The translations under genes were made by a program, and so were the position numbers. From a virus, in IMG/VR virus record IMGVR_UViG_3300042197_002946, positions 64,001 through 128,000 of that record: a DNA stretch of 64,000 bases. One strand, given 5' to 3'. Below, piece after piece: positions 1 to 64,000 of the stretch; positions within the stretch are counted from its first letter, which is position 1, and each line of letters opens with the position of its first letter. The notes under the pieces are model-generated. The model had not been told where the DNA came from. It made no database searches and saw nothing but the letters and a program-made list of their open reading frames with translations.

Positions 1-3000
1 GGCTTGCCAGGCACTCTTGTTTATTACAGCGGTACTCCGGCAACAGGAGGCAAGGTCCAGCCGATTAGCACCACAGCAGTAGTACAAAATCAAGAATGGT
101 ATTTAAACACTTATTTCTATGAGCCATCAGGATGTAATGTTAGTAGAAGTGGCTTAGTGTTTGATCAATATATGAATGTTGATAAATATGCCGTTATGAC
201 ATTGGACGAACATCGACGCACAGTTATGGGTTATCCAGTAGAAGAGGTAGAGAAACTGATTGCTGCTAATCCTGGTAAAATTGACTATATCCAGAAATTA
301 GTGGATTTGGCTAAAGCTAAAAAGTTTTCTGATGAAAGCCATTTTATTCCTCGTCAATATAATGCTTTATATTTTATCCCAGAATCAACTGCATACAGCA
401 CCCCATCGGCAGACATTGCTAATACTAGTAGCTCCATGGGTACTCATTTGGGTAAAGCAGGACAAGCGCAACAAGCAGTATTTGCTATCGGTCGCCGTAA
501 AACAGACCTATCCCAACCTCTTAATCTAGAAAGAGGAGAGGATGTTGATCAGGACAATAAGCTGTTCCCAGGAGGATTATCTGCTCCACAAACTATTATT
601 TCTACAATACCTAAAAAAGATCTAGCAGGACAAACTAGCTATCTCAGACCCAAGTATAAGTTTAATTATGATGAAATGACTTCGACTTACATGGCTCCAT
701 ATAGCAGTGTAGACGACTCTCAACACCCGCAGTCTGCTTTATTTAATATGGTTAGACCCATGACGGGAACCACAGACACTACCGTTGAAGCTGGTGCTAG
801 ACCAAAAACATATCAAAGTTGGTGGTATTTTGATCCTGCAGATAATACCGGAGGTCAAGGATCTAGACCTCCAGAGTTTAGATATTCCACAATTCAAAGA
901 GCAGTTCCGACAGCTTTTAATTTAGGAAGAGAAGAAATTGACTTTGTAATCTACGGCACCGGATCCAAGTATCCACAAGAACAAGTATCTAAATTCTTAT
1001 TCGGGGATGTTAATCAATACATTACATGGAAGAAAACTGGTTTGGGTAGAGAGGATACAAACTTCCCATTCCTCACAACCGTACCAGCTTTTTATTTTAA
1101 TGCTTCTCTAGGCGCGTTCATGTTACATACAGACAAGCCTGCCTGGATACCAACAAAAGTAGCAACAGATTGTGAACCGTGCGATCCTGTACAGAGTGGT
1201 ATTAATTTTGCTGATCTTACAGTTAGAGGATGGATAGGAACCAGCGGTATTCGTATTGGCCAAGGATATCGCAGAGCATACACAACTAATAATCAAGGAG
1301 AGCTTGTAGAAGCAGTAGACGGTAAGGGTAAGCCGATTTTTGAACCTACAACTGGCATGGTACTAACATCGGATAGCTATGGGTTTGCTGTATGGACACC
1401 GCTTGGGGGAGCGGTAACAACCAATCAGGTATTAACTGCATCAACGGCAGGTGTTCTTTCAGATCAGAGTATAGTTTTAACTGAAGGATCTTTGGATCCT
1501 GTCAGTTCGGTGCCGAACATCGGACTAGAAAGCTTAGAGTCAGATAGTGCCCGATTGTTTAGGGATACAGTAGATGTGACTAATGAAACAACATTAGCAA
1601 ATCCTGTATTAAGATTGCGTGGCGTTACTCGTAATAGTTTATTATTCGCCAAGAATCCTTTACCAAACAGAAGCGATGAGTTTACCAATAAGTTTAACGA
1701 GTCATCTCTGCCAACTAATCCTAACGAGATGAATATCGACGGAACAGAGAATTTATTCTACTATGGTTATACTAATGCCCTTGCAGGTCTTTTATCTTAT
1801 AATTCAGAATCTCAAACAACAGAAATCCTAATCGACGGAGATGCTACAAGAAGATTTAATATTAATGATATTGTAAGAGTCTATTATAAATATATGACGG
1901 TAGTTCAAAATCAAAGCGTAGAAGTTTCTACTATTGAACGAGCTAGAGTCGTCGGTATATACACAGTCAGATTAACAGAAACTATCAATGGTAGATCATC
2001 TAGAACTAGCGTTGTATTAGACAAATCATTATCTAATGTTGCAGAGTCCACGTATTTGTTGGATTCAACAGCAGAACTACGTAGAGTAGCTGTTATTTCT
2101 CAAACTATAGGTGGTTATCTTACATTTAATTTCCCAGGCACAAATCCTGATATTGTTATAAGCAATAGAGAGCATATAGACACAGCTTTTAATAGTAATG
2201 GTAAATTTACTAATTTTGGTATATACGGCTCTCGTAGTGGTATGTTGACCCCAACTCTATTATATGGGGAAACGATTACTAATAGTATCCAGATTAAAGA
2301 CAAAACACCATTTGTATATGGCTATGAAACTAGATCGATTGATAATGTATCAACGTCTTTAGAAAAAGACATCAATAGTAATTTATATTATCATTATAAT
2401 TTAAATGGGTTATATATCCAGGGCACATACGATGAAGAATCAAGTACTCTCACAATGACTAGCGTTGATGATATTGTTACTGGAGACATTATTGAAATAG
2501 TTTATGATAATAATCAAGACACTAAAGCTTTAGTTAAAAATATTAATGATAAAACATTGACTATATCCTTTAAAGATATTAATTTGGGTATGCTAGAAAA
2601 CAAAATAGGAAACATTGCTCGCAATAATAATGGCGGCATATTAAATAATAATTTTAAAGTAAGAGTAATAAAGAGACAGCTATCCAAGACTGCTAGTGTT
2701 GTGAATGGGTCAATGGTTATTAAGGCTGAGGATCAAGTTCCACTATATGCTGATTTTGCTGTTAGAGGATTAACATATACAGATGGATTAATGCTGGGGC
2801 ATAACGACAACGGCAATAATCCTATTATTAAAGACCAGTCTATACTATACAGTAATCATGGCTTGGTATCCGGCAGTAATTTACGTTATGTTGATGTTAC
2901 AGCTCTTAATACTCATCAAACATATAAAACCTTAGTTTTTAATGAAGAACAACCAAGAGTATTGTCTCTGGATAAATATAGAGACAAACCATTAGAGCCT

Positions 3001-3201
3001 GTTAGTTCTAACAATCCAGAGAAAATTGCTCCGGTATTTGCTCATTTCAGCATGTACGGATCTGTGTATGCCGAACATATGAGTGTTGACACATTGAATA
3101 AATTTAATACTATTGATGGTGGAGTAGTTAAGTTTAGAGGATCTTGTGCTAATTTTAATAATGTTTGTATAGAGTCTGACCTTCCACCACCTCCAGGTTA
3201 A
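1..3201 (+). CDS. Large putative virion structural/tail-fibre-associated protein, 5' truncated by window edge
   Basis: >1065 aa open frame from the window start; beta-rich composition; ends in CANFNNVC...PPPPG; first of a run of tightly packed giant + strand ORFs. Confidence 0.6.
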   Translation, partial: GLPGTLVYYSGTPATGGKVQPISTTAVVQNQEWYLNTYFYEPSGCNVSRSGLVFDQYMNVDKYAVMTLDEHRRTVMGYPVEEVEKLIAANPGKIDYIQKLVDLAKAKKFSDESHFIPRQYNALYFIPESTAYSTPSADIANTSSSMGTHLGKAGQAQQAVFAIGRRKTDLSQPLNLERGEDVDQDNKLFPGGLSAPQTIISTIPKKDLAGQTSYLRPKYKFNYDEMTSTYMAPYSSVDDSQHPQSALFNMVRPMTGTTDTTVEAGARPKTYQSWWYFDPADNTGGQGSRPPEFRYSTIQRAVPTAFNLGREEIDFVIYGTGSKYPQEQVSKFLFGDVNQYITWKKTGLGREDTNFPFLTTVPAFYFNASLGAFMLHTDKPAWIPTKVATDCEPCDPVQSGINFADLTVRGWIGTSGIRIGQGYRRAYTTNNQGELVEAVDGKGKPIFEPTTGMVLTSDSYGFAVWTPLGGAVTTNQVLTASTAGVLSDQSIVLTEGSLDPVSSVPNIGLESLESDSARLFRDTVDVTNETTLANPVLRLRGVTRNSLLFAKNPLPNRSDEFTNKFNESSLPTNPNEMNIDGTENLFYYGYTNALAGLLSYNSESQTTEILIDGDATRRFNINDIVRVYYKYMTVVQNQSVEVSTIERARVVGIYTVRLTETINGRSSRTSVVLDKSLSNVAESTYLLDSTAELRRVAVISQTIGGYLTFNFPGTNPDIVISNREHIDTAFNSNGKFTNFGIYGSRSGMLTPTLLYGETITNSIQIKDKTPFVYGYETRSIDNVSTSLEKDINSNLYYHYNLNGLYIQGTYDEESSTLTMTSVDDIVTGDIIEIVYDNNQDTKALVKNINDKTLTISFKDINLGMLENKIGNIARNNNGGILNNNFKVRVIKRQLSKTASVVNGSMVIKAEDQVPLYADFAVRGLTYTDGLMLGHNDNGNNPIIKDQSILYSNHGLVSGSNLRYVDVTALNTHQTYKTLVFNEEQPRVLSLDKYRDKPLEPVSSNNPEKIAPVFAHFSMYGSVYAEHMSVDTLNKFNTIDGGVVKFRGSCANFNNVCIESDLPPPPG

Positions 3202-3216
3202 TCATAGGGTGTAAAT

Positions 3217-3867
3217 ATGCCATTTCCAAAAAACACTATCGTTCCAAAATTTGCTAATAGTAATAGAGATATTGTGGATACTAGTGTAGAAACAGAAATT
3301 CCTGACTATACTGCCAATATTAATGGTTTTGTTCCGTTTTCTAATCGCATTATCTTAAAAAGAGATGAAACTACTACTAATCATCCTTGTCCTGATGATC
3401 TTGCTGTTGGCGAATTAGTATTAAATGCAATTACAGGCAATTTATATACCAAATTAGTGTCTGGTCAGGTCGTTTATTATCCTGGCATACTAGTTTGTGT
3501 GGGCAAAGAGGGCGTGGGATCTAATACGTTTGGAACAGCTATCTCAGTCCCAGAAACATATGTCGAAGATACATTTACTGTATCTTTGTATGGAATAACT
3601 TTATCAACAGCTAAAGGCAATGAGATCAGATTCAATCCAGTGTCCGATATTACGCAGGGGTTCCCGTCCTCATTTTCTCTATTGTATTCAAGTGATAATA
3701 CTTCCTATTTTGAAATAGGTCGAATCACAGTAGTAGGAGATTATATCAATGCTAATTTTGAATTTGTGTATAAAGATAATGAGAACGCTAAACCCTTAAA
3801 AGGACAGTTTAAAATTGGTCTATATGATAATAAATCTTTGGGTTTCCTCAAAATAGAAGCTATTTAA
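3217..3867 (+). CDS. Tail-fibre attachment-type protein
   Basis: RIILKRDETTTNHPCPDDLAVGELVLNAITGNLYTK resembles the 'I.LKR....P....L..GEL..N....LY.K' N-terminal motif of phage tail fibres. Confidence 0.6.
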   Translation: MPFPKNTIVPKFANSNRDIVDTSVETEIPDYTANINGFVPFSNRIILKRDETTTNHPCPDDLAVGELVLNAITGNLYTKLVSGQVVYYPGILVCVGKEGVGSNTFGTAISVPETYVEDTFTVSLYGITLSTAKGNEIRFNPVSDITQGFPSSFSLLYSSDNTSYFEIGRITVVGDYINANFEFVYKDNENAKPLKGQFKIGLYDNKSLGFLKIEAI

Positions 3868-3870
3868 AAT

Positions 3871-5409
3871 ATGCTAAATACACACCAAATTACTAAAAAG
3901 AGACTTATAACAACGTACAAGGGGGCTGAGCCCTTCAGATTAACAGCAGATTATGTACGTGAAGATAATGTTGATATAGCCAATCAGGATTTCTCGCTTT
4001 TTGCAGAGAATGACCTTGTTTTATTGGAAGGACAAGATAATCCAAATGAAAATGGCTTATATTTATTCACTGATGGCGCTCTGACCACATACTATCCAGA
4101 GTTCTTTGAGAAAATAGATAAAATTTATGCTATAGATGAAAAAGAAGGAATATCTTCCTATGTTGGCTTTTTTGGAGTAGGAGACCCCCTTAATCAACTG
4201 CACCATATACATCCTGGCCAGGGTTTAATTATTATCACCAAACTAGATGCCATATTACCATTTGATTGGTATACTTATGAAACCAATATTTTACCAGCTA
4301 TTAATATAGATCATAATATTACAAAAAGTAATTTTGCTAATTTATTGTTTTCTGCTAGCGACGGCATGGATGATGAGTATACGGTAGACTTAAGATTTCA
4401 TGACTATAGACCAGTAGTATTAACGTCTAGAATTTCCGGATCTTCAGACCAGCAACAATATTTATTGAGAGTTGATTTAGTAAGTTGTCCTGATCCTGAA
4501 TATATTAATGTTGTTAATAAAGTAGTATTAGATAGACATGAATTATCATTGAGTGGCAGTCCATCCAAGTTTGTAGTTAGTCCAGAAGTACTATCAAATA
4601 AATTCAGGGGATCCTTAAGACCCAATGATGTTGTATGGGTAACGAATAAAGATTTCGGAGTAGAAGGCTTGTATTTATATGATGGATATACTGATTTTCA
4701 TAAACTATCCAATTCAGACTATATTATTAGAACTAAAAAATATATTATAGAAGAATCTCAAAAAATTATTAATAGTATTCCAGAAGACTTTTATGTTAAT
4801 TATATTTTAAATATCGGATATCCAGGACATTATGATGTTTATCTGGTGTTGGAAAATGCGTCATCTGGAACTATAGTATCTGAAGACCATTATTGTTTTC
4901 ATGTAAAGCAAATTACTAATCTACCAACGCCAACTCCAACAGTGACTCCTACACTACCTATTCACTCAGTATCCTTTGATGATGGTAGTTATCTCAAAGT
5001 TGATAATTGCGAAAGTTGCGCCAAGATTTTTGTGGGAGCATCCGCTTTTGGTTTGCTCTCTGACGCCAACTACTATTATCAGTTTGAAGTATTTACTAAA
5101 GGAGAATCTTTGCCTCGTGATCTAGATACCGATACTGGCACATCGTTTGAGCCACGAGAAGGATTCTTATCAACGGGATTATCTTCTGAAAAATTTGGAA
5201 CTTATGTGACTACAGCAGACAAAACTCGCACAATTATTTCTGTAAAGCTAACTAATCTTGATACTGGAGTATCGGCTACGTCATATTTAACATTAGCAGT
5301 ATGTGATGAGAATTACTGTGCTCCAGAAGTTACTCCTACGGTAACTCCCACAACCACTAGAGTTCAATACGCTCCCAGACCCACTCCAACACCAAAAGTC
5401 GGATCATAA
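3871..5409 (+). CDS. Putative virion protein with short PT linkers; paralog of 16568..17749
   Basis: [17 protein letters not shown] matches the 'VLvk.Q....ENGiY' phage structural motif; KIDKIY...LPFDWY block shared with 16568 ORF; [10 protein letters not shown] linkers. Confidence 0.55.
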
Positions 5410-5411
5410 TT

Positions 5412-8400
5412 ATGAGCACAACAGCACAACAAAGACTTGATCTATTATTTAGCCCTGCTAATAATATAGATAGAACATCAGTTGGGACTGTATTGCCTAG
5501 ACATCCTTCTGTTGGTATTAATGTAGGCATTAAAGCACTTAATAGTTCGGTGAATATACAACCATCTAATATATTTTATTCTAATGGTCAAAAACCATAT
5601 TTAGTATATTCGGACAAAGTAGTTGATATAGATAGCAATAGACTACCATTGATCACCAAAGAATGGTATAAAACATTAGTGCTTCTGTACAAAGATATGA
5701 TTACAACCTATGTTAGGAATCTTATAAAAACAAGACAATCGCTCCCTACATCATTTGATATTATACACTCGCAGTTTAGAGCCAAAATTAACAATCTGGA
5801 TCCTTTATTAATTCCATCAATAGCTCTTAATACTCTAAATTTGACAGAAGGTGTTGATGTTATCCTAACTCCAAGACCTAGCTTATCTGCTCGTGAAAGA
5901 ATAGATTCTATCCTTAAATTAGGACAAGTTAGTCCAGAAGGAGGGTCTTTGATTGCAGAAACCTCTGGAGGAGTAGGCTTAAGAGTAGACTCGATTCAAT
6001 TTCATTCTAAGAATGTTACGTTTTTAGACATATTGACTCAAGAATATTTGCCCCTGCAACATCCAACATTGGGTAGGATATCATCAGGTACTTTAACCGA
6101 TGTCCTAACATTATTTATAAATGCCTTACATAACAGTATCAGATCTATGGATGTTATATATGATAATGATGTTTATCAGTGGATGTTAAACTATTCCAGA
6201 AGTCGTGGTATATCAAATATTTCTCCGGAGGCAAATTTAAAATGGATGGAGCCGAAAGAATTAGGTAAACTTCCTGTTAGATTAGGAGAAATAAAGGTAG
6301 ATTTAAATTATGACTTTTTGAAGAGCCGAACTACATCGACGTTGACCTCATCTGTGTCCACAGGACAAAGTTTACAAAACAATACTGTGAGAGGTATAGA
6401 TTCTACTGGTGCTATTTATATTACAAACTTAGCTTACGCGGAAAATCAACCTCAAACTAACGAATTTACAAATATATCTGGTTTAAACGCTATAAATATC
6501 AGGCCAGATAATTTTCGTGGACTAGGAGGTAGTGGACAAAGGGCTTTAATCAAAACTATCATTATTTATAGAGGATCTAGACAGGCAGCTGGCAATATTC
6601 CATTTATTACTGGATTGCAATCTGGGGCTGTGAGAACAGCCGGCCGCAACATTTCTTTCGGCGGGAGTGGTGTCCATTCTAATTGGAAAAATGGTAATGA
6701 TAATGCTTGTTATTTAAATATAGCTAGATTAGAGACAAATCCTACTAAATACATGTTCTACATTGATTTTTTCATTAATGCTAGCCAAGAATATGTATAC
6801 AACGGATGGGGCTTTAAGGGTATCCAGAGAGAGACCGTAGATTTTGTTCCTTTTGAGCCAATCAGATTATCTAACTTTGGCACCCATAAACTTATCGATC
6901 CCTCAACTAATAAGTGGACAGACATTAATCTAGATAGACTAACACTATATTTGCATTATATTACTCCTAGACTATTACGTCAGTCTGGAGCAAATCTCAT
7001 TAGCTACACTCCTGAGACAGCAGAAAATTATATGCACACGATGGTGTTGTCGGACCAGCCATTGGGTTTAGGGTCTATAGCGGGAGTTACCAAAGTTAAT
7101 GATTTGTCTAAGCCGAGAACGGTAGGTTTTGTCGTAGGTGCAGAAACAGCCACTATTTATGGATGCAATCCTTTCAGCGAAAAATCTTTTGCTACACAAC
7201 CGCAATTAAATTCTATAGCCAGATTTTTAGGTGCAGAAACTGGTTCTCAAGTGGAATTAATGATCTATCCTGTTGGTCTCGCCAATAGTGTACCTGCTAA
7301 TTTTGGCTTCAGATTATATCCATCAGACCCTCCGTCTCCAGCAGCAAATGATTTGATGGTCTATGTGCATATGAAAAAATATGTACCAGCTAGAAATGTA
7401 GTTATTTATACTACTTCACAACCGACACCAACTCCTACATCCACAACGCCTAGAAGAATAGTTCCTGTTAATCCTCCATCATCTACTACTGGCAGAGATC
7501 CTACACCTACTCGAACTCCTACACAGACTAATTTACCAGTTTTAACTCCTCTAGTATCTAATCCTTTTGGTAATATGCCAGCCAAATCAAGTAGCAGATT
7601 TTCTACTAGAAGAAATACTGTTAGATTTGATATTTCTGTTGGACCATTACCCCTGGGCACTTCTTATCCGTATACTTCATATTTTTATGATTTACAACCA
7701 GGAGAAAGTGATTATAATGGATATAGTGTTATCAAAAATAATACTGCTATATACCATCCTTTCGCAGATAGATTAACAAGGGTATCGACCGTGTCTACAA
7801 GCGGTAGAGTGATTCTATCTCGAATGACAGAAAATGGACAGACCTACTACAGAGCATCTTTAAATATTTCCTATAGCAATACCGGAATAGAGCCTTCAGC
7901 TACTAATCCAGTCAGTTTTAAACTTCTGCTATACAGGGCTGTAACGCAGCAGCTATCTACGGGCTCACAAATCGTAGTGGATAGCAGAACTCCTATTGCA
8001 ATAGGCGAAGCAACTATTGTTCCTGAAGGTGTCGATCTTAATAGTATTCCTCCCACCCCAACTCGTCCTAATGATCCTATATATGTTAATATAACAGTAA
8101 CTGAACCAGATAGTAAATATAGAAATATTCAAGCTGTTAGATCTGGTTTCTTTACAGAGAATAAATCTCTTAGTTTCTTATCCAGTAATATTCCTTATCT
8201 CAATAGTATCGCTAGATATTTGGGTGCTGAAACCGGAGACTCTGTAAGATTAATGATTCGTAGTAGTTCATTGTCTCCGTATATTATGGAAAGTATATCT
8301 CAGTCCCAAACTATCAATAAAGTAACAGCCCAAGCTACTTCTTTATATGGAGCTGAGCTTTTTTCTGTATCTATTAGTACAGAGGCTCAAGCCATAGCTC

Positions 8401-9437
8401 CTACACCCACCCCGACACCAACTATTACTCCATCTATTACTGCTACTAGCACTCAAACGCCAACCTCTACATATTCCCCCACTCCAACTACGACTATTAC
8501 TCTAACAGGCACTGCAACCAGTACTCCTACTCAGACTCCCACCAGTACTCCTACTCCAACGAATACCCAGACTCCGACATCTACTGTTTCGTTGACTCCT
8601 ACAAATACATCTACCCCCACCCCTACAATTACTCCTACTAATAGTCCATTTTATGAGGCAACGCAAACTCCTACTCCTACTAATACATCTACTATAACTG
8701 TGACTCCTACGACAACGCCTACTCAAACACCTAGCACATCTCCTACCAATACTCCGACACCATCGTTATCTGTTAGTCCTTCTCCGACAGTCACGCAAAC
8801 TCCTACCAATACTCCCACAGCATCCATAACAAGAACACCAACACCAACATCGACAATTACAGTTACTCCCACTAATACCTCAACTGTTACCCCAACAGCT
8901 ACTCCGACATTAACACTCACATCGACCTTAACAAGTACTCCCACATCTTCCCAAACACCAACAGCCACAACCACAGTATCTCTAAGTGTTTCATCAACAG
9001 TCACTCCTACTCCAACGACCACTATTACTGAAACTCCTTTATTGGCTATTTCCCCAACACCCACACAAACACCTACATCTACAATAACAACTACTCCAAC
9101 AACCACGCCTACTCTAACTGAGAGCCCAACACCCACAGCTACTCCTTCTCAAACACAAACGCTAACAAGCACACCAACCAATACCGTCACACCAACGCCG
9201 ACTATTACTGATAGTCCTACCCCCACACCAACCAATACCCTAACTGCTACAGTTACTCCCACAGTCACTAGAACGGCTACAGCAACTCCATCTATAACGC
9301 CAAGTCATTCACCCACACCGTCTACTAGTGCATCAAATATTGATACTGCTGTTCAGTGGGGTGTTGATTCATCAGCAGACATTATTGTTAATATTAATGC
9401 CAACAAGTCGTGTCAGTGCGACAATACAGGAATATAA
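5412..9437 (+). CDS. Mucin-like virion/surface protein with ~310-aa Thr/Pro/Ser tract
   Basis: 1341 aa ORF; internal repeat LNSIAR[FY]LGAETG; C-terminal TPT tract followed by SCQC cap. Confidence 0.65.
8400..9330 (+). repeat. Thr/Pro/Ser-rich low-complexity coding repeat (TPTxT)
   Basis: [23 protein letters not shown]...SHSPTPSTS; synonymously diverged ACN/CCN codons; exact CTCCTACCAATACTCC at 8740 and 8800. Confidence 0.9.
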
Positions 9438-9439
9438 TT

Positions 9440-11329
9440 ATGTCTATACTAAATAATGTAGATTATTATTTAAACTATAATAAAATTGACGAATACCAAA
9501 ACATACTCAAAGATGCTGAAACACCACTATATGAATATACAGCCAATGATGTTTTACCAATTTCTTTATATCCCACATATTTAAATTCATCAAATAAATC
9601 GATTTTAGACAGCTCTTTGATCGATAATATTCGAAATAATTATAGTGAACAGTTTTTGGATATTGTTTTTCCAGAAATTACAGATATTGATGGTTCTATA
9701 GTTATAGGATTTAATTTTCTGATGCATTATACGGACTTTGGTGGGTTAGCTTCTCAAGATACGGGCGATCTTTCGTCATCTTTACAGTCCTTATGTGCAG
9801 ACAATAGTTATGTTTTTGGATGTTTTCCTTTTATGCCCAATATGAAACTACAATATCAATCATCGGATAATGGAGAATTTTTTGATTTACCGGGAGGAGA
9901 ATTGGTTACACCAGCCACTGTGGCCAGAGGAATCAATTCAGTCATAGGACTAAATAGAGAAAATTATTCTCAGTATATTAATGATGTAGTTGGAGAAGAT
10001 ATTTCACTCATGTTATTGAATAATCAAGAACTGCAAATTCCCAGCCTACCAGTATCAAATATGATTTTGGGTAAAAAAAAGAATATTATAGTATACCCGG
10101 ACCCCTTGTCAATTTATACTCAATCCTATAATAATACAACATCCAAAGTAGTAGTATACGATCCTAATACGGCTCTGTCTCTCAAGAGAATATCTAATAC
10201 TAATTTAAAGAGTATCAATAATATCATTATTAATATTTCAGAATATTTACGTGTAAAAACTCTAAGATTAAAAATTTCTGGTTATTATGGTTTTCAATGC
10301 AATATTGGTAGTTTTTATGTTCAAAATATAGCCTATGATCCTATAGTATACCAAACTTCCACTGGATATATTCAAACCAGAATACAAAAATTACAGGATA
10401 TTAATATTTTTACCAAACAAGAAGATTCTACGATGCTAGGCTTGTCGGACAGCAAGGTCGCAGTAGCTGCTGAATTATCATGGGTAGGTCCGGATGTTGC
10501 CAGTGACAATGATCGTTTAGCTTATGTTGTTGAGCCTGTAGTATCTAAGGGAATAGATTATAGCGAAATAGTTATACGAGGTTCTAATAATGAGAATCCT
10601 CTTACCGATACTGTTGACATAGACGGTGTGGCTACATCGCTACTATATATAGCAGATGAAAATGCTATTACCGACGATCCTTCTGTGAGAATACTTTATA
10701 TTCATAATATTATCGTAGATAAGTCTTACTTTATTGCTAATAACCTACCCACTCTGAGTTTTAATATAAAAGTATATAGCTTAAATTCTTTAAGGCCCGA
10801 ATATATAAAAACTATTAATTTTTCTATAGATAATTATGATGAGGCGGTGTCAGTTTATACCGTACCAGATGCTGTACATATTTCTGAGACATATAGCGAT
10901 GCTGAAAAAGAGCAAATTAAAACTTTATTAAATGGTTATATTAATCCTTTAACAAATTCTGAATTTAAAGCTGAGGACTTTGACTCTGAAAATTTATCTA
11001 GATTGCCTATTTGGATAACTAGTCAAATTTATGAATTTCCATCTTTGGATCCTGTGGCGCGAGATATTACCCTAGATTTGCCTAAAAATACCAATGAAGG
11101 ACAAACAATATCTTTAATACCCACGACCAATTTATGTTTGATAGGACTAGATAGTAGTCAATATTTTGACTCTGAAACATTAACTTTTTTACTAGAGAAT
11201 AGTGACGATAGTGTAAATACATTACAGGATAATACTGTTTATTGGTTTGTATTAAGGGCTGCGGAATCATCGGACTATCTGACCACATTATTTCTGCATA
11301 AAATTATAGTACAACAAAATAACGACTAG
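9440..11329 (+). CDS. Hypothetical structural protein (probable start ATG 9440)
   Basis: ~630 aa ORF; ATG lies 2 nt after the upstream TAA, preferred over the overlapping GTG at 9410. Confidence 0.5.
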   Translation: MSILNNVDYYLNYNKIDEYQNILKDAETPLYEYTANDVLPISLYPTYLNSSNKSILDSSLIDNIRNNYSEQFLDIVFPEITDIDGSIVIGFNFLMHYTDFGGLASQDTGDLSSSLQSLCADNSYVFGCFPFMPNMKLQYQSSDNGEFFDLPGGELVTPATVARGINSVIGLNRENYSQYINDVVGEDISLMLLNNQELQIPSLPVSNMILGKKKNIIVYPDPLSIYTQSYNNTTSKVVVYDPNTALSLKRISNTNLKSINNIIINISEYLRVKTLRLKISGYYGFQCNIGSFYVQNIAYDPIVYQTSTGYIQTRIQKLQDINIFTKQEDSTMLGLSDSKVAVAAELSWVGPDVASDNDRLAYVVEPVVSKGIDYSEIVIRGSNNENPLTDTVDIDGVATSLLYIADENAITDDPSVRILYIHNIIVDKSYFIANNLPTLSFNIKVYSLNSLRPEYIKTINFSIDNYDEAVSVYTVPDAVHISETYSDAEKEQIKTLLNGYINPLTNSEFKAEDFDSENLSRLPIWITSQIYEFPSLDPVARDITLDLPKNTNEGQTISLIPTTNLCLIGLDSSQYFDSETLTFLLENSDDSVNTLQDNTVYWFVLRAAESSDYLTTLFLHKIIVQQNND

Positions 11330-11337
11330 GTTTATTT

Positions 11338-14300
11338 ATGTCATTAAGATTAATATTATCATTAACAGCTACTGAAATCAATGATCCTAATATTCCATTA
11401 GAAAAAAGGATTAATGGCGTTCTGTTGGACAAGATAACCAGGCCTAAGACTGGGTCCTTGACCTGGCGATTTGCTAGAGATAGAAGTAGTGATATTGCAA
11501 TCAGTCAAGGACAGAAAGATAGAATATGGTATGTTCCACGCCCACAATTCGATAAGGATTATAAAAATTTATTACTTTATGACGAGAGTTACCCAGGATC
11601 ACTGGATACAGACTTTAGAGATTTGATAAAGTTAGATTATTTTTATACTATTCGTTCAAATCCGATAATATATAGAAGTATCGATTTATCGACAGCTTCC
11701 ACGCAATATGGTAAAGATTTTGCTATTATCGTTACTACTTCGAAAGAACTTACGTACAGCCCGTTTTCAGGAGGACTGCTCACTAATTTACTTTATGCGC
11801 AGAGAGACCCTCCTGATTCTTACAATATTCTATCATATAAGCGTTTCAAATCCGAACAATTTACATCAGCTAACTTGTATCGTGGTTTGACAAATAGCTG
11901 GTACAATCCTAGCTTGCAGTCAAGCGGTGACTATTCTATGTTTGGTTTTGATGATCCAAGCCGAGTTACTCCTTTTGATCTAAAGGCTTGTTATAGCGCA
12001 CAGACCACCACCAGAAGAAGATTGTCTTTACACGCTCAGCATGTAGGAGTAGTGGATTCTCCTATTGCTAATGAACTCATATCCTATGATAGTTATCGTG
12101 GTCGGTCATATGTCAGAATAGATATTATACCTAGTATTTTCCCGTTTTTTGCATCTTTGAACTCTCTGGCAAAAGCCTATTTGAGAACGTGGCTCAATAA
12201 AATTATGGCAACTCATACATCCACTGTGGCTCAGAAGATCACCCCCGATACAAAATTAGTATTAGTCATTAAAAGACATTCATATCTCGATAGTTCTTTT
12301 TATGTTCCAAATACCAGCGATTTGCCCCTCCCCACAACACCACTACGCATACAGGAACTGAGTAAACCTAGCGACATTGCCGTGTATGGAAGCCGGCCAA
12401 TAATAAACTATTATGGTTACGAATTATATAACTCTCCATTCAATATTACTGAGAATCAAAAACAAATGTCTTTAATAGATTCTCGGACTAATAATTGTAT
12501 TGACCTTTCTATATTTGCCTTTGAAGATAGTGGTCCGTACACAGTACCTAGTATACCGATCTCTTCGTCTGTTCCTGTTACTAGAGTGGCCAACGCAACC
12601 CCTACCCCAACTCCCACGACCACAACTACCCCAACACGTACTCCTAATCCTACAAATACTAGAACAGCAACTCCTACTCCCACTAGTACCTTGCCTCCTA
12701 GCCCCACGCCTACCCGAACTCCAACTCAAACTCGAACACCAACAGCCACAGCAACGCCCACTGTCACGCCCACCAGAACTAGAATTCCTCCGTCTCCAAC
12801 TCCTTCTCCGTCGCCCAGCGCTATTCCTAGTCAACTTCCTGTTTTTAGTGTGCCTGGGCTAGCATCTAATAGTAGTGAGACACAGACTCTGTTTCAGACC
12901 AGAAGAACCTCGTCTACAAGTTACTATTTTGGTAATAGTTTGTATAACTATTTATATTCTGACAATTGGGCTTTTCCTATTACTGATTCAAAGATATCTA
13001 ATACGTCATTTATTGATCCATCATTGCCCACCACCAAGAAAAGATACAGTATGTCTTTTACTGTAACGGTTATGCCTAATAATGAACGATTTGATAGATC
13101 TTTAACTATGCTAGGAGGGTCCGGGCCGAGTGCAAGATTCTATAAAGAGTCAGTTGTGCGTGCGCGTAATGATAGTGTCAACGATGTTTTTGAAACAACA
13201 GAAACTGGTGGAGTATCAGCAAAATTTCATTTGTATGGAGGATGGATAGGGATTTATAGAACCATAACCGGATATCCTGGCAGGTTTGCATCTTTTCCCA
13301 ATCCCAATATAACCAGCTCTCCTGAGGCAATAGTAAGACAAGGATTTAATAATGTAGACTATAGATCACGAGCAGATTGGTATGCTATAGCAATAGCATT
13401 AGGAGCGAAAATTGGCGAAGTAGTATCTCTAGATATTGAATACGTACCATTCGATGTAGCAGCTTTTTATAGATCAGCAGCAGGAACAGTATTAAAAGAT
13501 CCAGTTTATCCACATGTACAATTTAACAAATATATACTAAAAGTTACCATGTACAAGGGAGGAGTAATTCCGCCATCAGGCTCAACTGCTCGTCCACAGA
13601 ATACTTTGGAATATTACAACAATAATAGAATATATATTCCTACAGTAATCGATGAGTTTGGCAATAATACGTATTTGCCCAATATTAAGCTAGAAGCTCC
13701 TAGCACTGTTGTGCCGGAAGACCCGTTATTTAGTGCAGAAAAAAATCAAGCGGTTATTCACTACAAACCATCTACAGATTACTCGATATCATACAAGAAT
13801 GTTTCTCCATCATCAGCCTTATATGGCGACCGCAATACTATCATTGTATTTAACAAATCTGGTAATATTAGCGTAAGGTATTCTATAGGCTCTAATACTA
13901 CAACAATATATTCTCAAACATTTAATGTTGCTCAGTATAAGCCTTATGTATCCAATAAGGATGCTAGGCTGTATTTTGCTTCATCTCCCACCATAGATAT
14001 GATGGGCTCCGACAGTTTGCAGAACACCAGTCCCGAGTTCGCCAAGTGGGCCAGAATATTGGATGAAGAGTATAGGTTAATCGGAGGTAGGGATCAAATG
14101 CAAATTGTAGCTGGAGGCAGTTTATCCGGTTTGATATTGGAATATGGGCGTTTTATTAACTTAAATCAGAGATTACCAGATACTTATGTTAGCACCATAG
14201 AAGAATTATTAACCAAATGGAGACCCCCAGATAACAGTACTCTGAATATTGCTCTGTACGCTGATAGTCGAAGTAAGGTGTTGATGCCTGGCCAAGGAAT

Positions 14301-16524
14301 GGCCTCTAATACTGGTAAGAATACTGTGATTAGTGGTAAATTGAACAATAAGGATATTAGTACCAATAATACTATTCCCATAACCTTTACAATTAGAAAA
14401 CTTAAGTCTGTCGGCAAAAAAAGAGTTACTCTAGTCTCTACAGCGTTGAAACTATTAAGTAGCGACGGCGTCCAAGACAAATACTCACTATCTTATGTTT
14501 ATACTCCCGACTATCAACTTAAATTTGTTATAGACGCATTAGACATGAATAGCAAGCCCGTACCCGCCCAAATCAAACTATTGCCCAATAATCGATATAA
14601 AGTTCTAGAAACCAAACAAGTATCTTCTTCTTCAGTAGAATATACTATAGCTATAGACCCCCAAAAATATACACTTCCTCCACAATCATCGGTTATTCCA
14701 GTTTCTCAGTCTTCTAAAAATAGCACCTCTATTCCTCTTATTCCATTAGCCAAAGGCTCTTTAATTATAAGCTATGAAATAGACTATGACAACTCTGTGA
14801 GTACTTTAGATACTATTCGTCCACAGATAGTTATAGACTGGACAGCGACTCCTAAACCCACTAAATTAACAATTCAGCCAATATCTAATATTGTTGCTAA
14901 ACGCAGTAATCAAGACAATATTTTTATTCCTGTAATGTTTGATAGTAATATAACTGGAACCGTTATATCTGTAAGTCCTAATAATAGTAATATAAGTATA
15001 CAAAATAATAATACCATTACTATTGATAAAAAATATTTTCAAACCCTAACAAAACCCACAACACTAACTGTTGATGTCTCCGTTCCAGCAACACAATTTG
15101 AACAAGCTGCTAAAGCATCAACAAAATTTACAATATCGCCACCATCTCCCAGAGCATTAACATCATCCAAAACTACTGATAAGTCTAGAATGTTTTATAT
15201 AACATCTGGTAAAGAGCACTTTTTTGGTATTGATGGTAATGGTAAATTATATGGTTGGGGCAAGAAAAATCATCCCAATTTATGGACAACTGACGCAAGA
15301 AATACTTTTGGTCCTATCAGAAGATCCAGTGATCCTGTCGCCAATCTTGTGCCTTACCACAATAAAGTTGAAATTAAACATCCGTTAGGCTCTCAGTGGA
15401 TCAAGGTAGAAACATATGGGTTTAATGTATTTGCTATAGATATTGATAATAGATTATATGCTTGGGGTGCTAATGTAAATGGGGCTTTGGGTATTGGTAG
15501 CGTCAACGCAACCTCTGTACCAACTTTAGTGGCAGGTAATTTATTATGGAAAGATATAGCTTGTGGATATGACCATGCTGTAGGAATTACAACTAGCGGA
15601 GATTTATATGGTTGGGGAGATGGTACTTATGGTGCCAATGGTTTGTTTAATAATAATGTTCCGTATTCTTCCAATGTTCCCGTGTTAATCTCTAGTGCTT
15701 CCGACGGTATTGTTCAGTCTGGCGCTTTTGGTATTCAGCCAGCCAAAGCTAATCAATCAAATATTTTAAACAATCAAACATTTAATGTTATTGCTTCAGA
15801 CTTGACTACCAGAGTAGCATCAGTCACCATCCCATCCCAGGGGCCATGGTCATTTGTTACTTGTAGCGGTCGTGCTACATGGGCTGTTCGATCTATTAAA
15901 GCCAATAATGAGTCATCTAATGTAGAAGATATTGTTTTACAAGCAGACAAAGATGGGGTGGTTTATTCTTTTGGTGACTTATCATACAAGGGCGCAGGGA
16001 ATCAGATTAGAGGTCTAAGTAGATATACTTTCCCTGTTAGGGTAGGAGTATGGAAACCCCATATACTCATTTATCAAGTATTGCCTAGATTATCTACTCC
16101 CAAATTAGACTATCTAACTGCTAATAATATTAGTTCTAGCGGATCTCATGTACTAGCCCTTAAGAGTGACGGTTCCTTATGGTCTTGGGGTCTCAATAGC
16201 TTCAACCAATGCTTGCACAGCACATACTGCGCAAGATGTAATGCCTTGGATAAAATTGATATTCCAGACCCCACTCTGGCATTGGACTTGGCACAAACTA
16301 AATTTAGAAATAATGATGCTCAATTTATCGCTGCTCCTAACAAAACTTTATTAATTGCTAATAATCGTAATCTTATTATAGCAGGAGATAATACTCAAGG
16401 ACAATTGGATATTGTAAGCGATTTACCTCCTGCCATAACTCCATTCCGTAATGTGGGCGGTAAATATGCTGTTGTTACTTTGAACGAAACCTCAGGCTTT
16501 GCAGAAATAGATACCGCGCCCTAA
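11338..16524 (+). CDS. Giant adhesin-like protein with PT tract and C-terminal RCC1 beta-propeller
   Basis: RCC1 repeats (LYAWGANVNGALGIG, IACGYDHAVGITTSGDLYGWG, HVLALKSDGSLWSWG) at ~15190-16500; TP tract 12595-12830. Confidence 0.75.
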   Translation: MSLRLILSLTATEINDPNIPLEKRINGVLLDKITRPKTGSLTWRFARDRSSDIAISQGQKDRIWYVPRPQFDKDYKNLLLYDESYPGSLDTDFRDLIKLDYFYTIRSNPIIYRSIDLSTASTQYGKDFAIIVTTSKELTYSPFSGGLLTNLLYAQRDPPDSYNILSYKRFKSEQFTSANLYRGLTNSWYNPSLQSSGDYSMFGFDDPSRVTPFDLKACYSAQTTTRRRLSLHAQHVGVVDSPIANELISYDSYRGRSYVRIDIIPSIFPFFASLNSLAKAYLRTWLNKIMATHTSTVAQKITPDTKLVLVIKRHSYLDSSFYVPNTSDLPLPTTPLRIQELSKPSDIAVYGSRPIINYYGYELYNSPFNITENQKQMSLIDSRTNNCIDLSIFAFEDSGPYTVPSIPISSSVPVTRVANATPTPTPTTTTTPTRTPNPTNTRTATPTPTSTLPPSPTPTRTPTQTRTPTATATPTVTPTRTRIPPSPTPSPSPSAIPSQLPVFSVPGLASNSSETQTLFQTRRTSSTSYYFGNSLYNYLYSDNWAFPITDSKISNTSFIDPSLPTTKKRYSMSFTVTVMPNNERFDRSLTMLGGSGPSARFYKESVVRARNDSVNDVFETTETGGVSAKFHLYGGWIGIYRTITGYPGRFASFPNPNITSSPEAIVRQGFNNVDYRSRADWYAIAIALGAKIGEVVSLDIEYVPFDVAAFYRSAAGTVLKDPVYPHVQFNKYILKVTMYKGGVIPPSGSTARPQNTLEYYNNNRIYIPTVIDEFGNNTYLPNIKLEAPSTVVPEDPLFSAEKNQAVIHYKPSTDYSISYKNVSPSSALYGDRNTIIVFNKSGNISVRYSIGSNTTTIYSQTFNVAQYKPYVSNKDARLYFASSPTIDMMGSDSLQNTSPEFAKWARILDEEYRLIGGRDQMQIVAGGSLSGLILEYGRFINLNQRLPDTYVSTIEELLTKWRPPDNSTLNIALYADSRSKVLMPGQGMASNTGKNTVISGKLNNKDISTNNTIPITFTIRKLKSVGKKRVTLVSTALKLLSSDGVQDKYSLSYVYTPDYQLKFVIDALDMNSKPVPAQIKLLPNNRYKVLETKQVSSSSVEYTIAIDPQKYTLPPQSSVIPVSQSSKNSTSIPLIPLAKGSLIISYEIDYDNSVSTLDTIRPQIVIDWTATPKPTKLTIQPISNIVAKRSNQDNIFIPVMFDSNITGTVISVSPNNSNISIQNNNTITIDKKYFQTLTKPTTLTVDVSVPATQFEQAAKASTKFTISPPSPRALTSSKTTDKSRMFYITSGKEHFFGIDGNGKLYGWGKKNHPNLWTTDARNTFGPIRRSSDPVANLVPYHNKVEIKHPLGSQWIKVETYGFNVFAIDIDNRLYAWGANVNGALGIGSVNATSVPTLVAGNLLWKDIACGYDHAVGITTSGDLYGWGDGTYGANGLFNNNVPYSSNVPVLISSASDGIVQSGAFGIQPAKANQSNILNNQTFNVIASDLTTRVASVTIPSQGPWSFVTCSGRATWAVRSIKANNESSNVEDIVLQADKDGVVYSFGDLSYKGAGNQIRGLSRYTFPVRVGVWKPHILIYQVLPRLSTPKLDYLTANNISSSGSHVLALKSDGSLWSWGLNSFNQCLHSTYCARCNALDKIDIPDPTLALDLAQTKFRNNDAQFIAAPNKTLLIANNRNLIIAGDNTQGQLDIVSDLPPAITPFRNVGGKYAVVTLNETSGFAEIDTAP
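12595..12830 (+). repeat. Thr/Pro-rich coding tract
   Basis: [20 protein letters not shown]...PSPTPSPSPS. Confidence 0.85.
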
Positions 16525-16567
16525 TATTATGTAGGGTGTATATGTATATATTCCTTCACAAATTTAT

Positions 16568-17749
16568 ATGGACCACTTTATGTCATTAGAAGAAATTATC
16601 TCAACAAGTGTACAAATTGTAGAATATAGTGGTGAGGATAGACCACTTAAATTTGCTTATATTCTGGATTCGTCGTCCACACCTTATGGATTAGACCAGT
16701 TTATTATTAAAGGTTTAGGAATATCATTATCTAACAATAATATTAAAATTAAAAGTGGTACGAAAACATATTCTAAAGCCCCCGACGTTGTTATTTCGGG
16801 TGGAGGAGGCATGGGGGCAACAGCAGGTGTCATACTAAATACCGATCAAACTATAAAGGCTATAGAAATTACCAAGGGAGGCGCAGGATACACTTCTGCA
16901 CCATCAATTAGCTTGTCCGGAGGCACTGTAGACAAGGATGGTACAGATACTACTATTGAGGTGTTGGTCGAAAAGCCCGATACTCAATTAGATCCCCCAA
17001 AAGTTTTAGACAGCAATTTATATGTCTGGATTCATGGAAAAGGAGCATATTTAACACAAGAAACTAATTGGATCTTTTTAGAAGATTTAACTAATTTATA
17101 TACTAAAATTGATAAAATTTATACTACTACAGATAATGGGGCTTATTTGACTAATAGTCACGATAAAATTAATGATAAGCTTAATCAAATTAGAAGCCTA
17201 GAGCGAGGAAATGGCTATATTGTGGTGGCTAAAACTGATCAAACATTACCTTTTGTGTGGTATAATAGTACTGTTGGTATACCATCTCAAAAAATAGAAA
17301 GAATAGTGTTTGATATTGAACAGTGTTATGATATTAATAAACAAAGCGTAGATTTTATAGACGCTAATGCCAAAGCTATTCGTCTAGATCAGAGGGTTGG
17401 GGTTTGTCGTAACGATTATTCAGCCACGGTCTCAGTAGTAATAAACCTAACTAATCTACGTAAAAACACTGATTATCATATTCATTTAGACTCATCTAAT
17501 AAGAATATTCTGTTTATTGATCAAGACTTTTATCTTAACAACAATCAATTATCTGATCATTCAGTTTATGCTAAGGTGAAATTTATTAACAATACAGTTA
17601 ATAGCATATTTAGTATAGATGCTTCTTTAAATATTGGAAATACTAATATTGATAGAGATGTACTTAGTATATATGTTGATTGTCCGCCTCCTCCAGCGCC
17701 CACGCCGACACCACGCCCTGCCCAACCCGTTGTTAGGATTGTGGAGTAA
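16568..17749 (+). CDS. Putative virion protein; paralog of 3871..5409
   Basis: GGGGMGATA...ITKGGAGYTSAPSISLSGG repeat typical of phage structural proteins; KIDKIY...LPFVWY block; C-terminal PPPPAPTPTPRP. Confidence 0.6.
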   Translation: MDHFMSLEEIISTSVQIVEYSGEDRPLKFAYILDSSSTPYGLDQFIIKGLGISLSNNNIKIKSGTKTYSKAPDVVISGGGGMGATAGVILNTDQTIKAIEITKGGAGYTSAPSISLSGGTVDKDGTDTTIEVLVEKPDTQLDPPKVLDSNLYVWIHGKGAYLTQETNWIFLEDLTNLYTKIDKIYTTTDNGAYLTNSHDKINDKLNQIRSLERGNGYIVVAKTDQTLPFVWYNSTVGIPSQKIERIVFDIEQCYDINKQSVDFIDANAKAIRLDQRVGVCRNDYSATVSVVINLTNLRKNTDYHIHLDSSNKNILFIDQDFYLNNNQLSDHSVYAKVKFINNTVNSIFSIDASLNIGNTNIDRDVLSIYVDCPPPPAPTPTPRPAQPVVRIVE

Positions 17750-17757
17750 ATTAGATT

Positions 17758-20292
17758 ATGAAATTAAATGCTACTTATACATTAACTACTGGTACGACTG
17801 TTGATCCGGCATACCTTACCCCGTCTTTTGCAACATTGTCTGATGATAGCGATGCTTTTACTAGCAGTACTAAGGTAAAAGCTTCTGCCACATCAGCAAC
17901 ATATAGCAGTCCAACAACAAGCCATGTGGCAACAGCAGACGCTGGTATTGTTATGGATTTGGGAGCGCTAAAGACTGTATCAACTTTACGAATAAAAGGG
18001 TCTGTTGGTATAGAGTATGGTTCGGGATCTTTAGCTACAAGCTCTGCTAATCCTATAGTGACATATATTAGTGGATCAAATACTAACTCTACATCAACAG
18101 TTAATACTAAAAATTTTGGAGCTAGTAATAAGTTTGTTTCTGGTCAGTCAGGTATTTTTACATCTGTGGGCGATTTAGAATATCTGTTTGTGGATGACAA
18201 CTATGATTGCTCATCAACTTTTCCTACTATTGTACCAAATAATGCTCCCAAGTTTTTTGATGCCAATCAAACTGCCAGATACAAAATTCAGTATAGTGTT
18301 ACTGGCAATGCTTATTTAGATTTTCAAGATAACATACTCACAGCACCAAATGGACAAGCACTAGACCTTACTGTCCAATTTCCATCCACTATAGGACAGA
18401 TAAGATATATCAAGCTAAGTTGTGTTGGATCATCGTCAAATCCTGTTAAACGTAAATTTGCTTATAAAAATTCATCAGCTATAAATGACGCATATACTGT
18501 ATTAGGACAAAGACCTAGCTCTAGTATAGATACCAATAGTACTTCTGTTCAGTACAATACCTCGACCAACGACTTCTATCCGTCTATTATCATCGATCTA
18601 GGATCTGCTCAAACTTTTGATGCTGTAGGAGTAAGGCTATACGGTATATCCGGTAATAGTGCTGTATTCATCGGAATCGGTCATTCTAACGATGGAACAA
18701 CTTTTTCAGATGCAACAACTAGTTTTGGTCAAAATATTAGCGGAGGGACTATATATCATATCAATAGCGTTACCGCACGATATATTCGTATTTCGGCAGT
18801 AGACTATTCGTCCTTTGGTGTTGGTCAATACCAATATTTTTACTACTATAGTTTATGGGTTGGTAAAAGAAAAACTTGTCCATTCATGACTTTTGGTTCA
18901 GCATCCAATATTAGTGTTACCGGCGGATCAATTATAGACAGCTTTTTGACTTTGTCGTCTTTTTATGCCGATGACGGGGTGGCCGCACCAACCATTACCT
19001 TGACTCAAGACCTACCATCAACAACCACAGTCTCTGGTGGCACAGCACAACTCAGTGTGTTGGGTACGGGGAGTGGAGGAGCAGCAGTAACTTATCAATG
19101 GCAAAAGAAAGAAGCTAATGGATCAGCATTTGTTAATATTCCTAATGCTACATCCAATACTTTAACTCTAAATAATCTAACGAATGCTGCTGATAATGGA
19201 GATCAGTATAGGGTCATATTATCTGCTACCGGAGCTGCTGATCAGACTACTAATATTACAACACTGAATGTTCCATTGCCATCAACAACATATGCATTAT
19301 CTTCTCTTATCAACGACACCCCATCAGTATTGTATAATGATACTATACAAGAAGGCCAAACGCTAAAAGTAAACATTACTGCTAGCAAGGCTCCAGAAAC
19401 TTTCAATACTAGTTCTGTAACAATATATTGGAGAAGATTAGGTTCTGGTCAAAGTGCTAGCGACGCTGATTTTAACAATGGTGTTCCTGGAGGATTAGTA
19501 ACACTAACAGGAACAGGAACAAATCCACAAACAGTTACAGGACAACTATTATTAGTAGTTAGTGCTGATTTATTAACTGAAGGCTCCGAAAATTTTCTAA
19601 TAGCATTTTATGACGACGCAGCTTATAGCAATGAGGTCTCTAGAACTTCAATATTTACTATATCTGATACTAGCGTAGGTAATACGTCAGTTCCTTCTCC
19701 CACACCAACTCCTCCACCGACAGCAACTCCAACACGACCCATACCGTCGTCTACAAGAGATTCTCAAGGTTGTTTTATTGTACCATTTAAAGGATTAATA
19801 ACCAAAACACCTACTGGAACATGCACCCCAACACCAACTACAACCATTACTACTACTCCTACTCGCACACCAACGAGAACAGCTTTTAGTACTCCAACAC
19901 CTACCAGAACTAGAACACCACTACCAACAGTTACTCCCACCAATCAGCCCACCAATACTCCGCGATTAAGCCAAACCCCTACCAATACTCCAACAAGTAC
20001 AGTAACTCCCACTAATACTCCAACAGGCACTTTTACTAGAACACCCACACCCACTAGTACTATCACAGCTAGTATCACCAAAACACCCACAAGCACTCCA
20101 CAACCATCACAAACTCCCACACGAACTCCTCTACCAACTCCAACAAGAATATGTCCGCAACAAGCTCCTCCTAGCTGTGGTGCTTGTTTCCAGGCGGTAG
20201 TAGTGGGCGAAACTGTGGGGCCTGACGGATGTTTAATATCTATTTATGAATGTTTGTATATTCCAAATTGCGGTCAAAATGTACAAGTATAG
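17758..20292 (+). CDS. Carbohydrate-binding adhesin: F5/8C discoidin x2, Ig-like, Calx-beta, PT tract, Cys-rich tip
   Basis: IVMDLG...YKIQYS...RYIKL and IIIDLG...SNDGTTF...ARYIRI (discoidin); YQWQK...[12 protein letters not shown]...DNGDQYRV (Ig); [12 protein letters not shown] (Calx-beta). Confidence 0.7.
19690..20150 (+). repeat. Thr/Pro-rich coding tracts
   Basis: [16 protein letters not shown] and [17 protein letters not shown]...TPLPTPTR. Confidence 0.85.
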
Positions 20293-20323
20293 TTGGGGTA
20301 TACTTAGATAAAGGATCTCTATA

Positions 20324-23300
20324 ATGCAAGAAATTATCGTCAATACATGTGAATGCCCGTTCGAAGTAGCGGCAATAATAGATTTAGCAGATCTGGTTCC
20401 TGGCACAGTTTATAAATATAAGCTAGGACTGATGAATACCGGAAATGCTATTTTTCACCCTCCAGAGGGAGAATTTCTGGCCGATAGCTCTACGGACACA
20501 CTTAATGTTACCATTTATCTAAAGGATAATCCTAATAACTATTATTTAGTTAATGTAGAATTATTTGATCCATTTTATGGTAATGTTCGTAGACAGGTGG
20601 TTTGTATTAAAAATTCTGGATCTCCTAATTGCTCGGCTATGCAATGTACTCCTACGCCGACCCCAACCCCCACAAGATACCCATATAAAATTGATAGACA
20701 TTTAGATATATCTAATTATAAGATTAGTTCATCAGATAATAAGTTATTCGGAGCATATCGATCTACTATTTCTGTCAGAGACTGGGTAGAATTCTTAAAT
20801 AGCGTAGCTCAGTATGATGATATTAATACTTTGTGGAAGCCACAAATGCAGGCCGATATTCAATGTGGTATCAAGCGCACATACGATGGCTTTTTTTATG
20901 TATACACTATAGATGGTTGTGACGTTGATGAATCTGGTTGCTATTCTAATGATTCAGAACATGCTAATAGAACCATAAGTTATGTGAGTTGGAGTGATCT
21001 TGCTCGTTATGCCAACTGGATACATAATGGTAAGCCTAAAGGACGGCAAGGACCAGAGACCACAGAAGACGGATCGTACCCACTATACGGTAATCGCTAT
21101 GCTGCCCCAGGGATTCCCTCTCATAAAGGTGCTCGCTTTTGGGTTGATACCCAAACTGTAGTACAGCAGTGTCCGGTAACTGCTACTCCTACAAATACTC
21201 CAACTCCGTCTGTCACCATTGGATTAACTCCTACTGCTACTCCTACCATGACGGCAACAAGAACACCAACACCCAGCATAACTCCGCCACCTCCTTCTGC
21301 AACCCCTACTACCACACTTACTGCAACTCCCACAACAACTACCACCTTAACTGCAACGCCTACGCCCACACCAACAAACTTACCAGTTGGTTTGAGTATC
21401 TCTTCACAGCCCGATCCTGATGTGTTTACAGCAATAGGTATTAATCAAACACTGTCTGTAACAGCAGTTGCTGTTCCTAATAATATTACAATATTGTATC
21501 AGTGGCAAAGAAGTACTGACGGCGGCTCATCATGGTCAAATATTGGAGGTGCTGTTAGTAGTTCATACACTATAAACAATCCTCAGTTAAGCAATAACGG
21601 TGATCAGTATAGGGTATTGGTTAGTGGTAGTGCTCCTGTAGGATTTAATAATCCCACGCCGATTACAAGTGAGGTTTCCGTTTTATCTGTTACACAATCT
21701 CAAATATTCATCACAACACAACCAGCTAATGTTACTACCGCTGGTACTACAGCATCTTTTACGGTAGAAGCCCAAATTGATCCTGACTATTGTTCTCTGT
21801 CTTATCAATGGCAAAGAAGTACTGATGCCGGATCGACATTTAATAATATAGCCGGGGCTACATCGTCATCTTTATCTTTAACAGATCTTACCACGGTTAA
21901 TAGTGGTTATGTTTACAGGGTGCTAGTTTCTGGTACTGGTGGAGCTGAGAATGTAACTAGCTCTACAGCAGTTTTAGTAGTCAATGCTCCAGAGATCTCC
22001 ATATTGTCTCATCCCACTCTAACTACTTCTGTTAATGCTTCGGCTTCGTTCAGTGTATCAGCTACCATTAATGATCTAGCGTCACCCTATACTTTAACTT
22101 ATTCTTGGGAAAGAAGCACAAATAATGGATTAACTTTTGAAAGTATTCCAAATTCTAATAGTTCGACTTATAATATCAATAATGTTACCAGAATTCTCAA
22201 TGGCTCTATCTATCGAGTAGTTATTAGCTCCAATGTCGGCTCTGCTCCAGTTACATCCAACGATGCTACTCTGGTTGTAAACGATAATTATGGAGGTTTG
22301 TTAGTATGGGGTTCCAATGGTAGCAATCAATTAAATTTTACAGGATCAACCACTACTCCCAGATTTACTGATAAGATTACTAACATATATCGCTCAGCAG
22401 CGCTGGGTCAAAATCATATGTTGTTGGTCAACGCTTCGGGAGTTTTAGAGGGTTATGGTGTTAATACACTAAGTCAATCTCTAGGAACCAACACCACAAA
22501 TATAGTTAAAGTTGCAACAAAATATAATCATAATTTAGCGATTAAAAAAGAAACAGTAGGATCTTCTACAATAGACAGGTTATATTCTTGGGGGGCCAAC
22601 TTATATGGTCAGTGCGGCCAAGGAACAACATCAGCATCAATAAATTCAGTAACAGCCATAACTAGCGATAGTAATTCTTATATTGATATTGCTACCGGAG
22701 AAAATCATAGTTTAGCTGTTAGATCCAATGGTATGATGGTAGCTTGTGGGAGAAATGACTTTGGTCAATTAGGCTTAGGCAATACTAATAATCAAACGTC
22801 TTTTGTTACTGTGAGTGGCAATATATCTAGTGTTGCTTGTGGGCAATCTCATTCTGCTGCTATTGCTACTGATGGTAAATTGTATACATGGGGCAATAAT
22901 GGGGTTGGCCAATTAGGTCGAGACCCATCAGTCAGTCCCACAGATACTAATCCAATTGCTGTAAGTGGTTCATCATGGGTCAAAGTTGTTTGTGGCCAGA
23001 ATTTCACAGCAGCATTAAACAATAGCAACGAGGTATACACATGGGGAGATAATACTGTAGGACAATTGGGTAGGAGCGCCTTGGGATCATCTGCTTATAC
23101 TCCAACTAAAATTAGTGGAGTATGGAATGATATTAGCGCTGGCAATTTGCATATGATAGGAATACAAACAGATGGCACTTTATGGGCTTGGGGATCTAAT
23201 GTACAATCTCAAGTAGGAGATGGTACCTCTGTTAATAAAACATCTCCGGTACAGATTGGAGCATATCCTGATAATCAGTGGGAAAGAGTGTTTGCTGGAG

Positions 23301-24874
23301 GAAATAGTTCGGCGGCCACTAGATCAGGAGCAGTTATTGTTATAACATCTCAACCAGCCAACATTGTTGAGTCCAATGATGGTTCTGCTTCTTTCACGAT
23401 TACTGCTACTATTACTGGTGGAGGATTATTATCATATCAGTGGCAAAGAAGCGTTGATGCTGGGCTAACGTTCTCTAATATTGCTGGAGCAACAAACTCA
23501 ACACTTAGTCTTACCGGACTTAATAATAGTTTTGATAACTATAGATATCGTTGTTTAATTACGGGTACCGAAGGTGCATATCCAGTAACATCATCTGCTG
23601 CCGTACTCATCGAAAAGAGTGCTTCAGTATACTTTAGGGGCTTCCAAGCTGCTGATGGGGCAATACCATATAGCATTGGTTCACCTTGGGTTGAGTGGAA
23701 CGTTGCTAATGACTCATGGAACTATAATTCCACCTCTGTGCGTAGATCCGGGAGCGCCTCTGATGTATTTGCTAAGAATAGCGGAACAACCTTAAAACAA
23801 GTAGTAAGATGTGGCCCTTCGACAGTCGCATTCTTATCTTCTGACGGGAGGGTTTGGGTCACAACAACTGGCAACCAATATAACATTTTAACCGCAAGCT
23901 ATAGTTTCGTAGCAACTATCAACAATCCAGCCGGGGAGACTATAGTAAAACTAATTGGTAACTATGGCATTTATAGCAGTGCTAGCATATTTGGTAGGGC
24001 TTTTTTATGGGGAATAAGCGCTAGTGGTAAACTATACGGAATTACCTCCCAATGGCCAGGATCGACTTCGGGATGGAACAGAATAGGTAATGATCTGGTA
24101 GTTACTGATGCTGCTGCTTGTCAATATAATGGAACGCATTATCCAACTGTATATGCTATTTCTGCTATTGATGGAACTTTGTGGGCATGGGGAGACAATA
24201 GGCTAATAAACAGCACAACAACGCCTTCTGCTATACAAAATGCTACAACTCAGCCAGTTAGAGTAAGTACTGATACATGGTCAGCTGTAGCGGGTAATAT
24301 TGGAGGCTTCTTTGGTATCAAGAGTGATGGTGCGGTGTATCGTATAGTAGGACAATGGGGTGGAGGAACAGTGAGCGGACGTAATGGTAGCAATACTACC
24401 TCTTTTAATAGCGGAACCCTTGGACTGACTAGCAATACTGTTGTGCCAGTATTAGTAGATAATAGTGTTGCTTATAGCAAGTTAGCTGCTAATAATAGTC
24501 TATTGATTGGCTATGATGTTAATAATAAATTACATATTAATCCTAATTTTAATGTTGCAAGAGATCTGCCAGTTGGTTGGAATAATATTAGCGATATTTT
24601 ATTAGGAACAAATACGGCTACCACTCAAGGAGCAGTTATATTAACAGACAATTATACCAGTAACACAAATATTGCCATGATGCTCACTATTGCAACCTTA
24701 ACATCTTCCGCCACATACTACCAGTATGGTGCCAATAATGCCAACATTTTATGGACCTCAAATACAACAACACCTTGGGGCAACGGAACAACAGCACCAG
24801 TAAATGTTAGAGCAGAATTTAAAAATGTAATTCCAGACTTTCCAGGTTACTGGCTAGCCATAAAGGATGACTAA
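20324..24874 (+). CDS. Multi-domain adhesin: truncated FGE-sulfatase/CLec domain, PT tract, four Ig-like domains, RCC1 propeller
   Basis: WVEFLNSVA...[17 protein letters not shown]...TTEDGSY (FGE-like); four Y[QS]W[QE]RS.[DN].G..[FW]..I repeats; RCC1 repeats ([28 protein letters not shown]). Confidence 0.75.
21175..21380 (+). repeat. Thr/Pro-rich coding tract
   Basis: [14 protein letters not shown]...[10 protein letters not shown]. Confidence 0.85.
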
Positions 24875-27800
24875 TGAGAATAGCAGTAAATTATAATGAT
24901 CTTATACAATATCCATTAACTATTTATAGAGTTGGTGGAGAATTTACACTAAGAAATGTATCTAATGGTACATTAATTACTCTACCTATAGGATACTCAG
25001 ATAATTTATCTATTTCTAGTCCTATACTGGTTGGTACCGTAGAAGACACATTTAATAATTTTACATATTCCTACGAAGATATTATTGAAAAAGCTCAATT
25101 TGAGCATCCTGGCTATACTCAATTAGTATATGCTAGCTTAGAGTTGGTAATGTTAGATGCTTACTATAAGGTTGTTGCTTATTTAACAACCAATAATACC
25201 GGAGCATATGCTCCCACACTTATAGGTCCAGGATATCGTGCAACCATCGAATTCGGTAACTTACCACAGATAGATAGCTGTTATGGTCCTGATGACTATT
25301 GGGTAATAGGAAAAAAAGATGACAGTAGTGTTTTTAATAATATTACGCCATATTCGGTTATAGAACCTGTTTTATTGGTTACGCCCACGCCCACTCCCAG
25401 TGCTACCCCCACACTAACGCCAACGATTACACAAACCACAACACCTACTTTAACTGCTACTAGTACTCAGACTCCTACGCGAACTCCGGGACCTACCAGA
25501 TCTCCTACAACAACACCGACAGCATCTATTACTCCAACTCGCACTCAAACCACAACGCCCACATCTACTAGTACAGTTACTCCCACCCCAACTACTACAA
25601 CTACATTAACTCAGTCCAGCACCCCGACTCTCACACCAACGCCAACATCCACAACCACACTTACTGCAACACAAACTACCACACCAACACCGACTACCAC
25701 ACCCACATTAACTCCTAGTTTAACTGCTACATCTACTCCTACTCCTAGTATTACCACTACTCACACACCCACACAAACTCGTACACCTACTGTTACTCCC
25801 ACTCCAACAGCATTAGAATCTAACGTACTAGTATGGGGAGATAATTCTTATAGTCAATTAGGTATGGGGTATTTGCTCAACGATAGGTTTATTGATCCTC
25901 CACGCTTAGGAGAACAAACTAATAATAGACTAGCCAACTATCAGAATATTTTGAATTATAGAGAAGACGGCACAGATAGTGTTGTTTATTTTAATGCAGT
26001 ATCCGCGGGTTCTAATTTTAGCGTAGGCATAGATGTCAGCGGTTCTTTGCATAGCGTTGGGGTTAATGCATGGGGGCAATTAGGATTAGGTAACTTTGAA
26101 AGCAAATCAATGTTTACTCGTATCTCCGACCCTTCACTTAATGGTGTAGTATTCAAACAAATTAGTTTAGGTAATATGCACGCCATAGCATTAGATTCTG
26201 ATGGTAATGCATGGTCATGGGGTCGTAATTCCGATGGTCAATTAGGTAATCATTATTTACCAAGACCAATTAACTCTATGACTACTATTGATTCGGATAT
26301 TAATTTGTATGATTTTGTAATCAGCTACGATGTAACAGATGAGTTTTCATTAAATGACGAAGTTCTGATTGATTATTATAGCGGATCCATACATAAAACT
26401 AGTGTTGGTAGAGTATGGACATCTCCTACCTTCAGCAATAATGAAACAACGATTAGAGTACAGTGGGAAAATTATGAATCTATAGATTTCAGTATAGTCC
26501 CTACATTATTATCAAAAACCAAAGTAGATATTGATCCTGGTTTATTGGCCAACCCTACTCCTAGAAAAATATATGCTTATAAAGAATACAGATATTGCAT
26601 AGATAATGATACTGTATTTTTTGCTACTCCAACACCCACACCCACCGTTAGTTACACTACAACAACCACCCCCACCATAACAGCAACGACTACTCCGTCC
26701 ACAACCACGACGCTTACAGCTACTCCTACCAATACTTCCACCAATACTCTAACTCCAACTCCTACAGTTAGTCAATCTCCTTCACCGTCGGCATCTCCTG
26801 GTCAAACACCCACACCAACGGCCACGCCTACTTCTACAACAACTTTGACAGCTACTCCTACAGCTACTTTGACTCTTAGTGCTACTCGTACACAAACCCC
26901 CACCAATAGTCCCACGCCGTCTACAACAGTCAGTGTTACTCCAACAAGCTCAGTAACTCCCACAAATACATCGACTGTTACTCCAACGATGACGGTTACT
27001 CCGACCAAGGAAGCTTTCCCTGTGTTAACAATATATGGAGACATTAGATCTATTTTAACTAATAGCAATAAATCTACTGTCATGTTGAATGTATACGATG
27101 AAAATTCTAGTCCTGCATTGTTATATAAAGCTAAAATTCTGGATGTTGAGTGGTTATCAAATTTTGGAATAACCAAAGTTCGTATCGATCATCCAATGAT
27201 ATCAACTATTGATCCCAAAAAGATGAAATATGTTTCTATTGTTCGCTTTAATAATGGATCCTCTTACGAATACGAATCTTTTGCTAGAGTACATGCCGGA
27301 GAGTCACACTCCATGGCTCTTGATACTAATGGCCGTTTGTTTGTATGCGGTAGTAACAAGTATGGGCAGCTGGGTCTTGGTTTAATTCAAGAGCTAGACG
27401 ACGCTAGAGAACTACGCCTAGTGAATGGCAAACCAGTAGTTCGTATTGGATTAACTACAACAATGAAATTAGTGAATCCTCCTCCTGGACGAGGCTATTG
27501 TTATAATAGAGGATTTAAATGGAAAAAGATATCCTTGGGTCGTTTTCATACGCTAGCTTTAGATGCTTTAGGTCAATTATGGGTCTGGGGAGACAATGAT
27601 TTCGGACAGCTAGGCTTGGGAGACTCTACAACACTATTAGCCAAGGCTATTGTGGTACAGGAAAATTATCCTTCTATTGGAAGCATAGGAGAAAGAGACT
27701 TGCCAGATAGAGCTAATGTTGTTATTCCATATTCTCCATTACCATTTAAAATTTATGTATTGCAAGACAACTATTCTGATGTACAAAACCAAAGCATTGA

Positions 27801-28398
27801 AACAGACTATTGGTTGGATATTGCTGCAGGAGCTTATCATAATCTAGCTATTAAGAAAGAATTTTCTAGTATAACATCTTACGGTTCATTATGGGCGTGG
27901 GGCGATAATACTTTTGGTCAATTAGCTAGAGTAAATACTTCTCCCAAGATTGTAGCTACCAACGCTAACGAAATAGATATATCTCAAGTAGATTTCGGTT
28001 TTGTTAACAACGATAATAGTCGTAACTATTGGAAGAGGGTTTATGCTGGTCGTATAACATCATTTGCTTTGAAATCAACTGATGGTAAACTATATTCTTG
28101 GGGCGAAAGTAATCTAGGTCAAACCGGTAATGTTACATCTAGAGCAGCTTTAGCTAGTTCTATACGTAATATTCCATCGGTTGTGAATCTGCCAAGAATA
28201 CCTTTTGAATTACCCACCAGCGCTAGCGGCCCATGGGGTATTATTAATGTAAGCAATGATGTGGATCAAATAGATAATATTGGTATAGGACATTTGGCTA
28301 ATCATATATTAGTGATACCAAATAGATTATTTCCCACGCCAACACCGACGCCTAGTGTGACGGCATCGATCACGCCCACGCCGTCATCTAGTGGATAG
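24874..28398 (+). CDS. RCC1-repeat adhesin with three PT tracts
   Basis: [64 protein letters not shown]; TP tracts 25381-25810, 26620-27005, 28335-28395; TAATG overlap with upstream gene. Confidence 0.75.
25381..25810 (+). repeat. Thr/Pro-rich coding tract (~140 aa)
   Basis: [18 protein letters not shown]...[10 protein letters not shown]. Confidence 0.9.
26620..27005 (+). repeat. Thr/Pro/Ser-rich coding tract (~130 aa)
   Basis: [17 protein letters not shown]...[10 protein letters not shown]. Confidence 0.9.
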
Positions 28399-28433
28399 TA
28401 TATAATTTACAAATTATTATATAGGATATAATT

Positions 28434-30500
28434 ATGGGAGTAAAGATATGGTATGATGGAGTAGATCTGAGTAAGTTCGGACCTACACCATTTATCAACA
28501 TGAGTAAAACAACCAATAGAGATAGTGCTAATGTACATATCTTATCAGAGACTATTAATATTACCATAGAGGGTAAAATCACTGCTTATAAAAAAGGAGT
28601 AAGTGAAGCGAGCCATAAGCCAGGAATAGATCGATTATTAGAAGATGAAAAACAATTACGTCATTTATTTAGTAGAGATGGGGTTTTGGTGGTCTCGTGC
28701 GCTCCTGATAATACAACTCAAACTTTTGCTACCGCTTTTTCTGCTGGAAAATTTGGATTTAATTGGGATGACCAAGTTCGTTCTGCTACTGGTGCTATTG
28801 GCAAAGGTTTAGTATGCAAGGTTACCAACTATCAAATATCTAAAACAGAAGACAATTGGGTACAGAGTATTGATTATTCTATTGAATTACAATGTAGTCA
28901 TTCTAAAAACGCCACTCTACCACATGCTCTCAGCTATACTATTAGTAGTTATAGTGACGAATGGACGATAGAGCCAATAGAAGACACTTCTTACTATCAT
29001 TTACAAGTACTCAACAATAACCCTAATACTGCCACATCCGCACCTAATTGGCCAGCAGGAGTTAATAAATTGGATAATTTAATTCAGTTTAGAATAAGTC
29101 ATAGATTAAGTGCTCAGGGCTTGTCTGCTCCTACTGGACAATATTCGGCCGGAAATGCTCCTGGTTCGACTAGCAACCACAACGAATCTGCCTGGTATAA
29201 TGCAAAAAGATTTATCGAAGAACATTTAAAAATGCCCCATAATAATATTAATCATGTATTTTTGGCATATAACAATGGAGGATTTGGTCAACATAGCTAT
29301 ACTACAGAGGGAAATGTTACAGGTGGCAAATCGCAAGCTGAAGAAATATATTTATATAATCATGTAAGAGCTGTAAATGTAAGCGAATCTAACGGAACTT
29401 ATGACTTAACAGATACGTGGTTAGCGCTAAGTAAGCCAACACACTATTTAGAAGATTATAGTGTTGAGGTTACGCAAGACACTAATTTTAATGTTACTGC
29501 TAGAATTAATGGTAGTGTACAAGGATTGGAAATTAAAAAAGCAGGATATCAACAGGGAGCACCTATGGGACAGACAACTAATCATAATGGCTATAATGGT
29601 AGCACTACATTAGGATTAGATTTTAGTAAAATTGATTTACAAAACATGAATGAGGGTGCTATCTATGCAACTAAATATACTAATGCTTTGGAAGCTTGGA
29701 GAAATTATGTGGAACCATTATTATATGCTAGAACTAATAGTTTAGCTATGTATATGGTTCAGGGGCATACTACGACTGTTCCTGCTGGTAGTAATGATAT
29801 AGGTAATACAAAGACCCCATTGGCAAGGAGCGTATGGAATGGAGCTACTGCTGCGGTGACTGATGGAGGTACCTTTCAGATTAGATATCCTCAGAATAAT
29901 GCTGGTACGTGTGATTATATAGACAAAAAAGAAAATATTATTCTAGATACGCGATTTGTTAATAAAACTATAGGTAGCGATCCTAGTCGAGGCACCATAA
30001 CATATAGTTGTGAATTTAATAATAGACGAGGAGCTAACCAGCTCAAAGGAGCTACTATTTTATCTATGAGTATCCAAGACAGTAAACCGGCTGATGTTGT
30101 GGCAGAAATGTTTGTGTTAGGACGCAAAAGAGGGCCAATATTACAAGATACAGGAAGTAAAACAGCCAAAACACGACAAGTAAGTATTGAAGTACAAACA
30201 CCAATACCAAGAAATATGGCAGAATTTGATATGAGATATAGTGCTTGTCCAATGTGGACAGGAGGTATTGTTTATAAAGATCTTATGAATATTATAGATA
30301 TGTTAAGACCAGTATTACCGGATACATGGACCCCTGTTAAATTAGAGGAACTAGCAGCAAAAGAGGCTGCTGCCGGTAGGTCTATTGCTTTGATTAATGG
30401 CTCGTATGCCGGACAGGTGTATATTAAATCAGACGATGAAACATGGAACCCAATTGAAGGACGTTTTTCCAAGAATATTACTTGGGTTTATGATGCTTAA
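28434..30500 (+). CDS. Putative tail/baseplate structural protein
   Basis: 688 aa, beta-strand-rich, AGGA upstream, located in the structural arm; no recognisable enzyme motif. Confidence 0.45.
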   Translation: MGVKIWYDGVDLSKFGPTPFINMSKTTNRDSANVHILSETINITIEGKITAYKKGVSEASHKPGIDRLLEDEKQLRHLFSRDGVLVVSCAPDNTTQTFATAFSAGKFGFNWDDQVRSATGAIGKGLVCKVTNYQISKTEDNWVQSIDYSIELQCSHSKNATLPHALSYTISSYSDEWTIEPIEDTSYYHLQVLNNNPNTATSAPNWPAGVNKLDNLIQFRISHRLSAQGLSAPTGQYSAGNAPGSTSNHNESAWYNAKRFIEEHLKMPHNNINHVFLAYNNGGFGQHSYTTEGNVTGGKSQAEEIYLYNHVRAVNVSESNGTYDLTDTWLALSKPTHYLEDYSVEVTQDTNFNVTARINGSVQGLEIKKAGYQQGAPMGQTTNHNGYNGSTTLGLDFSKIDLQNMNEGAIYATKYTNALEAWRNYVEPLLYARTNSLAMYMVQGHTTTVPAGSNDIGNTKTPLARSVWNGATAAVTDGGTFQIRYPQNNAGTCDYIDKKENIILDTRFVNKTIGSDPSRGTITYSCEFNNRRGANQLKGATILSMSIQDSKPADVVAEMFVLGRKRGPILQDTGSKTAKTRQVSIEVQTPIPRNMAEFDMRYSACPMWTGGIVYKDLMNIIDMLRPVLPDTWTPVKLEELAAKEAAAGRSIALINGSYAGQVYIKSDDETWNPIEGRFSKNITWVYDA

Positions 30501-30514
30501 TAAAAGGACAAGAC

Positions 30515-33500
30515 ATGACCTATGTGCCTCCGCCAGATCCTCAGTGTAGCCCTGTTCCTTTAGGGGTACAACAGCCAGGACCTAATAACAATTATAGAAC
30601 ACATATTAGTAATTTTATGGCACCAGAAGGTGTTGATCGGGTAACTCCTACGAAAACACCTGCCGTCCCCGCTCCTACGCCTACGCCAGGATCGCGCACT
30701 GCTCTAAATTTATGGGGTAATAATCCTAAACCACCTATTGTTACTAAAACAGCAACTCAGACAGCTACTGCTTCTAATCCTATTAATCCTGTTGATGATC
30801 CAGCATCTATTGTTCCGCGAGGCAATATTGATACTGGCTTAGCTCTACCTAGTAATATATATGGGCCATATCCTCAAACTTTATTTTTAGGATGCAGCGT
30901 GGCTAGTTTTAATGTGAGTTTAGGTTGGGGTAATCAACCATCCCAACTATCTGTAACACTGGTAGAAGACCCAAGTCCTCATTATACGATGACATACGAT
31001 GGTGGCATATACCGTACAGCAGCAATAGCTCAGCAGTCTTCCGTAAATCACTACTATCAAACACTAAAACCATTAAGAAATGCTCAAGGAGTAGTCATAG
31101 AAGATGCTAAGGCTTATAAAACTAGAATAGCTTCTTTTTTAGACACAAATGGAAATGTAATAATTCCTGGCAAATTATTTTATCATTATAATACTACTTT
31201 AGGAAAAATCGAACAAAAATATTGGTTAGGACCAGACCCAGGATTTATCGGTGGTCGTAATAAATTTCGTCGTGAAAACAGAGTAGTTACTGGTACAGAT
31301 CCTATCACTGGTCAAACAAATGTTGAACTTGGCGAAACTGTGGATATTATAGGATGTCCAGTATACTTTCAATTAGATGACTTCGTTTTTTGTGGCATTA
31401 TTAAATCATGGAAGAGTATTAATTCTGGAACAGGTGGACGATCTTATACCGTAGATATAGAAGGTGCTAATGATATTGTTAATCAAGCTCAATTAATACT
31501 TAGTAATTATGCTGGTGGAGTATTTGTAAAAAGCAATGATTCTCCACCTGCAGATGGAGATAGTAGACCCGCTATATCTGGACCATCTAACGATTTTTGG
31601 AATAGTGACGTAGATTTGGATACAGCTTTTCAGGGAAATGTGGGCTTGGATGGCAATATTCCTAATATTATAAATATATATGGCTTTTTGGAGGCTATGG
31701 CTCCAGGGGGTTTTGGAGGAGCAAATATTAATGATAGTGGAATTAAAACTAATAGTGTGATATATGCTTTAAATTATCTATTGGGTATACCCGTCACTTC
31801 GACCAATAAACCAGGAGAAACTACTCGCAGTGTGTTTAGTCCTTTTGGAGCTTTGGTTGGTCGTAGTCCAATGAGTGCTACGCCACGAGAAACTCCGGTT
31901 GATACTTTGCCCATGGTCATTTATACTACTAGCGGAGATGTGCCCAAGGCGAGAAACTCTATTCATCCCGTTAACCTTGGTCCTACTGGTAGCGCCCTAA
32001 GCTTTCCTCAAAGTAGAGTTAGAGAATCCTCTGCAACAGGCAAATCTGTAGCTGGTACAGTATCGGGCTTTTTAGAGATCGGAGATGATGGCACAGTTTA
32101 TAGAAACAGTGCTCCAGTTTCCGCAGACAATAGCGGTATAGAATATAACATTTTCGATTTTGGTCTTATACCGCCAGACGATATTAGTGCCACTATTCCT
32201 GTTGGCGGTAATAATGCTATTGTTAATCAGCAATATAAACAATTATATTATTTGGATCTAGGGGAGCTACCTGTTGTACCCACGCAATTACGTACCGATT
32301 GTTCTCAGTCAGTTATAGATTTGAACTCTTTTATTACTGAAATTTGTGATAAGTCTGGAGTGGACTTTTTTTATGAAATGTTATTTTTAAAGGTCTACAA
32401 CAATTATCCTGCAATTAAAATTATCAAGCTACGCACAGTATCTCGTAGGGTACAACCTTCGGATAGGAAGATATCTGATTATATAGCTAGACTAAGAGAG
32501 CAGAAGGTTGCTGTTAGTTCGGTGAGTTTAGGCAAAGAATACAATTCCTCCGCTAAGCCACGCACCATGTTAATAGGAGCTAAACAACAACGATTATTTC
32601 AAACCAAAAATTATGGATTGGCTTATAGAGCTAGTAATTATCTATATGACACTATCAACAAAAGATTTATCAGCTACTCTGATAATGTTCGCAGTCATCC
32701 TCATGGTAAATTGCGTAACTATTATAGGATACCCAATCCATCTTCTGTTCGAGATCCATTAGCCTTAAACAGAACCACAACAATCACTAGGTCTAATGAG
32801 AGACCAGTATCTAATTTTTATCTACAAGAGTCTTCTTGGAATTCTATTGATGGAGACAACGATATTTTTCCCGCTCGTGGCAATTATTATTTATCGAATT
32901 CTAATATTAGCACAACAACTACAGATACTTCAAATATACCAACTAAATTAACTCTATCCAGCATAAAATACTCTGATGTGTTTATAGAACACATAGCTAA
33001 AACACTATTCTCATGGGCGCACTCCTCTTTCGTAAGCTCCTCACAGGATCATACTCTGACCCGTACTCTTCATCAGGCCCTAGCTTTTTGGATTACCTCA
33101 TATACCGGAGCTAGTCCGTTCGAAACATCATCATCCAATAATAGTCGTAATGCTGGAACAGAAGCTACTATTTTATCTAACTTTGCTCGCGCCATAGCAG
33201 AAATAGGATATAATGTTTGGAATACTAGAAATAACAGTCATTATTTTAAAAATAGACTACAGTATTTAGTTAATAAAGATGTGCCATGGTTTAGAGATGA
33301 TGGATTTACCAGATTCTTCCCTATTATGTATAATAGTATTTGTCCATATTTTGGCACTGTGGATTATATCGATAAAACCAAAACCCAATACGTTACTGTT
33401 GATAAAACGCGCAAGCCTCGTCCAGTTTGGTTTGATACTTGGCTTAATGGATTAGTGATAGAATTTAATGTTAAAGAATTACCTATTACGCGATTAGAAC

Positions 33501-34624
33501 TACAAGGTATTTATAATGGTGGTACTTTTATAGTGCATGAAACTGAGATCAGGGCGGCAATGGCTGGTTATGATAATTGGATGGCTTATTTAAGTATGAG
33601 AATTCATGATCCTCATATAAAACAAATGGTAAAAAATGCCGTTTGTGGGAATGGAAACATTCCTCCTGTTCCCAAAAAAGAACGACAAGCAACTAGAAGG
33701 AATGAACCATCTGCTCCTGGAGCGGCAGATGTAGGGGACACTTCTACTAATTTTGGAGGACAAGGAGCAAACAAGCCACAGCAAAAAGATACTCGCTCAG
33801 ATTGGCAAACCACATCAGACAATGACTGGGATGCTTGTGCTATTTTTTGTGCATTATTTAATATACAAACATCTCTGAATAACAAAACTAAAAGTGCTAA
33901 TGCTGGAGCAGCTACTCCTAAGAATAGGAGATCTGGTTTACAAAGCGCTCTATATGACGACCTCAATACTCTTCATTCTTTTTTTAAGAAAATCGGTGAC
34001 GAGTACTATGGCAAAAAATTTATGGTAAGATTACCCATGATATTATCATATAGAGATAGAGACACTATGATTAATATGGATCCAAGACCAACGCCAACAC
34101 CCGCTCCTAATGCAGCTAATACCGGATCTACTACCCCTCCTTCTGGCGGCCCAAATCCGGGAACAAGTAATCCTGGCAGCGATCCATCATCTAATCCTAA
34201 TGCTGGTTCGATTCCATCTGCAAACTATACTTATATTAATATTGGATCATCGGAGAATCCAAGATATATCACAGAAGGTAGTGGCAAAGTGTACTCCAAT
34301 TATAACATTAGTCCAGAAGGAGCTTGGGAAGAGTATGGCAATAGTATAGACGATTGTATCATGGTTGGAGGATATGCCGCTTCTATTTTTACAGATGATA
34401 GTGGCAGAATAAAACCCATACTTGGCTATCCGGCTGATGATAAGTTTGATCACGAAGCATTTTGGTGTTGTGAATGGGTACGAGATAATGTATGCAAATT
34501 AGTAAATGGCCCAAATATGTTTTACTATTATGATATACTTAAAAGATCTAATGCTCTATCCAATGCTTCTAGATATACAGACTTTCCTGGAAATGATGAT
34601 AACAACTCTAATGCTTGCACTTAA
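30515..34624 (+). CDS. Putative tail/baseplate (hub-like) protein
   Basis: 1369 aa; FLGCSVASFNVSLGWG..SQLSVTLVED and FITEICDKSGVDFF resemble phage tail hub-type segments; short PTPTP linkers; AAGGA RBS. Confidence 0.45.
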   Translation: MTYVPPPDPQCSPVPLGVQQPGPNNNYRTHISNFMAPEGVDRVTPTKTPAVPAPTPTPGSRTALNLWGNNPKPPIVTKTATQTATASNPINPVDDPASIVPRGNIDTGLALPSNIYGPYPQTLFLGCSVASFNVSLGWGNQPSQLSVTLVEDPSPHYTMTYDGGIYRTAAIAQQSSVNHYYQTLKPLRNAQGVVIEDAKAYKTRIASFLDTNGNVIIPGKLFYHYNTTLGKIEQKYWLGPDPGFIGGRNKFRRENRVVTGTDPITGQTNVELGETVDIIGCPVYFQLDDFVFCGIIKSWKSINSGTGGRSYTVDIEGANDIVNQAQLILSNYAGGVFVKSNDSPPADGDSRPAISGPSNDFWNSDVDLDTAFQGNVGLDGNIPNIINIYGFLEAMAPGGFGGANINDSGIKTNSVIYALNYLLGIPVTSTNKPGETTRSVFSPFGALVGRSPMSATPRETPVDTLPMVIYTTSGDVPKARNSIHPVNLGPTGSALSFPQSRVRESSATGKSVAGTVSGFLEIGDDGTVYRNSAPVSADNSGIEYNIFDFGLIPPDDISATIPVGGNNAIVNQQYKQLYYLDLGELPVVPTQLRTDCSQSVIDLNSFITEICDKSGVDFFYEMLFLKVYNNYPAIKIIKLRTVSRRVQPSDRKISDYIARLREQKVAVSSVSLGKEYNSSAKPRTMLIGAKQQRLFQTKNYGLAYRASNYLYDTINKRFISYSDNVRSHPHGKLRNYYRIPNPSSVRDPLALNRTTTITRSNERPVSNFYLQESSWNSIDGDNDIFPARGNYYLSNSNISTTTTDTSNIPTKLTLSSIKYSDVFIEHIAKTLFSWAHSSFVSSSQDHTLTRTLHQALAFWITSYTGASPFETSSSNNSRNAGTEATILSNFARAIAEIGYNVWNTRNNSHYFKNRLQYLVNKDVPWFRDDGFTRFFPIMYNSICPYFGTVDYIDKTKTQYVTVDKTRKPRPVWFDTWLNGLVIEFNVKELPITRLELQGIYNGGTFIVHETEIRAAMAGYDNWMAYLSMRIHDPHIKQMVKNAVCGNGNIPPVPKKERQATRRNEPSAPGAADVGDTSTNFGGQGANKPQQKDTRSDWQTTSDNDWDACAIFCALFNIQTSLNNKTKSANAGAATPKNRRSGLQSALYDDLNTLHSFFKKIGDEYYGKKFMVRLPMILSYRDRDTMINMDPRPTPTPAPNAANTGSTTPPSGGPNPGTSNPGSDPSSNPNAGSIPSANYTYINIGSSENPRYITEGSGKVYSNYNISPEGAWEEYGNSIDDCIMVGGYAASIFTDDSGRIKPILGYPADDKFDHEAFWCCEWVRDNVCKLVNGPNMFYYYDILKRSNALSNASRYTDFPGNDDNNSNACT

Positions 34625-34640
34625 AAGGCGATAAAATATT

Positions 34641-37600
34641 ATGGCAGATCCTAGACCTACTGACGAAACAGGCGGCGCATCGGGAACAAATTCTCCGCCA
34701 CAAGATACTACTCCACCAACGCCAGATGCTGACACTCCGGTTGATGAAGCGTCTGGGTCATCAGCAAGCCCACAAGGAGACAAATCAAGTGAAGCCAATA
34801 CCCCTCCTCCGACTAATAGGAAAATTGCAAAAATAAAGTGCAACAAACAAGAGTTCTTTTATCCTGCTTTAAAATATCAATTTGGCCCCACAGAGGCTAT
34901 TCTTATTGAGACTCCGGACCAGTCTGCATATGTAGATGCTTTTGGTCTGGTAACCACGGATTATAACGAAGAGTCTAATAGTGGTAAAGTTATTAATAGA
35001 ATGCGTAAACTATTTGTTAATGCTGATGTTGAAGATGATATGGTTTATATGGATCCTGCTAATCTTGGAGATGCGAGAGCTATTTTATATATTAATAGTG
35101 TAGTAGCCCTGAATGACACGGGTAGTATGGGCGGAGATTCCAATACCAGCCCGTCTTCTAAACTAGTTCCTGTAGCTGCTGCTGAGGAATTTGCTTTATT
35201 TACACGAGCAGGAGCATATGGCACTGCTGCTGGACCAGCATCTGGACTATTAGACATTCTTCTAAAATTAATGTCTCCTCTACAACAGTCTTTTTTAAAA
35301 ATCGGAAATCAATATATACAAAATAATAGTAATAGTGCTCCTAATCTAGGTTCTACATCTAGTGTTTTTGATGCTGGTGGTAGAGTTACCCCATCCGATG
35401 AGCCCAAAACCCTTGCTGAACAAATTACTCAAAGTTTTCATACCTCTAAAAACTTATCTTTATCACCTAAGTCCGCTCTGCCAGGATTTGCAGCCGTACC
35501 ATTAGTATCAAATCAACACGTTTATGGTCCATGGATTAATTATCCAGACAAGCAAAAACAAACTATTTTTCCATTTTTGATTAATGATACTAATCGTAAT
35601 GTTGCTATAGAAAATATGATTGGTCCAATCAATATAGAAGTTGATAATGATTTAGCTCCTTGGAATTATGGTGGTATGTATGCTCTAGATGTTGCGGTAG
35701 AGTTAAAAATACAAGAAAAATCGACCTATCAGCAGTTTTTAGAAACTGGACAAATTAGTGTACCAGGATATCCTATATTTAGTTTGGGAGATGTATTAAC
35801 AGAAAGCACTAGTACTATTTTTAATTATCAACCACTCACCAATTCGTTGGGTGGGGTTAATAGCATCACTATCAATAGAAATCCTAATTTCCAATCACCA
35901 TCATCTAGTAATATTTCTAATATTCAAGTGAATATTGGTACACAAAGCGAAACTACATATACTTTTAGAACATATCAATCTAAATTATCGTTATTTAATA
36001 AAGACAATTCCGACAGGTTAAAGAAACTCATTGTAGAATCTAGAAAAAGACAAAAAGAACAACATCAATTAAGCATTGCTCTTTATGATAGGATGAAGAA
36101 AAAAAATGATTTAACTTTTAAAACTTCCTTTAGAGATTATTTATATGACAGCTTAACTGGTGGTAATAGTCCTGTAGAAATAATGGTAGGGTCTTTTGCT
36201 GCATTCGGCAAACAAATTAATACAGATGCATCATCTGGGAAAGTATCTCCATCAGCAGCGGGGTTGTCGGCCAAGGACAGAACCATAGAAGCTCATCGAG
36301 GACAGGTGGGTATTTTCGACGCTAAAGAAATATCGCGAGAACTAAATAATGCCTATTCGTCTAAATCTATGATGAGCCTGGACGGGTTCTTTTCTCCTGT
36401 TTCGTTCTACCCAACACCCCATTCATCAACCATCAGCTATGTCAAATATGATAGAAAATTCTGTCCTATTTGTAAAGGTAATGGAGTTTATGATAAAGAA
36501 GTTAGTCCTACCATGGGCTATCAAAATCAGGTATTTAAAATAAGATGTGAATACTGCGAAGACAAAAGTAAGCTCCCAGATCTTAAAAACTTCAGCATTG
36601 CTGAAAGTTCTCCTCCTTATATTCTTGCTTCTGGTCTTAGATTAGCGATTCGGGAGCCTACAGGAAATACCACCAATACAGATACTATTATATATGAATA
36701 TATTAGTGATAAAAGCTTAGTCAACAATCCTAAAAAATATTTAGAAGTTTTTGGCAAACGCAATATTAATCTATATAATTTAAATCCTATTATTGTTGCG
36801 TCCGGCGAGTTTAGAAATGTTAATGCTTTAGATAATGATATGAGTGGGCACGGTATAGAAGTTGTGGCCCGAGGAATGATTGCTCCCAAAAACGCCTTAG
36901 ATATTGTAGACAATATTGTAGCTGGAGAAGTTATTGTTAATAATGTTAATGGTAATGTGTTGCACGTATGGAATGATGCTCAAGGAAAGTATGTGCCCAA
37001 TACCTCGATATTTCCTAATAGGCTTTTAGCCAAAGACTTTTTGGATTTAGATTATGAGTTTCGTCGATCATATAATCAAAACGGAGGAGCTGCTGATGCC
37101 GGTAATCCTCAACTACCATTATTGAATCAAAGATTTATGAGTTTCAGAGGACCAATGGTTGTACATGGCTGGGGTTATGACACCGAAGGTTTCCCCGTAC
37201 CCAATGCTTCTGGCGAACCCAAGATGGTAGACAGCTTTGGTCGTCCACACAGAACAAAAGATTTAAAAACATATGGCTCTTTCGATCCTCAAAGTATTGA
37301 TGCTGGGGATATTATTATTGGTAGAAATCAAGTTTGGGACGCTGTCAAAAGAGAGTGGTCTAAGCCATACAAAGAAATGGCGTTTTTAGAAAAATGGGGC
37401 CAAACTCCGGAAAAATGGCCTGTTGGTCCTATTGATTTAAGATGGGATGCTGATAGAAGAGTATGGGTTGCTCCACAGCCCCCAAAAAATGTTTATGTTA
37501 TTCTAGAAGAAGATTTGGTCCTAGAACGCAATTCTAGATCAACCTATCCGGCCAGAGGCTTTTTGGACGATATACAATTTTCTAAAGATCCTTTACCAGT

Positions 37601-37928
37601 AGGCTTAAGGAGAGTGGTCTTTGTAAAGGATTACTCAGGATATACTGCTCCACGAGGAGCCAAGCTATATTGTAAATATAACGGAGACACTGGATTTTAT
37701 GAGCCCATTTCAAAGCCTCAAATTATTGCTTCCGGAGTTATCCAGCAAGGCTTTAATGCTACTATTTATTCGACATACGCAGTACCTAATAATACAAGAA
37801 CTCAGGACGTTACCAAAATTAATATACAGTTCGTTAATCATTTGAATTTAGAAGCCAAGCCCAATCATAGAGCCCTGTTTATCTATATGGAGGGAGCCTG
37901 GAGTTTAATGACTGTAGGAAGACCATGA
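34641..37928 (+). CDS. Putative tail-associated protein with CxxCxGxG...CxxC zinc finger
   Basis: 1095 aa; disordered P/T/S N-terminus; CPICKGNG...CEYC. Confidence 0.45.
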   Translation: MADPRPTDETGGASGTNSPPQDTTPPTPDADTPVDEASGSSASPQGDKSSEANTPPPTNRKIAKIKCNKQEFFYPALKYQFGPTEAILIETPDQSAYVDAFGLVTTDYNEESNSGKVINRMRKLFVNADVEDDMVYMDPANLGDARAILYINSVVALNDTGSMGGDSNTSPSSKLVPVAAAEEFALFTRAGAYGTAAGPASGLLDILLKLMSPLQQSFLKIGNQYIQNNSNSAPNLGSTSSVFDAGGRVTPSDEPKTLAEQITQSFHTSKNLSLSPKSALPGFAAVPLVSNQHVYGPWINYPDKQKQTIFPFLINDTNRNVAIENMIGPINIEVDNDLAPWNYGGMYALDVAVELKIQEKSTYQQFLETGQISVPGYPIFSLGDVLTESTSTIFNYQPLTNSLGGVNSITINRNPNFQSPSSSNISNIQVNIGTQSETTYTFRTYQSKLSLFNKDNSDRLKKLIVESRKRQKEQHQLSIALYDRMKKKNDLTFKTSFRDYLYDSLTGGNSPVEIMVGSFAAFGKQINTDASSGKVSPSAAGLSAKDRTIEAHRGQVGIFDAKEISRELNNAYSSKSMMSLDGFFSPVSFYPTPHSSTISYVKYDRKFCPICKGNGVYDKEVSPTMGYQNQVFKIRCEYCEDKSKLPDLKNFSIAESSPPYILASGLRLAIREPTGNTTNTDTIIYEYISDKSLVNNPKKYLEVFGKRNINLYNLNPIIVASGEFRNVNALDNDMSGHGIEVVARGMIAPKNALDIVDNIVAGEVIVNNVNGNVLHVWNDAQGKYVPNTSIFPNRLLAKDFLDLDYEFRRSYNQNGGAADAGNPQLPLLNQRFMSFRGPMVVHGWGYDTEGFPVPNASGEPKMVDSFGRPHRTKDLKTYGSFDPQSIDAGDIIIGRNQVWDAVKREWSKPYKEMAFLEKWGQTPEKWPVGPIDLRWDADRRVWVAPQPPKNVYVILEEDLVLERNSRSTYPARGFLDDIQFSKDPLPVGLRRVVFVKDYSGYTAPRGAKLYCKYNGDTGFYEPISKPQIIASGVIQQGFNATIYSTYAVPNNTRTQDVTKINIQFVNHLNLEAKPNHRALFIYMEGAWSLMTVGRP

Positions 37929-38308
37929 TAGAGAATATAGAATCTATAGCTTATGATAATGTAGAACTATTAAATGATAGTGCTTTTATTATTGAAGCTC
38001 ATAGATTAATAGATAATCATATTGAAAATATCAAACAGCAACTTATTACTGCTATAGCAATTCAAACCAATAAAACTCAAAAATTAGAGTTCAGAGATTT
38101 GGTTATATCCGAAACAGAAAATTTCTTGGAACAATTTAAAAACGAATTCAAACAAGCCATAGCCGTGTTATCTCACTTATCTGATGTAGAGAATAAAGCT
38201 AATTTAGCGACTGCTATGGATTGGTATAAAAATATTAATGAAAAAATCACCAATGAATTGTATCAGGTGCTTACTATATTATTGAATAAAATAAATACGC
38301 TGGAATAA
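37925..38308 (+). CDS. Hypothetical helical protein
   Basis: 127 aa, ATGA overlap with upstream gene, amphipathic helical pattern. Confidence 0.5.
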   Translation: MIENIESIAYDNVELLNDSAFIIEAHRLIDNHIENIKQQLITAIAIQTNKTQKLEFRDLVISETENFLEQFKNEFKQAIAVLSHLSDVENKANLATAMDWYKNINEKITNELYQVLTILLNKINTLE

Positions 38309-38310
38309 TT

Positions 38311-41300
38311 ATGGCTACTAACCCCGTCAGATTTGAAGCTACAGCATTTGTTGCTACCGCACAACAATTACTTTCTATAGCCGCACAAAATGTTTATAAC
38401 TCTTATCCACCATATAATTTAGACATATACAATAGCTATATTCAGCAAACCAGATTGCCAGCTCCTCCTAGGTTTATTCCTAGACCTATTCCATCTCCTT
38501 TATCAGCCGATCAGACTATCCCCATTTTGAAGCCCAATATTCAAAATAAAATTGAAGGAGATATGTTATCATATGGGAATCATCATTGTGATATTTTTGC
38601 ATCAGATTGGGACTATGATCTAGATTGGGATTCTTTACAAGAGAATCAAATTACTATTAATCAACTATTACAATCACAAATTACCCAATATAGTCCAGCT
38701 ATTAGCGGTATATGGAGACCATTCTTTTTATATGTTGATGCTCAAAATAAATCTATTAAAAATACTTTTGTAACCCGTTCGGCTTCTGCTCAGGAAGATA
38801 CCTATGAGGCTGGATTAAAATGGGAAAATTTTATTACTATACAAAATCCGACATTAAAAAACTGGTTATTAAGCGGAGGCACAACATTTAAGATAGACTG
38901 GAAAATAGATAAAGATAATTTTTTAACTGCACCAGTATTAGGGCTATTATTTTGGTATAGATATTATGATGTTAATAGAGAGACTAATATTAAAAAAACA
39001 TATGAAATTAAACCGTATACAGAAACAGTATCTCAGTTAGATCTACCAGGCATTAGATATAATAATATAGATTATGTAGCACAAACTGGTTTAACAGAAT
39101 ATGCGAATACAGCTTCTCATGTGAATGTAGAAAGATACGGTTTACATTCTGAACTAGTCAGCGGTGACAGAGTATTGATCAAAGAGGCTGGCAAAGATTA
39201 TATTTATGAAGTTAATGAGGGCTATTGGGAAAATTTAGGAGAAAAACGATTTATTAACGGGGTGGACATTTATGTTCCGGAAGATCAGTTTACTGTATAC
39301 TTTGAGAGCGTAGCCGATAAGGACGACTGGTTCGGAGGAAAACCTGATGAGATAAGTAGTTTTTCCTATCCTAAGACTAGTCTAAAAACAAAAGATATAG
39401 ATAAATACTCTAATATGCTTAATAAATTATTAAACTTTGAAGATAATATTGGTTTACAAAATTTATTTCAATTATCTCCAGCAGGCCCAGAAAATGATTC
39501 TACAAGCTCTGATGATGACGAAGATGAGGAAGAACCATCTTTTATTGCGGGTATTTATTTGGATAAACAACAACAAGCTGATTACATAGCAGTTAAAAAC
39601 TTAGCAAGATTTTTATGTACAGCACCTGTTGCTAACTCAGAATATATTAAAGCTACAACTATTAATCTTAGTAATCTAAATTTTAAAAACTTTGCCAATA
39701 TTTATGCTGTCAAAACCGACTTAGAAAATATTTTTGGATACAATATATCTCAACCTTCTGTTACTGTGGGTGATCGTATCACACAACCTATGCTGGGGAA
39801 TGTTCCCATGAAAGCAGGTAGTGCTGCCCCAAGCATTATGACCTCTGAATATACTGCAAATATCAAAGCCCAAAATGGATTATTGAAATCTTTTGATCAA
39901 AATTTCATCTATACAAAAAAAGACTTGCTAAGAGCATTATTCCAAAAGAATAAAAAGAATAGATTTATAGAATTTCCTAAAGGACAAAAAACCAAACTAG
40001 TATCTAAATTTAACATAAACGAGCCTCATTTGCGCATCGTAATGGATTTTCAGGATGTCAAAACATTAGGAGTAAGAAACTTCCAGACAGGTGACACGGT
40101 AGACGGTGATGGTCTTGGTGGGGTGTGGTACAAACAAAGAATCAATGTTGCTGGATTAGAATTATATACCAGATTAAAATTTCCTGACGAAAGCGCTCTT
40201 GGACCTAATGAAAAAGAAGCGTTGGTGCTGAAATATATAGACAAAAATAATCAGGATGACAATAAAACAGAAGTGCCGATTATTATGGCTAGCGATACTA
40301 TCAATAGCTCTAAAGAATATTATAATCAAGTTATTAATAGCGTATACGAAAAATTTGGTATAGCTAGACTATTTCAACAAAAATATAATTTGGAAAATAG
40401 CTTATTAATAAGCGATAATTCTGGTGAGTATTATGATGTATTGTTAACTAATAATAATGGTCAATCTCTCAAAATATTTAAAAATACCACTTACCAAGAA
40501 AACCAAACTTTTGATAATGCTGTTCGTTTTTTTAAATACACAATCGACGAATATGCTAAAAATGTTCCCAAATTTGAAGAGACGAATAGGCTGGTGGAGC
40601 AAAGATTCAACGAAAGAGCCACTGGATCCAAAGGCGGAATATTACCAAATATTAAAGAAGTATACATGCATAGGATTGGTGGGTTTTATTTACAAGATAT
40701 TTCTTTTTTAACTGTAGGAGTAAATAAATTTTGGAGGTCTAGGACAGCCCCTGCGCCCATAGGACAAGCACAATACTTTTTACCCAAAAGCATCAGAGCA
40801 GACATCGCTGCAAAACCTCTTGATAGTAAAAACATTACCATAGAATTTGAATGTGGTAAAGACACAACAATAGAATTATATGGAATTAATGTTACTAGCC
40901 TTAGGGACGACACCTTGGAAAGAGCCTCTTGCAGACCATTTCCTAATAAAATTCCAGTTTATGGTGATGAGATTAGCGTTTACAATGCTGCCATAGGTTT
41001 TGATTTTAATGAATCTAGTCATTTATTAAGCACACAATTTGCACCACCCATAGTAGCATACGGTGGACATAGATCGGAAGATATTGATGTGCTAGGATTA
41101 AATATACCAGGACATCCCAAACCAATTAGTGCCACTAACAGTAACTATTTGATCAAACAAGAAAATATTCTACCACAAGCCGCTAAAAATTCATCCTACT
41201 ATAATCGCAATCAAGATCAATTAACTACAGCGGCTAGATCTATTGGTAGAAGTGTTTTGAGAGATAAATCTTTAGTAAAATGTTTTTTAACACCAACCAA

Positions 41301-44300
41301 TTTTACTAACGAAATTACATTTAGAAAAGGTTTTTTTCATCCAAATAAAGGATGGATCGACTATACCGTACTTCCGCCTGATTTGCAAAATAAAACTGCA
41401 GCCAAGAGCATAAGCGATTCTCCTTGTAGGATATATACTGGCGCAGGAGCTTTGTTTAGAGAATTAACTCTGACCGTAGCAGACGACAATGCTAAACCAG
41501 ACATTCCTACGAAAGGTAAAGACTACAGTATTATTACTAGAGACCCTATGGAAATATACGGCGATGGAAATAGGGCTGCGAGAGCTTTTCCTAATATATT
41601 GACTATAGATCTTGATCCAAATACTAATTTTATTACACATATAAGCGCTACGCTTAAAAATTTAACACATCCTGTACCCAAAGAATTAAAAATTGCATTA
41701 TTTGATTCTCTGGAACAACGATGGATAGCTTTCAATTATATTAAGGCTGAGTTAGAAGCTAGAATGAATAATAAGGCTGCTCAAGAAGATCCAAACTTTC
41801 AGGCCAAAATACAAAAACAAATTGCCAGAGAAAAAAACGCATGGATCGGATCATGGGAAACTAAGCCTCGAACATCTCCTAGGCATTTATTATTTCATTC
41901 GTCTCTATTAAATTATAGTAGTAATTTTAATGCATTCTTTACTAATTTTTCACGCAAAAATATAGATTATGCTTTTAGTAATGATTTTATAGCCCCGGCA
42001 CAAAGTTTAGACTATTATATTGGTACTAGCGCTACATATACTGGTTTTTGGAATTATGATGGGCCAATCCCTGATGGAATTAACCCTGATGATATAGATG
42101 CAGGAACGCCGCCTCCTGAAGCCCCTCCATTTGTAGGAGAACCCTCCACAGAGGTAGGTAAAACATGGGGTATATCTGCATCCGATATGGGAGCCGAGGA
42201 CGAAGGCGGTTCGTGTTTGGACTTACAAGTATGTACCGGATGTCCTGTGGCTGGATATACTCAATCTTATATTTTTAATCGTTTTCATTACAATAATGAA
42301 ACATTTAATATGGGTTATCCTGCTGGATATAATTTTATTGCTAATTTTAGAAATAAAAAACATCTGTTACCACCCATCAATTTAGATGCTCCATACACTA
42401 CTATAAATCCAGAATACCCAAAACAGAATGTTGGATCTTCTTCAGCTTATGGAGTGCAATTAGGATGTATCCCACAACCGGATCCTCCTAGGCCACGAGA
42501 AACTGTTTTACCAGAATTTAAGCCAGAGCCTATTTTTGTACCTCCCTTTCATCCATCTATTGTTGGACTCTTAACCTATATGGGTATCGCAAATGCTCTA
42601 CAGGCTCAAGGCTATGGCTGGGATTTGGGTTTTTTAACTGGTGTATTTTTTCCAAGCCCATTTTATTTTGGTACTACCAGAAGAGAAAAATTGGGCAGAT
42701 ATATGGAGAATAAGGGATATCTTCAAATCGAAGGATCGACAGACGATGCTAAACAGCTTTTTGGCTTTCAGGTTCGTGATATAGGCTTGTACGACGATGC
42801 TCCATTTGGCCAAGCAGACAAAGTTCAGCTAGAAATCAAACATCCTAATGGATTATGGTATAATGTAGAAGCTGATATATTTAAGTATTCTTCTCATTGT
42901 TCCCCGGTATTGGAGAATACTAAATTCAATTATTTGAAACATAATAAATATTTAACAGAGGATGAGTCCGAAGACCAGAATTTTACCAAACCATTGAGTT
43001 ATCCAGGCTTTGATTTTCATGTTAATTCTATGCTTAATACTGACAGAATGAGTATAGATGGAGTAAGAGCATATTATAGTTTTATGAAGGGAGAGGTAGT
43101 GGAGCTGAACTACAAAACTATTTATACTGCTATTACATCGCAAGATCAAGGGAATTGTGTTGAATGTAAGAAAACCGAGAAGATAGAATCTCATAAAATT
43201 AATATTACTATTAAAGATATTTATATTGAAACTATTAATAATCCATGGTATAAGGAAACAGAGATTAAAGTACAAGACCCTTCTGTAATAGAAGTTAGCT
43301 TAAAACCACCAGAAATACTATATCCTGACGACTTCATTGATGAAACATCTAATGTTTCTAAAATTGTCAATCCTAGAGTTATTATTCAATTTGAACCACC
43401 TATAGATTTAACCAATAATGATCCTAATTCCGTTGGACCAAAAGCCTATTTAGAAGGGGTTATTCACAAAGCTGCTACAGGGAGTCAATGTACGTCCTTT
43501 TTATTATTTGACCCTATCGTGACAGATGGTAAAATTGCACCTAGTGGAAACATTAATTATAAAAGAGGAGAAAACGATACTTCTGAACCATTTATGTATG
43601 CTGGAGACAAAGAAATTGGAGGGCTAACATATAGCAATAATGCTGATATAGTCAACTTTGGTAAATGGTCAAATGTTAGGGACAGGAATTTGGGCACTTT
43701 TACATCATCATATATTTTTGATCAATTATATGCTGAGGGAGGACTAGGCTGGGGTACTAATTTAATCAAACCGGAGTCTTTACCAGTCATAGGGAATCAA
43801 GAAAAATATCCTACATTATTAGATTTAGATTATCACTATAGCAAAACAAATTATTGTGGTAGGGTTAAATTTACAAAAGGCTATGACCCAACAAAAACAC
43901 ATACAGGATATGTTAAATTTAATCCTAGATTAGTATACAACGGTATGGCTAAGCACCCATATACTCAAACCAGAGAAGATAATTTAATTTCATTTACTGG
44001 CTATCCTAGACCTCTGGATATTATTCCTAATAGAATTTATGCGCATAATGTTTTAAATATATCTGAACAAAATGCTTCTGTTTTAAATATAGATGCTGGA
44101 GAAATGCATCAAAGATATAAGTATAATCCAGAAACATTAGATTATTATCTACCTTTCTATGACTTAACTTTAGACAATCAGATTTTAGACGAGGATTTGG
44201 CATCTCAGAAACCAGCCAAACAAGGACAGATATCAGCATCTAGCGGTATTATACAAATAGAAAATATATTTAATAATAAAAAAGCTATAATTTATGATAA

Positions 44301-45036
44301 TAATTATTATTGGATTAGTATTCCTGCTGAAGCCACCGGAGTTATTAGTGGATCATCTAAAATACCAGTAGCTGTGATACAAAAATGTTTTCATTCTAAA
44401 GCCACATTCTCTTTCTGTTCAAATATGTGTAATACCGAAGGTCGTGGTCCTGTATGGCCTGATTTTGATAAAACAGATACCAATTCACATGAAAGTATTT
44501 ATAAACTTCCAAGCGAGTCCGTACCAAGAGCCACAGACGTTACATACGAAGAAAGACAAACCAAACAAACCTACTACGTTGGTTGTGGAGAGACATCTAA
44601 CGATTCTCTGGTTAGAATGGATGTTATACAGGTCTATGAGGTTCCTGTGCAGAGCCATACATATGTGCCGGTTTCTGAGCTATTAGCCGAACCCAATGAG
44701 ATCACTGTAAGATTTAAATATTTGCCACGTAAAATACCAACAGATTTTAAGGTTACATTAGGCAATAATATTGTTAATCAAAGCCAGCTATATTTATGGG
44801 AATGTCATAAAACTAATGTCAGACACTTGTATAATTCTACAACAATTACCAATACTCCTCCGTTCTATCAGATTCTTAATGAGATGATTTTTCGATCATG
44901 GTTTGGAGAAAGACAAAAAATATCATTACAAGAAACCTATGATAGACAAATTTTTATGACACAGAACCATTACAAATGGGTTCCTTACGATTATGATGAT
45001 AGTGGAAAGTTTACCAGTGAGAGAAATATTCAATGA
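38311..45036 (+). CDS. Giant (2241 aa) putative virion protein with proprotein-convertase P-domain-like segment
   Basis: ITHISATLKNLTHPVPKELKIAL...GKTWGISASDMGAEDEGG resembles the P-domain pattern; GDRVLIKE structural motif. Confidence 0.5.
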   Translation: MATNPVRFEATAFVATAQQLLSIAAQNVYNSYPPYNLDIYNSYIQQTRLPAPPRFIPRPIPSPLSADQTIPILKPNIQNKIEGDMLSYGNHHCDIFASDWDYDLDWDSLQENQITINQLLQSQITQYSPAISGIWRPFFLYVDAQNKSIKNTFVTRSASAQEDTYEAGLKWENFITIQNPTLKNWLLSGGTTFKIDWKIDKDNFLTAPVLGLLFWYRYYDVNRETNIKKTYEIKPYTETVSQLDLPGIRYNNIDYVAQTGLTEYANTASHVNVERYGLHSELVSGDRVLIKEAGKDYIYEVNEGYWENLGEKRFINGVDIYVPEDQFTVYFESVADKDDWFGGKPDEISSFSYPKTSLKTKDIDKYSNMLNKLLNFEDNIGLQNLFQLSPAGPENDSTSSDDDEDEEEPSFIAGIYLDKQQQADYIAVKNLARFLCTAPVANSEYIKATTINLSNLNFKNFANIYAVKTDLENIFGYNISQPSVTVGDRITQPMLGNVPMKAGSAAPSIMTSEYTANIKAQNGLLKSFDQNFIYTKKDLLRALFQKNKKNRFIEFPKGQKTKLVSKFNINEPHLRIVMDFQDVKTLGVRNFQTGDTVDGDGLGGVWYKQRINVAGLELYTRLKFPDESALGPNEKEALVLKYIDKNNQDDNKTEVPIIMASDTINSSKEYYNQVINSVYEKFGIARLFQQKYNLENSLLISDNSGEYYDVLLTNNNGQSLKIFKNTTYQENQTFDNAVRFFKYTIDEYAKNVPKFEETNRLVEQRFNERATGSKGGILPNIKEVYMHRIGGFYLQDISFLTVGVNKFWRSRTAPAPIGQAQYFLPKSIRADIAAKPLDSKNITIEFECGKDTTIELYGINVTSLRDDTLERASCRPFPNKIPVYGDEISVYNAAIGFDFNESSHLLSTQFAPPIVAYGGHRSEDIDVLGLNIPGHPKPISATNSNYLIKQENILPQAAKNSSYYNRNQDQLTTAARSIGRSVLRDKSLVKCFLTPTNFTNEITFRKGFFHPNKGWIDYTVLPPDLQNKTAAKSISDSPCRIYTGAGALFRELTLTVADDNAKPDIPTKGKDYSIITRDPMEIYGDGNRAARAFPNILTIDLDPNTNFITHISATLKNLTHPVPKELKIALFDSLEQRWIAFNYIKAELEARMNNKAAQEDPNFQAKIQKQIAREKNAWIGSWETKPRTSPRHLLFHSSLLNYSSNFNAFFTNFSRKNIDYAFSNDFIAPAQSLDYYIGTSATYTGFWNYDGPIPDGINPDDIDAGTPPPEAPPFVGEPSTEVGKTWGISASDMGAEDEGGSCLDLQVCTGCPVAGYTQSYIFNRFHYNNETFNMGYPAGYNFIANFRNKKHLLPPINLDAPYTTINPEYPKQNVGSSSAYGVQLGCIPQPDPPRPRETVLPEFKPEPIFVPPFHPSIVGLLTYMGIANALQAQGYGWDLGFLTGVFFPSPFYFGTTRREKLGRYMENKGYLQIEGSTDDAKQLFGFQVRDIGLYDDAPFGQADKVQLEIKHPNGLWYNVEADIFKYSSHCSPVLENTKFNYLKHNKYLTEDESEDQNFTKPLSYPGFDFHVNSMLNTDRMSIDGVRAYYSFMKGEVVELNYKTIYTAITSQDQGNCVECKKTEKIESHKINITIKDIYIETINNPWYKETEIKVQDPSVIEVSLKPPEILYPDDFIDETSNVSKIVNPRVIIQFEPPIDLTNNDPNSVGPKAYLEGVIHKAATGSQCTSFLLFDPIVTDGKIAPSGNINYKRGENDTSEPFMYAGDKEIGGLTYSNNADIVNFGKWSNVRDRNLGTFTSSYIFDQLYAEGGLGWGTNLIKPESLPVIGNQEKYPTLLDLDYHYSKTNYCGRVKFTKGYDPTKTHTGYVKFNPRLVYNGMAKHPYTQTREDNLISFTGYPRPLDIIPNRIYAHNVLNISEQNASVLNIDAGEMHQRYKYNPETLDYYLPFYDLTLDNQILDEDLASQKPAKQGQISASSGIIQIENIFNNKKAIIYDNNYYWISIPAEATGVISGSSKIPVAVIQKCFHSKATFSFCSNMCNTEGRGPVWPDFDKTDTNSHESIYKLPSESVPRATDVTYEERQTKQTYYVGCGETSNDSLVRMDVIQVYEVPVQSHTYVPVSELLAEPNEITVRFKYLPRKIPTDFKVTLGNNIVNQSQLYLWECHKTNVRHLYNSTTITNTPPFYQILNEMIFRSWFGERQKISLQETYDRQIFMTQNHYKWVPYDYDDSGKFTSERNIQ

Positions 45037-45446
45037 ATGTATATGATTTAATGTGTGAATTTATTAGAATAGAACAATTTAAATACAAGTGTAGACTATG
45101 CGGATCTGTTGCTATGAGTTTTGATCCTCTGGAGTATCCATCTATTATATGTTCAAAAAAAATAGAGCTATTTCCTCCTGATCAATATGGTATTCAATTC
45201 AAACCCATAGATCCCGAAATGAGTACAGAAACCCAAATAAAAGAGGATCAGGCTATAGATGATATAAAGAAATGTTTAACAGAAGAAATAGAACATAGAT
45301 TTACCATATGTTCTAGTTGTGAATATTATAAAAATAGTACTTGTGAAAAATGTGGATGCTATGCTGTTAGAGATAAAATATATATGAATAAACTTGCATG
45401 GAAAGATCAGGAGTGTCCCATTGGTAAGTGGAAAAAACTGATCTAA
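45033..45446 (+). CDS. Small Cys-rich (metal-binding) phage protein
   Basis: CRLC...RFTICSSC...CEKCGC...KL....ECPIGKW, a common phage Cys-rich family (DUF6171-like). Confidence 0.6.
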   Translation: MNVYDLMCEFIRIEQFKYKCRLCGSVAMSFDPLEYPSIICSKKIELFPPDQYGIQFKPIDPEMSTETQIKEDQAIDDIKKCLTEEIEHRFTICSSCEYYKNSTCEKCGCYAVRDKIYMNKLAWKDQECPIGKWKKLI

Positions 45447-55053: not shown

Positions 55054-55081
55054 ATTATAAGAATGAGGCGTCGAGTGTCAA
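55054..55081 (-). promoter_or_regulatory. Perfect sigma70-type promoter for ssb
   Basis: Minus strand TTGACA (55081-55076) - 16 nt - TATAAT (55059-55054). Confidence 0.8.
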
Positions 55082-56703
55082 GATTCTGGTATAAAACACT
55101 TTTCCACAATCAAACCGCTGCCAGCCTTTTTAGATTTGGTACCTATAAATACCAACACTTCGTTTTCTTTTAATAGATCTTTAAACTCACCATATTGTTC
55201 TGGAAACATTACTACAGAATCCAAACCTCCTGAGCTATCAAAAATCTCCAGAAAGGACATATTCGCCCCTTTATTTTTTCCTTGTTTGGTTTTGATCACA
55301 CTTAACCTACTAATCTCTCCCATGATAGCAACCTTTTTTCCTCCAGTTACTCCTTGAAAGTCTTTGCAAGATATCAAATTAGACTCATAATTTTGCATAT
55401 AACAATCTGTTTTAGTGCATGTCAAAGGAATACCTAATAATGCTGCTTCGGTCTCTGCTATCCACTGCATATTATCTTTTAATGAATATGGTGGATGGTC
55501 TATGCTATTGATAAATTCTTGTATTAGTACTTGTCTCTTTTTTGTTACTTTACATGTGGTTAATAGTTTGATAAAAACATCTTTAAATTTGATGCTTGTG
55601 ATATCTATATTATTAGTTGTGATTTGTTCTAATTCTTTTTTAGTTAGCTTATTAAGCATTTCTAAATAAAATAGTAGCTCTGTTCTAGGTATTTTATAGT
55701 CATCGAAAGCCCCTACGGAAACAATCGCCTTTGCTGCTGCACTATTAACATTGGTCAATAATCTACAAAACGTTGGTATTATTCCAGTTATATTTTTATT
55801 TATTAAATCCAAATGCAACTTTTCAATTGCTTCGTATACCGATTCCCCCACTCCTTTAATATTAGTAAGTCCAAAATAAATTTTATTATCAATAATAGTA
55901 AATTCTTTGTTCATAAATTTAAATTTAGGTAATAAAACCTCTATATTCATGGAACTAGCATTGTGTACCAACTCTTTAATTTCTTGATGTGGGTCTATTT
56001 TATCTTTAGCAAATCTTAGGTAGGAGACAAAAAAGATCTGTGGAAAATGTGCCTTAGCATATGCTGATAAATAACCATTGATAGCATAGCTAATAGCATG
56101 ACTTTTATTAAAAGAATATCTTTGGCTTTTTTCAATCCATCCGAAAATTTCTTCTGCCTCATGAGCATTAACGATACCCTTAGTATTACAGCCATTGATA
56201 AAAACTGTTTTCAACTTGGCCATCTCTTCTGGTTTTTTCTTACCAATGGCTTTTCTTAACATGTCGGCTTCTTGTAAATCAAACCCAGCCAACTCCTGTG
56301 CTATTTGCATACTTTGTTCTTGATAAACCATTTCTCCATATGTGGTTTCGAGAATATTTTTTAGACTGGGGTTATAATAGTCTATACTCTCTTGTCCATT
56401 TTTTCTATCAATGAAATGATTACTAACGCTCTTGCCTTCTCGAATAGCCTCTAGACATCCTGGTCTCATAATGCTAATCAAGCCAGCCAGTTGCTCTATA
56501 TTTTCTGGCTTTAGCTTTTTCGCCATGCTCTGACCTAGTCTAGACTCTAATTGAAAACATCCCTTAGTATTACCATCGGATATTAATTCCCAAGTTCTAG
56601 AACAGTCTAGAGGAATAGAGTTTACGTCAAACTCTAACAATTCTGTATTTTCGCTGTCTACAGGAAACTTACAGCCACAATCAAACTGATAATATTTTGT
56701 CAT
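55078..56703 (-). CDS. dnaE: DNA polymerase III alpha, C-terminal half (fingers, HhH, OB)
   Basis: IPLD...GNTKGCFQLES...IMRPG; TYGEMVYQEQSM; ADMLRKAIGKK; YSFNKSHA; FGLTNIKGVG; OB fold with MSFLEIFD. Confidence 0.92.
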   Translation of the reverse strand: MTKYYQFDCGCKFPVDSENTELLEFDVNSIPLDCSRTWELISDGNTKGCFQLESRLGQSMAKKLKPENIEQLAGLISIMRPGCLEAIREGKSVSNHFIDRKNGQESIDYYNPSLKNILETTYGEMVYQEQSMQIAQELAGFDLQEADMLRKAIGKKKPEEMAKLKTVFINGCNTKGIVNAHEAEEIFGWIEKSQRYSFNKSHAISYAINGYLSAYAKAHFPQIFFVSYLRFAKDKIDPHQEIKELVHNASSMNIEVLLPKFKFMNKEFTIIDNKIYFGLTNIKGVGESVYEAIEKLHLDLINKNITGIIPTFCRLLTNVNSAAAKAIVSVGAFDDYKIPRTELLFYLEMLNKLTKKELEQITTNNIDITSIKFKDVFIKLLTTCKVTKKRQVLIQEFINSIDHPPYSLKDNMQWIAETEAALLGIPLTCTKTDCYMQNYESNLISCKDFQGVTGGKKVAIMGEISRLSVIKTKQGKNKGANMSFLEIFDSSGGLDSVVMFPEQYGEFKDLLKENEVLVFIGTKSKKAGSGLIVEKCFIPES

Positions 56704-57389
56704 TGCGTTACAAAAGAGTCCCTAAATTTAATCTTCTTAGATAAGTTTCTGTGCAATCTCATGAATCGAATCAATAATTCTGCACAGTCTTGTACGTCTT
56801 TAAGAGCATCATGAGCGCCGGCTTTGCTAATGCCCATATAGTCTCTGATATTATCCAGAGATAGGTTCTTAATGTCTCCGTTGCTTTCAAACCAATAGAA
56901 TAATAGATTCATCATATCAAGAGTATCTCGTGGATAGAATAAGCTTGACCCATTCTCATTGTTTACGTATCCTAATTTTCTACTAAATCTCTCAACTATT
57001 TTCATATCAAACCGTATAATGTTATACCCAGAAGCAACAGGAGCAGAAAACATGCTTTTTTTGCTTCTATTCAGATGATATATTTCTAAATATTGTGCAA
57101 ACATTGACCACGCTTGTTGCTGGGACATGGAGTTCTTCCACGATTCCAGTATTTGCTCTTTAGTAGAGTTTCTGACCTTAGCATGAAACTCTAATATGTC
57201 CGAATCGCTGTATGTATGATTAGGGTCATTCTCCAGTTTTTCTGGCTTGACCTGAATATTAAACTCAGAATCTTTCACAATAGATAGATTGTATGGATCT
57301 ACTATAATAGCGGCTATTTGAACAGGACTACAGGTCTCTGTATCAATACCGTCTGTTTCAAAATCAAAAACGCATATTTTATTTTTCAT
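56700..57389 (-). CDS. dnaQ: DEDDh 3'-5' exonuclease (Pol III epsilon-like)
   Basis: ExoI VFDFETDG, ExoII YNIIRFD, ExoIII HDALKD; ATGA overlap with dnaE-C. Confidence 0.85.
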   Translation of the reverse strand: MKNKICVFDFETDGIDTETCSPVQIAAIIVDPYNLSIVKDSEFNIQVKPEKLENDPNHTYSDSDILEFHAKVRNSTKEQILESWKNSMSQQQAWSMFAQYLEIYHLNRSKKSMFSAPVASGYNIIRFDMKIVERFSRKLGYVNNENGSSLFYPRDTLDMMNLLFYWFESNGDIKNLSLDNIRDYMGISKAGAHDALKDVQDCAELLIRFMRLHRNLSKKIKFRDSFVTQ

Positions 57390-59935
57390 TGTAGGATACT
57401 AGTATCGTCCTGTAGGGCTTCCAGAATAGAGAATGTATTATTATAGTATATTTGTAAATCTAACTTAGGTCCGCATACTATCCCGGAATCTGTGCGAACC
57501 CTCACACATCCTATAAGATAGTTGGCAGACATGGGTCTGTCCAGAGTAATTTTTGTAATATTAAGTATTGGATCGTAGACTACTCTTGTCGCATTAAGAG
57601 TAGCTGTTTGTTGATAAATATTGTCTATTTCTTCTTTTGTAGGATCTGGATTAGCTGATCTGAGCCAATAACTAACTTTAACAGCACCAGGCAAAATTTT
57701 ACCCGTAACATTATATGGAACAATCAATGTTCGCCTATCTGGTTTGTATTCATATTTAAATTGATTATTTATAGTGGGAACCAATTCTCTACTAAAATAC
57801 GTATAGCACACTATCCTATCAATTGGAATATAAATATAATGACTACTATCAACTATAGTTACAGAACCGCCGCGATTAGACACATAATTGCGTATAGGAT
57901 TATACATTTTGATATAACTATCAGTAGATTTAGTGCTAGCAGAAGTTTTTAATAGAGGGGTGTTAGATTTAGCGTCAAAATATATTTTACCCTGTAGTTG
58001 AGTATTAAAAATATCTCTTAAAAAACGAAAAGAATCGCCGGTAACTTTTTCATATTTAACTGTTTGGGGAGCATTAGGTATATGACCAACACCATCTTCA
58101 TCAGGAATACCTGTGATAATGGCTTGATATAGCTCATCTAATTCTATTTTGGTAATGCCAAAAAATTGTTTAGTTAATTCTGGATTGGTTTTTTCTGCTA
58201 AAAAATATTCTATGAGCTGCTTAGCATAAGTACCGACATTATATGTGATATATCTACGACCACTCGCGGCAAAATCATCAACAACTACATAACATGCATA
58301 CAGCCATTCTGTTAAAGACGCATCAATCGGAGGCTCTTTATTCCACCCATTACAAGTTGGAATCGGATCTTCTGGCTGTTGGGCTCTGATACGAATATAA
58401 GGATCAACAAAATTTTGAGCAAATGCACTGCTACCTTGAGATAACTCGTATCTGATAAGATACGGCTCTGTTAAAAATAAATCTTCGATGATAACTCGGT
58501 TGTTTTCGTCTACTGGCCAATTAACAGTCTGGTAAACTATCTGTGGATCAGTGGCATCTTTAGGATTGGTCTTAGTATGAAAAAACCCTTTACCAGGAGC
58601 CATAAATAAATCAAAAATATTACTTTCTAAAGTATTAAATGACTCACACAAACCTTGATATAGCCAAAATTTATTAGCAGTACTATATTTGATAGGTTCT
58701 TGTTTGTCATTGACTCTGAAAAAGTATAACGGAGCACTTCTATCGTACGAATTGACAGGTGGAGGGTTATCGGGATATGTTATAGTACCGCCTCGACCTA
58801 GATCTATTCCATGCAAATTAAAAGCATCTCCAGGTAGCAATTTATATGCACTTATATCTTCAAAATATGATGGAAAAGAAGACTTAGAAAAAATTTCTCT
58901 AGCATTTATTTTTTCAACAGGAGTATCTAAGTGTAATTCGTCATCCTCATTGTCTGTAAAATGCAAGCCTCCGAACAAGATAATATCTAATAGATTTCTT
59001 TTATTTGTAGCCAACATCATACCTTTTAAGGTAAATGGGTCTAGCTTATTAGGATACGATGAACCCAAATAGTCTATACCTGCCAGAGCTGAATTAAAAG
59101 CAAAGCTTGTCCCATATTGCTCTTGAGCAGATAGTACGTTTGGCCTATTATCGGACAATAAGTCTCCTATAGTAAATGTATCTATAGAGGGATATGTGGC
59201 CTCTACCTCGCTTAAAAGTTCTTTATATTTTCTATGCATACACAATGCATTTACTGGACAACAACCAGGAGCTATTTGATATGTGTCTACTTTTTTATAA
59301 AGCAGCCTGTCTCTATTGAAGGGGTCGTAAAGGGTAAAGTAATCTCCTATTGCTAGTCTGCCAAAAGTAGTAAACTCTCTCGGCACTAAATCACCAGACC
59401 AATCGGTATAAACTTGCACACCGCTACTAATCCTGGCGATAATAGTTTTAGGCCCAGTATCGACTGTTAAAAAAAGCTCTCCTTCGGGGTCTTGATAAGA
59501 CAGAGGGGTGATTTGGCGATATGTTTCAACAAAGTCTGACCCCAAATTTTGAAAAGTTCCCACGCCGTATGTTTTTTCGCTAGTTTGTGATATTAATGTA
59601 AAATATAAACCAATATTAATATCTATATTTTTACTTGTATTTATTGGAAAATTTATTTGTGTCGGCATTGTTAAATATAGAGTTTCTGCTGGCATAGCCA
59701 TTTGGCCCTCTACATTAGACCCCCACATCCATATACTCTTATCTTGCTTAAGTGCTACTGAATGATTGGCACCAACCTTAGCTTCTATCCAAGGTATAGC
59801 ATCATATTGAGGGATACCAGTAATAACCTTATAAGTTTCTGCGGTGTCTTTAACATTTCCTATGCCCAACTGACCATACTGATTATCTCCAGACGAATAT
59901 AGAATACCTTCTTCTATATACAGAATATGTCCCAT
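57386..59935 (-). CDS. RCC1-repeat-containing protein of unknown function
   Basis: SGDNQYGQLGIG, VGANHSVALKQDKSIWMWGSNVEGQ at N-terminus; C-terminal ITKITLDRPM module shared with 24874 ORF. Confidence 0.65.
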   Translation of the reverse strand: MGHILYIEEGILYSSGDNQYGQLGIGNVKDTAETYKVITGIPQYDAIPWIEAKVGANHSVALKQDKSIWMWGSNVEGQMAMPAETLYLTMPTQINFPINTSKNIDINIGLYFTLISQTSEKTYGVGTFQNLGSDFVETYRQITPLSYQDPEGELFLTVDTGPKTIIARISSGVQVYTDWSGDLVPREFTTFGRLAIGDYFTLYDPFNRDRLLYKKVDTYQIAPGCCPVNALCMHRKYKELLSEVEATYPSIDTFTIGDLLSDNRPNVLSAQEQYGTSFAFNSALAGIDYLGSSYPNKLDPFTLKGMMLATNKRNLLDIILFGGLHFTDNEDDELHLDTPVEKINAREIFSKSSFPSYFEDISAYKLLPGDAFNLHGIDLGRGGTITYPDNPPPVNSYDRSAPLYFFRVNDKQEPIKYSTANKFWLYQGLCESFNTLESNIFDLFMAPGKGFFHTKTNPKDATDPQIVYQTVNWPVDENNRVIIEDLFLTEPYLIRYELSQGSSAFAQNFVDPYIRIRAQQPEDPIPTCNGWNKEPPIDASLTEWLYACYVVVDDFAASGRRYITYNVGTYAKQLIEYFLAEKTNPELTKQFFGITKIELDELYQAIITGIPDEDGVGHIPNAPQTVKYEKVTGDSFRFLRDIFNTQLQGKIYFDAKSNTPLLKTSASTKSTDSYIKMYNPIRNYVSNRGGSVTIVDSSHYIYIPIDRIVCYTYFSRELVPTINNQFKYEYKPDRRTLIVPYNVTGKILPGAVKVSYWLRSANPDPTKEEIDNIYQQTATLNATRVVYDPILNITKITLDRPMSANYLIGCVRVRTDSGIVCGPKLDLQIYYNNTFSILEALQDDTSILQ

Positions 59936-59964
59936 AAGCTGTCCTACTTACTAAATGCTACAAG

Positions 59965-60147
59965 CTATTTTATTGTGACAGTAGCATTGTCCGGAATAAA
60001 AGTCTTTTCTCCGCTACTCACAACAACAGCATTGAGCTTTCTACAACAAGATACTCTAACTTCTGGTGTTTTTCTGTATTCAGTATTGTTGTGAATAAAG
60101 ACGGTGTCTATAGTAATATTAGCAAATGTTGTTTGATGTTCCGACAT
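59965..60147 (-). CDS. Small beta-rich protein with vicinal Cys-Cys
   Basis: 60 aa, AAGGGA upstream, similar to a segment of the adjacent 849-aa protein. Confidence 0.55.
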   Translation of the reverse strand: MSEHQTTFANITIDTVFIHNNTEYRKTPEVRVSCCRKLNAVVVSSGEKTFIPDNATVTIK

Positions 60148-61993
60148 AGTTATTTCCCTTTAATAAAGATTGAATACACATAATTTTATCTAACATACCA
60201 ATACCTAGAATGTCAAACTTTACTATACCAAGAGATTCTAAATCTTGCATTTCCATACCTGCAATACTATTTCCGGTCTTAGAATCATACACCATTGGAC
60301 ATATTCCATCTAGATTATGGGCTGATATCGCAATACCGGCTGCGTGTTTAGATTGATTTGATTTGGTTCCTTCTAATCTAATAGCTTGCTCAAAGCGTTT
60401 TGCAAACAAGCCCGATATTGAGCCGTCATCATTAATTTGGCACCAATCTTTAAATTTATCTGGAGTATTCTCTAAGGCCCATTGAATAATGGAAGATTCT
60501 CCTCTATCTTCTTTCATTTCTTGAAGATCATCCGCTATCTTCGCTTCGTCCGGAATGTTTTTAGTAATTTGATTCATTTCCTCATAAGATAAACCTCCAT
60601 ATACTCTCAACACCTCTTTTAAGGCGCCTCTTCCTTTCATAGTATTAAATGTAATCATCTGAGATACCTTATGAGTCCCATACTTATTTTTAATATAGCC
60701 AATAACATTATCTCTTGTTGTCATAGGCACATCGATATCAATATCTGGCATAGATATTCTATCAGTAGAATTTCTTCCAGCATTATAGAATCTCTCAAAA
60801 AGCAAATCATATTTAATAGGATCTATATTGGTAATTTCTAATAAATAAGATACCAAACAACCAGCAGCACTTCCTCGACCCGGACCAGGAAGCCAAGAAT
60901 TTGTTCTAATATAATTTACAATGTCTTGAACGATTAAAAAATATCCAGACAAGTTAGCCCCTTGTAATACAGATAGTTCCTGTTTGATCCTGTCTGCATA
61001 AATTTTTTGGTCTTCTTCGGATATTTTGGTAAAACCACGTTTTCTCCATCCATCTCTACATAATTGTCTTAAGTATTCATCCTCATTATCTATAAATTGT
61101 GGTAGTTGAGGTCTATTAAGAATATTGTATTCTTCACACATATCAGCTACTAAATTAGTATTACGCAATTCTTCTTCTGTGTGTAAATTTCTCATTTCCT
61201 CATCAGACAAAATATAGAAATTATCGGACTTAAAAAAGCAGCCAAGAGGCACATCTTCATTATTAATAATCTTTTTATTAATTTCTGGGAAAGTGGTTTT
61301 AAGAGTATTACAAAGCAGAACTCTTTGATCTATAGCGTCCTCTTTGTTGGCATAGTGGGCATCGGGAGTGGCTACTACTTTTAATTGGTGCTTTTTAGCT
61401 AAGCTGCGAATAATATCTGTCAGAGTAATTTGGAATGGTAAATGATCTTTATCCATTAATTGGGCTTCTAAAAATAATCCGTCAGACCCAAAAATAGACT
61501 TTAATTGATCTATTAATAAACTAGCTGGATTCAAATCTGATCCATTATTTATGATATCGGCCAAGTTAGAGCCCATGTGACCAGTAATACAGATCAGTCC
61601 GGACGTATCCAGGTCTTCGAGTTCGTTTATGCTGATCCTGGGCTTTCTATAAAATCTGCTTGGGTCGTTTGATGCAGAAACTAAACTGATAAGGTTTTTC
61701 CAGCCTTGGATGTTTTTTGCCAGCACCAACATGTGAGATAATTGACCGTTATCTTTGTGCTGATTTGTGGACTTGTCTTTACAAATATATAATTCGCACC
61801 CTAGAATAGGCTTAATTCCTTGCTTTTTCATAGCCTGATAAAATGACACAGCTCCAGAGATAGAGCCGTGATCTGTAATAGCACAGGCTGATGACCCTAT
61901 GTCAGCGCATCTTTTAGCGATCTGTTCGGGCTTACTGAGTCCGTCTAATAATGAGTAGTGGGAGTGTGTATGAAGAGAGATATATGATGACAT
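60119..61993 (-). CDS. dnaE: DNA polymerase III alpha, N-terminal half (PHP, palm, thumb)
   Basis: LHTHSHYSLLDG, TDHG, GCE, DAHY (PHP); GPGRGSAAG; LLFERF; PDIDID; KHAAG; KFDILG. Confidence 0.93.
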   Translation of the reverse strand: MSSYISLHTHSHYSLLDGLSKPEQIAKRCADIGSSACAITDHGSISGAVSFYQAMKKQGIKPILGCELYICKDKSTNQHKDNGQLSHMLVLAKNIQGWKNLISLVSASNDPSRFYRKPRISINELEDLDTSGLICITGHMGSNLADIINNGSDLNPASLLIDQLKSIFGSDGLFLEAQLMDKDHLPFQITLTDIIRSLAKKHQLKVVATPDAHYANKEDAIDQRVLLCNTLKTTFPEINKKIINNEDVPLGCFFKSDNFYILSDEEMRNLHTEEELRNTNLVADMCEEYNILNRPQLPQFIDNEDEYLRQLCRDGWRKRGFTKISEEDQKIYADRIKQELSVLQGANLSGYFLIVQDIVNYIRTNSWLPGPGRGSAAGCLVSYLLEITNIDPIKYDLLFERFYNAGRNSTDRISMPDIDIDVPMTTRDNVIGYIKNKYGTHKVSQMITFNTMKGRGALKEVLRVYGGLSYEEMNQITKNIPDEAKIADDLQEMKEDRGESSIIQWALENTPDKFKDWCQINDDGSISGLFAKRFEQAIRLEGTKSNQSKHAAGIAISAHNLDGICPMVYDSKTGNSIAGMEMQDLESLGIVKFDILGIGMLDKIMCIQSLLKGNNYVGTSNNIC

Positions 61994-62005
61994 AAAGTTC
62001 CAAAG

Positions 62006-63049
62006 TTATTCTGTGCTTCCGGGAGCCTTGTAGTGCCCTATATTATGACCTGGGGCGGAGTATTCGTCAATCACCATATCCATACCTTTCAACTCTATGT
62101 CGTGCTTTACTTGCTCACACTTGGTCATATTGGTATGCTTAGCACATGTTTGGTTATCTCTATACTCTTCTAATGGATAAACATGAGTGTTATCAAATGT
62201 GGTTTTCCCAAAATGACATAATTTATTGCACATCCAACTCTTTTTTAAAGTTGGTTTACGACTCTTTTTGATAATCTCAAATTTATCTTTAAGCATTTTT
62301 TCGGTTTGCGGAATATCTGACTTATCAAATAAAATACTAAACGGACCACCATCATTAATAAAAAATATCGTAACTATAATGTGATCATAATCTGGATACA
62401 GTTGTTGTACAGCATAGTGATAGATTCTTAATTGAGGGTCGTTCTCTAATTTTTCCTGAGTTTTTTCTTGTCCTGTCGCCCAGTCCAGTCTTCGTCCGGT
62501 TTTCCAATCCACTATCTCTAGGGTATTGTCATCTATTTTAGTAATAAGATCTATAGTGCCTTTTAGGGCCAGCGTACCACTAAGATTATTGCCATTAATA
62601 TTATAATTGTATTCAGCCCACTTTTTGTCGATAGTAATATCAAAATGTTGTTCTGGACACATAATATTACGATTGCGAGGATCAAACATCCCATTATTAA
62701 ATTCAATAGCCTTATAGACCCACTTACGGCAATCATCAAAGTCTCTTTCAGTCCATTTGTGATGATGACATTTGGTAATATAGTAGTCATAGACATTTTT
62801 TATAATCTGCTCCAAATCATATCCATGCGTGGGTAGTTCTCCAAGGATATCATCATCTATAGACTTTTCTTTGTTCTGCTCTGCTTGTTTAATTACAGCC
62901 AGTATTTCTAATACCTTATGGACTATAGTGCCTTTGTCTGCCTTTTGACCAGACGGACTTCTCCATCCCAGAACATATTCCATAAAGTATTGCTGTTCAC
63001 ACATGGAATGAGTATTATATGACGAGCTTCTAAAATATGTGATTATAAT
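62006..63049 (-). CDS. PD-(D/E)XK Cas4/AddB-like exonuclease (probable non-ATG start near 63049)
   Basis: GTIVHKVLE; KGTIDL...IVDWKTG...QLRIY; Cys at N-terminus and CNKLC...C (Fe-S-like); upstream in-frame IITYFRSSSYNTHSMC. Confidence 0.8.
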   Translation of the reverse strand: MIITYFRSSSYNTHSMCEQQYFMEYVLGWRSPSGQKADKGTIVHKVLEILAVIKQAEQNKEKSIDDDILGELPTHGYDLEQIIKNVYDYYITKCHHHKWTERDFDDCRKWVYKAIEFNNGMFDPRNRNIMCPEQHFDITIDKKWAEYNYNINGNNLSGTLALKGTIDLITKIDDNTLEIVDWKTGRRLDWATGQEKTQEKLENDPQLRIYHYAVQQLYPDYDHIIVTIFFINDGGPFSILFDKSDIPQTEKMLKDKFEIIKKSRKPTLKKSWMCNKLCHFGKTTFDNTHVYPLEEYRDNQTCAKHTNMTKCEQVKHDIELKGMDMVIDEYSAPGHNIGHYKAPGSTE

Positions 63050-63795
63050 AATTCACCTCGTTCGAATATTGATTGAAAAAGATTAAAGAGATACATCGAT
63101 TGATCATATATTGACATATTTTCATTATCAATAACGTGATCAAAATTTGACCAATCATATCTGTTCTTATCTAAAATTACTTCGCTTATATGGTCAGAAG
63201 AATTGTGTTTATCTCTTGTTAATCGAATAACCAAACCACCAGCGCTATGTATGGCTTCAACCTCGTTAGGGAATCGACAATCAGTAATCAGGGCCAATTC
63301 TGTATTGTCATCTAGAATTTTACTAATAGTAGCTTCTGGCCATATATTTGGCTTCATGGATCTGAAAATATCAGTACCAACTACCTGCATTACTTCTCTG
63401 GCTGTTAAGTATTTATTTTGCCAGTAAACGTTGGTTATATCATTTTTATCCATATCGGATCCATAGCATTGATTGTATGTCAATCCTAGCAAATCCATGC
63501 AAATATTTTTTTTGAGTATATCAGCAAAGCTATATAATTTAATATATGGATTGAGTTGTTTAACTATCTCAGCCACGTCTTTATCTAATATATTGTTATG
63601 ATTATTTAAATAATATTGATTAATATCTACAGTAATAGACGCTCCATTATGTTTTAAAATGTCTATTGTACCTTGATCATTAATCTTAGCTTTTTGGCAT
63701 AGGTTTTGATCTGCCAAATAGAGACTATAAATAAAATTAGCTGATGTATTTTTGCCAGATTGTTTTTTTCCAGAAAATCCTATAATTTTAGTCAT
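63043..63795 (-). CDS. Deoxynucleoside monophosphate kinase (T4 gp1/T5 dnk-like)
   Basis: P-loop GKKQSGKNT; SFADILK; TAREVMQVVGTDIFR; ITDCRFPNE. Confidence 0.85.
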   Translation of the reverse strand: MTKIIGFSGKKQSGKNTSANFIYSLYLADQNLCQKAKINDQGTIDILKHNGASITVDINQYYLNNHNNILDKDVAEIVKQLNPYIKLYSFADILKKNICMDLLGLTYNQCYGSDMDKNDITNVYWQNKYLTAREVMQVVGTDIFRSMKPNIWPEATISKILDDNTELALITDCRFPNEVEAIHSAGGLVIRLTRDKHNSSDHISEVILDKNRYDWSNFDHVIDNENMSIYDQSMYLFNLFQSIFERGELL

Positions 63796-64000
63796 TCAAA
63801 CCTCTCTGTTAATTTCGATAACTCAGATATGATCACATCCTTGTTCATATCCGCTATATCTGTTGTGACAAAATTGGGGGTGTATACATTGTATGTTCTG
63901 GAGCATTTCTTAGATATTACTGACGTAGCCTTGTGTCCAGCTTCGTCGTTATCTAGAAGCAAAACCATTTGCATAGCTCCACTGGTATCGATAAGCATTT
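63792..64000 (-). CDS. dnaG: DNA primase C-terminal TOPRIM fragment (gene begins beyond window)
   Basis: LLLDNDEAGHKA...DIAD TOPRIM DxD pattern; replication context. Confidence 0.7.
   Translation of the reverse strand, partial: MLIDTSGAMQMVLLLDNDEAGHKATSVISKKCSRTYNVYTPNFVTTDIADMNKDVIISELSKLTERFE

What the first reader, a model, noticed from the sequence alone, without database searches (positions are those of the whole stretch)
55078..61993. Intein-less split DnaE with dnaQ and two other genes between the halves
Seen: the N-half (60119-61993) ends about 20 residues after the palm motif KFDILG. The C-half (55078-56703) starts MTKYYQFDCGCKF and resumes at IPLD...GNTKGCFQLES, which in single-chain DnaE follows KFDxLG within a few tens of residues. 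Both ORFs are intact, 3.4 kb apart, with three coding genes in between. No intein N-block (C/S-L...) or C-terminal H-N/C motif is visible, unlike the cyanobacterial split DnaE. dnaQ is translationally coupled (ATGA) to the C-half. Inference: a non-covalent heterodimeric C-family replicase, possibly a three-subunit core with the epsilon-like protein. The extra Cys residues at the new termini (CGC; MC...NIC) could staple the halves through a metal.
Basis: partly seen in the sequence, partly recalled or inferred. Interest (0 to 1): 0.8.

Follow-up and report, generated by a model that had tools for sequence, protein, structure and literature searches.

The report
Two-piece phage DNA polymerase III
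This uncultured 150-kb phage, like hundreds of aquatic relatives, makes its only DNA polymerase (bacterial Pol III alpha type) as two separate proteins cut between palm and fingers, with a tiny conserved protein and a proofreading nuclease encoded in the gap and nothing to rejoin the halves.

Summary
The N-half (60119-61993, minus strand) holds the PHP, palm and thumb domains. The C-half (55078-56703) holds the fingers, HhH and OB domains. The break lies at the palm/fingers border (Taq about 627-640, E. coli about 575-583).

No intein, intron or other polymerase was found in this CheckV-complete genome, and the same tools did find inteins and introns in relatives.

All IMG/VR relatives examined (about 150 loci, except one contiguous locus) keep the order N-half, ~60-aa protein, DEDDh exonuclease, C-half. 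The 849-aa RCC1-like gene is a late insertion, seen only in the five nearest contigs.

- The N-half tail cysteines are not conserved.
- The C-half head motif CxC...C is specific to split forms.

- The micro-protein is a confidently predicted SH3-like barrel with an invariant Ser-Cys-Cys loop, and it is absent from a complete genome with a contiguous DnaE.
- Contiguous relatives are nested among split ones (AU p = 0.0027).
- A cultured phage, Rossellomorea phiT1, independently has the same break.

The most likely reading is a non-covalent multi-subunit replicase.

This scan had already reported the same split DnaE in at least 46 other genomes. I found no paper describing it.

The parts
60119..61993 (-). 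DnaE N-half, 624 aa: PHP, palm and thumb. It carries the catalytic Asp triad (PDIDID, KFDILG).
   Evidence: Pfam. Aligns to Taq DnaE residues 7-626. Conserved at 63-88% identity in 80 loci, always ending at about residue 611-624.
59965..60147 (-). Conserved 60-aa micro-protein, an SH3-like small beta-barrel. F8, F17, C34 and C35 are invariant; S33 and N39 are near-invariant.
   Evidence: Present after the N-half in every locus with sequence there. AF2 mean pLDDT 91.2. Best PDB matches Z 5.0-5.4: L2 SH3 domain, FeoA, eIF5A/EF-P domain I. At least 258 clusters, all 54-74 aa, unnamed.
57386..59935 (-). 849-aa protein with N-terminal RCC1-like repeats and an otherwise unknown body; a lineage-specific insertion into the cassette.
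   Evidence: Pfam RCC1/WD40_RLD on residues 8-134 only. Full-length relatives only in the five nearest contigs, always at this position.
56700..57389 (-). 229-aa DEDDh (DnaQ/RNase T type) 3'-5' exonuclease, ATGA-coupled to the C-half.
   Evidence: Pfam RNase_T E 7.5e-12; PHROG 192 'DNA polymerase exonuclease subunit' E 2e-19. Motifs FDFETDG, GYNIxRFD and HDALxD are conserved in 47 unique relatives. Overlap shown.
55078..56703 (-). DnaE C-half, 541 aa: fingers, HhH (beta-binding) domain and OB. Its head carries the split-specific motif [FY]x[FY]xCGCxF...C(xx)TW.
   Evidence: Pfam. Aligns from E. coli alpha 584 and Taq 640. Conserved at 52-89% identity. Head statistics.
62006..63004 (-). PD-(D/E)XK nuclease gene, the conserved upstream neighbour of the N-half.
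   Evidence: Pfam E 1e-17. A homologue is present in 150 of 151 related loci.
54630..55016 (-). SSB gene, the conserved downstream neighbour of the C-half.
   Evidence: Pfam SSB E 2.3e-26. Found in 113 of 151 related loci, many of which are cut short.

Best explanation
The phage's only DNA polymerase is a C-family (DnaE-type) enzyme made from two separately translated polypeptides that associate without a covalent link. The N-chain supplies the PHP domain, the thumb and the palm with the three catalytic aspartates. The C-chain supplies the fingers, including the conserved Arg/Lys loop ADMLRKAIGKKK (which in single-chain DnaE binds the incoming nucleotide; own knowledge), plus the HhH and OB DNA-binding domains. 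The active site is therefore composite, and neither chain should polymerise alone. The genes are co-transcribed and translationally coupled with two genes in the gap: a DEDDh proofreading exonuclease and a ~60-aa SH3-like protein. Both are probably further subunits, and the micro-protein may help hold the halves together. The 849-aa RCC1-like gene is a later passenger in this sub-lineage.

Shown: anatomy, conservation, absence of splicing elements, absence of any other polymerase.
Inferred: physical association, subunit composition, and the role of the micro-protein and the Cys motifs.
For: 1. Domain split and breakpoint.
2. Both halves and the exonuclease are under purifying selection, with catalytic motifs invariant in 39-50 unique relatives.
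3. The cassette order N-half, micro-protein, exonuclease, C-half holds in all loci examined, with overlapping or abutting genes. No terminator or promoter excess lies inside it.
4. No rejoining element was found. There is no Pfam intein/Hint hit on either half or in the genome. At most about 13 extra residues on the N-tail and about 28 on the C-head leave no room for an intein. There is no Rfam hit at E<=1 in 54000-63000.
5. Positive controls: the same tools detect inteins at three other sites of relatives, plus a split-intein N-part after FNK, and group I introns in Bacillus phage WH1 dnaE.
6. There is one palm and one fingers match, and no PolA or PolB, in a CheckV-100% genome.
7. The micro-protein is present in all split cassettes and is confidently folded. 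It is absent from a complete 168.8-kb genome whose DnaE is contiguous.
8. CxC and Cys34 of the C-half head are found only in split forms.
9. The same seam was split independently in cultured phage phiT1, which suggests it tolerates fission.
Against: No protein-level evidence exists; no complex could be modelled with the tools on hand. The link between the micro-protein and the split state rests on a single complete contiguous genome. Six of 97 unique C-half heads lack the CxC head while their micro-proteins keep Ser-Cys-Cys, so these two Cys features are not strictly interdependent. The isolated C-half N-terminus folds poorly in AF2 (pLDDT 61), which says nothing either way. No sliding clamp gene (DnaN type) was found, so processivity is unexplained.
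Confidence: 0.85

Rival explanations
1. The halves are joined after translation by an unrecognised, very short or atypical split intein, giving a normal single-chain DnaE.
For: Inteins are common in this polymerase family: at N-half residues about 66 and about 375, at C-half residue 83, and as a split-intein N-part after FNK. The C-half head carries conserved cysteines.
Against: The N-half tail after the conserved LLK is 3-13 residues, variable in length and sequence, with no conserved Cys or Ser nucleophile. The residue before the first head Cys is D, S, N, P or E, not a conserved Asn. There are no Hint or intein hits. Six unique heads lack the whole CxC segment.
Confidence: 0.04
2. The gap is removed at the RNA level (an ORF-bearing intron or trans-splicing) or skipped by the ribosome.
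For: Phage dnaE genes do carry group I introns; Bacillus phage WH1 has two Rfam Intron_gpI hits.
Against: The gap is filled edge to edge by conserved, translationally coupled protein genes. No non-coding stretch could hold a ribozyme core. Rfam finds nothing even at E<=1. A bypass of 0.9-3.4 kb is far beyond the one known ribosomal hop (about 50 nt in T4 gene 60; own knowledge).
Confidence: 0.02
3. The split is a decaying or subfunctionalised gene. The halves no longer form a polymerase, and the phage replicates with the host Pol III.
For: No phage clamp or clamp loader was detected, so some dependence on host replisome parts is likely.
Against: All catalytic and nucleotide-binding motifs are invariant across relatives as far apart as 38-40% identity. 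Both ORFs are intact in about 150 loci. The phage also encodes its own primase, DnaB-type helicase, SSB, RNR and dNMP kinase.
Confidence: 0.05
4. The RCC1-like 849-aa protein is a functional accessory subunit of the polymerase in this sub-lineage. It would be recruited through a micro-protein-like segment at residues 188-232.
For: It has stayed in the cassette in six genomes at 30-71% identity. Its segment F..L.(I/V)GD.F...Y.K...GCC..NA resembles the micro-protein consensus (hhalign top hit at that region, P 0.0046).
Against: hhalign probability is only 7.6%, and hmmsearch with the micro-protein HMM gives E 0.81 over the phage's 1124 six-frame ORFs. All other members of the clade do without it.
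Confidence: 0.15

Closest known systems
Single-chain DnaE / Pol III alpha of bacteria and phages (solved: Taq 2HPI/3E0D, E. coli 2HNH/5FKU, M. tuberculosis 5LEW)
   Same: Same domains in the same order, the same catalytic motifs, and end-to-end sequence alignment of the two halves.
   Different: Here there are two polypeptides, broken at the palm/fingers border. Exonuclease and micro-protein genes sit inside the break, and the C-chain has a split-specific Cys head.
Rossellomorea phage phiT1 (PV767480) gp20 / gp19 / gp18, a cultured Bacillaceae phage
   Same: DnaE is annotated as two CDSs broken at the same seam: gp20 ends 22 residues after KFDLLG and gp18 starts MFDILDIPLDD...FQLES. One small ORF lies between them.
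   Different: It lies outside the aquatic clade, grouping with contiguous Geobacillus and Moorella phage DnaE, and its nearest relatives are contiguous, so this is an independent fission. It has no exonuclease in the gap. Its 49-aa ORF is unrelated to the SCC micro-protein. I found no paper on it.
Cyanobacterial split DnaE with the Ssp/Npu split intein
   Same: dnaE is encoded as two genes.
   Different: In cyanobacteria the halves are ligated by a split intein inserted next to the FNKSH motif of the fingers (own knowledge). That is about 170 residues downstream of the break here, and no intein parts are present here. Relatives P0012 and P0035 do end in an intein N-part right after FNK.
Contiguous DnaE of sister phages (P0013, P0016, P0027, P0035, P0095; locus L089)
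   Same: 42-50% identical over both halves; same clade. The exonuclease gene is adjacent.
   Different: One chain with a short Cys-free linker. In L089 the exonuclease lies upstream of dnaE, and its complete genome has no micro-protein.
Minimal split Pol III catalytic module of T4-like jumbo phages (Iyer et al. 2021, PMC7824862)
   Same: A phage C-family catalytic module encoded as two proteins without inteins.
   Different: That one is a minimal nucleotidyltransferase core without PHP, HhH or OB. It is split inside the catalytic module, encoded by distant genes, and accompanies a family B replicase. Here a full-size DnaE is the only polymerase.
Naturally split A- and B-family polymerases (T4-like gp43A/B and Methanothermobacter PolB, own knowledge; chimallivirus split polymerase, PMC13648687, title and abstract only, listed)
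   Same: Precedents for replicative polymerases that work as non-covalent fragments.
   Different: Different polymerase families and folds, and different break sites.

Membership tests
C-family DNA polymerase, DnaE type | N-terminal PHP domain | tested here: met
   PF02811 E 1.6e-39 on N-half residues 7-178. HxH, DHG and PDAHY motifs are visible.
C-family DNA polymerase, DnaE type | Pol-beta-like palm with three catalytic aspartates | tested here: met
   PF07733 E 8.5e-72. PDIDID and KFDILG align with Taq PDIDTD and KMDFLG and are invariant in relatives.
C-family DNA polymerase, DnaE type | Fingers domain with nucleotide-binding basic loop | tested here: met
   PF17657 E 7.5e-48 on the C-half. 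ADMLRKAIGKKK aligns with E. coli ADMLRRAMGKKK.
C-family DNA polymerase, DnaE type | HhH (beta-binding) domain and C-terminal OB fold | tested here: inconclusive
   HHH_6 E 1.2e-8, above its cut-off. OB scores 22.9 bits, below its 27-bit cut-off. No clamp-binding motif was established.
C-family DNA polymerase, DnaE type | Catalytic subunit is one polypeptide | tested here: not met
   Two ORFs 3.4 kb apart here and about 0.9 kb apart in most relatives.
Split-intein DnaE (cyanobacterial type) | N-intein (~100 aa or more, starting with Cys/Ser) at the end of the N-protein | tested here: not met
   Only 3-13 variable residues follow the last conserved DnaE helix. No Hint or intein hit. Relatives' inteins are detected by the same tool.
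Split-intein DnaE (cyanobacterial type) | C-intein ending in (H)N followed by Cys/Ser/Thr at the start of the C-protein | tested here: not met
   The head is at most 28 residues and has no conserved Asn before a nucleophile. It is absent altogether in 6 of 97 unique heads.
Intron-interrupted phage gene (group I/II) | Structured catalytic RNA in the gap | tested here: not met
   No Rfam match at E<=1 in 54000-63000, and the gap is fully coding. Positive control: two Intron_gpI hits in WH1 dnaE.
DnaQ/epsilon-like DEDDh proofreading exonuclease | Exo I, II and III motifs with His (DEDDh) | tested here: met
   FDFETDG, GYNIIRFD and HDALKD are conserved in 47 unique relatives. RNase_T E 7.5e-12.
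DnaQ/epsilon-like DEDDh proofreading exonuclease | Binds the polymerase (PHP domain) as a core subunit | not testable with these tools
   Only gene order and translational coupling are available. No complex modelling was on hand.
Fractured genes (Dassa et al. 2009, PMC2677866) | Split intein halves flanking a free-standing homing endonuclease gene | tested here: not met
   There are no intein parts. The genes in the gap are an exonuclease, an SH3-like micro-protein and an RCC1-like protein, with no homing endonuclease domain.

The most novel reading that the evidence does not exclude
The clade uses a four-subunit C-family polymerase core: N-chain, C-chain, DEDDh exonuclease and an SH3-like micro-protein. 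Split-specific cysteines (CxC...C of the C-chain head, and perhaps the invariant Ser-Cys-Cys loop of the micro-protein) would form an inter-subunit metal site that replaces the lost peptide bond. The architecture would be evolutionarily reversible, with re-fusion to a single chain accompanied by loss of the micro-protein.
Probability: 0.2. Interest if true: 0.75.

Novelty: new variant of a known kind. Interest (0 to 1): 0.58.

Why it matters
C-family polymerases replicate all bacterial chromosomes and have always been treated as single-chain catalytic subunits; the only known exception is cyanobacterial DnaE, which is rejoined by an intein. A very large group of aquatic phages runs on a DnaE whose active site is shared between two chains.

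- **Distribution:** more than 130 of the 150 best 50%-identity clusters and hundreds of IMG/VR contigs carry the split.
- **Structure:** the split shows that the palm/fingers seam is a natural domain boundary that tolerates fission.
- **Biochemistry:** it offers a ready-made system to study fingers closure and subunit assembly, and a natural design for split-polymerase tools.
- **Unknown subunit:** it points to an undescribed 60-aa protein that tracks the split state.
- **Evolution:** fission at the same seam in an unrelated cultured phage, and contiguous forms nested in the clade, suggest that fission and fusion of this essential enzyme recur.

Tried and rejected
- **Metal staple between the two new termini:** rejected for the N-half. 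Its tail Cys are not conserved, and no split-specific Cys was found among 90 split versus 7 contiguous N-parts.
- **Micro-protein as a piece of DnaE or a fused domain elsewhere:** the 'longer' search found nothing, which is weak evidence. There were no Pfam or PHROG hits. The precomputed tag PF26909 on some members is not in the local Pfam copy.
- **Micro-protein fold:** only generic SH3-like matches at Z about 5, so no function can be read from it.
- **Homology of the RCC1-like protein segment to the micro-protein:** not established (hhalign P 0.0046 and probability 7.6%; hmmsearch E 0.81).
- **AF2 of C-half residues 1-200:** run to see whether the Cys head is ordered. Mean pLDDT was 61; the head was drawn as a low-confidence beta-hairpin. 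Uninformative.
- **Strict Cys4 site in the C-half:** not supported, because Cys49 is missing in 17 of 97 unique heads. No head lacks both CxC and Cys49, but about 1.2 would be expected by chance, so this is not significant.
- **Gene context of contiguous proteins P0013 and P0027:** A single-protein scan of IMG/VR found nothing. An alignment-based scan gave one contiguous locus, L089.
- **Literature:** five searches found no description of this split.


Full report
**1. What is there**

The minus strand of 54.6-63.8 kb is a tightly packed replication module. Pfam reads, in transcription order:
- dNMP kinase (63043-63795)
- PD-(D/E)XK nuclease (62006-63004)
- a 624-aa protein with PHP and the Pol III alpha palm (60119-61993)
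- a 60-aa ORF (59965-60147)
- an 849-aa protein with RCC1 repeats at its N-terminus only (57386-59935)
- a 229-aa RNase_T/DEDDh exonuclease (56700-57389)
- a 541-aa protein with Pol III fingers, HHH_6 and a weak OB (55078-56703)
- SSB (54630-55016)

The exonuclease and C-half overlap as ATGA. The 60-aa gene starts 29 nt inside the N-half's 3' end. Promoter-like and terminator-like sites inside the cassette are no more frequent than in shuffled sequence.

The window is bases 64001-128000 of a 150,336-bp IMG/VR virus record that CheckV rates 100% complete. Primase, DnaB-type helicase, RecA and a class II RNR lie further on.

**2. Where the break is**

Against solved structures:
- The N-half aligns to Taq DnaE 7-626, including PDIDID/PDIDTD and KFDILG/KMDFLG.
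- The C-half aligns from Taq 640 and E. coli 584.

The break therefore falls at the palm/fingers border. All three catalytic aspartates are on the N-chain. The fingers' basic loop (ADMLRKAIGKKK) and the FNKSH motif are on the C-chain. At most about 13 (N-tail) and about 28 (C-head) residues are unaccounted for.

**3. Nothing to rejoin the halves**

- No Hint or intein domain is found on either half or anywhere in the genome.
- No Rfam family matches at E<=1 in 54000-63000.
- The gap is coding from edge to edge.

These negatives have positive controls:
- Relatives carry inteins that Pfam detects at N-half residues about 66 and about 375 and at C-half residue 83. Two relatives end in an intein N-part (CL[DS]P...) right after FNK, next to the cyanobacterial split-intein site.
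- The fragmented dnaE of Bacillus phage WH1 gives two group I intron hits.

The genome has one palm match, one fingers match, and no PolA, PolB or DnaN-type clamp.

**4. Conservation and spread**

A scan of IMG/VR with the N-half found 322 relatives. The 80 best (63-88% identity) all end at query residue about 611-624. Wherever the contig continues, they are followed by a ~60-aa ORF, the exonuclease and the C-half at 52-89% identity. A second scan added about 70 more loci with the same layout.

Catalytic motifs of both halves and the DEDDh motifs are invariant. PD-(D/E)XK and dNMP kinase homologues are present in 150 and 149 of 151 loci.

In a search of 1.84 billion 50%-identity representatives, more than 130 of the best 150 hits are proteins of about 540-690 aa ending at the same point, at identities down to 38-40%.

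Variants seen:
- The RCC1-like gene occurs only in L003-L007.
- Two extra ORFs lie between the exonuclease and C-half in L065 and L069.
- An HNH-bearing intein sits in the C-half of L061.
- The exonuclease of L071-L073 is intact but lacks an ATG, GTG or TTG start.

**5. The cysteines**

Most relatives have Thr for the 'MC' Cys, and the N-half ends 8-10 residues earlier. The NNIC tail is an extension over the micro-protein start. No position in the N-half is Cys in split forms but not in contiguous ones.

The C-half head is different. Among 97 unique heads:
- Cys34 (C..TW) is present in 97.
- CxC is present in 91.
- Cys49 (KGCFQLES) is present in 80.

The contiguous relatives inspected at the junction have none of these. 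A metal or disulfide role for the head is therefore plausible, but it was not tested. Six unique heads lack the CxC segment entirely.

**6. The micro-protein**

The alignment of 27 members has F8, F17, C34 and C35 invariant, and S33, N39 and V57 near-invariant. AF2 gives mean pLDDT 91.2 for an all-beta barrel, with Ser-Cys-Cys in the loop between strands 22-31 and 37-42.

Fold searches give only generic SH3-like matches: ribosomal L2 SH3 domain, FeoA and eIF5A/EF-P domain I, at Z 5.0-5.4 and Foldseek E 0.01. The family has at least 258 90%-identity clusters, all 54-74 aa and unnamed. No fused form was found.

It is absent from the complete, terminally repeated 168.8-kb genome behind L089. That genome's DnaE is contiguous, and its exonuclease gene sits directly upstream of dnaE. 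On this single comparison, the micro-protein tracks the split state.

**7. Evolution**

In a careful maximum-likelihood tree of the N-part (36 rows, LG+C20+F+G4 PMSF):
- The aquatic clade has 100/100 support.
- One contiguous group (P0027, L089, P0095, P0012) sits in the unresolved base.
- The other (P0035, P0013, P0016) is nested among split forms (97/91), close to the window.

The AU test rejects a tree in which all split forms are one clade (delta lnL 64.8, p 0.0027). The grouping was fixed by gene structure, but I ran the test after seeing the tree.

Because all split forms share the same four-gene layout, re-fusion or recombination is more likely than repeated identical fissions. This is inference. 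An exo-dnaE operon that duplicated in tandem and lost complementary parts would explain why the exonuclease lies inside the break. This is speculation.

**8. An independent case in a cultured phage**

Rossellomorea phage phiT1 (PV767480) is annotated with two 'DNA polymerase III subunit alpha' CDSs and a 49-aa ORF between them:
- gp20 ends 22 residues after KFDLLG.
- gp18 begins MFDILDIPLDD.

It groups with contiguous Geobacillus and Moorella phage DnaE outside the aquatic clade. Its nearest database relatives read through in one frame. Its small ORF is unrelated to the micro-protein, and no intron was detected. The same seam has thus been cut at least twice.

**9. Literature and earlier notes**

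Five full-text searches found no description of a palm/fingers two-gene DnaE. Iyer et al. 2021 (PMC7824862) describe a different, minimal split Pol III module in T4-like jumbo phages. A 2026 survey of bacterial polymerases does not mention such a split.

This scan's own notes list the same feature in at least 46 other genomes, with the same conclusion. I re-tested those claims here rather than relying on them.

**10. Verdict**

The feature is real and strongly conserved, and is most likely a non-covalent multi-subunit C-family replicase (confidence about 0.85). It is a new variant of a known kind. The termini-staple idea holds only for the C-half head, and the RCC1-like gene is a passenger of this sub-lineage.

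Noticed in passing
window 57386-59935 (-), residues 188-232 of the 849-aa protein: The segment F..L.(I/V)GD.FTL..P.NR.R..YKK......GCC..NA is invariant in the five relatives and resembles the micro-protein consensus F..l.vG..F..nG.eY.K....vSCC...NA encoded just upstream. The statistics are weak (hhalign P 0.0046, hmmsearch E 0.81). It may be a duplicated micro-protein module.
   Followed up: partly
window 55054-55081 (-): A perfect sigma-70 consensus (TTGACA, 16 nt, TATAAT) spans the last bases of the C-half gene (its stop codon is at 55078-55080) and the spacer that follows, upstream of the SSB gene.
   Followed up: no
G000:C1:41905-59718 and 59735-67201 (the latter runs into window 1-3201): Two giant ORFs of 5937 and 2488 aa stand head to tail in the structural region. 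They are followed in the window by a run of 1000-2200-aa ORFs.
   Followed up: no
L061:12726-15089; P0016: A split-type C-half (L061) and a contiguous relative (P0016) both carry an intein at C-half residue 83; the L061 intein also has a weak HNH-domain hit. Other relatives have inteins at N-half residues about 66 and about 375.
   Followed up: partly
P0012 and P0035 (protein database, no context available): These DnaE proteins are contiguous across palm/fingers. They end about 92-94 residues after RY[SQ]FN[KA] with an intein-like N-part (CLDPTT.../CLSPST...). This suggests a split intein next to the cyanobacterial insertion site within this phage clade.
   Followed up: partly
L065:12769-13784 and L069:8590-9605: Two extra ORFs (146 and 191 aa) are inserted between the exonuclease and the C-half. 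This is another lineage-specific insertion into the cassette.
   Followed up: no
L071:12048-12737 (also L072, L073): The exonuclease frame is open and conserved from just after the micro-protein stop, but it has no ATG, GTG or TTG until residue ~80. This suggests a non-canonical start or re-initiation.
   Followed up: partly
L189 (Bacillus phage Jayan, PQ299153) 1980-5387: dnaE is annotated as two 'DNA polymerase' CDSs (410 and 634 aa) with a 76-aa ORF between them. The break is inside the N-half region, not at the palm/fingers seam. No intron was detected by Rfam at E<=0.1.
   Followed up: partly
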